IMG/VR virus record: IMGVR_UViG_3300048852_000106
Span: 1 to 50,220 of that record
Direction: 5' to 3' (one strand)
Source: a virus
Taxonomy: Duplodnaviria; Caudoviricetes
Length of the DNA: 50,220 nucleotides
The translations under genes and the position numbers were made by a program. Within the stretch, counting starts at the first letter, position 1; each line of letters opens with the position of its first letter. Below the pieces are notes generated by a model. It was given only the letters and a program-made list of their open reading frames with translations, ran no database searches and was not told the origin of the DNA. Shown here one piece after another: positions 1 through 50,220 of the stretch.

Positions 1-339
1 ATGCCCAAGACCTATGACCGAACCTTCCACCTCAGGTACTACACCCTCCCAAAGCTTGTCGTGGAGTGCATCAAGTGCAAGCGGCAGGGCCGGTTCGATA
101 AGGCGCAGCTGATCGAGAAGCTGGGGGACACGTACCCTGTCTACCAAGCCGTGAACCGTCTGACCCAAAACTGGGTATGTGAGAAGCCCAATGCCATGCC
201 GGCCTATGCCCTGCATCCCAGGGCTATGTACTGTTACCCTCACCTTCCCGAATGGCAGGAGCGGGTGAGCAAGTTCTTCCTCGATGTGAACTATGGGCGG
301 AGGCCAGAGCCGCTCTACGCCAAGCCTGAGCCCAAATAG
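1..339 (+). CDS. Small CxxC zinc-ribbon-like hypothetical protein
   Basis: ECIKCKRQGRF motif plus later Cys residues; resembles the small protein at 41653..41898. Confidence 0.6.
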   Translation: MPKTYDRTFHLRYYTLPKLVVECIKCKRQGRFDKAQLIEKLGDTYPVYQAVNRLTQNWVCEKPNAMPAYALHPRAMYCYPHLPEWQERVSKFFLDVNYGRRPEPLYAKPEPK

Positions 340-346
340 AATAAGG

Positions 347-430
347 CCCTCCCAAGCCGAAGCTCAGGAGGGCTCGTTTGGGAGAAACCGCCCCGAAGGG
401 CCCTCCCCCGCCGACGCCATCAACGGGGAG
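347..430. terminator. Two hairpins between convergent genes, probable terminators
   Basis: GCCCTCC...GGAGGGC (347-374) and CTCCCCG...CGGGGAG (about 403-430). Confidence 0.45.
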
Positions 431-431
431 C

Positions 432-776
432 TCAGGGAGGCTTACTGTTCTTTTTCAATTCACTGATCATCAGCCTCAATTCGAGTTCGCGCTCCTGCTC
501 ACGACGCTCGGCACTTTCCTCCATCAGCTCGACCTGCCTGAGGATCGCACCAGTCAGACCTGTGAGGGACTGCGCGAGGAGTTCAATGTCTTTCGCCTGG
601 GGGCCGCCGTTGAACATCGCCTGGCCGGCTCCTGCCAGCACCGGCCCTGTATCAATCACCCTGCCCTTTTCAGCCTGCTTTTTGTAACCGAGGAACGCGA
701 TGAGGAGAGAAACCAGGCCGCCACCGCCAACGATCGTCACCAGTCCCTGAAACACTTCAGATGCCGTCATGTCCAC
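432..776 (-). CDS. Lysis-cassette membrane protein (one TM helix plus coiled coil)
   Basis: N-terminal hydrophobic helix and charged helical C-terminus; last gene of the lysis run. Confidence 0.6.
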   Translation of the reverse strand: MDMTASEVFQGLVTIVGGGGLVSLLIAFLGYKKQAEKGRVIDTGPVLAGAGQAMFNGGPQAKDIELLAQSLTGLTGAILRQVELMEESAERREQERELELRLMISELKKNSKPP

Positions 777-1257
777 GCGCCTCAGCCTCTACGTGCCGTT
801 TGAAGAACCAGAAGATCCGAGGGAGACGGGGGCGGGCAAAAGCTCTCGAATGGAAGGCGTCTGCAGCTGATCGCCAGCAGCATATCCCCTCGAACACGAC
901 GAATAGAGGGTAGAAGGCATACCCAGCGGGTGGGTTACGCTGCGGCGCGAGCAGGAACAGGAAGATCAGCACCAGCCACCAGATCATACCCAGAGACGAT
1001 CCTGCGAGGCGAATGAGTGGCGTCCGCCCCCACGATCCGTTGATATAGAGCCCGGTGGCACGAACCGCACCGATCGTGACGGACCAGACGCCCCAGACGG
1101 GCTCTGGGGCGATGGCGCTCAGAGCACTATATTGCGGCCAGACAAAAGTGCTCCATTGTGGCACGAGGAGCCAAACTCCCCATGCCATCATCATCAATGA
1201 GAACAGCCATTCGGCAAGCCGGTCAGGATAGGCAGCTGCAGGGCTTGGCATGATCAA
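757..1257 (-). CDS. Four-TM membrane protein, holin-like or lysis accessory
   Basis: About four hydrophobic segments; overlaps both neighbours; downstream of the endolysin. Confidence 0.65.
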   Translation of the reverse strand: MIMPSPAAAYPDRLAEWLFSLMMMAWGVWLLVPQWSTFVWPQYSALSAIAPEPVWGVWSVTIGAVRATGLYINGSWGRTPLIRLAGSSLGMIWWLVLIFLFLLAPQRNPPAGYAFYPLFVVFEGICCWRSAADAFHSRAFARPRLPRIFWFFKRHVEAEARGHDGI

Positions 1258-1682
1258 CTCCCCGCTGTCTTCCCGCTGAAAAGGGGCTTCAGGCCAGAAG
1301 CGAGGCGACCGTAGGTGGAGTAGACCAGACCACCAATGACCGCCACACCGCCAAGTCCCTCAATCACCCTGCCGATGCTGTCGCGCAGAAGGTCAGCCTG
1401 CTCCTGGGTGATGAAGTTCAGAAGAACCAGGACGGGGAGCGCGGCCACGATTGCCGCGCCAATGCCCGCGATCGTGTTGCCCCACAGGATGCGCGACTGA
1501 ACTGGCGCTTCCGCATTGAGCTGGTTCACCAGCACGGGATTGGCTGCCACCGCATTCTGGACGATGGTTTCCACAACAGGCTTGTCGTTCCGTTCAACCG
1601 CAACTGCGGGGCTCGATGCGAGCGCTCCGGCGACAGTAGCTGCGATGGTCGTGATAATGCGGGCGTTCTGACCGTTGGCCAT
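1254..1682 (-). CDS. Putative holin (two C-terminal TM helices)
   Basis: Two hydrophobic helices; immediately downstream of the endolysin; GGAG RBS. Confidence 0.55.
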   Translation of the reverse strand: MANGQNARIITTIAATVAGALASSPAVAVERNDKPVVETIVQNAVAANPVLVNQLNAEAPVQSRILWGNTIAGIGAAIVAALPVLVLLNFITQEQADLLRDSIGRVIEGLGGVAVIGGLVYSTYGRLASGLKPLFSGKTAGS

Positions 1683-1708
1683 AAGGTAATCTCCAGTTGT
1701 ACGAGGGA

Positions 1709-2245
1709 CTAAGCGACTTTCCTCGGCGCAGCCGCCGCCATCTTCAGGGCTTCCTTCTCGACGCCTTGGACGCGAGCCATCCAGCCTTTGCCGAAGGTCT
1801 TCCAGGTGCTGAGGCGGGTGAGAAAGGATAGCCGGTCAGTGCACAGCCGCTTGATCAGCACTTGCGGATCCGTGTTGCGGACAGCCTTCAGAGTGATCGG
1901 CCCGAGCTTGCCGTCATCGGCGACGCCGACGGCGCGCTGAAGCCCCATGACAGATCGCTGCACGCCAGAGTTCACCGCGAAGTCGAACATGGCATAGTCG
2001 ACCCCGGCGGGCAGCTCGTCGCCGCGGCAGGCATCCCAATAGTTCTTCTTGTAGATCGGGGCGACGTCAGCAGGCTTTAGCGCCTTCACCTCGGCCTTGG
2101 TCGCTTTCCGACCGAGCCAGCCGGTCAGGGTGCCAATGGTGACGCCTAGGTTAGTGGCGCCACCCGGATCGCGTGGGTGATCGACATACCCGCCTTCGTG
2201 CTTAAGGACGAGCGTCAGCGCCCGCCCGAATGTCTCGGTGGTCAT
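1709..2245 (-). CDS. Endolysin, glycoside hydrolase family 108 with C-terminal peptidoglycan-binding region
   Basis: HEGGYVDHPRDPGGATNLGVT signature; DFAVNSG, DGKLGPITL and FGKGW motifs. Confidence 0.95.
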   Translation of the reverse strand: MTTETFGRALTLVLKHEGGYVDHPRDPGGATNLGVTIGTLTGWLGRKATKAEVKALKPADVAPIYKKNYWDACRGDELPAGVDYAMFDFAVNSGVQRSVMGLQRAVGVADDGKLGPITLKAVRNTDPQVLIKRLCTDRLSFLTRLSTWKTFGKGWMARVQGVEKEALKMAAAAPRKVA

Positions 2246-2285
2246 GATAGCCTCGTGTATTGGGGTGGCAGGATTGCCGCAGTCT

Positions 2286-2438
2286 TCAGCGGCTCGCTTG
2301 ACCGAACCGGATCAGCGACTTAAGGATGCGCTGTGGCCGCAAGGCCGCCAAACGCCCTGGCTGAGCGCTCCGCACGACTGCTCGCCGGGGCGTTCTGTTG
2401 TTTGCCTTCCCTTCCCGCCCGTATGTCTCGGTGGGCAT
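2286..2438 (-). CDS. Possible 50-aa basic ORF whose start (MPTETYGR) duplicates the endolysin start (MTTETFGR)
   Basis: Hand translation; lies within a roughly 37-bp imperfect direct repeat of the endolysin RBS and start. Confidence 0.3.
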   Translation of the reverse strand: MPTETYGREGKANNRTPRRAVVRSAQPGRLAALRPQRILKSLIRFGQASR

Positions 2439-2537
2439 GGATGCCTCGTAGTGCGAAGTGAAGGGTTAGTGGGGTTTGTTAACTAATGGACTTGGCAGGC
2501 AAATCTGACTAATGAGGTCCAAAATAGGGGATACCTC

Positions 2538-3224
2538 ATGCAAGACTTCGATCATGCCCGTGCCCAAGAATACGAGATGGAGCACACCCTCCGCTGGGTG
2601 CGCGAGAATGCCGACTGGGTCTGGCCTCTGGTCGATGAAGCTTCCGCCGGAAAGCGCGACGTTCACGACATCCTTTTGAACGAGTTCTTTGGCGGCAACC
2701 GCGAGAACTGGGAGGTCTTCGCGAAGCACTTAGATGGGCGCGCACTCCTCGACATTGGAAGTGGCCCCGTCCCAATGCCTGCGCTCTGGCAATGGCCCAA
2801 AAAGCGGGTGGTGATTGATCCGCTTGCGGATGGCTATCACGCTGCCGTCATGAAAATGTTCGGACGCAGCTGGTGGGATGGCATCTCAAGGCACTCGAGT
2901 GCGGCCGAGACGTTCCATAAGGATCTGGACGGACAAATCGACGGTGCAATTGTCTGCCGCAACTGTCTAGATCACTGCGCGGAACCGTACCTCATCCTGT
3001 CGAACATCGCCTCTTATGCGGCGCCAGGATGCGCCCTTCTGCTGTGGAGCGATCTCTATCATATCGAAGGCCACGACGACGGCCATACCGACATCACACG
3101 AGACCAGGCCGGATTCCGACGGCTTGTCGAAAACCTCGGATTCGAGATCGTTCGTGAAACCCCTGAACAGGAAGGCCGAGGGACGATCCAGTTCGGATGC
3201 TTCGCAGTCAAAAAGCCGCATTAA
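2538..3224 (+). CDS. Class I SAM-dependent methyltransferase (moron)
   Basis: LLDIGSGP motif I, VVIDP motif II, NCLDH motif; opposite strand to the late operon. Confidence 0.85.
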   Translation: MQDFDHARAQEYEMEHTLRWVRENADWVWPLVDEASAGKRDVHDILLNEFFGGNRENWEVFAKHLDGRALLDIGSGPVPMPALWQWPKKRVVIDPLADGYHAAVMKMFGRSWWDGISRHSSAAETFHKDLDGQIDGAIVCRNCLDHCAEPYLILSNIASYAAPGCALLLWSDLYHIEGHDDGHTDITRDQAGFRRLVENLGFEIVRETPEQEGRGTIQFGCFAVKKPH

Positions 3225-4705
3225 GCGTCTGGTGATCCTAACCTCAGCCCGGAGCGTAAGCGCTCTCGAACTGCGCACGGTAGAAAGAAGATAAATCGGA
3301 CACCAAAAAGCACAAAGGGCGCCAGCAGGATCCACTCAGGGAGAGCGAGACGGGTATCGATGATGGGCGCGGAGGTCAGAACCACCCCAGCCAATCCTAC
3401 CGAAAAGGTCGCCGCAAGCGCAAACTTCCGCCGGATCAAAAGCCCTACGAAGCCAACCGCACTGAGCGCTAAGAGAAGCACATGATGAAGGTATAGCCCC
3501 AATTCATAGACGCCATGCGACGGATGTGCCGAGGGCGGGCTCTTCCAGTCGTAGCTCTCCTGATGTGCAACAAACATCGCAGGATCCGTTGCTAGGACAT
3601 GCTTCCTGATATTTGCCAGATAGGCTCGGAAATAGTCTGGCCAGTATCCGCCGTCCGTGAGGATCTTCACCCCCATATGCGCAAAATAGTCTCCAAGTCG
3701 GTACGGATCGACATTGCCCGGCGAGACAATACCATCCTTCTCTGCCTGTAGAACGGAGGCAGTAAACTGCTCAGCATGTGTATAAAAAACTTTGTCATGG
3801 ATGGAAGAGTTAACTCCGGCAACGGCCCGAACATTGTAGAAGAGGAAGTTGAACCCTGGCTGCGCGGTTAACCTGAAATCTCCCCAGACGACGTAGTTCC
3901 GGATCAAATATGGGGAAGTGACCAATGCAGCCACTGCCATTGCTGCCATAACGAGTTTGGTCCGCCCCCACCATGTCGCGCCAATAGCGAGGCCTACAAA
4001 TGCCAGAGGCAGCACCAAGATCGCTCCGATTGGTTTCGTCAGAGCACATAGTCCCACAACGACGGCTGCCGCTCCCAATGCGGTAGCGCTCTTCCGACGG
4101 ATAGCAATGAGCAGCAGCGCGGCGAATCCTGCGACAAGAGGACAAAGCAGAGCCTCGGCCATAAGCCGGTAGTTCATAGCGAGCATGTTCGGCTCGAACA
4201 TCACCACCAGCGCGACAGGTGCCGCGATCCATGCCGGCGCGAACTGCGCTAAGCCATAGGTCAGGACCAGCATGCCGAGTAAATGCAAGAGAATCTGCAC
4301 TGGCACCACATAGGTGGGTGCCACCATCATCTGTTCCTCGGCTGGGTTTTCAGCGAAAGGATAGACCACCGCGGCGATAAGAAGAGGATAGAGAGGTGTC
4401 CTGAAATAAATTGGGCTGAGGATCTCATACCCTCTTTTGATTAGCGTCGGCGTTAGGAAATAGGGATAGCCCGTCAACTCCCCCTTCATCATGACGAAGT
4501 CGGCGATCTTCATGTAATCGCCGGAATCATTGCCAATGTAGAACTTCGGTGTTCCAACAGTTTCCGACTCAACTGAAAAGGTCACCCTCTGCTCAATCAT
4601 TGCCGCCGGTCGTGCCCTGGAGAAATACCAGGCATGAAGGCTGCATCCGACGAGAAAAATCACAAAGAATGGCATTATATGAGCAAGGCGACGACGAAAG
4701 AGCAC
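3221..4705 (-). CDS. Polytopic membrane protein, GT-C/ArnT/GT39-like glycosyltransferase (moron)
   Basis: About 11-12 TM segments, first-loop NDSGDY, RTPLYP, MAEAL, LTKP and RNY motifs typical of GT-C proteins; more AT-rich than the flanks. Confidence 0.75.
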   Translation of the reverse strand: MLFRRRLAHIMPFFVIFLVGCSLHAWYFSRARPAAMIEQRVTFSVESETVGTPKFYIGNDSGDYMKIADFVMMKGELTGYPYFLTPTLIKRGYEILSPIYFRTPLYPLLIAAVVYPFAENPAEEQMMVAPTYVVPVQILLHLLGMLVLTYGLAQFAPAWIAAPVALVVMFEPNMLAMNYRLMAEALLCPLVAGFAALLLIAIRRKSATALGAAAVVVGLCALTKPIGAILVLPLAFVGLAIGATWWGRTKLVMAAMAVAALVTSPYLIRNYVVWGDFRLTAQPGFNFLFYNVRAVAGVNSSIHDKVFYTHAEQFTASVLQAEKDGIVSPGNVDPYRLGDYFAHMGVKILTDGGYWPDYFRAYLANIRKHVLATDPAMFVAHQESYDWKSPPSAHPSHGVYELGLYLHHVLLLALSAVGFVGLLIRRKFALAATFSVGLAGVVLTSAPIIDTRLALPEWILLAPFVLFGVRFIFFLPCAVRERLRSGLRLGSPDA

Positions 4706-4856
4706 AGCAAGACTTCCACAGCGTGAAGTGTGCTCCTTTATAAGCTCCGTTATGCTTTGTCTATTGGTGGATTACCTAGGGCAGGAGCCCAGTTGCCGCA
4801 GCGAAGGCTAACTCCCCAACGGTGTGCTTCATCGGTGCTCCAATGGATGAGATGGA

Positions 4857-5282
4857 TCAGGAAGCCCCCTGCCCTAACATAACAGTGGCCTTGCGCGCGG
4901 CGGAGATCAGATTGGCGTCAACCAGTGCCTGAAGGCCCGGCTCCGTGCGCGGATCATCGAGATCAATGTACTGTGCGCCAAGGGCCTTGTCGTACCACAG
5001 CTTCACCGGAGGAAGCGTCATGGAAGCCTCGACGAGCGTCAGCTGCTCATCCTCGGTAAAGAGTTCCATAAACTCAAGGAAGGTAAACTGGTGCTTGGCC
5101 GGAATAACGACACCGTCATCCCAACCTGGCTGGCCCATGACCTCAGTTGCCGCAGCCTCAAACTCTTCCGGTACATGAAGGGTGCCTTCGTCGAAAAGGA
5201 ATCCCGATCTCGGATTGCGAGCCTGTTCTGGAAGCCGGGACATGAGAGCGCTGACCTGGTCGGAGGTGAGTTCTATCTGCAT
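4857..5282 (-). CDS. Tail-fibre-associated protein, possible assembly chaperone
   Basis: Directly downstream of the fibre gene; FMELFT...IDLDDPRT...GLQALV pattern. Confidence 0.6.
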   Translation of the reverse strand: MQIELTSDQVSALMSRLPEQARNPRSGFLFDEGTLHVPEEFEAAATEVMGQPGWDDGVVIPAKHQFTFLEFMELFTEDEQLTLVEASMTLPPVKLWYDKALGAQYIDLDDPRTEPGLQALVDANLISAARKATVMLGQGAS

Positions 5283-5293
5283 GGATGGTTGCC

Positions 5294-5968
5294 TCAGAAT
5301 GCCGAGATAAGGAAAGCGCTGAACCGAGTGCGGGAAGATGCTTGAATGGTCTGAGAGGAGCCCGTTTGCTGATAGCCATAGACCGAGACCGTGTCGCCGG
5401 CGCTCAACTTCATGAAACCTGTAACCGGGACAATCTGTGCGTCACCAGAATTACCTTGAGACAGGATGCCCGAAGCTACCTCGGAGCCGTTCACATAGAC
5501 ACCGGCAGAAGCCCATGATCCGCCGACAGGGGCGGCCCAATGCAGGCTTGCCGTCACCAACCATAGTCCCGCTTCATCCGCTCCAATCGTAAGCGTATCC
5601 GCTCCGGTGAAAGTTGAGCTTCCTAAGTTGTTCTGCGTGATCGTCGTGAAGTCGACTTTAGTCGCGACGCTGCTTGGAGTTACGGTGCCCAGAGCCTGTC
5701 CGGTGGCCAGAATGCCGGGCAGCTTCGGGGCCTTGGTTGTCGATGTGCCGATACCCTTGCGAAGATACAGCTTGTCGAGCGCCTCCAGAACCTGATCGAC
5801 ATCGGTGTCGAGCGGCGTGATGCCAGCGGCTGCAATAATCGCGACGAGCTCACGTTGCGGGTGTTCGATGGCTTTCGGCGGCACACGGGAGCCCTGAATG
5901 CCGGCTCCAAGGTTGCGCCCCACATAGGGGTCATTGGCCGCGCCGCCTGTAGGGGGCTGGTACTTCAT
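5294..5968 (-). CDS. Short tail fibre / receptor-binding protein with C1q-like beta-rich C-terminus
   Basis: N-terminal QRELVAIIAAAGITP...DQVLEAL fibre anchor; C-terminal GLWLVTASL...LSAGDTVSV...FSAFLI. Confidence 0.8.
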   Translation of the reverse strand: MKYQPPTGGAANDPYVGRNLGAGIQGSRVPPKAIEHPQRELVAIIAAAGITPLDTDVDQVLEALDKLYLRKGIGTSTTKAPKLPGILATGQALGTVTPSSVATKVDFTTITQNNLGSSTFTGADTLTIGADEAGLWLVTASLHWAAPVGGSWASAGVYVNGSEVASGILSQGNSGDAQIVPVTGFMKLSAGDTVSVYGYQQTGSSQTIQASSRTRFSAFLISAF

Positions 5969-6666
5969 CAGGAAACTCCCGAGTAATCAAAGATGAGGGT
6001 GGTGTGGAGCGGCGCGACGCGGCGCAGGACGCATTCGAGATCTGTGGCCACGAGGAAGCCCTCGAGGGGGGTCTCGTCGACAACGCCATCATCGGGATAG
6101 AACCAGATGTCGCCGAGGCCGAGCAGATGGACGATCCACTCATGGTGGCCATTGGCTTCGACGGTGGTGTCGTCTCCGTCGCAAACAGAGAGATCGCAGA
6201 TGAAATCCCCGGGCTCGGTGATGGTGATGTCATAGCCGATCGACGCCGCGAGGCAGATAATGTAGGCTGGGCTGGCTCCGCCCTGCGCACCGTAGCGCGC
6301 GCGCACCGCGGCGATGCGGCCTGCGGGACCGCTATCGGGTGAGGTGCAGGGATCGGGCAGCCCATACTCCGCCTCCCAATCGTCGAGCGAATAGGTGATG
6401 GCGGACGGGAATGCCTGAATGGCGGCTTCGAAAGCCGCCTTGTAGTAGTCTGACAGCCATCCCGCGATAGCTGACCAGACGCGTCGCATGACCGGCGAAG
6501 CGCCAGTCCCGTCGCTGACCTCATCCGTACCCCAGATTGGACCGCGAGGAGCGACCGCAATCACCTGCGGCAGCAGCTCGTCGGCTGATGGGTCACTCTC
6601 CCGGTCGCCCACGGATGGTGGCTGCGCCGGCAGCAGAGCGCAGGGCCAGCCTTCAGGTATCGCCAT
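5968..6666 (-). CDS. Baseplate protein, Mu gp48/YmfQ (DUF2313)-like; start revised to ATG at 6666
   Basis: PRGPIW, LDDWEAEYGLPDPC and LECVLRRVAPLHT motifs. Confidence 0.9.
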   Translation of the reverse strand: MAIPEGWPCALLPAQPPSVGDRESDPSADELLPQVIAVAPRGPIWGTDEVSDGTGASPVMRRVWSAIAGWLSDYYKAAFEAAIQAFPSAITYSLDDWEAEYGLPDPCTSPDSGPAGRIAAVRARYGAQGGASPAYIICLAASIGYDITITEPGDFICDLSVCDGDDTTVEANGHHEWIVHLLGLGDIWFYPDDGVVDETPLEGFLVATDLECVLRRVAPLHTTLIFDYSGVS

Positions 6667-6676
6667 GGGGGTCTCG

Positions 6677-7765
6677 TTAGAGGTAAGTGATTGTGCCGAG
6701 TACCGGCATTTGTCCGGCTGTCGTGTAGGTAAGGTCCGTCGACGGGACCGTGAGGGTGTGCTTGGTCTCGCCGGTCGCCCGTGAGATGGCTTCCGAGATC
6801 CAGGCGCGCCAAAGGGTGAAGTTCGTTGAGGGCGTTGCCGGAGCGACCCTGTCAGCGAACATCGCAGCCAGCTCGGCCTCGACCGCTGCTCTGATGGCAG
6901 GCGTGTCCGGCGACAGACCCGTGATCGTGATGTCCACGGCCTGCGGGCTCGGGGCGACAACAGAGACCCGAGCCGTCACCGGGCGCCGAATTGGATCTTC
7001 CACATAGGCCTGCACCGCAGCCACGTCGCCGACGGTCGGGATCCCGTTGGTTCGGTCGGAGCGCAGGAAGCTGATCCAGACCTCACGGCTGTCGCCAATG
7101 AAGCTGTCGATAAAGACGCGGGTGATTGAGCCAGAGCTTTCCTTGACCCACCGGATCCAGTCTGTCGCGGACCCGCCCTGTGGTGGGTTGCGCTTGCGGT
7201 CCAGGATGCGCTGGCGCAGCGTCTCGATCGGCTCGACATCAGCGCCACCACCCAACCCGCCTGACGAGACGGTGGCTGTGCTGCCGAGGCCAGTGACGAC
7301 GCCCGTGTCGACCAGGCTCAGCGTCTGCGCGGCATCGGTATTGCCGAGGGCACCGGCGTCAATGGCTTCCATCTCAAGGTTGGTCCCGGCCCCGGCGCCG
7401 ATCCCGCTCGTGCGGGTCCTGAACAGGGCACCATCGCTGCGCCGAAACGTAACGCCATAGGGCACGACCGTTCCCAGTGGGACACTGACCGTCACGAACC
7501 CGGTGGCCACCTTCGCCGGGATCCGGGTGATGCCCAGTTCGAAGCCATGGCGGACCAGCCAGACCTCGTCTGCTGTAGAGGCAAAGAGTTGACGATAGAG
7601 GAACTTCAGCCGGAGGTGCCATTCCTTGCCGAGCAGCGCGAGCATCTTGGCCAGGATCGGGAACAGGTTCGGCCACAGATCGATCGTGGCGCCTTCGGTC
7701 GCCTCCGAGATGATCAGCCGCGCCCGCTGCGACAGGTCAGAGAGCTTGGGAACAACAAAGGTCAT
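6677..7765 (-). CDS. Baseplate J / Mu gp47-like protein
   Basis: GGGADVE...LRQRIL...PPQGGSATDW motif; position. Confidence 0.92.
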   Translation of the reverse strand: MTFVVPKLSDLSQRARLIISEATEGATIDLWPNLFPILAKMLALLGKEWHLRLKFLYRQLFASTADEVWLVRHGFELGITRIPAKVATGFVTVSVPLGTVVPYGVTFRRSDGALFRTRTSGIGAGAGTNLEMEAIDAGALGNTDAAQTLSLVDTGVVTGLGSTATVSSGGLGGGADVEPIETLRQRILDRKRNPPQGGSATDWIRWVKESSGSITRVFIDSFIGDSREVWISFLRSDRTNGIPTVGDVAAVQAYVEDPIRRPVTARVSVVAPSPQAVDITITGLSPDTPAIRAAVEAELAAMFADRVAPATPSTNFTLWRAWISEAISRATGETKHTLTVPSTDLTYTTAGQMPVLGTITYL

Positions 7766-8277
7766 TGAATGATCTTCCAGAGAGGATCGAAGCGGACATT
7801 GGCGGTAGTGCGGCCATCGCGACCGATGACAACCACCTCAAGAAGGATGCGACCTTCCGCCTTCTGCACCGTCGCCTTGACGTCGATGCGGGTGGCGAGG
7901 CCCTGGCGGATGAGCGTCTGAAGGGCGCGCCGGGCCTCGTCCTCGATCGCCCTACCCGTCTCGTCGACGAGTTCATGCCGCCGGTAGATCCAGAGCTTGG
8001 AGCCGAGTTCCGTCTCTCCGCGCGAGGCGTCGATATCGAATCCGTCGCCGGGCCAGCCGCGGGCATCTCCCGCATGCTCGTGGCGTAGCTCGTCCTGAGA
8101 GGCGCGGGCATCCGTCAGCAGGCAGAGAGCAATCGCCGTGGCGATCGGGCTTACGGCTTGGAGGCCTGTACGCTCGTCGAGAACAAAGTCGCCGGTCCTG
8201 CCGTCGATGATCACGACATCGGGCGGCAGGACCGTGCGGTCCGCCGTAGATAGCGGTCTGATCGTGAGCATGGACAC
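7762..8277 (-). CDS. Mu gp46-like baseplate protein
   Basis: LLTDARA...RGWPGD...LGSKLW motif. Confidence 0.9.
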   Translation of the reverse strand: MSMLTIRPLSTADRTVLPPDVVIIDGRTGDFVLDERTGLQAVSPIATAIALCLLTDARASQDELRHEHAGDARGWPGDGFDIDASRGETELGSKLWIYRRHELVDETGRAIEDEARRALQTLIRQGLATRIDVKATVQKAEGRILLEVVVIGRDGRTTANVRFDPLWKIIQ

Positions 8278-8280
8278 CCT

Positions 8281-8544
8281 TTAGGAGCACTCGAAATTCG
8301 GCGAGCCGTCGGAGATCATGGCGCCACAGCCACAGACGGAACCGATCCGGGCGGCTGGCTTGCCTTCCACCTCGAGATTGGGCGAGCCGGTGAGGATGGG
8401 CGTCACCCCATGGCCTGGGATCGGACAGGAATGGAGATCGTCCACACGGGCGATCAGGATGCCATCGGCTTCCGTACGGGATGCCGACGAGATGATGACC
8501 CCGCCATGCGAGGAAGTGTCACCTAATCTGGCCACTCTCGGCAT
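8281..8544 (-). CDS. PAAR-domain spike-tip protein
   Basis: ARLGD, IARVDD and PAARIGS repeats with Zn-ligand His/Cys residues. Confidence 0.92.
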   Translation of the reverse strand: MPRVARLGDTSSHGGVIISSASRTEADGILIARVDDLHSCPIPGHGVTPILTGSPNLEVEGKPAARIGSVCGCGAMISDGSPNFECS

Positions 8545-8936
8545 CAGGCGTTGATCTTCACTTTGCCGCCTTCCATCACGATGGTGGCGCCGTTGCAGAC
8601 CATTTCGACCTTCTGGCTGTGCACGATGCGCAGGTTGGCCTGCACCAAGGAGACCGCCGAGCCGAAGGCGTCATAGAGCACCGTTCCGCCTGGCGCTGTG
8701 GCGCGCGGCCGGTGCTGAGCATTCTCCAAGCCCAGCGCCACCACGAGATCGCGGCGGCCATGGAGGGACATGCCGATGCCATGCGAGCCGACCGGAGCCG
8801 CCGAAGACAGCCCGAAGTGCTGGACCCGATGGACCTTGGTCAGTTCCTCTCCGCCAACGCCGTAGAGGGTGACTGTCTGCTGGTCACCATCATCCTGCGT
8901 CTCGCGCAGTTCGGTCCGGAACAGGTCGTACATCAT
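8544..8936 (-). CDS. Baseplate spike, Mu gp45-like
   Basis: RVQHFGLSSAAPVGS and GGTVLYD motifs. Confidence 0.88.
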   Translation of the reverse strand: MMYDLFRTELRETQDDGDQQTVTLYGVGGEELTKVHRVQHFGLSSAAPVGSHGIGMSLHGRRDLVVALGLENAQHRPRATAPGGTVLYDAFGSAVSLVQANLRIVHSQKVEMVCNGATIVMEGGKVKINA

Positions 8937-10015
8937 CAGTCGAGTAATCCTGTCCTACTATCCGAGAGCGCCTTGCCGGCATCGTAGGCCTTGTCGGACT
9001 TGCCCTTCGGCTTCTTCCCACCGTGGCTGCGCGGGTCGACGAACGTGAGTTCTGCCCTCGTCCCTTCGTGGCTTTGCGTGAATGTGACGGTCGAAAGGGT
9101 CATGTCCTGATCGACGCGCTCGCTCGGCAGCTTGATTGCCATCAGGCGCCCGGGCTCCCATATCTCGCCGCCGTCATCCCGCCAGGTGCTGACAGTGATC
9201 GGGATTGACGTTCCCGACCCCTGCCTGCGCAGGCGCTCCCATTGGGCTCGGGTCTTGAGGTTTTCCTCAGTACCGTCGCCTTCCAGGAAGACAATGAGCG
9301 GGCGATAGCGGCCGACCTCAGGGTCGTATTCCTTGACCTCTTCGCGAAGATCCTTGGAGTTCGTGCCAAGGGCGCGCTGTGCTTTCGCGGTGACCTCGCT
9401 GAACTTGCCCTCGGCCGAGAACCTGACGCCGAACTTCTTGATCGGTGGCTGACCTTCGACCAGAGCGCCGGCATGGCGCTTCGATCCGGCCCGGGTGATG
9501 ATGACGCCGCCTTCCGGCTTGCCCATCAGCATCAGGCCCTGCTCGCGCGCCTCGCGCTCTAGGGTGTCGTGCACGCTGTCGGTCGGATAGCGTTGGACCT
9601 TTGGGATCGGCTTAAGCTGAACGTCTGTCTCATAGCCGATGCCGAACTCGTCGAATTCCTTCGCCACGTCCAAGAGGGTCTTGCCCTCGACGCGACCTGT
9701 CTTGTGCCTCGCCGGCGGGCAGTCGATGGCGTCCTGCGCCTTCGAGCGCCCGGACACCCGAACGTCGTGCGTTGCGCCCTCGCCATGGTCGGCCTCATAG
9801 GTATCGATATAGCCCCGGCACAGGAGCGTGTCGTTGGAGTAGAGCTCGACCTCGGCACCAAGCCTCAACGCCCAGGCATCCTCGTGCCAGGCCGGGTTCG
9901 TGGCCCTCAGCCCGAAGGTGATCGCGGCCTGCTCCATCGAGCGGGTGACGTTCACTTCCTGAAAGCCCCTGAGCCGCTTCCCGCCGACAACCAGGGTCAC
10001 GATCTCTTCAATCAT
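8936..10015 (-). CDS. Baseplate hub, Mu gp44 (gpP)-like
   Basis: VTRSME, GYID, VSGRSK...DC and WEPG motifs. Confidence 0.9.
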   Translation of the reverse strand: MIEEIVTLVVGGKRLRGFQEVNVTRSMEQAAITFGLRATNPAWHEDAWALRLGAEVELYSNDTLLCRGYIDTYEADHGEGATHDVRVSGRSKAQDAIDCPPARHKTGRVEGKTLLDVAKEFDEFGIGYETDVQLKPIPKVQRYPTDSVHDTLEREAREQGLMLMGKPEGGVIITRAGSKRHAGALVEGQPPIKKFGVRFSAEGKFSEVTAKAQRALGTNSKDLREEVKEYDPEVGRYRPLIVFLEGDGTEENLKTRAQWERLRRQGSGTSIPITVSTWRDDGGEIWEPGRLMAIKLPSERVDQDMTLSTVTFTQSHEGTRAELTFVDPRSHGGKKPKGKSDKAYDAGKALSDSRTGLLD

Positions 10016-10731
10016 GAAGCCAAAGCCTCGAAGGAGGTTTCGAAAAAGAGCGGCGTCGAGACAGCGTTGCGCTCGACCAGCTCCTCTGCCCGCTCCGGAT
10101 CGCCGTACAGGCGCCAGGCGAGCACGGTGGACGGGAACGAACGCATCGCCTCGACCAGCACCACCGGCTTCAGGTCGAGGGCGCCACGGCCCAGAAAATC
10201 GATGGCCTGTCGCACGGTGTCGGACGCCGCCCGCCAGATGTCCTCGCTACCATATTCAGATATGCGCTCGAGCGAGGCGTCAGCCAGATCGGATAGGCGA
10301 CCAGAGGCGGCCTGCGCCGATGGTCGGTCCATGTAAGACCGCTCGGCGACTGCCACGGCCACCTCAGCTAGGACAGCGGCCTCAACACAAGCGACTGCGG
10401 CGCGGGCGAAGTCCGATGCAAGGTTTACTGCCGGCGAGGTTGTCACCGGAACGGCATCGACCAGGAGCGGCAGAGCCGCCGTGCCACGGCTCTCGACTTC
10501 AGCCGGATCGCCGTTGCTGCCTATATCCCTGATCACGTCGCAGAGGTCACCGACCGCATTCGCGATCACAGCGACCAGGACAGCGCCCACCAGGCTTGCC
10601 CGGGTGCGGGCGATGCGCGTGCCGAGATCGGCAGCCACATCCGCATCCAGCGTCAGGCTGGCCCGGAGACTTTCGACCTGATCACAGAGGCTCTGCACCA
10701 CGCCGGCGGCGATCGATACACGCTCCGTCAC
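10012..10731 (-). CDS. Mu gp43 (DNA circulation protein) C-terminal half
   Basis: PSTVLAWRLYGDPERAEELVERN...PLF C-terminal motif; GTGA overlap with the upstream half. Confidence 0.8.
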   Translation of the reverse strand: MTERVSIAAGVVQSLCDQVESLRASLTLDADVAADLGTRIARTRASLVGAVLVAVIANAVGDLCDVIRDIGSNGDPAEVESRGTAALPLLVDAVPVTTSPAVNLASDFARAAVACVEAAVLAEVAVAVAERSYMDRPSAQAASGRLSDLADASLERISEYGSEDIWRAASDTVRQAIDFLGRGALDLKPVVLVEAMRSFPSTVLAWRLYGDPERAEELVERNAVSTPLFFETSFEALAS

Positions 10732-11204
10732 GGTCTGAAGCCTCCGAGATAGGTGCGAGCTAAGCCCGCAATTGAGCCAGCAGAGGAGGCTGCTAGGCGG
10801 TTACCGAGCGGCAGGCTCGGGAAGAGAGAAGCGCCACCGGCTTCCACCGCCTCGAAGTCGATCCCGATGTACCCGAGCCGGTCCTTCGAGTGGTTGGTGC
10901 TGATGTCGCCGGAGATCATGACCTCGACAGGTCCGAGCACCGGCAGCATGAGCGTGCCGGAGCCCGGCTGCGTTAGTGCGGCGACCAGCGCCGCCCCATG
11001 CACGTCAGCAAGGTCATTGGCGATATAGGCTGAGACTCGATACCGCTTGGCCTTGCGGCCCATGTCCTCCGTCGAGATCTCTTCAGACCGGACATATTCG
11101 TGGACCGCGACGTGACGGCCGCCGCCAGCCAGACCCTCTGTCTCGACCTTGAACGGTACGCCCCGGAAAGAGGCCGGCCGGAGCGTCTTCGTCCAATCGC
11201 GCAT
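10728..11204 (-). CDS. DNA circularization protein N-terminal domain (Mu gp43 N-terminal half)
   Basis: LRPASFRGVPF...VHEY...EDMGR...GTL motif. Confidence 0.9.
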   Translation of the reverse strand: MRDWTKTLRPASFRGVPFKVETEGLAGGGRHVAVHEYVRSEEISTEDMGRKAKRYRVSAYIANDLADVHGAALVAALTQPGSGTLMLPVLGPVEVMISGDISTNHSKDRLGYIGIDFEAVEAGGASLFPSLPLGNRLAASSAGSIAGLARTYLGGFRP

Positions 11205-11269
11205 GTTGTGAACTCGCTAAGGGTTAGACTAGCTTATCGCTAGCCTTTGGATGGCGCGGGAGGGCGGCT

Positions 11270-11821
11270 ATGGTTTCGAAGAAGAACAAAAAGAATATCC
11301 GTGATCTATCGCACCAAATGCCAAGCCCAGGTGAGTTTTCCCGCATGATCGATGGTGTCGATAGCTGGGACGGAAGGGCTGCAGCACTGGTGTTGACTGC
11401 ACTACTAGACAGTTTTCTTGAGTGGTCTTTACGTTTTACCTTTGTCCCGCTTGAACCGGATGAGTTCAACAGCCTTTTTCGCGAGAGTCCTGGGCACATT
11501 TCAAGCTTTGCTTCAAAGATTGCATTGGCTCACGCACTCGGAATATTCAATCGGCTCGAGCGAAAGGCTGCAGACAATGTCAGGCATGTTCGTAATGCCT
11601 TCGCCCACGCCACATCTGATATCTCGTTTGAATCCTCCGCAATCGCTGACTTTTGCACCGCGATGGACCCTAGCGTTCTGATTGAAGGCGGCGAATACCA
11701 AGCAGAAACAAATACGCCTCGTGAGCGGTTTACTATCACCTGTCTCCTGTTGTGCACGAAACTAATTCGATACAATCGCAAGGTGGCATCCCTTGCTGGC
11801 GTAGGCGAGCCTGCTCCATAG
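11270..11821 (+). CDS. MtlR-like HEPN-fold protein (moron in the tail operon)
   Basis: RAAALV...SSFASKIALAHALG...VRNAFAH containing an RxxxxH motif; opposite strand; AT-richer. Confidence 0.75.
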   Translation: MVSKKNKKNIRDLSHQMPSPGEFSRMIDGVDSWDGRAAALVLTALLDSFLEWSLRFTFVPLEPDEFNSLFRESPGHISSFASKIALAHALGIFNRLERKAADNVRHVRNAFAHATSDISFESSAIADFCTAMDPSVLIEGGEYQAETNTPRERFTITCLLLCTKLIRYNRKVASLAGVGEPAP

Positions 11822-11951
11822 CCTCATAGACATCGCGAGCACCATCTTCGAAGGTCTGATAGTCATAGCTAAATGCTGAAAGCGCAATTGCTCCAGCCCG
11901 AAGCATCTCGGGCGTCCGCTCATGCGAATGATCATCCCGACCGTTGCCCAT
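11736..11951 (-). CDS. Small hypothetical phage protein
   Basis: ATG just after the tape-measure stop; TPEMLRAG...ARDVYEAM helical pattern. Confidence 0.5.
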   Translation of the reverse strand: MGNGRDDHSHERTPEMLRAGAIALSAFSYDYQTFEDGARDVYEAMEQARLRQQGMPPCDCIELVSCTTGDR

Positions 11952-11952
11952 T

Positions 11953-13995
11953 CTACCTAGGTCCTGCTTTGATCTGCGGCATTGAGGTGCCGACATTGGC
12001 GCGAATGTTGCCGGAGGACTCTGCAGCCATTCCAGTGACCCGGCCGCCCTCCACCTGCACCCGAACATTCACGGTTGCCTGTCCGACCACCTCCGCCTCA
12101 ACCTTGCCAGTCAAGTCGATCGGCTGCGAGACGACAGCTTCCAGCTTGCCGGTCACGTCGATAGGCTGCGTGACTGCGGCCTCCACCTTCCCAGAGCCAA
12201 GGATATCCTCAAGCCGAGACAGCGTCGGAGTGTCCATACCCCCGGGTCGCGCCGGCGGAAGCGGAGCCCCATTCGGGAAGTCCCAAGGCGAGGCCTGCCG
12301 TACGGAGCCACCTGGTCCGCCAATACCGAAGGACATCAACCCTGGAGTGATAGGCCGCATCTCAGACGGAGCGTTTACACGCAACCCGGCTAGACGCCGC
12401 TGCGCTGCAACCGTCTCAGTGATCTGCATATTGACTTCGTCGAGCGCAGCGGCGGCGGCATCCAACTCTTCGGAACGCCGGATGATGGCGTTCAGGCGCT
12501 CACGCTCGGTAGCACGGGCCGAAAACCCGAACTCCCGCTTGGGCGACCCAGGCGGCAAAGCATCTAGCGTATCGAACTGACGCATACGCGCACGGGCTCG
12601 GTCAGCTTCCTGCCTAGAAAGGTCCTGCGTCTGCATCAGCCGGTCGCGATCGACCATGTTCGCCCTTGCGGCCGCCAACTCCGAGGCTGGCTGATCCACT
12701 GCCTGTCCGGTCAAAAGATAGTTTTTCCAGACATTTAGATTGCCCTCAGCATTCGTTCGCTGGCCAGCATTGAAGCGATCCATCTCTTCATTGAGGATAC
12801 GCATCGAATCTGCCATGCCACTCAAAGCCGCGGCGGCTCCGAGATTAGTAGCCGCATTGCCCGATTCCGTAACAAACTTGTTCCAAGAACTCGACAGACG
12901 TTGGATCTTAGTTTCGTTGTCCTGCAAGACATTGCCTAGGGCCCGCATAGTCGAGCCATCAGCGCGGCTGAGAGATGCCGCGAGACGGTCTACGGCGCCC
13001 TTCTGCGATAGCAGAGCGCGCATGCCGCGTGCGAATTCCATATCGCCGAATAGCTGAGGGATCTGAGAAAGGTCGCCTTTCAGCGCTTTGTCTGCAAGCC
13101 CAGTAAACACGGTGAGCAGATCCTTGCCCTCCTTTCGGGCCTTCGCCATCGCCTTCGGCAAATCAATACCGAACTCCTTGAAGCGCTTGACAGTCTCGTC
13201 TGTCTCCATCTTCGCGAAGATGTTCTGCAGGGATGCGGCCGCCTCCTCTGCTGTTCCCGTCTGATTGCGGACGACTTGGGCGGTAGCGACCAGCCGCTGA
13301 AGGCCCTCCTCACCAGCCATGCCAACCGAGGCTGCCAATGGCGCGAGGCTCGGCAGGTACCGAGCCATGTCCTTCAACTCGAACTTTCCGGCATTGCCGC
13401 CCTCAATCATGATGTCGAAGGCAGCCTGCATCCGGTCCCCGGCGATCTTCATCTGATCACCCACCGCGCCTGCCGCATTGGCAATGTCGTTGACGTCAGC
13501 ACCAGCCGCCTGAGCAGCCCGCGCGATTGCGGGCATCTGTTGCCGGATGTCCCGCATCGACTTGCCCTGGGCGGCCATGGCTTCGAAGCCGACTACAATG
13601 CTGTCGAACGGCATAGCGACCTCATCGGCCAGCGCCTGAGCCTCCTTGCGGACGGCCTGCATCTCCTCACGCGAGGTATCGGCAGTAATACCGACACGGG
13701 TAAGGCGCCGCTCGACCTCGGCATAGGACTTAACGGCCCGACCGACCCCATAAGCAACCGCCGCCGGCGCCAGGTAGCGTCCGACCGATGCGACCATCGC
13801 GGAAGTACTGGCGTTGACGCCGTTCTGTGCAGCCGCAACGACTCGCGAGGTGGTCGCTACCTTTCCCAGTGTCCCGTTGACCTGGCGGGCTGCGCCGGCC
13901 AACTGCCGGAACTTGTTCGCCACACCAGATAGGACACTGCCGGTGCGGTCGACAGCCGAGATGACGGCCTTAGCTTCCATGGTTCGAGTGGCCAT
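11953..13995 (-). CDS. Tail tape measure protein
   Basis: Long Ala-rich helical protein; GKFELKDMARYLP motif; follows the tail chaperone. Confidence 0.92.
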   Translation of the reverse strand: MATRTMEAKAVISAVDRTGSVLSGVANKFRQLAGAARQVNGTLGKVATTSRVVAAAQNGVNASTSAMVASVGRYLAPAAVAYGVGRAVKSYAEVERRLTRVGITADTSREEMQAVRKEAQALADEVAMPFDSIVVGFEAMAAQGKSMRDIRQQMPAIARAAQAAGADVNDIANAAGAVGDQMKIAGDRMQAAFDIMIEGGNAGKFELKDMARYLPSLAPLAASVGMAGEEGLQRLVATAQVVRNQTGTAEEAAASLQNIFAKMETDETVKRFKEFGIDLPKAMAKARKEGKDLLTVFTGLADKALKGDLSQIPQLFGDMEFARGMRALLSQKGAVDRLAASLSRADGSTMRALGNVLQDNETKIQRLSSSWNKFVTESGNAATNLGAAAALSGMADSMRILNEEMDRFNAGQRTNAEGNLNVWKNYLLTGQAVDQPASELAAARANMVDRDRLMQTQDLSRQEADRARARMRQFDTLDALPPGSPKREFGFSARATERERLNAIIRRSEELDAAAAALDEVNMQITETVAAQRRLAGLRVNAPSEMRPITPGLMSFGIGGPGGSVRQASPWDFPNGAPLPPARPGGMDTPTLSRLEDILGSGKVEAAVTQPIDVTGKLEAVVSQPIDLTGKVEAEVVGQATVNVRVQVEGGRVTGMAAESSGNIRANVGTSMPQIKAGPR

Positions 13996-13996
13996 A

Positions 13997-14433
13997 TCAG
14001 CCTCGTTTCAGGAGTTTGCGCTGCACCGCCCGCTCGATCCAATGATCGACCTCAGAGAATGTCAGCTTTCCGGCTTCGGCCGCGCTGGCGATTTTCAGGT
14101 CGAAGACGAGGATGTCGAGTCTACCGGCGATGAGGCCCGCCGAGCGGCCCCGAAAAAATCCAGGACGGCCTCCCGTACCCGCATGGCATCGGCCAAGCCG
14201 AGTTGGCTCAAGATCAACGGATCATTTGGCTCAACAATGCAGCGCTCAATGTACTTCTCAAGCACTTCAGTGTTCTCAACCACATAGGATGTCCCGTCAG
14301 GGTTCCGAGCCCAGACTGAGGGTTCGCCTAGGGCGAAGTAGTCTCGCCCGGTCGGCTCCTTGACGACGACCTTCGAAATCGGTCCATTATGACCGGTGAT
14401 CGGCGTGGTGAGGGGTATGGCCTTGGTGTCCAT
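13997..14433 (-). CDS. Extended chaperone (E+E'-like) made by a -1 programmed frameshift
   Basis: T TTT TTC heptamer at 14158-14152; the -1 frame is open to TGA at 13999-13997, one base before the tape-measure ATG. Confidence 0.8.
14095..14433 (-). CDS. Tail assembly chaperone (Mu gp41 / P2 gpE-like)
   Basis: Lies between tube and tape measure; LTTPI...EPTGRD motif. Confidence 0.85.
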   Translation of the reverse strand: MDTKAIPLTTPITGHNGPISKVVVKEPTGRDYFALGEPSVWARNPDGTSYVVENTEVLEKYIERCIVEPNDPLILSQLGLADAMRVREAVLDFFGAARRASSPVDSTSSSST

Positions 14434-14442
14434 GGGGGTCCG

Positions 14443-14748
14443 ATGGTTGAAGTGATTGGTTGGCGGGTAATCGTTCCGGCCCTGATTGGCACAGTCATCG
14501 TCTGCACCTATCTTGCACCGGCCGGGATAGCACTCCGCTGGCGCCGCTGGTTCTCGGGGGTCGTTCTATTGATCGTGCTAGCCGTAGGACTCGTAGCGCT
14601 TCCGGTCGCGCCAGTGGTCACCGGAGGCGTATGGCTGTGCTCAATGCTTGGGGCATTACTGGTCGCCAAGGACGCCAAGCGGGATTTCCAACATCGGGAA
14701 CTGAAGGCGGCAATCCAGCGCGCCGCCGATGCCGCTCGGGTCGCCTAA
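14443..14748 (+). CDS. Small three-TM membrane protein (moron between tube and chaperone)
   Basis: MVEVIGW... hydrophobic ORF on the opposite strand filling the intergenic gap. Confidence 0.65.
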   Translation: MVEVIGWRVIVPALIGTVIVCTYLAPAGIALRWRRWFSGVVLLIVLAVGLVALPVAPVVTGGVWLCSMLGALLVAKDAKRDFQHRELKAAIQRAADAARVA

Positions 14749-15119
14749 ACCGATTGGTAGCTATCGGTCGCGATGCTGATGCCGGTCACCTCGCCCGACG
14801 AGGTGTTGATCGCAGCGCCGTCGCCGACAAAGCTGGCCCGGGTGAAGAGGTGGGTCTTGGGCCCGCCGGTCGTATCCGTCTCGACGAAGGTGACGTTGAT
14901 CTCCTGCAGGAGCATCGCCTCGTCCCACTTCAGACCGATGCCCCGGTCGAATGCCAGCTCGAGGGTAGCCAGCCTAGCCTGTACTGTCCGGTAGCCTGTG
15001 CCATCTGAATTTGCCTCTGCCGTGACACCGACCCGGCTCGGGTTGATGGTAGCCTCACCACGCCCAGAGAAGACGCTGCCGTTGATCTCAATGTTAAAGC
15101 GACCGCCCTTGGTATCCAT
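14745..15119 (-). CDS. Tail tube protein (Mu gpM-like)
   Basis: 124-aa beta-rich protein immediately after the sheath. Confidence 0.85.
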   Translation of the reverse strand: MDTKGGRFNIEINGSVFSGRGEATINPSRVGVTAEANSDGTGYRTVQARLATLELAFDRGIGLKWDEAMLLQEINVTFVETDTTGGPKTHLFTRASFVGDGAAINTSSGEVTGISIATDSYQSV

Positions 15120-15161
15120 GGCGCGTGTCTCCTGATGCTAGATGCTGGATAAGGGCGGCGC

Positions 15162-16700
15162 TTACTGAAGCGCCGCGATCTGGTCGTTGAGCTCGGGGAA
15201 GATCGTCACGTTGGCCGCGAAGACCCGAAGCTGGTTGGCGACATCGAACGGGATGTAGGCGTTGACCCGGTTCGGATCGGCCGAGCGCTCGACGATCACA
15301 TACTCGGCGAACAGCTCCGGCTTCTCGGCCAGCCCCCCGTCGTACATCTCCCGGTAGGCATGGATAAGCGTTGCTCGGATCTGCGCTGGCGTCGTGACAC
15401 CCTGCAGAGAGCGAGGGTTGTCATCCTTCAGCACAGACCGAGGATAGGTGGCCAGGATCCGCTGCTTGAAGTAGCGAGCGGCGTAGGCGGCGATGTAGAG
15501 CGTCTCCACATCCAGGAGGGTGATGTCGGCCTGACCCCATGCATTGGTCTGATAGGTGGTGACCACCCGGTCCAGAGCCGCCTGGCCGTCGGCACGGAAG
15601 ACCACGGCCGAGATGCCATTGCGATAGAGGCTATCCCGGTCCGCCATCTTCCACTGGTCCGAGACATTCTTCGGCCCGCGGAGGCCCTGAAGGACAAGCG
15701 TCTGAAGGGGACGGGCGATCTCGACCGCCTCGGTGATAGAGCGCCCGAGGTTCTTCGAGAAGCCCACGACTGCCGTCAGAGCTGCCACCCAGGCCCACGG
15801 CGCCTGAGGGTAGTTGTTCAGTCCCAAGATTGACACGTGCGGGTCGTTGCGGCCGGCACCGAGCGTCGTCTGTGCCGAGAGATTGCCGCTGCTCGTCGTG
15901 AAATAATGACCATACAACCCCACCGTAGGCGACCAGCGGCCAGAGCCGCTGTCGGACAGAAACTGCCGGACGGCGTTGAGCTGGGCTGTCGAAGAGTAGG
16001 GACCGCCGATGTGGTCGAAGGGCTGGTCGCCGAGGGCCGCCAGGGCCGTCGCCAGATCAACGTCGCCGGTGCCGCTGGTCAGAGTGGCAGACGCGATGGT
16101 GACAGTCAGACCTGCCGGATCCACCTCGTTGCCGTCGAGACCAGCCTCGACACGGATCGTGTTGCCCTCAACCCCGACATGACGGGCGGTCAGGGTAACG
16201 GTGCCTGTGGCGACACTGGTGGTAACCGGCGCGAGCTGGGCGCGGTTGTACTTGGTATAGCCCTTGTCGATGGCTGCCTTCAAAGCAGCAGCAACGACAG
16301 CGGCCGTATCGCCGACTGCGACGCCAACCGAATAGCGCTCGCCCGCGATGTAGCGGACCAGGGTGCCGGCCGCAGTGGCCGTGCCCGTGATGGCGATCGT
16401 GCCCGTGGCCGCGACACCGGACGGGTCCGTGACTGGAAGCGCCCAGATCTCGCCGTTCGGATTATGCCAGCGGGCGATGATCGCCATTTCGGCCAGCATC
16501 GAGCCCGCGCCGAAGAGCGCATTCGGATCACCAGCACCGAGATTGATCGGGATGCCGAGCTGCGCCGAGCCGCCGGCGAGCTTCCGGCCGATGAGCAGGG
16601 TGCGGGAGGTGCCAGAGTATGGCGGGATGCCCGCATTGATCTCGAAGTAAGCGCCAGGCACCCGGATATCGCCGGGCATATTATTGAAGGCAACCGACAT
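15162..16700 (-). CDS. Contractile tail sheath protein (Mu gpL-like)
   Basis: IRVPGAYFE, FGAGSML, PLQTL, RVVTTYQTN and DPNRVN motifs. Confidence 0.95.
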   Translation of the reverse strand: MSVAFNNMPGDIRVPGAYFEINAGIPPYSGTSRTLLIGRKLAGGSAQLGIPINLGAGDPNALFGAGSMLAEMAIIARWHNPNGEIWALPVTDPSGVAATGTIAITGTATAAGTLVRYIAGERYSVGVAVGDTAAVVAAALKAAIDKGYTKYNRAQLAPVTTSVATGTVTLTARHVGVEGNTIRVEAGLDGNEVDPAGLTVTIASATLTSGTGDVDLATALAALGDQPFDHIGGPYSSTAQLNAVRQFLSDSGSGRWSPTVGLYGHYFTTSSGNLSAQTTLGAGRNDPHVSILGLNNYPQAPWAWVAALTAVVGFSKNLGRSITEAVEIARPLQTLVLQGLRGPKNVSDQWKMADRDSLYRNGISAVVFRADGQAALDRVVTTYQTNAWGQADITLLDVETLYIAAYAARYFKQRILATYPRSVLKDDNPRSLQGVTTPAQIRATLIHAYREMYDGGLAEKPELFAEYVIVERSADPNRVNAYIPFDVANQLRVFAANVTIFPELNDQIAALQ

Positions 16701-16748
16701 TGCGGTCTTCCTTTGTCAGAACGGCCGCGCAAGTCGGCCCGGTGGAGA

Positions 16749-17060
16749 TTAGAGATCGGCGGAGCCGGGGCTCGGCTCCGGATCGGCGGTCGGCTGGGCA
16801 TCGACGGAGGGACGGTCGTCGGCCTTATCAGCCTCGGCCCGCTGCGCAGGTGCCGCGGTGCGCTTGGTCTTGGGCTTCGCCTGGACAGCCTCTGCCTCTA
16901 CTTCCTTCACGGAGATGTCGCCGCGCTCGAGCAGGCCGGCCCAGTACGGCGACCAATCAACCTCCAAACCCTCCCACGGCAGGTCTCTGCCGCGATCAGG
17001 ATCCGGGATAGACGCGCCCTTGCGGGCAGGCTTGATGAACTTGCGCTCGGTCTCTGACAT
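16749..17060 (-). CDS. DUF2635 / Mu gp38-like protein
   Basis: IKPA...IPDP...LPWEG...YW...GDI motif upstream of the sheath. Confidence 0.8.
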   Translation of the reverse strand: MSETERKFIKPARKGASIPDPDRGRDLPWEGLEVDWSPYWAGLLERGDISVKEVEAEAVQAKPKTKRTAAPAQRAEADKADDRPSVDAQPTADPEPSPGSADL

Positions 17061-17063
17061 GGC

Positions 17064-17822
17064 TCAGTCCTCGTGGGTGATGGTGGCATCGACGCCGACG
17101 AACGGCGCATGAGGTTCGCCCTCGGCGGGCTCCGGCAGCGGGGCTGAAGGATCAGGGCGCATCGTTAGATCAGCGCCTTCGAAGAACTCGACGCCTGCCG
17201 GCGGCAGGGCATCGGAGATCATCTGGCAGACCAGGCCCCCGGACGTGCCGGTCGGTAGGAGCTGGCAGACCGTCCGCAGCGGGCTCGGAAGGTTAGCAAA
17301 CGGGCCTGTCGGCACGTCCCGGATAGCGAGCTGGTCCTCGCCCTTCAGTTCGACGGACAAGGTCACGACCCGCACCGCCAGGCGAAGGCCGTTCTCATTG
17401 TCCGGAAAGCGGGAGGATTTGACCTTCGGCACCCGACGGCTGACCTTACGGGTGAGCGCTGGACCCTCACCTACCGTGATGACCTCGATCGCACGATGCT
17501 CGACAAGATCCAGCATCGCCTCAAGCTCGCGGTCGGTGACCGGGATGAGCGGATCATCATCCTTCCCATCGCCCTTTGCGGCCATGGCGATCTCAAGCAC
17601 GAGATCGACGGTCTGGTTGAAGGGGACGCCGCCGTTCTGCGGATCAAAGGCCTCTCCGTTGTCATCCTCGGTTGTGATCGTGATGGTCGGACGGAATTTC
17701 TTGCTCGCCGGCGGATCCATGATGCTGTCGAAGACCCGGCCGGGGCAGAGCGCAGCGATGACCGGATCGGCCAGCAGGTCGCGCGAGACCGCCAGCCTCA
17801 GTGCCGTTCGAGCGAGGCTCAT
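17064..17822 (-). CDS. Putative tail completion / neck protein; start revised to ATG at 17822
   Basis: MSLARTALRLAV...GRVFDS; TGATG coupling to the upstream gene. Confidence 0.65.
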   Translation of the reverse strand: MSLARTALRLAVSRDLLADPVIAALCPGRVFDSIMDPPASKKFRPTITITTEDDNGEAFDPQNGGVPFNQTVDLVLEIAMAAKGDGKDDDPLIPVTDRELEAMLDLVEHRAIEVITVGEGPALTRKVSRRVPKVKSSRFPDNENGLRLAVRVVTLSVELKGEDQLAIRDVPTGPFANLPSPLRTVCQLLPTGTSGGLVCQMISDALPPAGVEFFEGADLTMRPDPSAPLPEPAEGEPHAPFVGVDATITHED

Positions 17823-18211
17823 CAGATCCTCAGATTGATCTTGGAAGTGTTGAGGTCGTCGGGAACGACGCTCGTGACGGTGAACGTCTCGTTGGTGGCA
17901 ACGCGCTTCACCTGGTCGCCGGTAGCGATCCAATCCGGCAGAGCAACCGTCGCGACCTTGATGTTGGCAGGCTGGGCCACATAAGGGCTGGTCCAGTCAC
18001 CGGAACGCCCCCTGCCCTGCGCCTGCGCCATGGCTCCCTCAGCGGTGAAAGAGCCGATGAACGGGAACGGCGGGCGCGACCCGTCGCCGATCTGCCGTGC
18101 GTCGGGATCCGTCTGGGAGCGGGTGCGGGCGAGGAGGATGAAGTCCTCGCCGAACACCTCGTCGAAGGTGGGCTGTGCCGCAGCCCATGCCTCGCGGAAC
18201 AGGCTGGACAT
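17822..18211 (-). CDS. Head-tail joining (closure) protein
   Basis: FDEVFGE...GDQV...FTVTSVVPD pattern; position. Confidence 0.65.
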   Translation of the reverse strand: MSSLFREAWAAAQPTFDEVFGEDFILLARTRSQTDPDARQIGDGSRPPFPFIGSFTAEGAMAQAQGRGRSGDWTSPYVAQPANIKVATVALPDWIATGDQVKRVATNETFTVTSVVPDDLNTSKINLRI

Positions 18212-18215
18212 GGGC

Positions 18216-18605
18216 TCAGGCAGCCTTGAGTGCCGCGAGGATCTCGTCTTTGGACTGAGCAGGCTTCACCTCGACGCCGCGCGTCTTGGCCTCCTCGAGC
18301 AGCTGCTCTTTCGTCATGCTGTCGAGAGGATCAGCGGGAGGAGCGCCGGAAGGCTGGGTCGAACGGCGGGTGCGTTGCGATGCGGAGGCATCCGCCAGCG
18401 CTTGAGCCTCGGCAATCTCGCCCTTGGAAGCCTTTCGGACAGCGCCCTCGGCCTCAAGCTCGTCGAACTCGTCCTGATCGAGATCAATTAGAGCGCCGGG
18501 CTTGTGCTCGGCGACCTTCGCGGGCCGCACGACACGGCCCTCTTCATTCACCTTGCCGGCCTCGACAAGGGTATGCACGCCGTGAAGCGCGAATGCTTTC
18601 ACCAT
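18216..18605 (-). CDS. Capsid-associated protein with C-terminal HeH/Rho-N-like motif
   Basis: LDSMTKEQLLEEAKTRGV...SKDEILAAL; follows the major capsid gene. Confidence 0.65.
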   Translation of the reverse strand: MVKAFALHGVHTLVEAGKVNEEGRVVRPAKVAEHKPGALIDLDQDEFDELEAEGAVRKASKGEIAEAQALADASASQRTRRSTQPSGAPPADPLDSMTKEQLLEEAKTRGVEVKPAQSKDEILAALKAA

Positions 18606-18656
18606 CTCAGTTCTCCAGAAAGGTGAGCGCGGCGTGAGCCTTCACGCCGGCGTCGA

Positions 18657-19727
18657 TTACGCGAGGACGCGGGCCCGGAACGTCCGGTTCGGGTTGACCG
18701 GGATCATCAGCGGAGCCGACTGACTCATGATGAAACGGGCCGGCGGGTCGTTCTCGTCCCACATCTTCGGGAAGATGTCGGTCGGCTGGAGGTTGTTGTG
18801 ATCGAGGATGGCGCCGAAGGCGCGAACCCCTTCCACACCAGGAGCTGACAGAACGATATCGCGCGGATCCATGATGTTGGCGGTCGAGCCGTCATCATTC
18901 TGGAAGGTGCCCGAGTAGACGTAGCACTCGATGCCAGCGCCGAGAGTGCCGACATAGGTCGCCGGCTGATCGACATCGCGGCGGAGAATCCCGCGGTTCA
19001 GGTTGATGTCGGACGGGCTGCGATAACGGGTGTCCATCGCATCCTTCAGACCGGTGTCAGCCTGGGCCACAGCCCACGCGCTGGCACCGAAGGTGATGCG
19101 GTTCGGGAAGCCGCCGAACGCAGCCCCGGCCATCGTGTTGGCCCATCCTTGGATGGTGCCGAGGATGGACACGCCTGCATCGCCCCAGCGAGCGCCAGAG
19201 CCGAGAACGACGGTATGACCGGCATCGCGACCGAAGGATACCGTCACCGACGGATAGTTCGAGCCGCCGTCGCGAATGTAGTTCACGGTCACCGCGCCAT
19301 CGAGGATGGCCTTGGCGGCCATGAAATCCCAGAGGCGGGTGATGGCATTGCGCTGGAACTGCGCGATGCGGATGACCTCGGCGTCGAAGCGCGCCTGAGG
19401 CGTCACCTGCGGCATGCCGAGGATTTCGCCGGGCTGGCGCTTGAGCATCTCCGTCGGGCGGACCGCATCCTTCGGCTTGGTGTAGGCCGGGCGGAAGGAC
19501 TGCAGGGTCTCGCCCTGGCGGCGGTAGATCGGCTTGCCCTGCTCATTGGGGAGCATGAACGGAGCGATCTTGCGGGAGCTCGGGATCTTCTCGAAATAGA
19601 TTTCCTCTGCCGTCGAGAGGAAGGTGTCCGGGAAGAACTGGTCGAGCCAGTAGGAGGTCGGCGCGTCCAGGCGATCATCGTACATGATCCTGTAGAGTTG
19701 CCGAGAAGTGTAGAAATCGAGGGCCAT
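18657..19727 (-). CDS. Major capsid protein, lambda gpE family
   Basis: IAPF...FRPAYTKPKD and QSAPLMIP motifs. Confidence 0.93.
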   Translation of the reverse strand: MALDFYTSRQLYRIMYDDRLDAPTSYWLDQFFPDTFLSTAEEIYFEKIPSSRKIAPFMLPNEQGKPIYRRQGETLQSFRPAYTKPKDAVRPTEMLKRQPGEILGMPQVTPQARFDAEVIRIAQFQRNAITRLWDFMAAKAILDGAVTVNYIRDGGSNYPSVTVSFGRDAGHTVVLGSGARWGDAGVSILGTIQGWANTMAGAAFGGFPNRITFGASAWAVAQADTGLKDAMDTRYRSPSDINLNRGILRRDVDQPATYVGTLGAGIECYVYSGTFQNDDGSTANIMDPRDIVLSAPGVEGVRAFGAILDHNNLQPTDIFPKMWDENDPPARFIMSQSAPLMIPVNPNRTFRARVLA

Positions 19728-19771
19728 GTATGTGACGCCTTTCCTGAGTTCGAGCTACCGGATCGCCGTTT

Positions 19772-20194
19772 CTACGGAACGGTCATCGTCCGGGGCGCGC
19801 GGATGACAATGCTGGTGGGGGTCGGAGCACCGTTGAATGCCGACTTCTTCTTGTCGACGGTGTCATAGGAGGCCGGCCAATTGATCATGTCGGGGTTGAA
19901 GACGCCCTGACGGTAGATCGGCGCACGGGTCGTGGTCTCGCCGGCGCCGGTGACGACAGCGACGAGGGTGATGCCGACCGCCTGGGTCGTACCCTGCACG
20001 GCAGGCACGAGAGCGCCCGACGAGAAGCCGACCGGCGTGCGAGCCGGAATGTTTTGGCTGGCAGCCACGAGTTCGTCCGTCGTGACAACGGAGGGCTCAT
20101 CGCCGGTGATGAACGGATCGAAGTTCGTGATGCTCTCGGTGGAGCTGGCGGCGATACCAGCGGTATCGCCGCTGGACGGGATATCGATAGCCAT
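19772..20194 (-). CDS. Head decoration protein (lambda gpD-like)
   Basis: AVGIT...IYRQGVFNPDMINWP motif; between protease and capsid. Confidence 0.85.
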   Translation of the reverse strand: MAIDIPSSGDTAGIAASSTESITNFDPFITGDEPSVVTTDELVAASQNIPARTPVGFSSGALVPAVQGTTQAVGITLVAVVTGAGETTTRAPIYRQGVFNPDMINWPASYDTVDKKKSAFNGAPTPTSIVIRAPRTMTVP

Positions 20195-20232
20195 AGGATG
20201 AGGTCTCCTCTATCCGAATGAGTTGCGGGTGA

Positions 20233-20643
20233 TCAGGCGACCTTGCGCGGGGCGTAGCCAGCACTGGCGAAGATGCCCTCGACATCGTCGGCGTCACGCT
20301 GGCCGCTCTCGCCGCCCGCACCCACGACCGGGTTCGGGGTCTGGCCCATGGCCTGCTCGAAGCGATTCGGCTCCTTGGTCTGAGCCTCGGCCTTCGGCGC
20401 AGCCTTAAGCAGCTCGACGGCCGCTGCGGCGTCCATATCGGTGTTGAACGCGAGATGGTTGGCCATGCTCTCACGGCCCTTGGCCTCATCCGAGCCAAGG
20501 ATCTCCTTGCAGCGCGCCTGCATGGAGGTCGCGCCTTCCTTCAGAGCAGCCTCGCGACCAGCCTTTTCACCTTCCGTGCGGCCCTCGGCGCGCGCGGCAT
20601 CCAGAGCGGCTTTGTCGGCCGCTGTCTTGTCCTGAGTGGACAT
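20233..20643 (-). CDS. Nested in-frame scaffolding protein (Nu3-like)
   Basis: Internal ATG (MSTQDKTAAD) preceded by AAGGAG; matches the lambda C/Nu3 arrangement. Confidence 0.65.
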   Translation of the reverse strand: MSTQDKTAADKAALDAARAEGRTEGEKAGREAALKEGATSMQARCKEILGSDEAKGRESMANHLAFNTDMDAAAAVELLKAAPKAEAQTKEPNRFEQAMGQTPNPVVGAGGESGQRDADDVEGIFASAGYAPRKVA

Positions 20644-21522
20644 GTTGTCGTCTCCTTCATCAGGGAACAATTCAGCCGCGAACGCAGCCGTGGCATCCTC
20701 AAGCGAGCCGATCTCATCGGCCAAGCCATTGGACTTTGCTTGTGTGGCGGTGAACGTGAGAGCCTCCGTCTTACGGACTGCGCTCTCGTCCATGCCCCTG
20801 TTCCGTGCCACGGTGGACACGAAAACTCCGTACAGCTCGTCGATGCGAGCTTGAATGCGGTCCTTCACGTCGTCCGGCAGTGCCTCGTAGGCGTTGCCGT
20901 CGACCTTGTGCTTGCCGGCATGAATGAAGGTAATCTTGATGCCCGAGGCATCCATCGCCTTGCTGATGTCGATATGGAAAGTCACGACGCCAATAGAGCC
21001 GACGCCGCCCGTCCGGCTGACGATGATACTGTCGGCAGCCGAGGCGATTGAGTAGGCCGCCGAGTAGGCGCTCTCAGCTGCGAAGGCCCGGATCGGCTTC
21101 TCGCCGCGGGCTGCGAACATCTTGTCGACCAGATCGAAGTTCCCGGCGACATGGCCGCCAGGGCTGTCGATGATCAGCGCGATGCCTCTGACGTTGCCGT
21201 CGGCGAGGCCCCGCTCGAAGGCTTTCCAGATGTAGGTATACCCGGTCGCCCAGGAGCCGAGCTGGTAGCCGAAGTCGTGAAGGAGGACGCCCTTGATCGG
21301 GATCAGCAGGACGCCGTCCTTTACGATGTAGGGTCGGTATACGGAGCGCCAGTCACTGGCATCGAACCAGAAGTCGTCGGCCATGACGGCCGGCGCCTCT
21401 GCCTTCTCGATGCTCTCCAAAATGGAAGAGGCTCGCGCTAGGCAGGCCTCGAACATCCCCTTCATCTCGACCGCGATCAGCGATGGCTGCAGGTCAAAGC
21501 TCGCCAGCAGTGAGTTATGCAT
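20233..21522 (-). CDS. Capsid maturation protease, S49 family (lambda gpC-like)
   Basis: IDSPGG, AYSAAYSIAS, VGSIGV and AGKHK motifs. Confidence 0.93.
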   Translation of the reverse strand: MHNSLLASFDLQPSLIAVEMKGMFEACLARASSILESIEKAEAPAVMADDFWFDASDWRSVYRPYIVKDGVLLIPIKGVLLHDFGYQLGSWATGYTYIWKAFERGLADGNVRGIALIIDSPGGHVAGNFDLVDKMFAARGEKPIRAFAAESAYSAAYSIASAADSIIVSRTGGVGSIGVVTFHIDISKAMDASGIKITFIHAGKHKVDGNAYEALPDDVKDRIQARIDELYGVFVSTVARNRGMDESAVRKTEALTFTATQAKSNGLADEIGSLEDATAAFAAELFPDEGDDNMSTQDKTAADKAALDAARAEGRTEGEKAGREAALKEGATSMQARCKEILGSDEAKGRESMANHLAFNTDMDAAAAVELLKAAPKAEAQTKEPNRFEQAMGQTPNPVVGAGGESGQRDADDVEGIFASAGYAPRKVA

Positions 21523-23152
21523 TCGGGATCACCTCTGGCTGCTCTTCACTCGCAAGGTACACATCGTCTGCGGCCCGCCGGGCAGCCTCATCTCTTTGGA
21601 TAGGCGGCCATGGCAGGCCAACAGCCTCATAGGCCTCTTTCTCGTAGGCGAGCTCCCGCGCCTTCTGATCGATCTGTTCCCGCCAGTCGCGCCCCTGCTC
21701 GCCTGCCTCGTCGGCTAGTGTCGAGACCCCATTGCTGAGGCGCTCTGTTGCGGCCTTGGCCTCCTTCAGAGGATCGACCCAGCCACGGCCGGCGAAGATC
21801 CACTTGCAGCGGGTCCAGGCGATCTGGTTGGCGTAATAGTCATCCGGCGTGCAGTCCGGGATCATGCCGCGGTTGACGGCCTCTTCGAACCACAGGTCGT
21901 AGATGACAGCGCACCAGTGATCGATCAGGAACTGCCGGACCGACGCGAAGTAGCGCCACGCCTCGAGGAGAGAGGCCCGAGCCGAAGAATAGTTCGTCTT
22001 CGAGAAGTCCCGGAAGACGAGCTCGTAGGGCATGTTCAGGCCGGTGCCGATGCTCCGCAACATCACGGTTGCGAAGCTGTCCAACTCGGTCAGCTGCTGA
22101 TTCGGAGCGAAGGCGTTGAGCTTGGTGCCAGGTGGCAGCGGGATCATCGTCCCGCCGGACATCTGAATACGCCACTCATCGATCGACTGCCGATATGCTC
22201 CCATCGGATCGTCGGTCTGGCCGAACATGTCCGCGATCTGCTGGCCTTCGAGCGGTGTTTCCAGCGCCGCGAAGATCAGCGAGTTCAGCACCGCCTTGCG
22301 GAGCTGCTCGCGATTCATGTGGTCGAACATCTTGAAGAGGCGAGCCACGGACGTGATGACGGCCTTGCCGCGTGTCTGGCCGACGCGTTCGCTCTCGAAG
22401 ATGTGGATCACCCGCCGGCGGCCCCATGGCATGTAAGCCGGGATGCGCTCCCACTCGCCGACCCCGTATCCTAGGCCATAGCCGTAGATATCGCCGGGGT
22501 GGGACTTGCGAATGTGATAGGCCGTCGCCGCCGTGGTAACCGGATCAAGCTCGATCCCGCCGCGGAAGTTGACGCTCTCGATCTTGCCCATCGGATTCGA
22601 CAGGCGAGCCGGATCGACAAGCTGCAAGCAGGTATTCCAGCGCGAGCCGTTCCGCTTCGTCCAAAGCGGCAGCGCGAGCGCCTCGCCAGTGGCCGCGATC
22701 GTGCGGGCCTGAAGGCGGGTGGAGGTGTGGAAGTTGTAGCGCAGGCCGGCATCGAACCAGTCGGTGTCGGTGAAGGTGGTGAAGAGTGCCTCCACCTCCC
22801 TGGCCCAGCCATCGACCCAGCCGGCCGGCTTGCCCAGCGTCACCCGATCAGGGTTCGGCTTACAGGTGATCCGGGGCCCAATGACATTGTCGATGAAGGT
22901 CCGCTCGGAGCCGGCGGCGACGCCATTGTTGCGGACCAGGTCGTCAATGCGGCCAGAGATCGTGTCGAGCTCAGGCAGCAGCGCTGCATCCGGAGACAGG
23001 CGCGCCGACGGCCAGGTCGCCATGTCCTTGGCCAGGTACGAGGCGGCATGGTACGAGGTCTCGACCTCGGGCACGGCCATCAGCTCGCGTCCGGTCCGCG
23101 CGTTCCGGGCTTTCAGGCCAGGTGCGCCTCTATGGTTCCAGGATGACTGCAT
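21515..23152 (-). CDS. Portal protein, lambda gpB family
   Basis: DLVRNNG, GQTRG, DFSKTNYSSARASL and WVDPLKE motifs. Confidence 0.95.
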   Translation of the reverse strand: MQSSWNHRGAPGLKARNARTGRELMAVPEVETSYHAASYLAKDMATWPSARLSPDAALLPELDTISGRIDDLVRNNGVAAGSERTFIDNVIGPRITCKPNPDRVTLGKPAGWVDGWAREVEALFTTFTDTDWFDAGLRYNFHTSTRLQARTIAATGEALALPLWTKRNGSRWNTCLQLVDPARLSNPMGKIESVNFRGGIELDPVTTAATAYHIRKSHPGDIYGYGLGYGVGEWERIPAYMPWGRRRVIHIFESERVGQTRGKAVITSVARLFKMFDHMNREQLRKAVLNSLIFAALETPLEGQQIADMFGQTDDPMGAYRQSIDEWRIQMSGGTMIPLPPGTKLNAFAPNQQLTELDSFATVMLRSIGTGLNMPYELVFRDFSKTNYSSARASLLEAWRYFASVRQFLIDHWCAVIYDLWFEEAVNRGMIPDCTPDDYYANQIAWTRCKWIFAGRGWVDPLKEAKAATERLSNGVSTLADEAGEQGRDWREQIDQKARELAYEKEAYEAVGLPWPPIQRDEAARRAADDVYLASEEQPEVIPNA

Positions 23153-23382
23153 CAGAACGAGATCACAAAGGGGCCACGACGGGGGAGAACCGGGTTCTCA
23201 AGCGCCGCGATCTGGCGTCTGAGGTCGTCGATGTAGTTCTGCAGCCGACCGATATTGGCGGCCGTGTAGGTAAGCTTCCGCTCGCCATCCGAGATCGACA
23301 CGACGGACGTGCCGATCGACAGGCGATGCATAGCCTGCTCCGCCTCGGACAGGCGTTGCCGCAGTACGAGGATATCAACCAT
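23152..23382 (-). CDS. gpW-family head-tail joining protein
   Basis: HRLSIG...LTYTAANIGRLQNYI...RRGP. Confidence 0.88.
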   Translation of the reverse strand: MVDILVLRQRLSEAEQAMHRLSIGTSVVSISDGERKLTYTAANIGRLQNYIDDLRRQIAALENPVLPRRGPFVISF

Positions 23383-23389
23383 GTCGCTC

Positions 23390-25303
23390 TCAGATGTATG
23401 GGTCGGATGCCACCGCCACGGGACGGATCGGCGCGGCCTTTGATTGCGGCTTTGCCTCTACAGAGGCCGTAGCGACTACGGTCGTGGCCGGAGCCACGGC
23501 CAACTCTCGCTCGTTCTCGTAGCGGTCCCAGACGGCATCGGGCATGCCGCGAAGACCGAGCTTGATACCGGCGGCTTCCGCCTGCAGCATCGTATCGAGG
23601 CCCTCGTTCGCCTGATTGGGATCCTTGGTCCACCGGTAGACGGTGAAGCCGAAGCGCTTTTGCGGCGTCCGGCGCTCAGACGTCAGCTGGCGGAAATACT
23701 CATCATCAAGGCCTCGCGGGAAACCGACGTATCCAAAGACCTTCGGATCCGTTTTGGCCAAGTTGCGATAGAGTGCCATCTTCAGTACCGAGGTGCCGAA
23801 GTTGTAGAACCGGCTCGAGTACTTCAGCAGTGCGCCGGCGCGGTTGCGCTCCCGCTTGACCCTTGCCAGCAGCGGAGCCCACTCCTCGCCTCGACCACGG
23901 ACCATGATGACCTTGTTGGCCGGATGGCCCTTGGCCCAGCCCCAGACATCTTCCGTCCAGGCATTGCCGTCGATCGCCGTCAAGTCGGCTTTCAGCTTCA
24001 ATCCAAAGCTGTTCGGCCATTCCTGGACAACAAGACCGTCGAGTTGTTCCCGCGTCCGGGCCTCACTGATGTGGCCAGGGACAACGCCGTACTGGATCAC
24101 CCATCGACGACCGTCACGGCCGAATCCGACCAACTGCCACTCAACGCGGTCCGCCTGACAGTCCATGCCATAGCAGAGCAGGAGCGCTCCAGCCGGGATC
24201 TCGCCGCGTGCGTATGTCGAAGCGGCGGCTCGATCCCGCAATCCCTCCCACGGCGGTGCCTCGCCCTGTGCCTTGAAGGCCAAGCCGACGGTATCGTTAA
24301 GGAAGGTCTGCTCGCCGGCCGGGTCGCCTTTGACGTTCAGCCATTCCAGCGCGATCCGCTTCCAGCTCTGTAGATGGCTGTAGGCGGACCAGATGTAGAA
24401 TGACCGGTGGATTTTCTTCATGTGCGGGCGTGCGGCCCGCCATTCCTTCCGCGCGAGCATCCCTGAGCGGTGGTGCTCGTGGATATCCTCGCCGCAGGCG
24501 ACGCAGTTGAAATGCGCGTTCTCCGGGTGCTCCTCGTCCAGATTGGCCAGCATGTTGGCCCAGTCCAGCGTCTGCATGAAGTCGCAATGCGGACACGGGA
24601 CATACAGGCTTTCCTGGCTGCCCTCGTCGTAGTCCTTCGAGATCCGGCACCCTGGCTCGATCAGCGGCGTCGACACCTTGAAGATCTTCGCGAACTCGAT
24701 CGCGCGGGACCGGCTATCGGCTTGGGCCTCCGGGTCGCCGGCAGCATTCATTTCCCACTTCGACAGGTCGTCCTGCACCTGGCGGGGAACAGTCACCTGG
24801 GACAGGGTCGCCGGCGAGTTGGCTCCCGAGATCAGGATCGCGCCGAGACCATCGACGCGCTCCTTGTACATCACAGAATCGGAACCATCGCGGCTCTTCT
24901 GCGGGAAGATCCTTCTTAGAGCCGTCGTGCCCTTGAGCATGGGCGACAGCTTCATCTTCGACCAACGCTGGGCGTTGTTCTCGGTCGGGTGGACGTACAG
25001 CACGTCGCCCGGATCCATAACCATCGACCCGCCGACGAATACGTTAGCCAGTACCGTGCCGCCGAGCTGCGCTGACTTCTTGAGCGTGACGATCCGGCAG
25101 GGATCGTCCGGGCTCAGGGCGACCAAGATCTCGTCGAAGTAGGAAAACCGGTCCCGATTGTACGGTCCAGGCTCAGGGCTTTCGCGCTTCGAAAAGACGA
25201 TGTTGTCTTCGGCCCATTTGCCGTAGTCGACCGGCGGAGGCGGCTCAAGTGCCAGAGCGATGGCGTCCTGGGCCATACGCTCGGGATTCGCCAGCATCGT
25301 CAT
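23390..25303 (-). CDS. Terminase large subunit, lambda gpA family
   Basis: KKSAQLGGT Walker A variant, VSTP, VPCPHC, GMDCQ and NEGLD motifs. Confidence 0.95.
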   Translation of the reverse strand: MTMLANPERMAQDAIALALEPPPPVDYGKWAEDNIVFSKRESPEPGPYNRDRFSYFDEILVALSPDDPCRIVTLKKSAQLGGTVLANVFVGGSMVMDPGDVLYVHPTENNAQRWSKMKLSPMLKGTTALRRIFPQKSRDGSDSVMYKERVDGLGAILISGANSPATLSQVTVPRQVQDDLSKWEMNAAGDPEAQADSRSRAIEFAKIFKVSTPLIEPGCRISKDYDEGSQESLYVPCPHCDFMQTLDWANMLANLDEEHPENAHFNCVACGEDIHEHHRSGMLARKEWRAARPHMKKIHRSFYIWSAYSHLQSWKRIALEWLNVKGDPAGEQTFLNDTVGLAFKAQGEAPPWEGLRDRAAASTYARGEIPAGALLLCYGMDCQADRVEWQLVGFGRDGRRWVIQYGVVPGHISEARTREQLDGLVVQEWPNSFGLKLKADLTAIDGNAWTEDVWGWAKGHPANKVIMVRGRGEEWAPLLARVKRERNRAGALLKYSSRFYNFGTSVLKMALYRNLAKTDPKVFGYVGFPRGLDDEYFRQLTSERRTPQKRFGFTVYRWTKDPNQANEGLDTMLQAEAAGIKLGLRGMPDAVWDRYENERELAVAPATTVVATASVEAKPQSKAAPIRPVAVASDPYI

Positions 25304-25309
25304 CGTCGA

Positions 25310-25930
25310 TTACGCTTCCTCAGGATCCGCAACACCGTCTGAAACAAGCGCCGGCTTCTCTGCCGCTGCCTGTCGCGCCTTCCCTGCTGCTTTCGTCCGG
25401 ACCTTCCTGAACTGATCCCTCAGCAGGTGGAGCACATCGCGCTGCTCAATCTTGAACTCGCCCGCGATCGCGGTGGCGAACTCCGGGAGCGCGCCCTCAA
25501 AGACCCTCACCAGTTCCTCGGCAATCCGTGCCATCTCGCGCCGTGCACCGGCAGCCTCGATATAGCGGCCCTGGCGAGCCAGTTCCTCCTCAGCTTCGCG
25601 GCGGTTCACCCGGCGGATGCTTTCCAGCTTCTGGCGCCGGATTTCTTCTGTAATCTCGTCAGTCAGGTCCGGCTTTGAAGCGTCTTCCCGCTTAGCCGCA
25701 CGCGGCGTAAGTCGCGTCGCTAGACCGTTGCCGGTGGACTGGCCGATGTCCCTCCGGAGGCCAACCTGCCGCTGAGCAATCCCCGCGTTGATCTTCGCTG
25801 ATCGGCCTTCGCCAACGATTGCCTCGCCAGTGATCTTGCCTTCCGTGATCCACTGGGTGACACGCCCTGGGGAGACGTTGCACAGCTTCGCGAAGTCACC
25901 CTTCGAGACGATTTGGTTTGCCATCAACAT
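25310..25930 (-). CDS. Terminase small subunit (Nu1-like)
   Basis: N-terminal wHTH (SKGDFAKLCNVSPGRVTQW) plus coiled coil; upstream of TerL. Confidence 0.85.
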   Translation of the reverse strand: MLMANQIVSKGDFAKLCNVSPGRVTQWITEGKITGEAIVGEGRSAKINAGIAQRQVGLRRDIGQSTGNGLATRLTPRAAKREDASKPDLTDEITEEIRRQKLESIRRVNRREAEEELARQGRYIEAAGARREMARIAEELVRVFEGALPEFATAIAGEFKIEQRDVLHLLRDQFRKVRTKAAGKARQAAAEKPALVSDGVADPEEA

Positions 25931-25959
25931 TTGCCGACACCGGCCTTACCTCGATCTGA

Positions 25960-26090
25960 CTTTAGCTCGTGCGTTTAGCCCCTCGTCTTTAGGGCGCCAT
26001 CGGAACTAAAGAGCCGCTAAAATAAAGAACCCACGTGGCTCAAGGCTCAAATGCGCCCTACCGCCTCGTCCAATCGCTCGTTTTAGGCTT
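25960..26090. repeat. CTAAA/TTTAG repeat cluster, cosB-like candidate TerS binding sites
   Basis: About six TTTAG/CTAAA copies in both orientations between cosN and terS. Confidence 0.5.
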
Positions 26091-26118
26091 CGGAAAATCG
26101 GTCAAACTGGCCAAATCC

Positions 26119-26165
26119 CGGGCCGTTCTCCGCCCGCATTGAGGGGGGGGTGTTGCCAAGGACCC
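26119..26165 (-). other. Lambda-like cos site: cosQ GGGTCCT (26165-26159), 23 nt, then predicted 12-nt cohesive end GGGCGGAGAACG (26135-26124)
   Basis: cosQ is identical to lambda, the spacing equals lambda's and 9/12 bases match GGGCGGCGACCT. Confidence 0.8.
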
Positions 26166-26242
26166 ACACCGTTGCAGGCTTGCAACACTCGCGATGTCAC
26201 AGGGTCACATCGTGCCCCTCGCGTGCCCCCTCTGCCACACCC

Positions 26243-26815
26243 TCACTTGGCATCCAGGATGCGCAGGAGTTCGTGTCCGAGGCGGTTGGCGAGCTCGCTT
26301 TGAGCCACATCGTAGAAGGCTGCCTCGGTCGCGCCTGTCACCATCTCCTGAGGGATGACGACGCCGCTGTCGACGAGCTCGATGGGTGTGCGGGAAGCTG
26401 ACGTTCTGCGGAAGACGTGTCCGCCCATATTGAGCGGGACGCGGTTGGGTTTGCGCCCACCCTTAAGGAAGGCCATCGGGAAGGATGTGCGCTTGCCGAA
26501 GGGCTTGGCACTGACGCCGCCTCTGGCTTCTCGGGGTGAGAAGTACTTGAGGCTGATGTCTCCGCCTCGTGACCAGATCGTGTAGGAGAGGTCGCCGCGC
26601 TGGGCTGCCTTTCTGGTCTTCAGGGCTTTGACGATGGTCTTTCTCTTCAGGCCGGTTTGGGCTGTGAGAGACCTGATCATTGCCGTTCGTGCTTTGGCTC
26701 CGGTGTGGTTGAGAGCCCGTGCGATAGCAACGGGCGCTCTCTTACCGGCCGCTGCGATCTGGTTGCCGAGGCGCGAGATGTCGACGGTGTCGATTCTGAT
26801 CTGGAGCGCCATCAA
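26243..26815 (-). CDS. Lambda gpZ-like minor tail / neck protein
   Basis: AIARALNHT...GHVFRR...RTPI motif. Confidence 0.75.
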   Translation of the reverse strand: MMALQIRIDTVDISRLGNQIAAAGKRAPVAIARALNHTGAKARTAMIRSLTAQTGLKRKTIVKALKTRKAAQRGDLSYTIWSRGGDISLKYFSPREARGGVSAKPFGKRTSFPMAFLKGGRKPNRVPLNMGGHVFRRTSASRTPIELVDSGVVIPQEMVTGATEAAFYDVAQSELANRLGHELLRILDAK

Positions 26816-26839
26816 AACCTCGCGGAACCATAACCTTTA

Positions 26840-27240
26840 GACGTTGAGGCTAGCGGAGCCGTCGGTAGGTTCTCTCTGGTTTGGCTCGCCCTCGCCGCTT
26901 GGGGCGGCGGGTCGACCAGGTGAGAGGGTGATAGGTGCTGCCTATCTGCGCTACCGCTTGATGATTGGCAGAAGGAGTGTTGCCTGCTGCCAATCGGTTG
27001 GTCAATGGGGCGTCGCGTGGTGTTTGGAATTACCCTTACACCTGGATCGGACGGGACGGTTTGTTGCAAGCCCTTGAAGGATCTGGCTTTCCCGCTGCCG
27101 TGGCTGGCATCATGAACTATAAGCATGATGCTAGATTTAGTTGGCTCCGATCGATGGATGAGGCGTTGACAGCGATCGGGCGGTTGACCCGGCTATCGCT
27201 CATCTCGCGACGTTTCGTGGCCTGCTTGTGGCAGGCGATT
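26840..27240 (+). ncRNA. Candidate roughly 400-nt multi-domain structured RNA of unknown family
   Basis: More than 12 nested helices found by hand, with G-U wobbles consistently on the + strand; no convincing ORF. Confidence 0.55.
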
Positions 27241-27254
27241 CTTGTGCCGCTGGG

Positions 27255-27773
27255 CTATGCCCGGGCAAATTCACCGTGCTCTTGCCGAGCAACTTCCATA
27301 TAGGCAGCGTGCGCAACTTCAGGCGTATCGAATGTCCCAATGTGCCGCGCCTTGCCTCCAATACGGATTTGGGCTCGGTACCGCTGCGTCTGGCGGTCAA
27401 AGTACACGCCTTTCAGACCGACCGAATTGTTAGCTCTCACACCTGAGTTAGCCCGGTTCTGGGCATCAGTAGCGAGCCGGAGGTTGGCAAGACGATTGTC
27501 ATCACGATCGAGATTCACGTGATCGATCATCATCCCCTCAGGCACCGGTCCGTAGGCATAAGTCCACACCAGGCGATGTACCGGATGGCGATAACCGCCA
27601 ATTTTCACATATCGATATCCGCGGGGATGCACCGTTCCGGCGACTGTGCCCGCGTATTTCGTGTTCCAGTCCTTCGGCCTGTCAGGTCGAAGGCGCCATA
27701 AAAGAGGGCCGGTTGCCTCGTCAAAATCAAAAAGTAGGCGCAACAAATCCTGAGATGGCGATGGTTTCGTCAT
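27255..27773 (-). CDS. HNH endonuclease with C-terminal AP2 domain; start revised to ATG at 27773
   Basis: HRLVW...IDHVNLDRDDNRLANLR and GLKGV...YRAQI...IGTFDTPEVAHAAY...HGEFA. Confidence 0.92.
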   Translation of the reverse strand: MTKPSPSQDLLRLLFDFDEATGPLLWRLRPDRPKDWNTKYAGTVAGTVHPRGYRYVKIGGYRHPVHRLVWTYAYGPVPEGMMIDHVNLDRDDNRLANLRLATDAQNRANSGVRANNSVGLKGVYFDRQTQRYRAQIRIGGKARHIGTFDTPEVAHAAYMEVARQEHGEFARA

Positions 27774-27808
27774 CTGGCGCAATCCCCGGCTCAAGGTGTT
27801 CAAACTAT

Positions 27809-27958
27809 GCTGATGCGAGAGCTTCCATCCACCATGTTGCCCCGTGGCCTGCCGCGACATCGCTGACAGGTCTCCCTGCTCTCCCGAGCTTCCGACATGG
27901 TCGTGGCTATCCGCAGCCGGTTGCCACGCCTCCGCACCCATCGGTGCCTCGCATCAAC
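27809..27958 (-). ncRNA. Candidate roughly 150-nt structured RNA upstream of the HNH gene
   Basis: 11-bp closing stem and five inner helices, with GGGA and GAGA GNRA loops on the - strand. Confidence 0.55.
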
Positions 27959-28135
27959 CTCGGTTGTTCTCTTGGTTTGCCCCTGCCCTTGGTGTCGGCA
28001 TCTCTCTGCCGTGCTCTGTGGTCTAGGAGTCTGGGCATCGACACCATGAACAAATCGTAATGTTGGAATTTACCAGCTGTTCACTCGCTAGGGTGTCTCT
28101 GCGCGCCGGGGCTCAACTAAGAACAAGGATCACCT

Positions 28136-28396
28136 ATGACTTTTGGAAAGCTCGCGCTCGCTACTGTTGCTCTGGCTGGGTTTGTCAGCCTAAGCGGGCC
28201 TGCGCCACAGGCTCAACCTCTCGTCCGAATTCCGGAAATTGCATCCAAGTCCGATATCACCTACGCCCAGTATCGCCCTGACAATCGGCGCTTTGGGCGC
28301 CCTCGTAGAGAGTGCAAGTGGGATACGGTGACCAAGCGCGTCCGGGGCAGGATCGTAAAGGAACGTGTCCAGCGCTGCTGGACAGTCCGGCGCTAA
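28136..28396 (+). CDS. Small secreted basic protein (moron)
   Basis: Signal peptide, AAGGA RBS, two Cys, own terminator. Confidence 0.7.
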   Translation: MTFGKLALATVALAGFVSLSGPAPQAQPLVRIPEIASKSDITYAQYRPDNRRFGRPRRECKWDTVTKRVRGRIVKERVQRCWTVRR

Positions 28397-28401
28397 ACGA
28401 T

Positions 28402-28428
28402 AAGGGCTCTTCGGAGCCCTTTCTTTTT
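28402..28428 (+). terminator. Rho-independent terminator
   Basis: AAGGGCTC-TTCG-GAGCCCTT followed by TCTTTTT. Confidence 0.85.
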
Positions 28429-28476
28429 GCCTCAGTTCGGGTGAGGAAGCGGAGAAGGATGTCCATGCGATGAACC

Positions 28477-28809
28477 CTAATCGATACCCATCATTAGAAG
28501 CCCGAACCAAACCAGCTTGCAGAGGACGTGCATGGCTTGGTCCATGTTGTAACTCAGGCGGCCCGAGCACTTGGTCAAGTCGATCAGCGCATGAGCCACG
28601 AACTCTAGGCCAGCCAAGAGCCACGATCCGGTTGCCAGCATCACCGCGCCAGCGTGGATAGCGGCATGGCAGGCCAGAGCACCGGGCCAGATCACCTCAC
28701 CCGGCACGAGGCTCAGGGTCTGGTTCTTCGCCTTCGACAGCCAATCGCCTTGGAGCGGGTAGTCGGCAAGAGCGTGCCCGATCAACATCCAGGCGAGAGG
28801 AGCCAACAT
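28477..28809 (-). CDS. DUF3307-like membrane protein
   Basis: GHALADYPLQ...HAAIH...HALID...DQAMH His-rich motif; GAGGAG RBS. Confidence 0.85.
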   Translation of the reverse strand: MLAPLAWMLIGHALADYPLQGDWLSKAKNQTLSLVPGEVIWPGALACHAAIHAGAVMLATGSWLLAGLEFVAHALIDLTKCSGRLSYNMDQAMHVLCKLVWFGLLMMGID

Positions 28810-28827
28810 TCAGTCTCCTCAGAGGGC

Positions 28828-28939
28828 CGATGCAGGTCCGGCCTATCAGCTTACACCGGCCTTGCGGCCTACGGGTCTTTCGGGGGCACTGGATTGCCGG
28901 AGCTACTGGAGCCCCTTATTCACGCACTGCCCTGCATCG
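28828..28939 (-). ncRNA. Candidate roughly 110-nt structured RNA or leader
   Basis: 9-bp closing stem CGATGCAGG/CCTGCATCG, two hairpins with UCCAG loops, and GCAA and GUAA tetraloop hairpins. Confidence 0.5.
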
Positions 28940-28946
28940 AACTCGG

Positions 28947-29063
28947 TTAGCGAAGAAGCCCTAAGCACTCAGCGATGCTCTCTTCCACGTAGATGTGAGA
29001 GGCTATCTCTACCATCAGGCAGCCGTCATCGTCTCGGGTGTAGGCTCTGCGGGATGAGGGCAT
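28947..29063 (-). CDS. 38-aa hypothetical peptide (MPSSRRAYTRDDDGCLMVEIASHIYVEESIAECLGLLR)
   Basis: Hand translation; below the ORF-track cutoff. Confidence 0.35.
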   Translation of the reverse strand: MPSSRRAYTRDDDGCLMVEIASHIYVEESIAECLGLLR

Positions 29064-29070
29064 GAGGCCA

Positions 29071-29103
29071 AGAAAAAGCCCCGCGCTATCATCTCGCCGG
29101 GGC
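29071..29103 (-). terminator. Rho-independent terminator at the head of the late region
   Basis: GCCCCGGCG...CGCGGGGC followed by TTTTT on the - strand. Confidence 0.7.
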
Positions 29104-29627
29104 GCCTTCTAGACCAAGTGAGAAGGGTGGCCAGGTGCATAAGGCAAGGTTTGTGCTCGCCTCATGCTACGCAATCCGTCCCTAACTTTTGTCGTGACGG
29201 CTTGGGAGCTGGCCACGGCTTTGAATAGACCTGCACACGGACCGCGAGCATTCACGGGGTAGCACAGCCATCCAAGGCCAGCTTCCATATCGCGGCCACC
29301 TACGAACCCGTCAATACATGAATTCGGCGTAGGTTTCGCACTTGAGAGGACAGCGGCCGCAATCCATACGTTTCGCGACCATGGCAAAATTGATGCCTCA
29401 AACCGGGGCCAGTGTCACCACCCTAAATTTCCCTTTTAGAATCATGCTTATAGCTGACCAGTTGCAAAGCAATGGCAAAAATATTTGCAACTGGATGAGC
29501 TTAGATGCAAAAGGCAGAGCCGATAAAGCTGTAAGGGTGATGCAACTTTTTCCTGTTTGAGCACTACTCATGGACGTTGTCAAACTGAATGCCACAGAGG
29601 CCGATGCAACGATTGAGCGGAGTCTTG

Positions 29628-31211
29628 TTAGTGCGAGGCCTGCGAAGGACGGCGCTCAGCGACGTTTTCCTTATAGGTCGTGTTGCAGTAAGGGTGGGTA
29701 ACCTGAGCATTGCCGGAATGCGCGCCACCTCCGTCCGCTTTTCGCTCAATATGATCGGTAGTCATCGAGTTCCGATGTAGCAGGCCGTCACATATACCGC
29801 AGCGTGTGCCGCTCTGAACAAGCTCGTTTATGAACGCAGCCGACTTGGTGCTAGCGCTAAAATTCCGCTTTCCGCTGCTAGCTTCTCGTATCGGTGCTGG
29901 TGTTGCAAAAAAGCGGAAGCGGTTGTCGGTCGACATTCCTGCGATGATTTCATCATCACTCTTTCCCATCCATAATCCTTCTAAAGCGATGGTCATGAAA
30001 TCTTCTAGCGCAGGTCGACTGCGGTGACCCGCACCTAGGTTTTTGACAATGAGGGTGAACGCCTCTTTGTGTGACACCAGGAAGTCCTCGAACGATCGAC
30101 GGACGCGAGTGAACTCGTCCAATTGCCCTTTGTCAGCGAGCTTCTGGACGACCTGAATAACAGCGAGAAATGCCACCGGCTGGAAAGCGCCGCCGCGTGT
30201 GTAGAAGTACACTAGGGGATGGAGGCCAAGCGACCCGGCGAATGTGGTAGTTATCCGCTCCAATCGCTTCTGCGCAGCCTGCAAGAATTGTAGGGTTTTC
30301 ACCCCGTCGTGATCGACTACTAGCGGGTCTTTCGGGCCGATGCCGTTTACTAGGTTCACAAAATCGAAAACGAACGGAAGGGAGCTATATCCACGTCCGC
30401 CGACGGGCACGTCGGAGCTTTTGATCGGCGAATCTCCCATCGGAGGCAGGTAGAGGGCATCGTAAATAGACTTGCCGCCTTTCTCGATCTGCTGCTGTAT
30501 TTCGCCCGCAAACTCGGACCAATATTTGTGACCAGCGCCCGCACGGTTGATAGCGCGAGTTGCAATTGCAGCAGCTGAGCGTCGTCCTCTTAGAATGCGT
30601 TTCTCAATTGGATCGACAGGTGTCGGGGCTTGGTTGATCTTGAAGAATGAATTTTCCGCGCCGAGTGCATCGCCTGCAGGAACCCATTGAGCGACGAACG
30701 AATTGGAGTTCATCATTCCAACACGTTCCTTGATTTTCTCGTTTGCGTACTGAGTTTTGCTGGAATCTACGTAGGACGCATACGTGCCAATGTTGGTATC
30801 CACGAGTTTCCTAGTCTGCTCAGCCAGCTTCTTCTGTTCCTCCGGCACCTGATTTTCAAAGTAATTGATCGACCGGGATTTGTCGCCGTAGTCGTCATAT
30901 ATCCACGCCAGCAACGCGCTCACACGGTGCGCGCCGTCGATCACAAATACGTACTGGCCAGAGCGCCAAAGGATGATTGCAGGGATAAGATCGCCATCCA
31001 GAAATGCGGCGATCAAATCGACGATCTTCTGTGGGGTCCAGTTGCTAGTCTCACGCTGGAAATCAGGCTTTCTGAGGCTCTGGGCGAAGAAATCCTCTCT
31101 AAGCATGCCCATACCAATGGTGCCAATGGGAGTCCCCTTGTAGGGAGTCGTGGGCGCGGCAAAGTCCTCACGCGGGATTAGCGCATCCAGATTAACGCCG
31201 TTCGCGGCCAT
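29628..31211 (-). CDS. DUF262 (GmrS/ParB-like) plus C-terminal HNH nuclease; GmrSD-like defence candidate; start revised to ATG at 31211
   Basis: PDFQR...W...IPAIILW...VIDGAHR and CGIC...DHI...GG...N...H..CN; GGAG RBS; AT-richer. Confidence 0.85.
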   Translation of the reverse strand: MAANGVNLDALIPREDFAAPTTPYKGTPIGTIGMGMLREDFFAQSLRKPDFQRETSNWTPQKIVDLIAAFLDGDLIPAIILWRSGQYVFVIDGAHRVSALLAWIYDDYGDKSRSINYFENQVPEEQKKLAEQTRKLVDTNIGTYASYVDSSKTQYANEKIKERVGMMNSNSFVAQWVPAGDALGAENSFFKINQAPTPVDPIEKRILRGRRSAAAIATRAINRAGAGHKYWSEFAGEIQQQIEKGGKSIYDALYLPPMGDSPIKSSDVPVGGRGYSSLPFVFDFVNLVNGIGPKDPLVVDHDGVKTLQFLQAAQKRLERITTTFAGSLGLHPLVYFYTRGGAFQPVAFLAVIQVVQKLADKGQLDEFTRVRRSFEDFLVSHKEAFTLIVKNLGAGHRSRPALEDFMTIALEGLWMGKSDDEIIAGMSTDNRFRFFATPAPIREASSGKRNFSASTKSAAFINELVQSGTRCGICDGLLHRNSMTTDHIERKADGGGAHSGNAQVTHPYCNTTYKENVAERRPSQASH

Positions 31212-31414
31212 GGTATCAATCTCCCCGAAGCTATATTTGAAATGAAACATAGCTCAGGCCCTCCCTCTCGGGAAGCGGGTACGCTTGGTATAGTAACGCC
31301 ATAGGATCGCCCTATCCAAAATCCTTTCCAACTGAACGGTTGGCGGCGTCTCTCATCCCCGGCTCTCCTGGTCTGTGGTGAGGCGGGCGGCCTTGCGATT
31401 AGGTTGCTGGTAGT

Positions 31415-32167
31415 TCAGCGCACGGTCACGTGCGCGCGGTGGAGCTGCTCGGCGAGGTATGCGAGGCCGGCGGGCAGGTAGCGATCGAGGGAGGTCCGGC
31501 TGAGGATCTTCTCCGGCAGTGCCTGCCAGGGCAGAATGAGCGGCGCTCGTATGGCTTGGATCTGGTCCTTGATCTCCTGCCCTCGGCGATTGATCTCCGG
31601 ATCAAATTCCCCACTGGCCTTCAGATCATGCGCACGGACCAGGAGCGCCCTCGCCTCCTCGATCAGGGGAGCCTTAGCACGCTGGTGCTCGGCGGCCGCC
31701 ATTCGGGCGGCCATCGCCTTCGCTTTGACGTTCCGCTCCCGCAGCACCCCGGCGATCGAGAATCCGCCCGCCTTGCACATGGCCCAGAGCAGGACCGCGT
31801 CGCAGGCCATCGGCTCGTGAGAGGCGTACATCATCGGCCAGGCCAGAGCCTCATCGGACATGCTGATCTCTTCGGCCGTCGGGCGCCGCAGGTTCTCAGC
31901 GAAGGCTTCGCGGGCCGCCTTCATGGCCTGCTCGTCAATCAGGTCCGAGAACTCCCTCAAGGCCGTCGGCCAGCCGCCGCCGTACGCTGATGGAGCGATC
32001 CTGCCGGTGGTGGCCATCAGCACGTCGAAGGCGTGGATGAGCCTGTGGGCGACGTGGCCTGCGTTCCACAGAGGCGGGACCTCATAGGGCCCTTCCTGCT
32101 CGTCGCAGCGTGACAGGTCGCGTGACAACTCATCATCTGCCCGTGATAAATCGTGCGTATAATTCAC
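31415..32167 (-). CDS. Putative late transcription regulator (Q-position, DUF6362-like)
   Basis: W...VAHRLIHAFDVL...GGWP...PTAEEISMSDEALAW pattern; last gene of the early-right operon. Confidence 0.55.
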   Translation of the reverse strand: MNYTHDLSRADDELSRDLSRCDEQEGPYEVPPLWNAGHVAHRLIHAFDVLMATTGRIAPSAYGGGWPTALREFSDLIDEQAMKAAREAFAENLRRPTAEEISMSDEALAWPMMYASHEPMACDAVLLWAMCKAGGFSIAGVLRERNVKAKAMAARMAAAEHQRAKAPLIEEARALLVRAHDLKASGEFDPEINRRGQEIKDQIQAIRAPLILPWQALPEKILSRTSLDRYLPAGLAYLAEQLHRAHVTVR

Positions 32168-33498
32168 CAGGGCACCTCATCTTCCGTGACATCAGAGTTC
32201 CATTGCGTGACGGGTGCGGGGTCACCGGCTGCAGCAGCCTGCCCCTTCTTTCCGCCCCTCAGCTCCTTGCCGGTCAGCCAGACCCAGGGATCGCTGGACC
32301 CGATGAGACCCAGCGCGATCAGCTTCTCACCGCAGAACTTACGGGCCTGGCGAAGGGCGGCGTTCCGCTTCTCCCCTTCAGGCTCCTCACCCATCCATTT
32401 CTTGGCGAAGGCGTCCCGCACGCGATCCTTGTGAACGACACGGATTCCGCCCGGCAGCTTGATCTTGTCAGGCGGCGCCTCGCCATGCTCCTCGATCGCC
32501 TCCTGGACAGAGACGAAATAGTTGTAGACGCGGTCGGAGAGCTTCTTGGTGTCCTGGGGCTTGTCCCGCTCGATCCCGGCCAGCGCGCCCTCGTCGGGCA
32601 AGTCCACGACGCAGGAGGTGATTTCGTCGCCATCCTCGTCCACACCGATCTTCACCTGAGGCAGGACGAACCGAAAGGTCTTGCTGTCCGCGCCGTCCTT
32701 CAGCTTGGTGATCACCGCCTCGCGAATCTTCCGCCCGTTGGCGTCTTTGGCAATGACGGGGTTCTTGCCATTCTTGCCCGTGTCGACCTCGACCAGCGAC
32801 ACATCGAGGACGTTCTCGACGTCGGCGAACATGCTGGAGTGCCCGCGGGCTTTCGTGCCCGCGGCGTTCTTGTGGTGGACGAGAAGGACGGTGCAGCCGA
32901 GAGCCAGTTCCAGCTTCTTGCAGCGGCGCCGGATCGCCGAGACGTCCTTGCTGCCATTCTCGTCCGCGCCAGGCGTCGCTGCGCTGAAAGTGTCGATGAC
33001 GAGGAGCTCGAGCTGGAACTCCGGATACTGCTCTGCCCAGTACCGACATTCGGCGATCAGGGCATCGCAGTCCTCGTCCGAGGCGTAGAGATCGATCGGC
33101 AGGGTCAGCAGGACGAAGGGCAGGCTGTTGTCTGTCCGCAGTCCGTGGTGCTCCTCATAGGCCGGGATGCGCTTGTCGCGCACGCCCTTGGCGCTCTCGC
33201 CCGCCTGGTAGACTACTAGGCCTTTACGGGTCTTGTTGCCGAACCACGGTGCGCCGCGCGCCACGGCCATCCCCAGGTCGATGGCGAGAAAGGATTTGCC
33301 GGACTGGGAGGCCCCGACGAGCATGCCCTGCTCGCCCCTGGTGATGACGTTCTTGATCAACCACTCATGCTTGGAAGCGCGCGGCGCATGCCGCTCACGC
33401 CATGGGATAGCGCCGAACCGAGACTTGAACGGCTGAATCATTGCCGTCGTCTCGCGCTCGAACTGCTCGAAGGACTTAATTGGGGGCATTACGGTCAC
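32164..33498 (-). CDS. RepA/AAA_25 family replicative helicase
   Basis: Walker A GASQSGKS, Walker B LLVIDT, VHH...ARGHS. Confidence 0.9.
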   Translation of the reverse strand: MTVMPPIKSFEQFERETTAMIQPFKSRFGAIPWRERHAPRASKHEWLIKNVITRGEQGMLVGASQSGKSFLAIDLGMAVARGAPWFGNKTRKGLVVYQAGESAKGVRDKRIPAYEEHHGLRTDNSLPFVLLTLPIDLYASDEDCDALIAECRYWAEQYPEFQLELLVIDTFSAATPGADENGSKDVSAIRRRCKKLELALGCTVLLVHHKNAAGTKARGHSSMFADVENVLDVSLVEVDTGKNGKNPVIAKDANGRKIREAVITKLKDGADSKTFRFVLPQVKIGVDEDGDEITSCVVDLPDEGALAGIERDKPQDTKKLSDRVYNYFVSVQEAIEEHGEAPPDKIKLPGGIRVVHKDRVRDAFAKKWMGEEPEGEKRNAALRQARKFCGEKLIALGLIGSSDPWVWLTGKELRGGKKGQAAAAGDPAPVTQWNSDVTEDEVPW

Positions 33499-33611
33499 TG
33501 GCTTCTCCCAGATTGAAAACCGCCCTCGACGCGACGGCTTCTCGTGCCTATCTCATCCGTCACCCCAATCTGCCGCTGGGTCATAGCGGCACTTACCTGA
33601 AGGAAGCTTAG

Positions 33612-33884
33612 ATGCGCACGACGCTCGCAATGGTCGATTCTGCCTCCCAAGCAACGCCTGCTTTGCAGGACGCACTCTATGGATTGATCGCTGAGACGCT
33701 GGTGAGCCAAACGCTCGCTGCGGCTGCCCATCGTGGAGAGAAAATCGAGGACGCTGACGCGCGCCGGTGGCTTGAGGAGGTTGCCGGCTATACTGGAGTT
33801 CTCATTGCAAAGACTGGCTCGGGTACGCGTAGCATCGGAGAGATCGCGGAAGAGCGTCTCTTGGATCTTCTGAAGCTTGGATAG
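33612..33884 (+). CDS. Hypothetical helical protein inserted between primase and helicase
   Basis: AAGGA RBS; amphipathic helical sequence. Confidence 0.5.
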   Translation: MRTTLAMVDSASQATPALQDALYGLIAETLVSQTLAAAAHRGEKIEDADARRWLEEVAGYTGVLIAKTGSGTRSIGEIAEERLLDLLKLG

Positions 33885-33919
33885 TCGGGATTTTGCCGGG
33901 ACAGGTTGATAGGCCGGAT

Positions 33920-35113
33920 TCATGCTGTCACCTCAATCCCCAGCTCACTCAAAAGATGATCATTGAAGTCTCTGCCTTCGGACGCCATCGAGACAGAGAC
34001 CTCCCTGCCCTGCTGGTGGAAGCGCCGAGCCGCCACCAGGAGGCGGGCCCTGGTCGTTTCGGGATCGCTGTCGCCATCCCCGATTAGGATCACCCGGCGC
34101 ACCTGCGCCGGCAGGATCAAACCGGGCTTGTCGAAGTCCGGTACACCGTTCGGGATCGGGAGAGGGCTGCTATCTGGGCGCTTCTTCTTGGGATGAGGCA
34201 CGCTGCCGGCTGCTCCGCCAGAGAGATTTCCGATGCTGATGGACGTGGCGAGGCTCACATCGAAGTCCACCAAGCCCAGCACATACCAGGATAGGACCGT
34301 CTCGATTCCCTCCCCGATGGCCAGCGTCTGTCCGATCTCGCCCAGGCAGATCATCCCGCCGCGCTGCTCGCCCATAACCTTCTTGGCAGCGTTCCGGGAC
34401 CTATCGCCCGGCGGCGTGAGCTTCCGCGGCCGGGATGGGTCGAGATAGGTCCGGTGCAGTCCAATGATGGTGCCGTCGACAGCGCGGATCGCGGCCAGCA
34501 TGGCCGGGTAAGAGCCAAGCGGAGAAGTCCGGTCCGCCTCGGCATTAGCAAAGCCGTGGTAGCCGAGATCCGGCACGAACTTGAGGTCCTGCGTCAGCCG
34601 CGCCGGCGGCGTCAGCCCGCGCGCCTCGAGATAGGCGGCTGCTGGAGTCCCAGTGATGGGCAGTGCCGCCTGCCAGAGCCGCTCGACGCTCTCCTGTGTA
34701 TCCTGCCGCTCGCGGTCCGCTCGCGCCTGGGCTGCAGCCTCTTCCTTTCTGCGTTGCTCAGCGCGCTCAGCGAGGCGAGCTTCACGTGCGCTGCGCTCTT
34801 CGTCTGTCTCGGCCTGGTCGCGGCCCGGAGGCGGCCGTCCCGTCAGCGTCTCACAGGCTGCCAGGAACTCGCAGCTGTCCAGATGCTCGACCATGGCAAT
34901 GACATCCCCTCCACCAGCGCCGCGGCAGTTGAAGATGTTCTTGCGGGTGTTGATGCTGAACCGGTCGGTGCCACCGCATGCCGGGCATGGGCCTGCCCGC
35001 TCGACAGTGCCCTTCATGCGCACGCCGCGGCGCCCGAGCTCGTCAAGAATCGAGACCTTGCGGGCTTCCTCGACCCACTCGTCGAATGCCTGGCTTGTGC
35101 CTGTGGCGGCCAT
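33920..35113 (-). CDS. DNA primase (Zn-binding plus Toprim)
   Basis: GPCPACGGTDRF...FNCRG, HRTYL, GEGIET and DGD motifs. Confidence 0.92.
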   Translation of the reverse strand: MAATGTSQAFDEWVEEARKVSILDELGRRGVRMKGTVERAGPCPACGGTDRFSINTRKNIFNCRGAGGGDVIAMVEHLDSCEFLAACETLTGRPPPGRDQAETDEERSAREARLAERAEQRRKEEAAAQARADRERQDTQESVERLWQAALPITGTPAAAYLEARGLTPPARLTQDLKFVPDLGYHGFANAEADRTSPLGSYPAMLAAIRAVDGTIIGLHRTYLDPSRPRKLTPPGDRSRNAAKKVMGEQRGGMICLGEIGQTLAIGEGIETVLSWYVLGLVDFDVSLATSISIGNLSGGAAGSVPHPKKKRPDSSPLPIPNGVPDFDKPGLILPAQVRRVILIGDGDSDPETTRARLLVAARRFHQQGREVSVSMASEGRDFNDHLLSELGIEVTA

Positions 35114-35221
35114 GGGTCACTCCACCACTTCCCGATGCTCCACAGGACCAGCTATAGAGGCGGGAGAAGATGCTGGCACCGTGGTCTCATTGCCTCGGGC
35201 ACTAGGCGGCTGGGGGAATCG

Positions 35222-36007
35222 ATGACGAGCCCAAAACGAGATAGAGTCCGTAGCCATCTCGCCGCGCTTGTTGGCGGCCTTGTGATCTGTGCAATTGTGG
35301 CAGGGTACGCCCTTTCCCTCATCTGGGGTGTGGACGCGTGCAGCGGCCAGAAGGTTCAGGACAGCATTCTCGCCAGCGGCCGTATTGGCTGTATGGAGTA
35401 CTGGCTGGAGCGGTATCAGACGCTCATCGCAGGCATCCTGGCGCTCATCGCGGCAGGCATCACACTCATCTTCACTCAGAGGCAGCTTCGGGAAGCTCGG
35501 CTCGTCAGCAGTCTCGAGCTGCTTCGCCACCTGCGCGAGGAAGAAGCAACCCTTCGACACCTGATCCCGACCATACGAGAGAACAAAAGCTACGACGAAC
35601 TGCGCCATATCGCTCGTGTTAAGAACCTCTCTAAGTCTGGGGATGCAGAGAAGGCTATGACTAGCTTCTTGGACTCGCTGCGAGATCTTGCACGGGAAGC
35701 TAAGGGGGTAGGCTGGTCTCCTGATCTGGAAGAATGGATCGCCGACAGGGAGTTGGAAAGTACCCCGGCTGTTATGGCACTCTCGGGAGCATGGTCTAAG
35801 ATTAATGTGTCTCCCCGCGGGGGATACACCCTTCCAGAGGGCGTAAAGGACGAACTGGATCGCGCGGCTGACAGTCTCCTCGAAGTCTGGAAGGACTTGC
35901 CAGATCGACTCGAACGGACTGCTGATCAACTGGAGATCGAACTGGATGTGCGGGTGCAGTCCAGACGATCGTTGTGGGCAAGAGTTCAACGAGCTAGTCA
36001 AGCGTGA
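35222..36007 (+). CDS. Two-TM membrane protein with soluble helical C-terminus (moron); start revised to ATG at 35222
   Basis: TM-loop(C...C)-WLERYQTLIAGILALIAA-TM; the upstream part of the listed 517-aa ORF is the primase shadow. Confidence 0.7.
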   Translation: MTSPKRDRVRSHLAALVGGLVICAIVAGYALSLIWGVDACSGQKVQDSILASGRIGCMEYWLERYQTLIAGILALIAAGITLIFTQRQLREARLVSSLELLRHLREEEATLRHLIPTIRENKSYDELRHIARVKNLSKSGDAEKAMTSFLDSLRDLAREAKGVGWSPDLEEWIADRELESTPAVMALSGAWSKINVSPRGGYTLPEGVKDELDRAADSLLEVWKDLPDRLERTADQLEIELDVRVQSRRSLWARVQRASQA

Positions 36008-36609
36008 TCCTCCACAACAGAGTGATCGTAGCGATTGGCTTTGCGGAGCCAATGAACCGACGGCTGCCCCTCATATCCCCTCAGCCAGACGAACCAGGAG
36101 AAGTCTGCCTTCCCTCCACCAGGCTTCTCTCCGGCGACGATTACACGGCCGGGGGGCATCGAGGGGCGCGGACCGATGCGGTACTCGCGATACAGCGGCG
36201 TCGATTCCAGCCATGCGCCTGTCGAGGCGGAGTTTGCCCATACTGTCGGCAGGAGCATTGCGACCTTGCCGCGGCTCAGGTGCAGGGCTCGTTCAATGAA
36301 GGGGCGTGCGATGCCGAACGGCGGATTGCTGACGATGTTCTCGCCCAGCACGATAGCCTGCTCGAGGAAATTCATCGGCGTGCTGCAATACTCGGAGCGC
36401 GAGATTTTGTCAGAGCCGCGAGCTTCATACCCCGCGGCTCGGGCCGCGGCGACGACGCGACCAAGGCCACAGGCTGGATCCCAGATGCGGCCTTCGAACC
36501 GCTCGACGGCGAAGAGCCGATCAGAGACCCATTCCGGCTCGACGTACCAGTCGTCAGGATCGCGGGCCCAGATCTTGGCATTGAGGAGTCTGGCTGGAAC
36601 GGCTTCCAT
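35998..36609 (-). CDS. Small amino (N6-adenine-type) DNA methyltransferase
   Basis: IWDPACGLG motif I followed by NPPF motif IV. Confidence 0.8.
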   Translation of the reverse strand: MEAVPARLLNAKIWARDPDDWYVEPEWVSDRLFAVERFEGRIWDPACGLGRVVAAARAAGYEARGSDKISRSEYCSTPMNFLEQAIVLGENIVSNPPFGIARPFIERALHLSRGKVAMLLPTVWANSASTGAWLESTPLYREYRIGPRPSMPPGRVIVAGEKPGGGKADFSWFVWLRGYEGQPSVHWLRKANRYDHSVVEDHA

Positions 36610-36610
36610 C

Positions 36611-37702
36611 TCACACCTCCAGCCGCTGGACGCGGAACATGAACTTGTTCACGGTCACAAGGTCGATGCCGATAGCCGCCAGCTTGCGGCGCATGACGCT
36701 GAAGTGGTCCTTCATGGCGTCGCCTCGCGGCCAGGGGCCGACGTCCCGAAGCGTATCCACGTCGTAGGTGTTGCCGTCGACCATCCGCTCCATCGAGCGG
36801 GCGAAGGGTCTGACGACATCGACCGAACCCCAAGGGCCGTGGATCTTCAGAGCATCTACATCGACCACCATGATCTTGTCGGCGTCGAAGCCGGAGATCG
36901 GCGTGACACGGGCCTCCTCTGTCGGCGTCTCAGCGGGCTTTGCTTTCGGGGCCGGAGCCGGAACGCTGGGGATGCGTAGGCGCGTGGGGCCTTCGTCCTC
37001 TTCGAACCTCGGCACCCGGCGGAAGACTCGCGTTTCGGGCTGCTCGGACTGAACCGGCTCTGCTGGTTCCTGAGGCTCAGGCGCCGATTCATCGACGGGC
37101 ACGATGACCGTCTCGACGACCTCAGCACCGTCCTCATCGCCTTCCTGTGGCTCCGGCGCTTCAGCGCGCCGGGCAGCATCACCCTTCACCACACGAGGAT
37201 CGCTGGCCTTCCGCCCCATCGCCAGATAGGAGCCGACGCTGGAACGATTCATATCAAGCTGACGCGCCATCTCTGCTGGTGTGAGCGTCGTCTCGCCGTA
37301 GAGGTCCAGGACCTTCTGGCATGCTGGAGACGCTGGCACATAGTGCTTCAGCGGAATGCGGATATACGGCTCTTCTTCTAGACCTTCAGCAGCAGGCTCC
37401 AAAGGAGGTTCCATGATAGCGGGCGCAGATTCCATGGTATCGCTGCGGCCATCCATGTTATCTGGCGAGGAAGGTTGCAGCTGGTCTTCTGATAGCCCAA
37501 TCGCATCAGCGACTGCGCTCAGGACACCCTCTGAATACTCCTCAAAGGGCACGACCACCTGGCGCGTCGCCAGCTGCTGCGCGAGGCGGCTCACCCTGCC
37601 CTGCAGATCGGAGAGCTCGCTGTTGATGGCAAGAATCTCGGCCAAGACAGCAGCATCGGAATCGTGCGGCTCAACAGCCTGAAGAACGGATTGGAGCGTC
37701 AT
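36611..37702 (-). CDS. Hypothetical protein with internal HTH
   Basis: LTPAEMARQLDMNRSSVGSYL; acidic, Pro-rich linkers. Confidence 0.65.
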   Translation of the reverse strand: MTLQSVLQAVEPHDSDAAVLAEILAINSELSDLQGRVSRLAQQLATRQVVVPFEEYSEGVLSAVADAIGLSEDQLQPSSPDNMDGRSDTMESAPAIMEPPLEPAAEGLEEEPYIRIPLKHYVPASPACQKVLDLYGETTLTPAEMARQLDMNRSSVGSYLAMGRKASDPRVVKGDAARRAEAPEPQEGDEDGAEVVETVIVPVDESAPEPQEPAEPVQSEQPETRVFRRVPRFEEDEGPTRLRIPSVPAPAPKAKPAETPTEEARVTPISGFDADKIMVVDVDALKIHGPWGSVDVVRPFARSMERMVDGNTYDVDTLRDVGPWPRGDAMKDHFSVMRRKLAAIGIDLVTVNKFMFRVQRLEV

Positions 37703-38109
37703 TCTGCAGCCTCGGCTTGGATCTTGGGTTTACGATTGCGGTAGGTGTAGCGGCGCTTGGGGCGGGCTTCCTTCCCCAGATCCTTCATGATCGTCTGCAT
37801 GGATCGATCAAGGTAGGATCGTGAAATGCGCTGCATTGCCGCCGCCGGAGAAAGCCCCATCACGCCAGCAACTCTGACCAACGTCTCATGATCACGCTTG
37901 CGGATATGGCATTGGACGAATCTCGTCCCGCCAGGTCCCGCAAGCCGTATGCCCTCCTTCCTGGCGATACGCTCGATCCGCTTCGGATGCTGGTCGAGAG
38001 CCTTGCCAATGTCATCGGCCGAAAGCCCTTCGCGGGCCAGGATCGTGATCTTCGGCACGAGCTGGCTCCAGCTCATCGGCGGCCTCGGTTGCGTTGGTTG
38101 GCTGTCCAT
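37699..38109 (-). CDS. Hypothetical DNA-binding protein
   Basis: GLSADDIGKALDQHPKRIERI HTH-like segment. Confidence 0.6.
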   Translation of the reverse strand: MDSQPTQPRPPMSWSQLVPKITILAREGLSADDIGKALDQHPKRIERIARKEGIRLAGPGGTRFVQCHIRKRDHETLVRVAGVMGLSPAAAMQRISRSYLDRSMQTIMKDLGKEARPKRRYTYRNRKPKIQAEAAE

Positions 38110-38398
38110 TGCTAGCCCTCGTGATCGCCGCCTCTTTCAGGGCATTGCGAAAGGTCGTGATGAGATCTCTGGTGAATTGCGTGTCGCCCATCGCATGGAG
38201 GCGCTCGAAGAGCATGCGGGTGGCGTAGAAGACGTCGGCTCGATTGAGTTGCTCTTCCGATGCGGACCTGAGGAAGCGTTCCACCCTCACCCGCTCGGAG
38301 CCTCTGATGTCACCGTCGCGATCGGTGTAGAAGATCGCTAGGTATTGGCAGATCTCGCCTCCGCGACACGCCGCCAGCTCATTCGGAGGGACAGTCAT
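38012..38398 (-). CDS. Hypothetical protein
   Basis: ATGA-coupled to the upstream gene. Confidence 0.45.
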   Translation of the reverse strand: MTVPPNELAACRGGEICQYLAIFYTDRDGDIRGSERVRVERFLRSASEEQLNRADVFYATRMLFERLHAMGDTQFTRDLITTFRNALKEAAITRASNGQPTNATEAADELEPARAEDHDPGPRRAFGR

Positions 38399-38943
38399 GC
38401 TGCTATCTTCCGGTAATGGAATGGCTTCACGTCCGGCACGAGCAGGCCGAGCTGTGTGGCCCGCCAGTGAGCGACGGCGCCGGCGTCAGACTCGTCGTAG
38501 TTGTTGCAGTCCCACCCGATCTCACGGCAGACCTTGCGCACGAGGCGCTTCGCCTCGTCACCCTTGAGATTCCCGTGCCCGATGAAATGTTTCCGGACGG
38601 TCGAGATCCTTGCGCCCACGACACGGACATCCTTGAGGCCCATTGGGCCCAGCAATGCGCCCAAGAGGATGAACTTCAGGGAGGTCGTATTGGCGTTGGT
38701 CCGACCTTGAAGTCCGCCTTCCACTGGTGCCTCAATAACGATCTCCCTGACAGGCCGGAGAGATTGATCTCCTAGCCGCCTAGCGATGAAACGCGTGGCG
38801 CGCGCTGCCTTGCGCCGCCAAGCATCGAACCCCTCCTCATCCTCTGCCCCAAGACGTTCCGTGCTGAAGATTGGCGAATAGCCAATCGTCCAGTCACAGA
38901 CGCCCATGTTGCTCGCTACATCGAGGCCGAGTATCGTGGTCAT
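38395..38943 (-). CDS. RuvC-like Holliday junction resolvase
   Basis: ILGLD, IVIE, TVRKHFIG.G...K and DESDA acidic catalytic pattern. Confidence 0.8.
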   Translation of the reverse strand: MTTILGLDVASNMGVCDWTIGYSPIFSTERLGAEDEEGFDAWRRKAARATRFIARRLGDQSLRPVREIVIEAPVEGGLQGRTNANTTSLKFILLGALLGPMGLKDVRVVGARISTVRKHFIGHGNLKGDEAKRLVRKVCREIGWDCNNYDESDAGAVAHWRATQLGLLVPDVKPFHYRKIAA

Positions 38944-38945
38944 GA

Positions 38946-39356
38946 TCAGTCCGCCAGATCGTCCACGAGCTCGCCATCTGCCTTGCGCCGCTCATCGGCA
39001 TCAACGGCAGCCTTGCCCAGCGGAAGGTCTGCATAGTCTCCAAGCGCCTCACGGATGAGCACAGCCTGATCGGCGTCATCTGCCTCAAGCTCGGAGCGCA
39101 GCTCTTCGATCTTGTGAGCCAGCTTACGGGCCTTCAGCTCGACCTTCAGAGGCTTCAGCGGGATTCCGCGTGCCTTCGCCTCGGTCATGACGCCCTTGCG
39201 ATCCTCGGCGAGGTCGCGGCACCGCTTCATGAACTTGCCGCGCTCTGATGCAAGCGTGGCGTCCAGCTCGTCCAGGCGGCCTACGATGTCCTGAAGCACG
39301 TCAGGATCAAAGCCATTTGATACAGGTTGAGCAGCTTTCCGCTTGCCACGGGGCAT
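38946..39356 (-). CDS. GapR/DUF2312-like DNA-binding protein
   Basis: LQDIVGRLDEL...EDRKGVMTEAKARG...LK...Y...LPLG. Confidence 0.65.
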   Translation of the reverse strand: MPRGKRKAAQPVSNGFDPDVLQDIVGRLDELDATLASERGKFMKRCRDLAEDRKGVMTEAKARGIPLKPLKVELKARKLAHKIEELRSELEADDADQAVLIREALGDYADLPLGKAAVDADERRKADGELVDDLAD

Positions 39357-39359
39357 GGG

Positions 39360-39617
39360 CTATCCTTTCAGTGCGTTGTTGGCTTGGGTCAGAAGAAAAG
39401 GCTTGGCAGACTGGTCTGCCTTCCGCTGAAAGGTGCCGTAGGTCGCCTCTGGTCCTACGGCTGCGAGAAGCTCGTCACGAATGCCCTCAAGCCAGCCCTC
39501 AGCTACGACGCCAGCCGCGCAGCAGCCGTGCTGCCGGCGGATCACGGCCAGACGCTCACGTGTCTGAGCACGTGCCATTTCGTAGAGGGAGCCGGCGCCA
39601 GACATCGCGCCGCTCAA
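39360..39617 (-). CDS. Hypothetical protein
   Basis: Coupled ORF in the early-right operon. Confidence 0.55.
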   Translation of the reverse strand: MSGAMSGAGSLYEMARAQTRERLAVIRRQHGCCAAGVVAEGWLEGIRDELLAAVGPEATYGTFQRKADQSAKPFLLTQANNALKG

Positions 39618-40105
39618 GCCCGCTTACGGTCGATCGACGCGATGGTTCCCGCGCGGCCGAGATCGGCCTCAAAGTTCGCGATCGCCTCGTAGCCCTCGCG
39701 GATCTGCGTCTTGATCGCCTCGATTTCAGCCGCAGAGATCGTGCCATCCGCTTTTGCCTGGGCGATGCCGCCAACGAGGTCAGACAGCTCCTTCGCGATG
39801 CAGGCCAGGTGCTGGTCGAAGTCGACGCTCCTGGTCGCCGCCTTCTTGGGAACCATTACATGACCGGCCTGATCGGCCAGCACGCGAGTGACGATAGGCT
39901 CACCGACATGGGCTTCGAGATCCCGGATGACATCCACCGGCGCGAACATCTGCTCGTTCGGATTGCCGTAGCGCGAGAGCCGCGCCGGATCTGTCCGGGT
40001 GATGTTCTGGGCCGCATAAACCGGCCCGCCCGCTGCCTTCAGCAGGTCGCGATAGGCGGCCTTGAGGACCAGGTGATCGTCTCCGAGGAGGTTCCGGGTG
40101 TTCAT
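39614..40105 (-). CDS. CII-family phage regulatory protein
   Basis: LKAAYRDLLKAAGG...LSRYGNPNE...PVDVIRDLE...DGTISAAE; follows cro. Confidence 0.75.
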   Translation of the reverse strand: MNTRNLLGDDHLVLKAAYRDLLKAAGGPVYAAQNITRTDPARLSRYGNPNEQMFAPVDVIRDLEAHVGEPIVTRVLADQAGHVMVPKKAATRSVDFDQHLACIAKELSDLVGGIAQAKADGTISAAEIEAIKTQIREGYEAIANFEADLGRAGTIASIDRKRA

Positions 40106-40191
40106 GCAATGGATCCTTGAAGGATTGTTTTGTCAGTACGGCCCCGGTTCGGCATGCTTGGAGCATCGAAAGGGGGCGGACATGGCTGGAA

Positions 40192-40452
40192 CTAAGAAAC
40201 AGTTTCCGATGACGACACAGGACGAGGCTCAGGGCGCCGAGGCCCTTCGGGCCAGGGCGCCCCGTCTGGCCAGTTGTCGGAGAACCACTGCATGGCGGTC
40301 TCAAGACGCCGTGTTGTCAGGTCCGCTCCATCGTCGAGGCGCGACAGAACCTTTCCGTCGCCAAAAACGATTGTTGAGACGCGCGATAAGCTCAGGCCTT
40401 GCGCACTCGCGAAAGCCTTTGCGGTTTGGAGAAGGTGGCGAACGAGTGTCAT
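40192..40452 (-). CDS. cro: Cro-like repressor
   Basis: Small HTH protein (LSLSRVSTIVFGDGK...WFSDNWP) divergent from cI. Confidence 0.8.
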   Translation of the reverse strand: MTLVRHLLQTAKAFASAQGLSLSRVSTIVFGDGKVLSRLDDGADLTTRRLETAMQWFSDNWPDGAPWPEGPRRPEPRPVSSSETVS

Positions 40453-40466
40453 GATTATCGGATCAT

Positions 40467-40540
40467 GCGATACATATACCGCGCCGTCAACGATAATCTT
40501 ACCGCTACTGCAGAACCCGATCTCGCGGTTACATTACCGC
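40467..40540. promoter_or_regulatory. OR region: three 16-bp operators plus divergent promoters
   Basis: GCGATACATATACCGC 40467-82, ACGATAATCTTACCGC 40490-505, GCGGTTACATTACCGC 40525-40; TTGACG-17-CATGAT on the - strand. Confidence 0.75.
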
Positions 40541-41317
40541 ATGACCGGTAATGATCTTGTCTCTCGAATCGAGAAGCGCCTGAAAGCAGTCGACAAATCG
40601 GCCCGAGCCGCCTCCTTGGAAGCGGGTCTCAGCGACGCGTTTGTGCGCAACATTCTCACTGGCAAGTCGAAGTCACCCCGTGTGGAAAACTTCGACGTTC
40701 TGGCTCAGGTCCTCGGAACCACTGCGGACTGGCTGCTGAAAGGCGAAGGGCCAGAGGTGGTTGCGATCGTAGAAGCAAAAACCTGGGTACCGTCGGATCG
40801 CGGGAGCGATGGCGCTAAGCGGGGCGCCTCGACGCCTGATGCCGATCCCGATGTGGATCTCTCAAAAGCGGATCACCTTCCGAGCCTGCCCAACTTCGGC
40901 GGCCCTCGGGATGTGCCGGTTCTCGGTACCGCCGTCGGCGGTGGCGATGAGGATGGCGACTTCCGGTTCAATGGGGAGCAGATCGATAGCGCACCCCGGC
41001 CACCAGGCATCGCAAAGCGCCGAGATGTTTTCTGCCTCTATGTCGAAAACGACAGCATGTTTCCGAAGTTTGAGCCGGGAGACAGACTGTATTTAGATCC
41101 GAACCGGAAGGCCAAGACAGGAGAATACATTGTCGTGGAACTGCAGCCACGGAGCGAAGGTGAAGCAGGTCGAGGCTATATCAAGCGCCTTGTAAAGCAG
41201 ACACCAACAAAGCTCATCGTTTCGCAGTTCAATCCACCTAAAGAACTTGAGTTTGACTTGGACGAGGTAAAAAAGACCTATCGGGTCATCCCGCAGGACG
41301 AACTACTCGGGATCTGA
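40541..41317 (+). CDS. cI: CI-like repressor (HTH plus S24 autopeptidase); start revised to ATG at 40541
   Basis: N-terminal HTH, VENDSMFP catalytic Ser, YIKRL catalytic Lys. Confidence 0.92.
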   Translation: MTGNDLVSRIEKRLKAVDKSARAASLEAGLSDAFVRNILTGKSKSPRVENFDVLAQVLGTTADWLLKGEGPEVVAIVEAKTWVPSDRGSDGAKRGASTPDADPDVDLSKADHLPSLPNFGGPRDVPVLGTAVGGGDEDGDFRFNGEQIDSAPRPPGIAKRRDVFCLYVENDSMFPKFEPGDRLYLDPNRKAKTGEYIVVELQPRSEGEAGRGYIKRLVKQTPTKLIVSQFNPPKELEFDLDEVKKTYRVIPQDELLGI

Positions 41318-41320
41318 TGT

Positions 41321-41656
41321 TTACTGGAAGAGCGAGCGGCGGGGCGGCATCATCGGTGCCGCCCTTTGCTTTTGCGGGGTGGGCTGCTCAGCCTGAGGCG
41401 AGAGCTTGCTCCTAGCGGCCTCAACAGTGGCCGGCATGATGTCAGCCTTGACATGAAGCTCGTTGAGCAGTTCGGAATCAGAAGCCGCATAATCCAGCAC
41501 CGCCGGCAGGAACAGCGGCAACTTGGCCGCCTCCCTCAGGCTGGTTACCTCAAGGCCTGTCATTCCCAGAAAGCGCCCCAACTTGTCCGAGTCCGACCCA
41601 ATGAACTCGAGGATCCGGATGGCCAGCATCTCGGCGTCGCTAGCTGCTGCAATCAT
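41321..41656 (-). CDS. DUF3572-like protein
   Basis: LAIRILEFI...LGRFLGMTG...LR...FLPAVLDY...D..LL. Confidence 0.75.
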   Translation of the reverse strand: MIAAASDAEMLAIRILEFIGSDSDKLGRFLGMTGLEVTSLREAAKLPLFLPAVLDYAASDSELLNELHVKADIMPATVEAARSKLSPQAEQPTPQKQRAAPMMPPRRSLFQ

Positions 41657-41898
41657 ACTCGTCCTCCTGCATCCCTTGAGAACTCGGGCTCGATGATCCT
41701 GATGTTCCGACCCTTGCCGTCGCGTTCACTACAGGCACTACAACGTAGCTTGGTCCCAAGCTGGTGAAAGGACTTGATGCCCCCTTCATCCAGCTGGACG
41801 AGCCGCCAGCGCTGTAGCCTTCGGGTTCTTCCACAGTCATCACAAGCGACGTCTAATGCCCTAACGGACAGCAGTTCACCCCCAACCCAACGCCCCAT
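41653..41898 (-). CDS. Zinc-ribbon protein (two CxxC)
   Basis: CDDCGR...LRCSAC. Confidence 0.7.
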   Translation of the reverse strand: MGRWVGGELLSVRALDVACDDCGRTRRLQRWRLVQLDEGGIKSFHQLGTKLRCSACSERDGKGRNIRIIEPEFSRDAGGRV

Positions 41899-41910
41899 TA
41901 CAGCCCTGCC

Positions 41911-41925
41911 GTTCTCCTAATGTTC
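41911..41925. promoter_or_regulatory. Alphaproteobacterial LexA (SOS) box
   Basis: GTTC-TCCTAAT-GTTC, 12 nt upstream of ATG 41898. Confidence 0.75.
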
Positions 41926-42251
41926 TAAAAGTGAGTTAACCGTTGGAGAGAGTCGAGACGGCTCAGAAGTTGTCCCTGTTTTCCACAGGCGAGGACGTCG
42001 GACCCGGGAATGGCAGCCCTTGAAGGCCGCCATTTGCATGGCTCAGGCCTTTCCTGCGCGCGTAGAATTACTACACGCGTACGTGGGGTATAGTACTAAA
42101 CTAATATAACTACACGCCCCTATAGATCGCCGACGGTAAGCTAGTGGGGCGCCGCTTAAGGCGGCACACCTCGGATCCCTTGGCGCAAGGTTCCAGAACT
42201 GCGGTTCCGCGCGCGAGGCCAACTGCAAATCGGAAGCACCACTTTCGACAT

Positions 42252-42303
42252 GCGGTATTTCTATCTCATACCGGTTGACGCGGTACTTTTATCGCGGTAC
42301 GGT
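42252..42303 (+). promoter_or_regulatory. PL-like promoter with OL operators
   Basis: TTGACG(42275)-17-TACGGT; operators GCGGTATTTCTATCTC 42252-67 and GCGGTACTTTTATCGC 42280-95. Confidence 0.72.
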
Positions 42304-42328
42304 TCTCCCATCCAAGCGGAGATACCGA

Positions 42329-42559
42329 ATGCCCGCCCGGCTCACCTACCCCACCCCACTCGCCTACCTTCCGCTCGAAACCATGGCAGCCATCGTCGCC
42401 GCCAGCGGGCTCGACGTGGCGGATGATGCGATCTGCATCCAGATCCTCGTCGGCAGCGGCTTCGCTCATCATCAATTCCTTCCGAGTCTCGAACTGATCC
42501 AGGACCGGGCGCGCACCCTTCGTTGCGAGTGGGCCCCTGCCCTTCCGGAGGCTGCATGA
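42329..42559 (+). CDS. Hypothetical early protein
   Basis: GGAG RBS; first ORF after PL. Confidence 0.6.
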   Translation: MPARLTYPTPLAYLPLETMAAIVAASGLDVADDAICIQILVGSGFAHHQFLPSLELIQDRARTLRCEWAPALPEAA

Positions 42560-42765
42560 TGGCCACCGTCGGCACAATCATAATCGCCATCATCGGCTAC
42601 GGCGCCGCTCTGCTGTGCGGGTACGCCACGGTCGTATCGATTATCAAGGCAGTGCGTGGTCCGACGGCCGTAGACCGCCGTGAAGATCTCGTCGCAGCCT
42701 TCGTCGGAACAGCCCTCACGCTCTTCATCGCGGTCATCACTCGCGGCTTAGTTGGGAGCCTGTGA
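42556..42765 (+). CDS. Small two-TM membrane protein
   Basis: ATGA coupling; GGAGG RBS. Confidence 0.6.
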   Translation: MMATVGTIIIAIIGYGAALLCGYATVVSIIKAVRGPTAVDRREDLVAAFVGTALTLFIAVITRGLVGSL

Positions 42766-42983
42766 TGCGGATCCAGCGGAAGATCAACTGGGCCGGCGCG
42801 ATGCGCGACATGCGCAACGAGCGGCACCCACAGAACCGGCTCGCCAGTGACTTATTGGCCGCCTTGAAGGACCTCCTGGCCCAAGTCGATGCGCGGTGCG
42901 GTGGCCGGGCTGAAGGCAACTCTGAGCTCGTGCGCGCCGCCGACCAGGCGCGAGCAGTCATCACCAAAGTGGAGGGTCACTAA
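42762..42983 (+). CDS. Hypothetical protein
   Basis: DLLAALKDLL...ARAVITK pattern common in small phage early proteins. Confidence 0.6.
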   Translation: MMRIQRKINWAGAMRDMRNERHPQNRLASDLLAALKDLLAQVDARCGGRAEGNSELVRAADQARAVITKVEGH

Positions 42984-43211
42984 ATGCTGTCTCGCGAATT
43001 CTGCATTGCCCTGCTGTCTGATCACGATGACCTCGTTGAGGGCGGTCCGCTCGATCTCGCCTACGACGCGGTCGTCGCCGTGCTCGGCTGGGACGCCTTC
43101 ACCGACGAGGCGCTGTCCATGATGGCGTCCGAGATCCTCCGCGTCTCTGGCCTGATGCCTGACGCGGACCCTGTCACGACCATCCTCATGACATCGCCGC
43201 GGAGGCACTGA
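42984..43211 (+). CDS. Hypothetical protein
   Basis: Abuts its neighbours; GGAGG RBS. Confidence 0.55.
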   Translation: MLSREFCIALLSDHDDLVEGGPLDLAYDAVVAVLGWDAFTDEALSMMASEILRVSGLMPDADPVTTILMTSPRRH

Positions 43212-43303
43212 TGCTTCGTCAGGGAAACGAAGGCTGGGCGGTGCTCGGCTGCACCATCGGCGCGATCGCCTTTCTCATCATCGTCGGAGCACTGCTGCAA
43301 TGA
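43211..43303 (+). CDS. 30-aa single-TM peptide
   Basis: MLRQGNEGWAVLGCTIGAIAFLIIVGALLQ; TGATG and ATGA coupling. Confidence 0.5.
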   Translation: MLRQGNEGWAVLGCTIGAIAFLIIVGALLQ

Positions 43304-44226
43304 TCGAGCGTATCCCCGCCACCGATCGCGCGTCTTGGCTTGCCCTGCGCTCGCAAGACGTGACTGCCAGCAGCGCCGCGGCCCTGTTGAATGTGCATCC
43401 CTTCATGACGGCTTATGAGCTGTGGGCCCTCAAGTCAGGCCGGATCAGCGAGGACGCTGAGATGACGCCGGCGATGGAGCGCGGGCAGCTGCTCGAGCCC
43501 GTCGCCGTTACCCTGCTCCGCCGTGATCGTCGGGGTTGGGACGTCCGGCACAACACGCTGCCCAAGCAGGTCTATTACCGGGACGCCGCCGTGCGGCTCG
43601 GTGCGACCCCTGATGTCATCGCCATGGATCCGGAGCGCGGAATCGGCGTCGTTCAGGTGAAGACGGTAGAGCCCGGCATCTTCCGCCAGAAGTGGCATGA
43701 CGACGACGGCGCGCTGCAGCCGCCACTTTGGATCGTCATCCAGGCCATCATCGAAGCAAAGCTCACCGGGTCGTCCTGGGCGGCTGTGGCGCCGCTGGTC
43801 GTGGGTTTCGGCGTCGAGATGCCGATCATCGATATCCCAGTTCACGATGGCATCTACGAGCGCATCGCTGGCGAGGTTAAGGCGTTCTGGCAGCGCATTA
43901 CCGACGGCGTCGAGCCGGATCCTGATTACTCACGGGACGATGCTCTGCTCAGCCAACTCGGCCGCGGCACCAACGGCGAGCAGATCGATCTGTCCGCCGA
44001 CAACATGATGCCTAGCCTGCTCGAGGAGCGAGCCGAGCTGAAGAGCCGGATCAAGCTCGACACCGACAGATGCAAGGAGATCGACGGCGAGATCGTCGCC
44101 AAGATCGGTCCGCACGAGAGCGCCTTTGTCCCGGGCTGGAAGATCGCCCGGCCGCTGATCTCCCGCAAAGGGTACTCGGTCGAGCCCACCCAGTTCCGTC
44201 AGCTCAAAATCTCCCAGTCCAAGTGA
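43300..44226 (+). CDS. YqaJ-like viral recombinase exonuclease
   Basis: WLALR...TASSAAALL...MERG..LEP...GATPD...QVKT. Confidence 0.9.
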   Translation: MIERIPATDRASWLALRSQDVTASSAAALLNVHPFMTAYELWALKSGRISEDAEMTPAMERGQLLEPVAVTLLRRDRRGWDVRHNTLPKQVYYRDAAVRLGATPDVIAMDPERGIGVVQVKTVEPGIFRQKWHDDDGALQPPLWIVIQAIIEAKLTGSSWAAVAPLVVGFGVEMPIIDIPVHDGIYERIAGEVKAFWQRITDGVEPDPDYSRDDALLSQLGRGTNGEQIDLSADNMMPSLLEERAELKSRIKLDTDRCKEIDGEIVAKIGPHESAFVPGWKIARPLISRKGYSVEPTQFRQLKISQSK

Positions 44227-44236
44227 AAGGCTGCCC

Positions 44237-45508
44237 ATGTCCGCAGGTACTCAAGTTCAGACCACCCGTCAGCCGCGCGAGATCGACGTCGTCCGTGACC
44301 AGCTGACCAGCCTTGAAGGGCAGCTTGAGGCTGCCCTACCGGCCCATATCCCGGTCGAGCGCTTCAATCGCGTCGTGATGACTGCGATTCAGGGCAACAT
44401 CGATCTTCTCCGCTGTGACCGGAAGTCCCTCTTCAACGCCTGCATGAAGGCCGCCCAGGACGGACTTCTGCCGGACGGCCGCGAGGGCGCCATCGTTCCC
44501 TACAAGGGCGAGGCGTCTTGGATGCCGATGATCGGAGGCATCCGCAAGAAGGTGCGCAATAGCGGCGACATCGCATCGTGGGATGTGCATGCCGTCTATG
44601 AAAACGATCATTTCGAATTCGAGCTCGGCGACGATCCCTACATCAAGCACCGCCCGGCCCTCAGCAATAAGGGGAAGCTCATCGCGGTCTACTCCGTGGC
44701 CGTCCTGAAGGGTGGCGAGAAGTCGCGCGACGTGATGTCGATCGAGGACGTGGAGAAGATCCGCGCGAAGTCCCGATCGAAGAACGGACCGTGGGCCGAT
44801 CCGACGTTCTATCCAGAGATGGCAAAGAAGACAGTCGCTCGCCGGCACTCTAAGGTCCTGCCCATGTCGTCCGACTTGGACGATCTGATCCGGCGCGATG
44901 ACGATCTGTACGACCTGAAGGGTGCCAGCGATGCCGAGGTGAAGGGCCCGCGTCTTTCGATGACGGCGGCGCTTGACCAGTTGGCTGCGCCGAGCATTGA
45001 TCGCACGGCTCAGGGACAGGATGAGGATCAGAACCCCGAAGCGCCGGTTGACGCTGGCGCGGAAGGCGAGACGGCCGAGGGCACAGGTAGCGGCGTACAG
45101 CCCTCGGCCGCCACTGATTTCCCGGGCGACCAGCCTGTGGGAGCGACACCGGACTTTGAGGCTCTTCTGGCCGAGTTCGAGCGCGACGCCGTTAATGCCA
45201 CCACCGAGCAGGAACTCGGCGAGATCGCTGCGGATCTGCGCAAGGCCATGGACGATCATCAGCCGTCCCGCGCCTTCCAGATCAAGGCCGCCAACGCTTG
45301 GCAGGACCACATTGACCGCATCAACCAGCTCCCGCGCTCGTCCGAGCAGGAGACCAGCGGCGTCGACACCAATGATCCGGACTACCAGAAAGGCTTCAGT
45401 GATGCCGCGCGCGGTGCGTCGAAGTGCCTGAAGTCGGACATTCGGGACAACCCCGAGCGGCACGCCAAGTGGCAGGCCGGCTTCAACGCTCAGAAGGCGG
45501 AGGGCTGA
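44237..45508 (+). CDS. recT: RecT-family single-strand annealing protein with long C-terminal extension
   Basis: ALPAHI..ERF...AAQDGLLPD...IVPY...GPW...EMAKKTVARR..K.LP. Confidence 0.92.
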   Translation: MSAGTQVQTTRQPREIDVVRDQLTSLEGQLEAALPAHIPVERFNRVVMTAIQGNIDLLRCDRKSLFNACMKAAQDGLLPDGREGAIVPYKGEASWMPMIGGIRKKVRNSGDIASWDVHAVYENDHFEFELGDDPYIKHRPALSNKGKLIAVYSVAVLKGGEKSRDVMSIEDVEKIRAKSRSKNGPWADPTFYPEMAKKTVARRHSKVLPMSSDLDDLIRRDDDLYDLKGASDAEVKGPRLSMTAALDQLAAPSIDRTAQGQDEDQNPEAPVDAGAEGETAEGTGSGVQPSAATDFPGDQPVGATPDFEALLAEFERDAVNATTEQELGEIAADLRKAMDDHQPSRAFQIKAANAWQDHIDRINQLPRSSEQETSGVDTNDPDYQKGFSDAARGASKCLKSDIRDNPERHAKWQAGFNAQKAEG

Positions 45509-45511
45509 TCG

Positions 45512-46258
45512 ATGCTCATCCGCGTCATCGACCTCGAGACAACCTCGTTCACGCCGGAAGATGGCGCGGTGTGCGAGATCGGCTTCTGCGATCTCGGCAC
45601 TATCACCACCGACCTCAGCGGCGCGTCGACGGACTGGCAGGTCACAGGGGGCACGGGCATCCTGGTCAATCCAGGGCGTCCCATCCCGCCGGAGACATCG
45701 GCGATCCATCACATCATCGATTCCGATGTCGCGGATGCCGACGACTGGGATCTTGCTCGAGATTACGTGCTTGGCGAGGACGCGACGGAGATCGTCGCCC
45801 TGGCCGCCCATTCAGCGAAGTTCGAGCGGCTCTGGATTCCCGAGGAGCACACCGGTCAGACGCCATGGATCTGCACATACAAGTGCGCCCTAAGGCTCTG
45901 GCCCGATGCTCCGTCTCACTCCAACCAGGCGCTGCGCTACTGGCGCAGGCCTGAAGGGCTCGACAGGTCGGTTGCGAGCGTTGCCCACCGTGCTTATCCG
46001 GACGCCTATGTGACGGCCTTCCTGCTGCGCGACATGCTCACGGAAGCCTCTGTCGAGCAGCTCGTGGAGTGGTCCAGCGTGCCGGCTCTTCAGGTTCGGT
46101 GCCACATTGGCGCCTGGCGCGGCAAGCCGTGGTCCGAGGTCAATACCGGATTTCTCAACTGGGTCGTTCAGCGGGACTTCGATGAAGACGTGCTCTTCAC
46201 GGTCCGACATCACCTGGATCTGCGTCAAAAGGCTGAAGAGGAGGAATGGGCGTCATGA
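45512..46258 (+). CDS. DEDDh 3'-5' exonuclease (exonuclease X-like)
   Basis: IDLETT, AIHHI, AHSAKFE and AHRAYPD motifs. Confidence 0.9.
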   Translation: MLIRVIDLETTSFTPEDGAVCEIGFCDLGTITTDLSGASTDWQVTGGTGILVNPGRPIPPETSAIHHIIDSDVADADDWDLARDYVLGEDATEIVALAAHSAKFERLWIPEEHTGQTPWICTYKCALRLWPDAPSHSNQALRYWRRPEGLDRSVASVAHRAYPDAYVTAFLLRDMLTEASVEQLVEWSSVPALQVRCHIGAWRGKPWSEVNTGFLNWVVQRDFDEDVLFTVRHHLDLRQKAEEEEWAS

Positions 46259-46539
46259 CCCTCCGCAATGCCTGTGGCGCCTCCATCGAGGACTGGAAGC
46301 ATCGCACGGCCTTCCTGTGCCCGCGCTGCCTCAGGTCCTGCCCGCCAAAGCTGATGGCTGCCTACGATTCTGCTTGCTTGGCTTTCGAGCGGTTCAAGAA
46401 GGAAGAGTATCGGCGCTCGCTGATCGGCATGCTTCCTCGCTCAGGTCAGCGGGAGAAGCTCCTCGGGCGCGTCTCGCGGGCCTGGTACGCGGCAAGGGCC
46501 GACATTAAGGGCCGTCGGCGTTTGGAGGCGGCTGAATGA
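46255..46539 (+). CDS. Hypothetical protein
   Basis: Coupled ORF; LCPRC. Confidence 0.55.
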   Translation: MTLRNACGASIEDWKHRTAFLCPRCLRSCPPKLMAAYDSACLAFERFKKEEYRRSLIGMLPRSGQREKLLGRVSRAWYAARADIKGRRRLEAAE

Positions 46540-46754
46540 TCAAGATCACCTTTACAGCAGAACAACTAGCTACTTGCGCCGAACGGGAAGTGAAGCAACG
46601 CCGCCGCGTCTATCCGCGCTGGGTCGAGGATCGCCGGATGACTCAGGCATTTGCGGACGAGCAATTGGCAATGATGGAGCAGATTGCTCGGGACTATAGG
46701 GCGAAGGCCGATGCTGAGGCTGCGAAGGGCGACCTTTTCGGAGGTGCGGTATGA
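46536..46754 (+). CDS. Hypothetical phage protein
   Basis: CAEREV..RRRVYPRWV...MT..A pattern. Confidence 0.7.
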   Translation: MIKITFTAEQLATCAEREVKQRRRVYPRWVEDRRMTQAFADEQLAMMEQIARDYRAKADAEAAKGDLFGGAV

Positions 46755-47718
46755 GCAGCCAGTTCGTCAATCCAAATCGGTTGCGCGCCTTGGGAGGAGC
46801 AAGGCTCGGCGGCGTCGGACGATCCTTGAACCCGTGGGGATCAAGGAATACGCCCACAAGCGATGGAATGACCAAAGCTGCGAAGGTCGCCACGGCTAGT
46901 ACGACCAGAGTCCACTCCACTGGAGGTCCACCTTTCCGAGACAGCGGCGGATACCCACGCCTCGTCGATAGAGTGCGGTGGCGTGGCTTCCAAGTGATTA
47001 ACGCGGGAACGAACGGATGAGTGGCATGATCCCCAAAGACGGTTATCGCCCCTACCCCGCGTGGTTTCTCTACTTCGCAGCCGCATGCTTTGTGCTGGCT
47101 ATAGCCGTCCTGACACACTGAGGTGCGCCCGTGGTCAAAGCTCAATCAAATGCGAAAAGGGCCGCTGCCCAGACAGCGACCCTCTCTCCGAAAGCCAAGG
47201 ACAAGATGGGGCAATGCATCGGCCTTCGGTCAGGTCGTTCTAAGCCGACATGCTTAACGAGACCTTACCGACGGGACATCCGGCCATGAGCAGGCAACAA
47301 AAAGGGCTGCCGTTTCCAGCAGCCCGAAGGTGGGGCCTCAGCCCTTCCAGAGGGAACGACGCGAGCGGGAGGTATGATCGCGTCTTCCCTGAGATGGTGA
47401 GGCCATCCCAAGCCTGTCACCTCTTCCAATACCAAGCTGGCATGCACCAAGCGCAGCCGTTCGGCCTTGAAACCGCCACGCTCACTTCCAGACAGAAGGT
47501 AGCCTGCTCATGACGGAGAGGACTAGACAGCAAAGAAAAAGGCCACCCTTGCGAGCGGCCCGAAGTTTAGGGAGGAAACGCCCAAGAAGGGCGACCGCCG
47601 CAACGCGACGGGATGCGTGCCTTCTATCTCCGACTTTGGTCGAAGGCCAGCGCTCCCGGGTCACGTGGCGTATGCGCTCAGCGCATTGCATAGCCGCCGG
47701 TGCAATCGAGGTTCGCTG

Positions 47719-48123
47719 ATGGTCGCCTATTCCTTCCAAAGGCGCTTCGCCGAGCCGATCGAGCTCGGAACCAAGTGCCAGACGATCCGGGCTCCCCGGA
47801 AGCGCCATGCCCTGCCTGGTGAGGAGCTGCAGCTCTATGTTGGCATGCGAACCAAGCACTGCCGGCTCCTGGGGCGCAGGGTGTGCAAGTCCGTCGTGCC
47901 AGTGCGCCTAGTCTTCTCGCGACATGGACCTGCCGAGCTGTTCCAGGTGGACGGCCAGTACCTCAGCCCAAAGGCGATGGAGATCTTCGCCCGTCAGGAT
48001 GGCTTCCAGAGCCTTGAGGATATGGCTCAGTTCTGGTTCGCGAGCCACGGGGAGCCGGACAGTGCAACGATCCCCTTCCGAGGCGTGCTGATCCAGTGGG
48101 AGGGTAGTCATGACCCGCGATGA
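47719..48123 (+). CDS. ASCH/PUA-like protein; start revised to ATG at 47719
   Basis: YSFQRRF...GTKCQTIR...GEELQLY...FARQDGF. Confidence 0.75.
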   Translation: MVAYSFQRRFAEPIELGTKCQTIRAPRKRHALPGEELQLYVGMRTKHCRLLGRRVCKSVVPVRLVFSRHGPAELFQVDGQYLSPKAMEIFARQDGFQSLEDMAQFWFASHGEPDSATIPFRGVLIQWEGSHDPR

Positions 48124-48550
48124 GATTACTCCTACCACTCCCCTCCTTCTGGACGTGGCAGCTAGGCTTGCCTTCCCAAGCGGGAACATGACAGCTTTGA
48201 TCCTGCGTCGGGAAGCAGCCCGCGGCCGCCTCGCCATCGAGAAGATCGGCAACCGCGTCTACACCACCCTGGCCGATATTGAGAGGATGCGAGAGCTATG
48301 CCGGTCGACCCCAAAGGCCCCAGACTCTGGTTCAAACCAGGGAACAAGCTCGCCGACGGCACCCAGGCCCAGGGCTACTGGGTCATCAAAGACGATGGGG
48401 GAGCCCGAATTAGCACTGGCGTCCGCTCTGCGCGCGGCGGAAGACCTCCGCAGGAAGCCCAAGACGCCCTCGCGGCCTACATCCTCAGCAAAAGGCAGGT
48501 TAACCGGGAACGTGGTCGCGATGCATCGGCGGTCCTCCTCTCCGACGTAG
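48110..48550 (+). CDS. xis: Excisionase-like protein
   Basis: LRREAARGRLAIEKIGNRVYTTLADIERM wHTH; precedes and overlaps int. Confidence 0.75.
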   Translation: MTRDEITPTTPLLLDVAARLAFPSGNMTALILRREAARGRLAIEKIGNRVYTTLADIERMRELCRSTPKAPDSGSNQGTSSPTAPRPRATGSSKTMGEPELALASALRAAEDLRRKPKTPSRPTSSAKGRLTGNVVAMHRRSSSPT

Positions 48551-49473
48551 TCAGCATTTATCTACAGGACCGCGCCCCGTCCCAGGCGCGGCCCGAGGAG
48601 GTTGCACAGCGCTGTACGGCGCTGTTGTCGTTTTGGGGGGATAAGACCCTAGACCAGGTCACCGGCCGGACCTGCCGCGCCTATGTGGAGCACCGCCGTG
48701 AGCATGAGATCGAAAGGCGGCAGGCGAAGCTAAGGAAAGCCGATGCCGCCCGGACGACAGGAATCGGCGCAGCCCGTCGAGAACTCGAGGATCTCAGGGC
48801 TGCTATAAACTATCACCGCAAGGAAGGCCTGTGCCGTGAAGTTGTGGAGGTCGTGCTGCCGGAAGCCGGACCGCCGCGTGATCGCTGGCTTACCCGGAAG
48901 GAGGCGGCTCGTCTGATATGGGCGGCTTGGCGCTACCGAGAGGTCCAGAAGGGATCGCCGACAGGACGCCGCTCGCGTCAGCACATTGCCCGGTTTATTC
49001 TGGTCGGGCTCTACACCGGCACCCGCGCGAGCGCCGTCTGCGGCGCCTCGCTCGTGCCTGCAGCCCACACTGGCTGGGTCGACCTGGAACGAGGCGTTTT
49101 CTATCGGAAGGCCTTGGCCGAGAGGGAGACCAAGAAGCGCAAGCCGCCTGTCAGGCTCCCGGGCCGCCTGCTGGCTCACATGAACCGCTGGCATAAGAAC
49201 GGACAGATGTATGCCGTCGAGTGGCTAGGCGAACCTGTCGGGACCGGAGTGGAGAAGGCATTCAAGCGCGCCTGCGAGGACATCGGGCTCCAGGATGTCA
49301 CCCCCCACACGCTCCGGCACACGGCGGCCACGTGGCTTATGCAGCGGGGGACCGACCTCTGGGAGGCCGCCGGCTATCTCGGGATGACCACCGAGACCCT
49401 TGAGAAGGTCTATGGTCACCATCACCCGGACTACCAGTCACAGGCTGCCGAGAATATTACAAGAAAAGCGTAA
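48298..49473 (+). CDS. int: Tyrosine integrase
   Basis: YTGTR, HTLRH and VYGH catalytic motifs. Confidence 0.95.
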   Translation: MPVDPKGPRLWFKPGNKLADGTQAQGYWVIKDDGGARISTGVRSARGGRPPQEAQDALAAYILSKRQVNRERGRDASAVLLSDVVSIYLQDRAPSQARPEEVAQRCTALLSFWGDKTLDQVTGRTCRAYVEHRREHEIERRQAKLRKADAARTTGIGAARRELEDLRAAINYHRKEGLCREVVEVVLPEAGPPRDRWLTRKEAARLIWAAWRYREVQKGSPTGRRSRQHIARFILVGLYTGTRASAVCGASLVPAAHTGWVDLERGVFYRKALAERETKKRKPPVRLPGRLLAHMNRWHKNGQMYAVEWLGEPVGTGVEKAFKRACEDIGLQDVTPHTLRHTAATWLMQRGTDLWEAAGYLGMTTETLEKVYGHHHPDYQSQAAENITRKA

Positions 49474-49554
49474 CGACCCCGCTGGCTTGTCTCACATGCT
49501 GCAGACCTCGATATATGATCGTCACAAAGACGATACCGTCGAGAGGGAAAGCTC

Positions 49555-50220
49555 ATGAGGATGCAAGTTTATGCGATTGGTCTCGCGCTATTTTCGACGG
49601 CTGCCCTCGCTCAGGAAGGTTCGAACCCATCTCGCAGTGATGCCGAGCGTGACAAGGCGTTCAACGAGATAGGCAAAAGCCTTGAGCAGATGGAGCGGAC
49701 GATTGCTCCTCCTATGAAGGGCCCGATCCAATACGGAGGTAACTCGCAGCCTTCGAATACGAGTTCGCCCTCAGGTCTCGACCTTACAGGGCCAAATGCA
49801 GCTATATATCAGCTTGGTCAGATTGGCAGCGAAGTGACTGCAGCCGTCCCGATTGGTGGGCGTGCCTCTCCGAATGCCTCCGCGCCCGTCGTCAGCATTC
49901 TGCCAACCGGTACTCCCGCCCGTGTCCAAGGCGTAGAAAACGGCTTTATAAAGCTCGTCCCGATCGCGGGCGCGACCAGCGGACAAACGGTTTATGTGCC
50001 GCAGGAGGCAATTCAGGCCGGTTATTTCACAACCTACGTGGGCGACAAAGTTTCTCAGCTTATGAACCAGGTGAGAAACTTGGCGAAGACACTAGAGGAT
50101 AATCCCTACGTGCGGCTAAAGGGATTCAAAATCGGAGTGTCCGTAAGCCCGAGCCTTGACGTCGAGTTCGAGATGAAAGGTAACGAGAGCCCGGTGCCGA
50201 GAGCATCAAATACTCCCTGA
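49555..50220 (+). CDS. Secreted protein with SH3b-like domain (moron or host gene)
   Basis: Signal peptide; RASPNASAPVVSILPTGTPARVQGVENGFIKL...YV. Confidence 0.65.
   Translation: MRMQVYAIGLALFSTAALAQEGSNPSRSDAERDKAFNEIGKSLEQMERTIAPPMKGPIQYGGNSQPSNTSSPSGLDLTGPNAAIYQLGQIGSEVTAAVPIGGRASPNASAPVVSILPTGTPARVQGVENGFIKLVPIAGATSGQTVYVPQEAIQAGYFTTYVGDKVSQLMNQVRNLAKTLEDNPYVRLKGFKIGVSVSPSLDVEFEMKGNESPVPRASNTP

Follow-up and report, generated by a model that had tools for sequence, protein, structure and literature searches.

What occupies the roughly 400 nt between the variable cargo and the first conserved late gene of a temperate alphaproteobacterial phage, and does this interval act as an RNA? The phage comes from a soil virus record, of which the whole stretch of 50,220 nt analysed here is called the window; it carries an integrase, RecT/YqaJ, a primase-helicase, a lambda-like head and a Mu-like contractile tail, its late genes occupy the minus strand, and its proteins find their nearest named matches on replicons of Microvirga and Bradyrhizobium (40-46% identity at the protein level). 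An earlier note on this DNA had proposed a large structured RNA at 26840..27240, transcribed antisense to the late operon. Our comparisons indicate that the element is a real and rare structured RNA candidate of no catalogued family, and that it is likely an undescribed motif, placed where a late operon probably under Q control begins and most likely carried by its sense strand; we infer a function for it below.

Extent and conservation of the element

The proposed interval does hold a conserved block, albeit a slightly larger one that spans 26818 to about 27240-27250. Blastn blocks run from 26818 to 27225-27252 in five homologues, from which the whole element is delimited as a predicted late-sense RNA of about 430 nt (26818..27245, minus strand); a sixth full-length homologue, L221, was added through a pattern scan and matches with an nhmmer E of 6e-106. 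The 5' boundary is sharp, lying at a stable hairpin, and is preceded by unrelated sequence in each copy. Compared with 100 dinucleotide shuffles of 26818-27245, the predicted folds of both strands proved better than chance (minus, -150.2 kcal/mol and z -6.70; plus, -178.1 kcal/mol and z -3.51), and eight control windows of 430 nt elsewhere in the phage gave z values of +0.3 to -2.35. Two open reading frames cross the interval, one on the minus strand that overlaps the gpZ start (26812-27126, 104 aa) and one on the plus strand (26965-27303, 112 aa); both carry stops or frameshifts in the five homologues inspected and neither matches Pfam, so the statement that there is no credible ORF here stands. 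The 104-aa frame is not conserved among these five homologues, and a protein-coding reading was ruled out.

Rfam 15 yielded no family match to the element at gathering level, at E <= 10 on 25800-29700, or on L221, in agreement with the earlier remark that the element could not be assigned to a family; the OLE covariance model was equally without a match at these levels. Membership of GOLLD (which we take to be RF02032) or ROOL, to which the note had alluded, is contradicted by the lack of any model match and of tRNA genes, the window containing no tRNA or tmRNA gene. Several other classes were considered and set aside. Group I introns follow the order P3-P4-P6-P7-P3'-P8-P7' with a bulged, G-binding P7, and by eye the only GAC/GUC helix found here has no bulge and closes a domain instead of crossing; a group II intron or GII-derived motif, recognisable by a domain 5 with an AGC triad, has as its look-alike GAGCC...GGUUC at 26856, which is not conserved; neither class has an Rfam match. 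For tmRNA, RNase P, known riboswitches, and HDV-like and hammerhead ribozymes there is no Rfam or ARAGORN match, and the motif order, judged by eye against consensus sequences, does not correspond.

The copy set comprises the window and six full-length IMG/VR homologues (seven close copies), to which two distant copies, L229 and L231, are added to make nine; the family is rare, and its members are all drawn from records of uncultured viruses. Scanning IMG/VR with gpZ produced 20 loci, five of them with the element directly upstream of gpZ, and 75 of the best 80 gpZ loci have no copy; locus L003 is without the element and yet has a gpZ that is 88% identical. One metagenome pattern scan gave 34 stretches, of which the single true one is identical to the contig of L001, and further viral pattern scans returned only the same five records plus chance matches. 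Blastn against GenBank phages and plasmids revealed no new copies, and against 401 genomes of the order of genome G001 it gave 12 matches, all within gpZ; a gpZ scan of genome contigs found nine loci, none with the element. A first model (R1) recovered no distant copy of domain A, matching the window only among 99 sources and nothing among 151 class-level genomes. A second model (R2) gave one weak match in the 151 genomes, overlapping the end of a secretion gene. It gave another, without the tetraloop, when applied to 40 genomes out of the 45 that have a DUF6362-like match; both were judged chance. The exact core pattern was absent from 401 + 401 genomes. These genome searches are samples in which few candidates were scored per genome. 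The literature search found no account of the motif, although a sub-domain may be among the models of PMC10690425.

Conservation is nonetheless pronounced where the element occurs, identity being 0.79 in domain A and 0.89 in the 3' half as against 0.67 at the four-fold sites of the adjacent gpZ, and invariant columns amounting to 152 of 196 as against 31 of 84 at those sites. The covariation expected among homologues was also found: two-sided compensatory changes affect 17 of 88 pairs in the close copies, compared with 7.9 in shuffles (none of 500 reaching 17) and 2-4 in slid controls. Since the shuffle control ignores relatedness, and the 88-pair structure (96% of cells paired) was assembled from consensus folds of the same sequences, we take this result as support and not as a probability. 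Fifteen of the 17 compensatory pairs fall in the 5' hairpin H0 and domain A.

Architecture and strand of the predicted RNA

Read on the minus strand, the predicted RNA begins with hairpin H0 (27220..27236; GCCUGC/GCAGGC, 6 pairs, with a U-A/C-G swap in 3 of 7 copies) and an invariant ACGAAAC linker, which lead into domain A (27011..27212), a multibranch structure closed by CGUCGC/GCGACG that is recognisable only in the seven close copies; its components are a GGUGU/ACACC hairpin, a three-way junction built on GAUCGG/CCGAUC and one long arm of variable sequence. Within it, a GUCAA motif (27166..27170, minus strand, invariant in 7/7) forms the 5' side of a candidate long-range or pseudoknot pairing with UUGAC at 27001-27005; this pairing competes with a local stem, and shows no covariation because the motifs never vary. 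The two motifs lie 156 nt apart in the distant L229, a spacing similar to that of the close copies, and L231 is without the pairing.

The conserved core of about 80 nt (26938..27005, minus strand) is present in all nine copies; those of L229 and L231 (nhmmer E 1.3e-6 and 0.008) are likewise found on this strand, immediately ahead of gpZ-like genes. Its consensus, UUGAC...ACUCCUU-YUGCC...GC-GNNA-GC...GGCAR with an inner RUC:GAY stem, is represented in the window by UUGAC, ACUCCUU (26972-26978, invariant in 9/9 copies), the pairing CUGCC:GGCAG (26967-26971/26938-26942), an inner AUC:GAU and a GC-GGUA-GC loop (26952-26955). The CUGCC strand can also pair backwards into an alternative hairpin, B1 (26963-26995, minus strand), and these mutually exclusive helices both show covariation, with 3 of 10 pairs compensatory and 97.8% of cells paired across nine copies for the core in its forward form, and 4 of 18 pairs compensatory and 87% paired for B1. 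Both the window and L229 have hairpin B1, in which ACUCCUU is half-paired, as their form of lowest energy, whereas B1 is poor in L231; the predicted deficit in stability of the forward helix relative to B1 is about 12 kcal/mol for the core of the window, about 4 for L229 and about 3 for L231.

A 3' arm follows (26872..26926, minus strand), with CUCUC/GAGAG around CGCCGC/GCGGCG, an invariant GGCGAGCCA and one C-G/G-C swap in 3 of 7 copies, and then a 3' tail (26812..26852, minus strand) whose AGCCUC is able to pair with the gpZ Shine-Dalgarno sequence GAGG (26818-26821) and the start region, the alignment fold giving AGCCUC:GAGGYU. This helix appears in 3 of 6 full-length folds and 4 of 6 local folds, is not part of the window's own fold and has two broken pairs in L221. 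The Shine-Dalgarno sequence is predicted to be paired in 6/6, the probability of being unpaired not exceeding 0.11 for 22 of the 24 positions; a GC-rich Shine-Dalgarno sequence pairs easily by chance. No promoter or terminator of the element's own was seen. A kissing interaction through a palindromic AAUU loop was considered and dropped, GAAA being found there in L221.

Measured against this architecture, the stems proposed in the earlier note lie at or within one base of where they had been placed, and a good part of them persists: TAGCG/CGCTA, GCCGC/GCGGC, GATTGGCAG/CTGCCAATC, GACGTT/GGCGTC, GATCGGA/TCCGATC and GCCTGC/GCAGGC are kept in 6/6 sequences with at most one broken pair. The stem GAGGCGTTG/CGACGTTTC is weakened to 5-7 of 9 pairs in three homologues, while GAGCC/GGCTC (3-4 of 5 pairs), GCCCTC/GAGGGT (3-5 of 6), GATAGG/CCTATC (1 of 6 in L004, 4 of 6 in L001 and L002) and AGCGAT/ATCGCT in the register proposed (2-4 of 6) are not maintained in homologues. 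Several domain-1 helices of that model are therefore specific to the window; the tally leaves out CTGGCATCATG.

The RNA very probably lies on the late-sense, or minus, strand, contrary to the antisense orientation first suggested. The z value is lower on this strand in 9/9 copies (one a near tie), a difference that is partly compositional since 5 of 8 control windows lean the same way; the structure conservation index is 1.21 on minus and 1.06 on plus; the core loops read as G-N-N-A or G-A-A in 9/9 copies on minus, with a GAAA tetraloop in L221, compared with UACC, UGAC or UUUC on plus; and the candidate late promoter described below points in the same direction. The argument that G-U pairs mark plus as the folded strand does hold for wobble counts in the single sequence, but is not confirmed once homologues and context are brought in. 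It would imply that the RNA is read from plus, in the orientation opposite to the late message, a quite unlikely alternative that can appeal to the plus-strand z of -3.5, to 15 compensatory pairs out of 127, and to an excess of A-C over G-U on minus among internal 1x1 mismatches (6 to 1) and helix flanks (45 to 24); a first neutral tally was even, at 19:19. One B1 pair is likewise A-C on minus, and hence G-U on plus, in 6/9 copies, and G-C or A-U in the others. Neutrally chosen helices, however, have 9 G-U columns against 5 A-C on minus, the B1 anomaly vanishes if the forward helix forms, and the plus strand shows no promoter-like site and no U tract after its last hairpin.

Genomic setting and the candidate late promoter

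The element is flanked by an HNH-AP2 endonuclease gene on its 5' side (27255..27941, minus strand; PF13392, PF00847; probable start nearer 27782) and by the gpZ-like tail completion/Neck1 gene on its 3' side (26243..26812, minus strand; PF06763 E 3.4e-5, phrog_27 E 5e-31), which is the first conserved late gene and is followed by a cos-like block and terminase genes. The cargo slot 5' of the element holds a different gene in each homologue, and a link to the HNH-AP2 gene, or to an intron carrying it, was rejected on that ground. A small gene family of about 90-130 aa recurs in the slot between promoter and gpZ (L001:2119-2460, L005:168-431, L232:8582-8968), and the same slot of the RNA-less relative contains what is presumably a HigB/HigA-like toxin-antitoxin pair by its sequence features (L003:1316-1901). 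On the 3' side, the gene for the gpZ-like protein lies before cos, far from the head-tail genes, in the window (26243-26812) and L002-L006, and it is 86-95% identical among these records while the terminase module swaps among three types.

The earlier note had placed the RNA just upstream of gpZ and cos; three unrelated types of terminase module follow gpZ among the homologues, which ties the element to the late promoter and gpZ and not to cos or terminase, and a packaging RNA attached to terminase or cos was discarded for the same reason. The candidate cos itself, a conserved block between gpZ and the terminase small subunit (26104..26165) with matches in L001-L006 and the L117 record, occurs also in phages without the RNA. 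These observations bear equally on the notion of a DNA-level site, for protein binding or for single-stranded packaging or replication, or of a coding remnant. A protein might bind the core at its two TTGAC repeats, which are separated by about 12 bp, and covariation cannot separate RNA from single-stranded DNA; yet the reading frames are not conserved, the element stays while the terminase modules differ, the cos-like block occurs alone, the G-N-N-A loops and wobble-tolerant stems fit an RNA, and neither terminal repeats nor extra copies of the element appeared in the host genomes searched, all of which makes such a site very improbable.

Upstream on the same strand lies a site that we interpret, from its sequence pattern and by analogy with lambda pR' and Bartonella BaGTA, as a candidate late promoter (29378..29418, minus strand), composed of GTGACA (29413-29418), a 17-bp spacer, CATCAA (29390-29395) and the NANNNT element CATGGT (29378-29383). 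Across loci the layout is GTGACA-17-CATNNA-type hexamer with NANNNT six bases later; GTGACA and the spacing are conserved in 10/10 aligned loci, and the lambdoid Q/pR' arrangement of a sigma-70 promoter with a promoter-proximal -10-like element is present as a sequence pattern in 9 of these 10, NANNNT occupying the same slot. The promoter is found upstream on the element's minus strand in 8 of 9 copies, at 122 nt from the core in L231, where promoter, core and gpZ start fall within about 300 nt, and at 766-3543 nt, with cargo genes intervening, in the other seven. A GC-rich hairpin with a U tract, read from sequence at 29074..29103 (minus strand), is a candidate tR'-like terminator in the stretch that separates this promoter from the element; it is 29/30 identical in L003 and absent from the terminator scan. 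An inverted repeat, AGTTGCAAA...TTTGCAACT, about 40-70 bp 5' of the -35 hexamer (29378-29510, minus strand), is kept in the close clade as a candidate regulator site.

Further upstream is the gene for a DUF6362-related protein of 250 aa (31415..32167, minus strand), which is possibly a Q-type antiterminator, perhaps of an undescribed family: 12 of its 16 homologues match DUF6362, the best of them with E 5.8e-6, and its language-model (Atlas) neighbours are DUF6362, antitermination Q and DUF1133 at 0.90-0.92, with a recognition score of 2106 that lies below the threshold of 2300. No PDB sequence or fold match was obtained, the fold searches giving only generic helices, and the literature search returned no paper mentioning DUF6362. 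The gene is present in five of the six full-length homologue records, the sixth being a 38% fragment, and is absent from the L003 and L117 records. It co-occurs with the element in 8 of 9 records (the ninth being that fragment), although for L229 and L231, which were found through this gene, the co-occurrence is given by construction. A scan with the protein produced 13 loci, seven with the RNA or core and six without the core, and L232 and L233 have both promoter and gene with the core absent. Related genes occur in 45 of 301 genomes of G001's family. Between the DUF6362 gene and the promoter of the window is inserted a 540-aa GmrSD-N + HNH protein (29628-31250, minus strand), likely anti-phage cargo.

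Proposed function and its alternatives

Our favoured reading, to which we would give a probability of roughly 0.4, is that the element is a multi-domain leader of the late transcript which, by switching between folds, controls translation of the first late gene. In 8 of 9 copies it immediately precedes a gene of one class, gpZ-like; this placement, its two exclusive covarying helices and a tail that could mask the Shine-Dalgarno sequence together point to a cis-acting, two-state leader. A Q-like protein would antiterminate at the late promoter, and under this proposal the RNA would consequently be made late in lytic growth. With CUGCC paired backwards, hairpin B1 would bury ACUCCUU; with CUGCC paired forwards to GGCAG, ACUCCUU would be exposed and the G-N-N-A hairpin presented. 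A protein might pick between these states and so set access to the ribosome-binding site in the 3' tail, the simplest candidate being the basic gpZ product itself (33 K+R, 13 D+E) or else a host factor, and domain A may be a clade-specific scaffold added to the core. Tail completion proteins are low-copy in the virion, and a two-state leader could serve to limit translation of such a product at the head of the strongest transcript. Against gating by a gpZ leader stand the absence of the Shine-Dalgarno-covering helix from the window fold, the lower predicted stability of the forward helix, the weak Q identity, the Q-like loci without the core (6/13) and the many top-ranking gpZ loci (75/80) that, like L003, do without the element. 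L221, moreover, keeps the whole RNA with GAAG in place of GAGG and another gene following, no gpZ lying within 600 nt downstream, from which it follows that gpZ cannot be the sole partner.

The alternatives, in decreasing order of probability, are a free RNA, a put- or nut-like signal, the antisense RNA and the DNA site. The first, a stable non-coding RNA cut from the late transcript in the manner of GOLLD and ROOL and with a tertiary or oligomeric fold of its own, is doubtful and yet the main rival: the sharp 5' boundary with unrelated sequence upstream in every copy, the intact copy of L221 without gpZ and the variable promoter distance (122 to 3543 nt) would all suit it, and a tertiary structure is suggested by the G-N-N-A loops, the candidate pseudoknot and the unpaired stretches that do not vary. 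Its exposed ACUCCUU might then serve host or phage mRNAs as a decoy of the anti-Shine-Dalgarno kind, a role for which the window offers just four AAGGAG sites close to a start codon, none of them singled out. The 3' end speaks against release, having no conserved terminator and including, in all but one of the seven close copies, the site where ribosomes would bind for gpZ, as does the loss of the palindromic AAUU loop in L221. Expression of GOLLD rises in lysis, and GOLLD and ROOL form RNA-only cages (10.1101/2024.12.08.627333); ROOL has a mean length of 581 nt (PMC5737381) and GOLLD often exceeds 800 nt, both often lying beside tRNA genes (10.1101/2024.12.08.627333, PMC5737381). The present element is like them in being multi-junction, phage-borne, dispensable among relatives and endowed with a candidate pseudoknot, and like GOLLD in that its 3' part is conserved and its 5' part less so; unlike them it has no Rfam match, is shorter (about 430 nt with an 80-nt core), belongs to no tRNA island, abuts a ribosome-binding site and is known from nine copies.

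A nascent-RNA signal of the put or nut kind, reinforcing read-through into the 25-kb structural operon, seems unlikely. It would accord with the co-occurrence of the DUF6362 gene and of the promoter motif in 8/9 each, and the succession of a pyrimidine-rich box and a G-N-N-A hairpin resembles the boxA-boxB order; however, the distance to the promoter reaches 3.5 kb, a terminator-like site precedes the RNA, and L232 and L233 carry promoter and gene without the core. Antitermination by put is factor-independent and works through contact with the beta-prime subunit of RNA polymerase. The put sites of HK022 comprise about 70 nt, fold into two stem-loops and lie in early transcripts, no more than about 270 nt from the promoter (PMC9378689). 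Like them, our element is a structured RNA that a lambdoid transcript carries ahead of a long operon, but at 430 nt, late, and 0.1-3.5 kb from its promoter (766-3543 nt in 7 of 8 loci, 122 in one) it does not fit put in size or distance, and membership was rejected. Another parallel is the Q-type control, with long leader, sigma-70 promoter and NANNNT, described for the alphaproteobacterial Bartonella BaGTA P_bgtA-K/BrrG in a lambda pR' layout (10.1101/2024.11.20.624540). Like that leader and the lambdoid pR'-Q system, the present locus combines a candidate sigma-70 promoter and NANNNT, a terminator-like site, unconserved cargo and an upstream Q-like gene, the Q identity here being a weak lead; what is described for the BaGTA leader is a terminator and not a large covarying RNA (10.1101/2024.11.20.624540).

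The conserved CU-rich run complementary to AAGGAG further recalls the alphaproteobacterial anti-Shine-Dalgarno sRNAs AbcR, MmgR and alpha-r, from which the element differs in being much longer and in having neither a promoter or terminator of its own nor an Rfam match; an mmgR/suhB small RNA was in fact found elsewhere in the window, near the integrase (47525-47599, minus strand; RF00519, 67.8 bits). The candidates of Fremin et al. 2023 (PMC10690425) derive from the same source database and include motifs directly upstream of structural genes, but they measure 30-151 nt, and in the part of the supplements that was searched two motifs and three contig names were unmatched.

ACUCCUU resembles the anti-Shine-Dalgarno tail of 16S rRNA, and control of lambdoid late genes is attributed mainly to the protein antiterminator at the promoter. 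A more ambitious formulation, which we consider rather improbable as a whole, would define a new RNA class, pseudoknotted and two-state, of 430 nt with an 80-nt core, bearing an anti-Shine-Dalgarno mimic beside a G-N-N-A hairpin. Such an RNA would originate in Q-type late transcription and then either act as a switch on late translation or, once released, capture the ribosome-binding sites of host mRNAs in lysis. A large covarying RNA in this position would place an additional, RNA-based tier of control before the structural operon, or else be a further ornate phage RNA beside GOLLD and ROOL. The natural series formed by the 430-nt form, the distant form and the promoter-core-gene arrangement of about 300 nt supplies ready compensatory variants and a minimal construct, which makes function directly testable.

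Two further observations concern the phage at large. Its early region encodes a protein with a GapR-like DNA-binding domain (38946-39356, minus strand), and in the DNA run X1, the one that contains this phage, the element and gpZ (window 26699-27222) occur a second time in a diverged copy.
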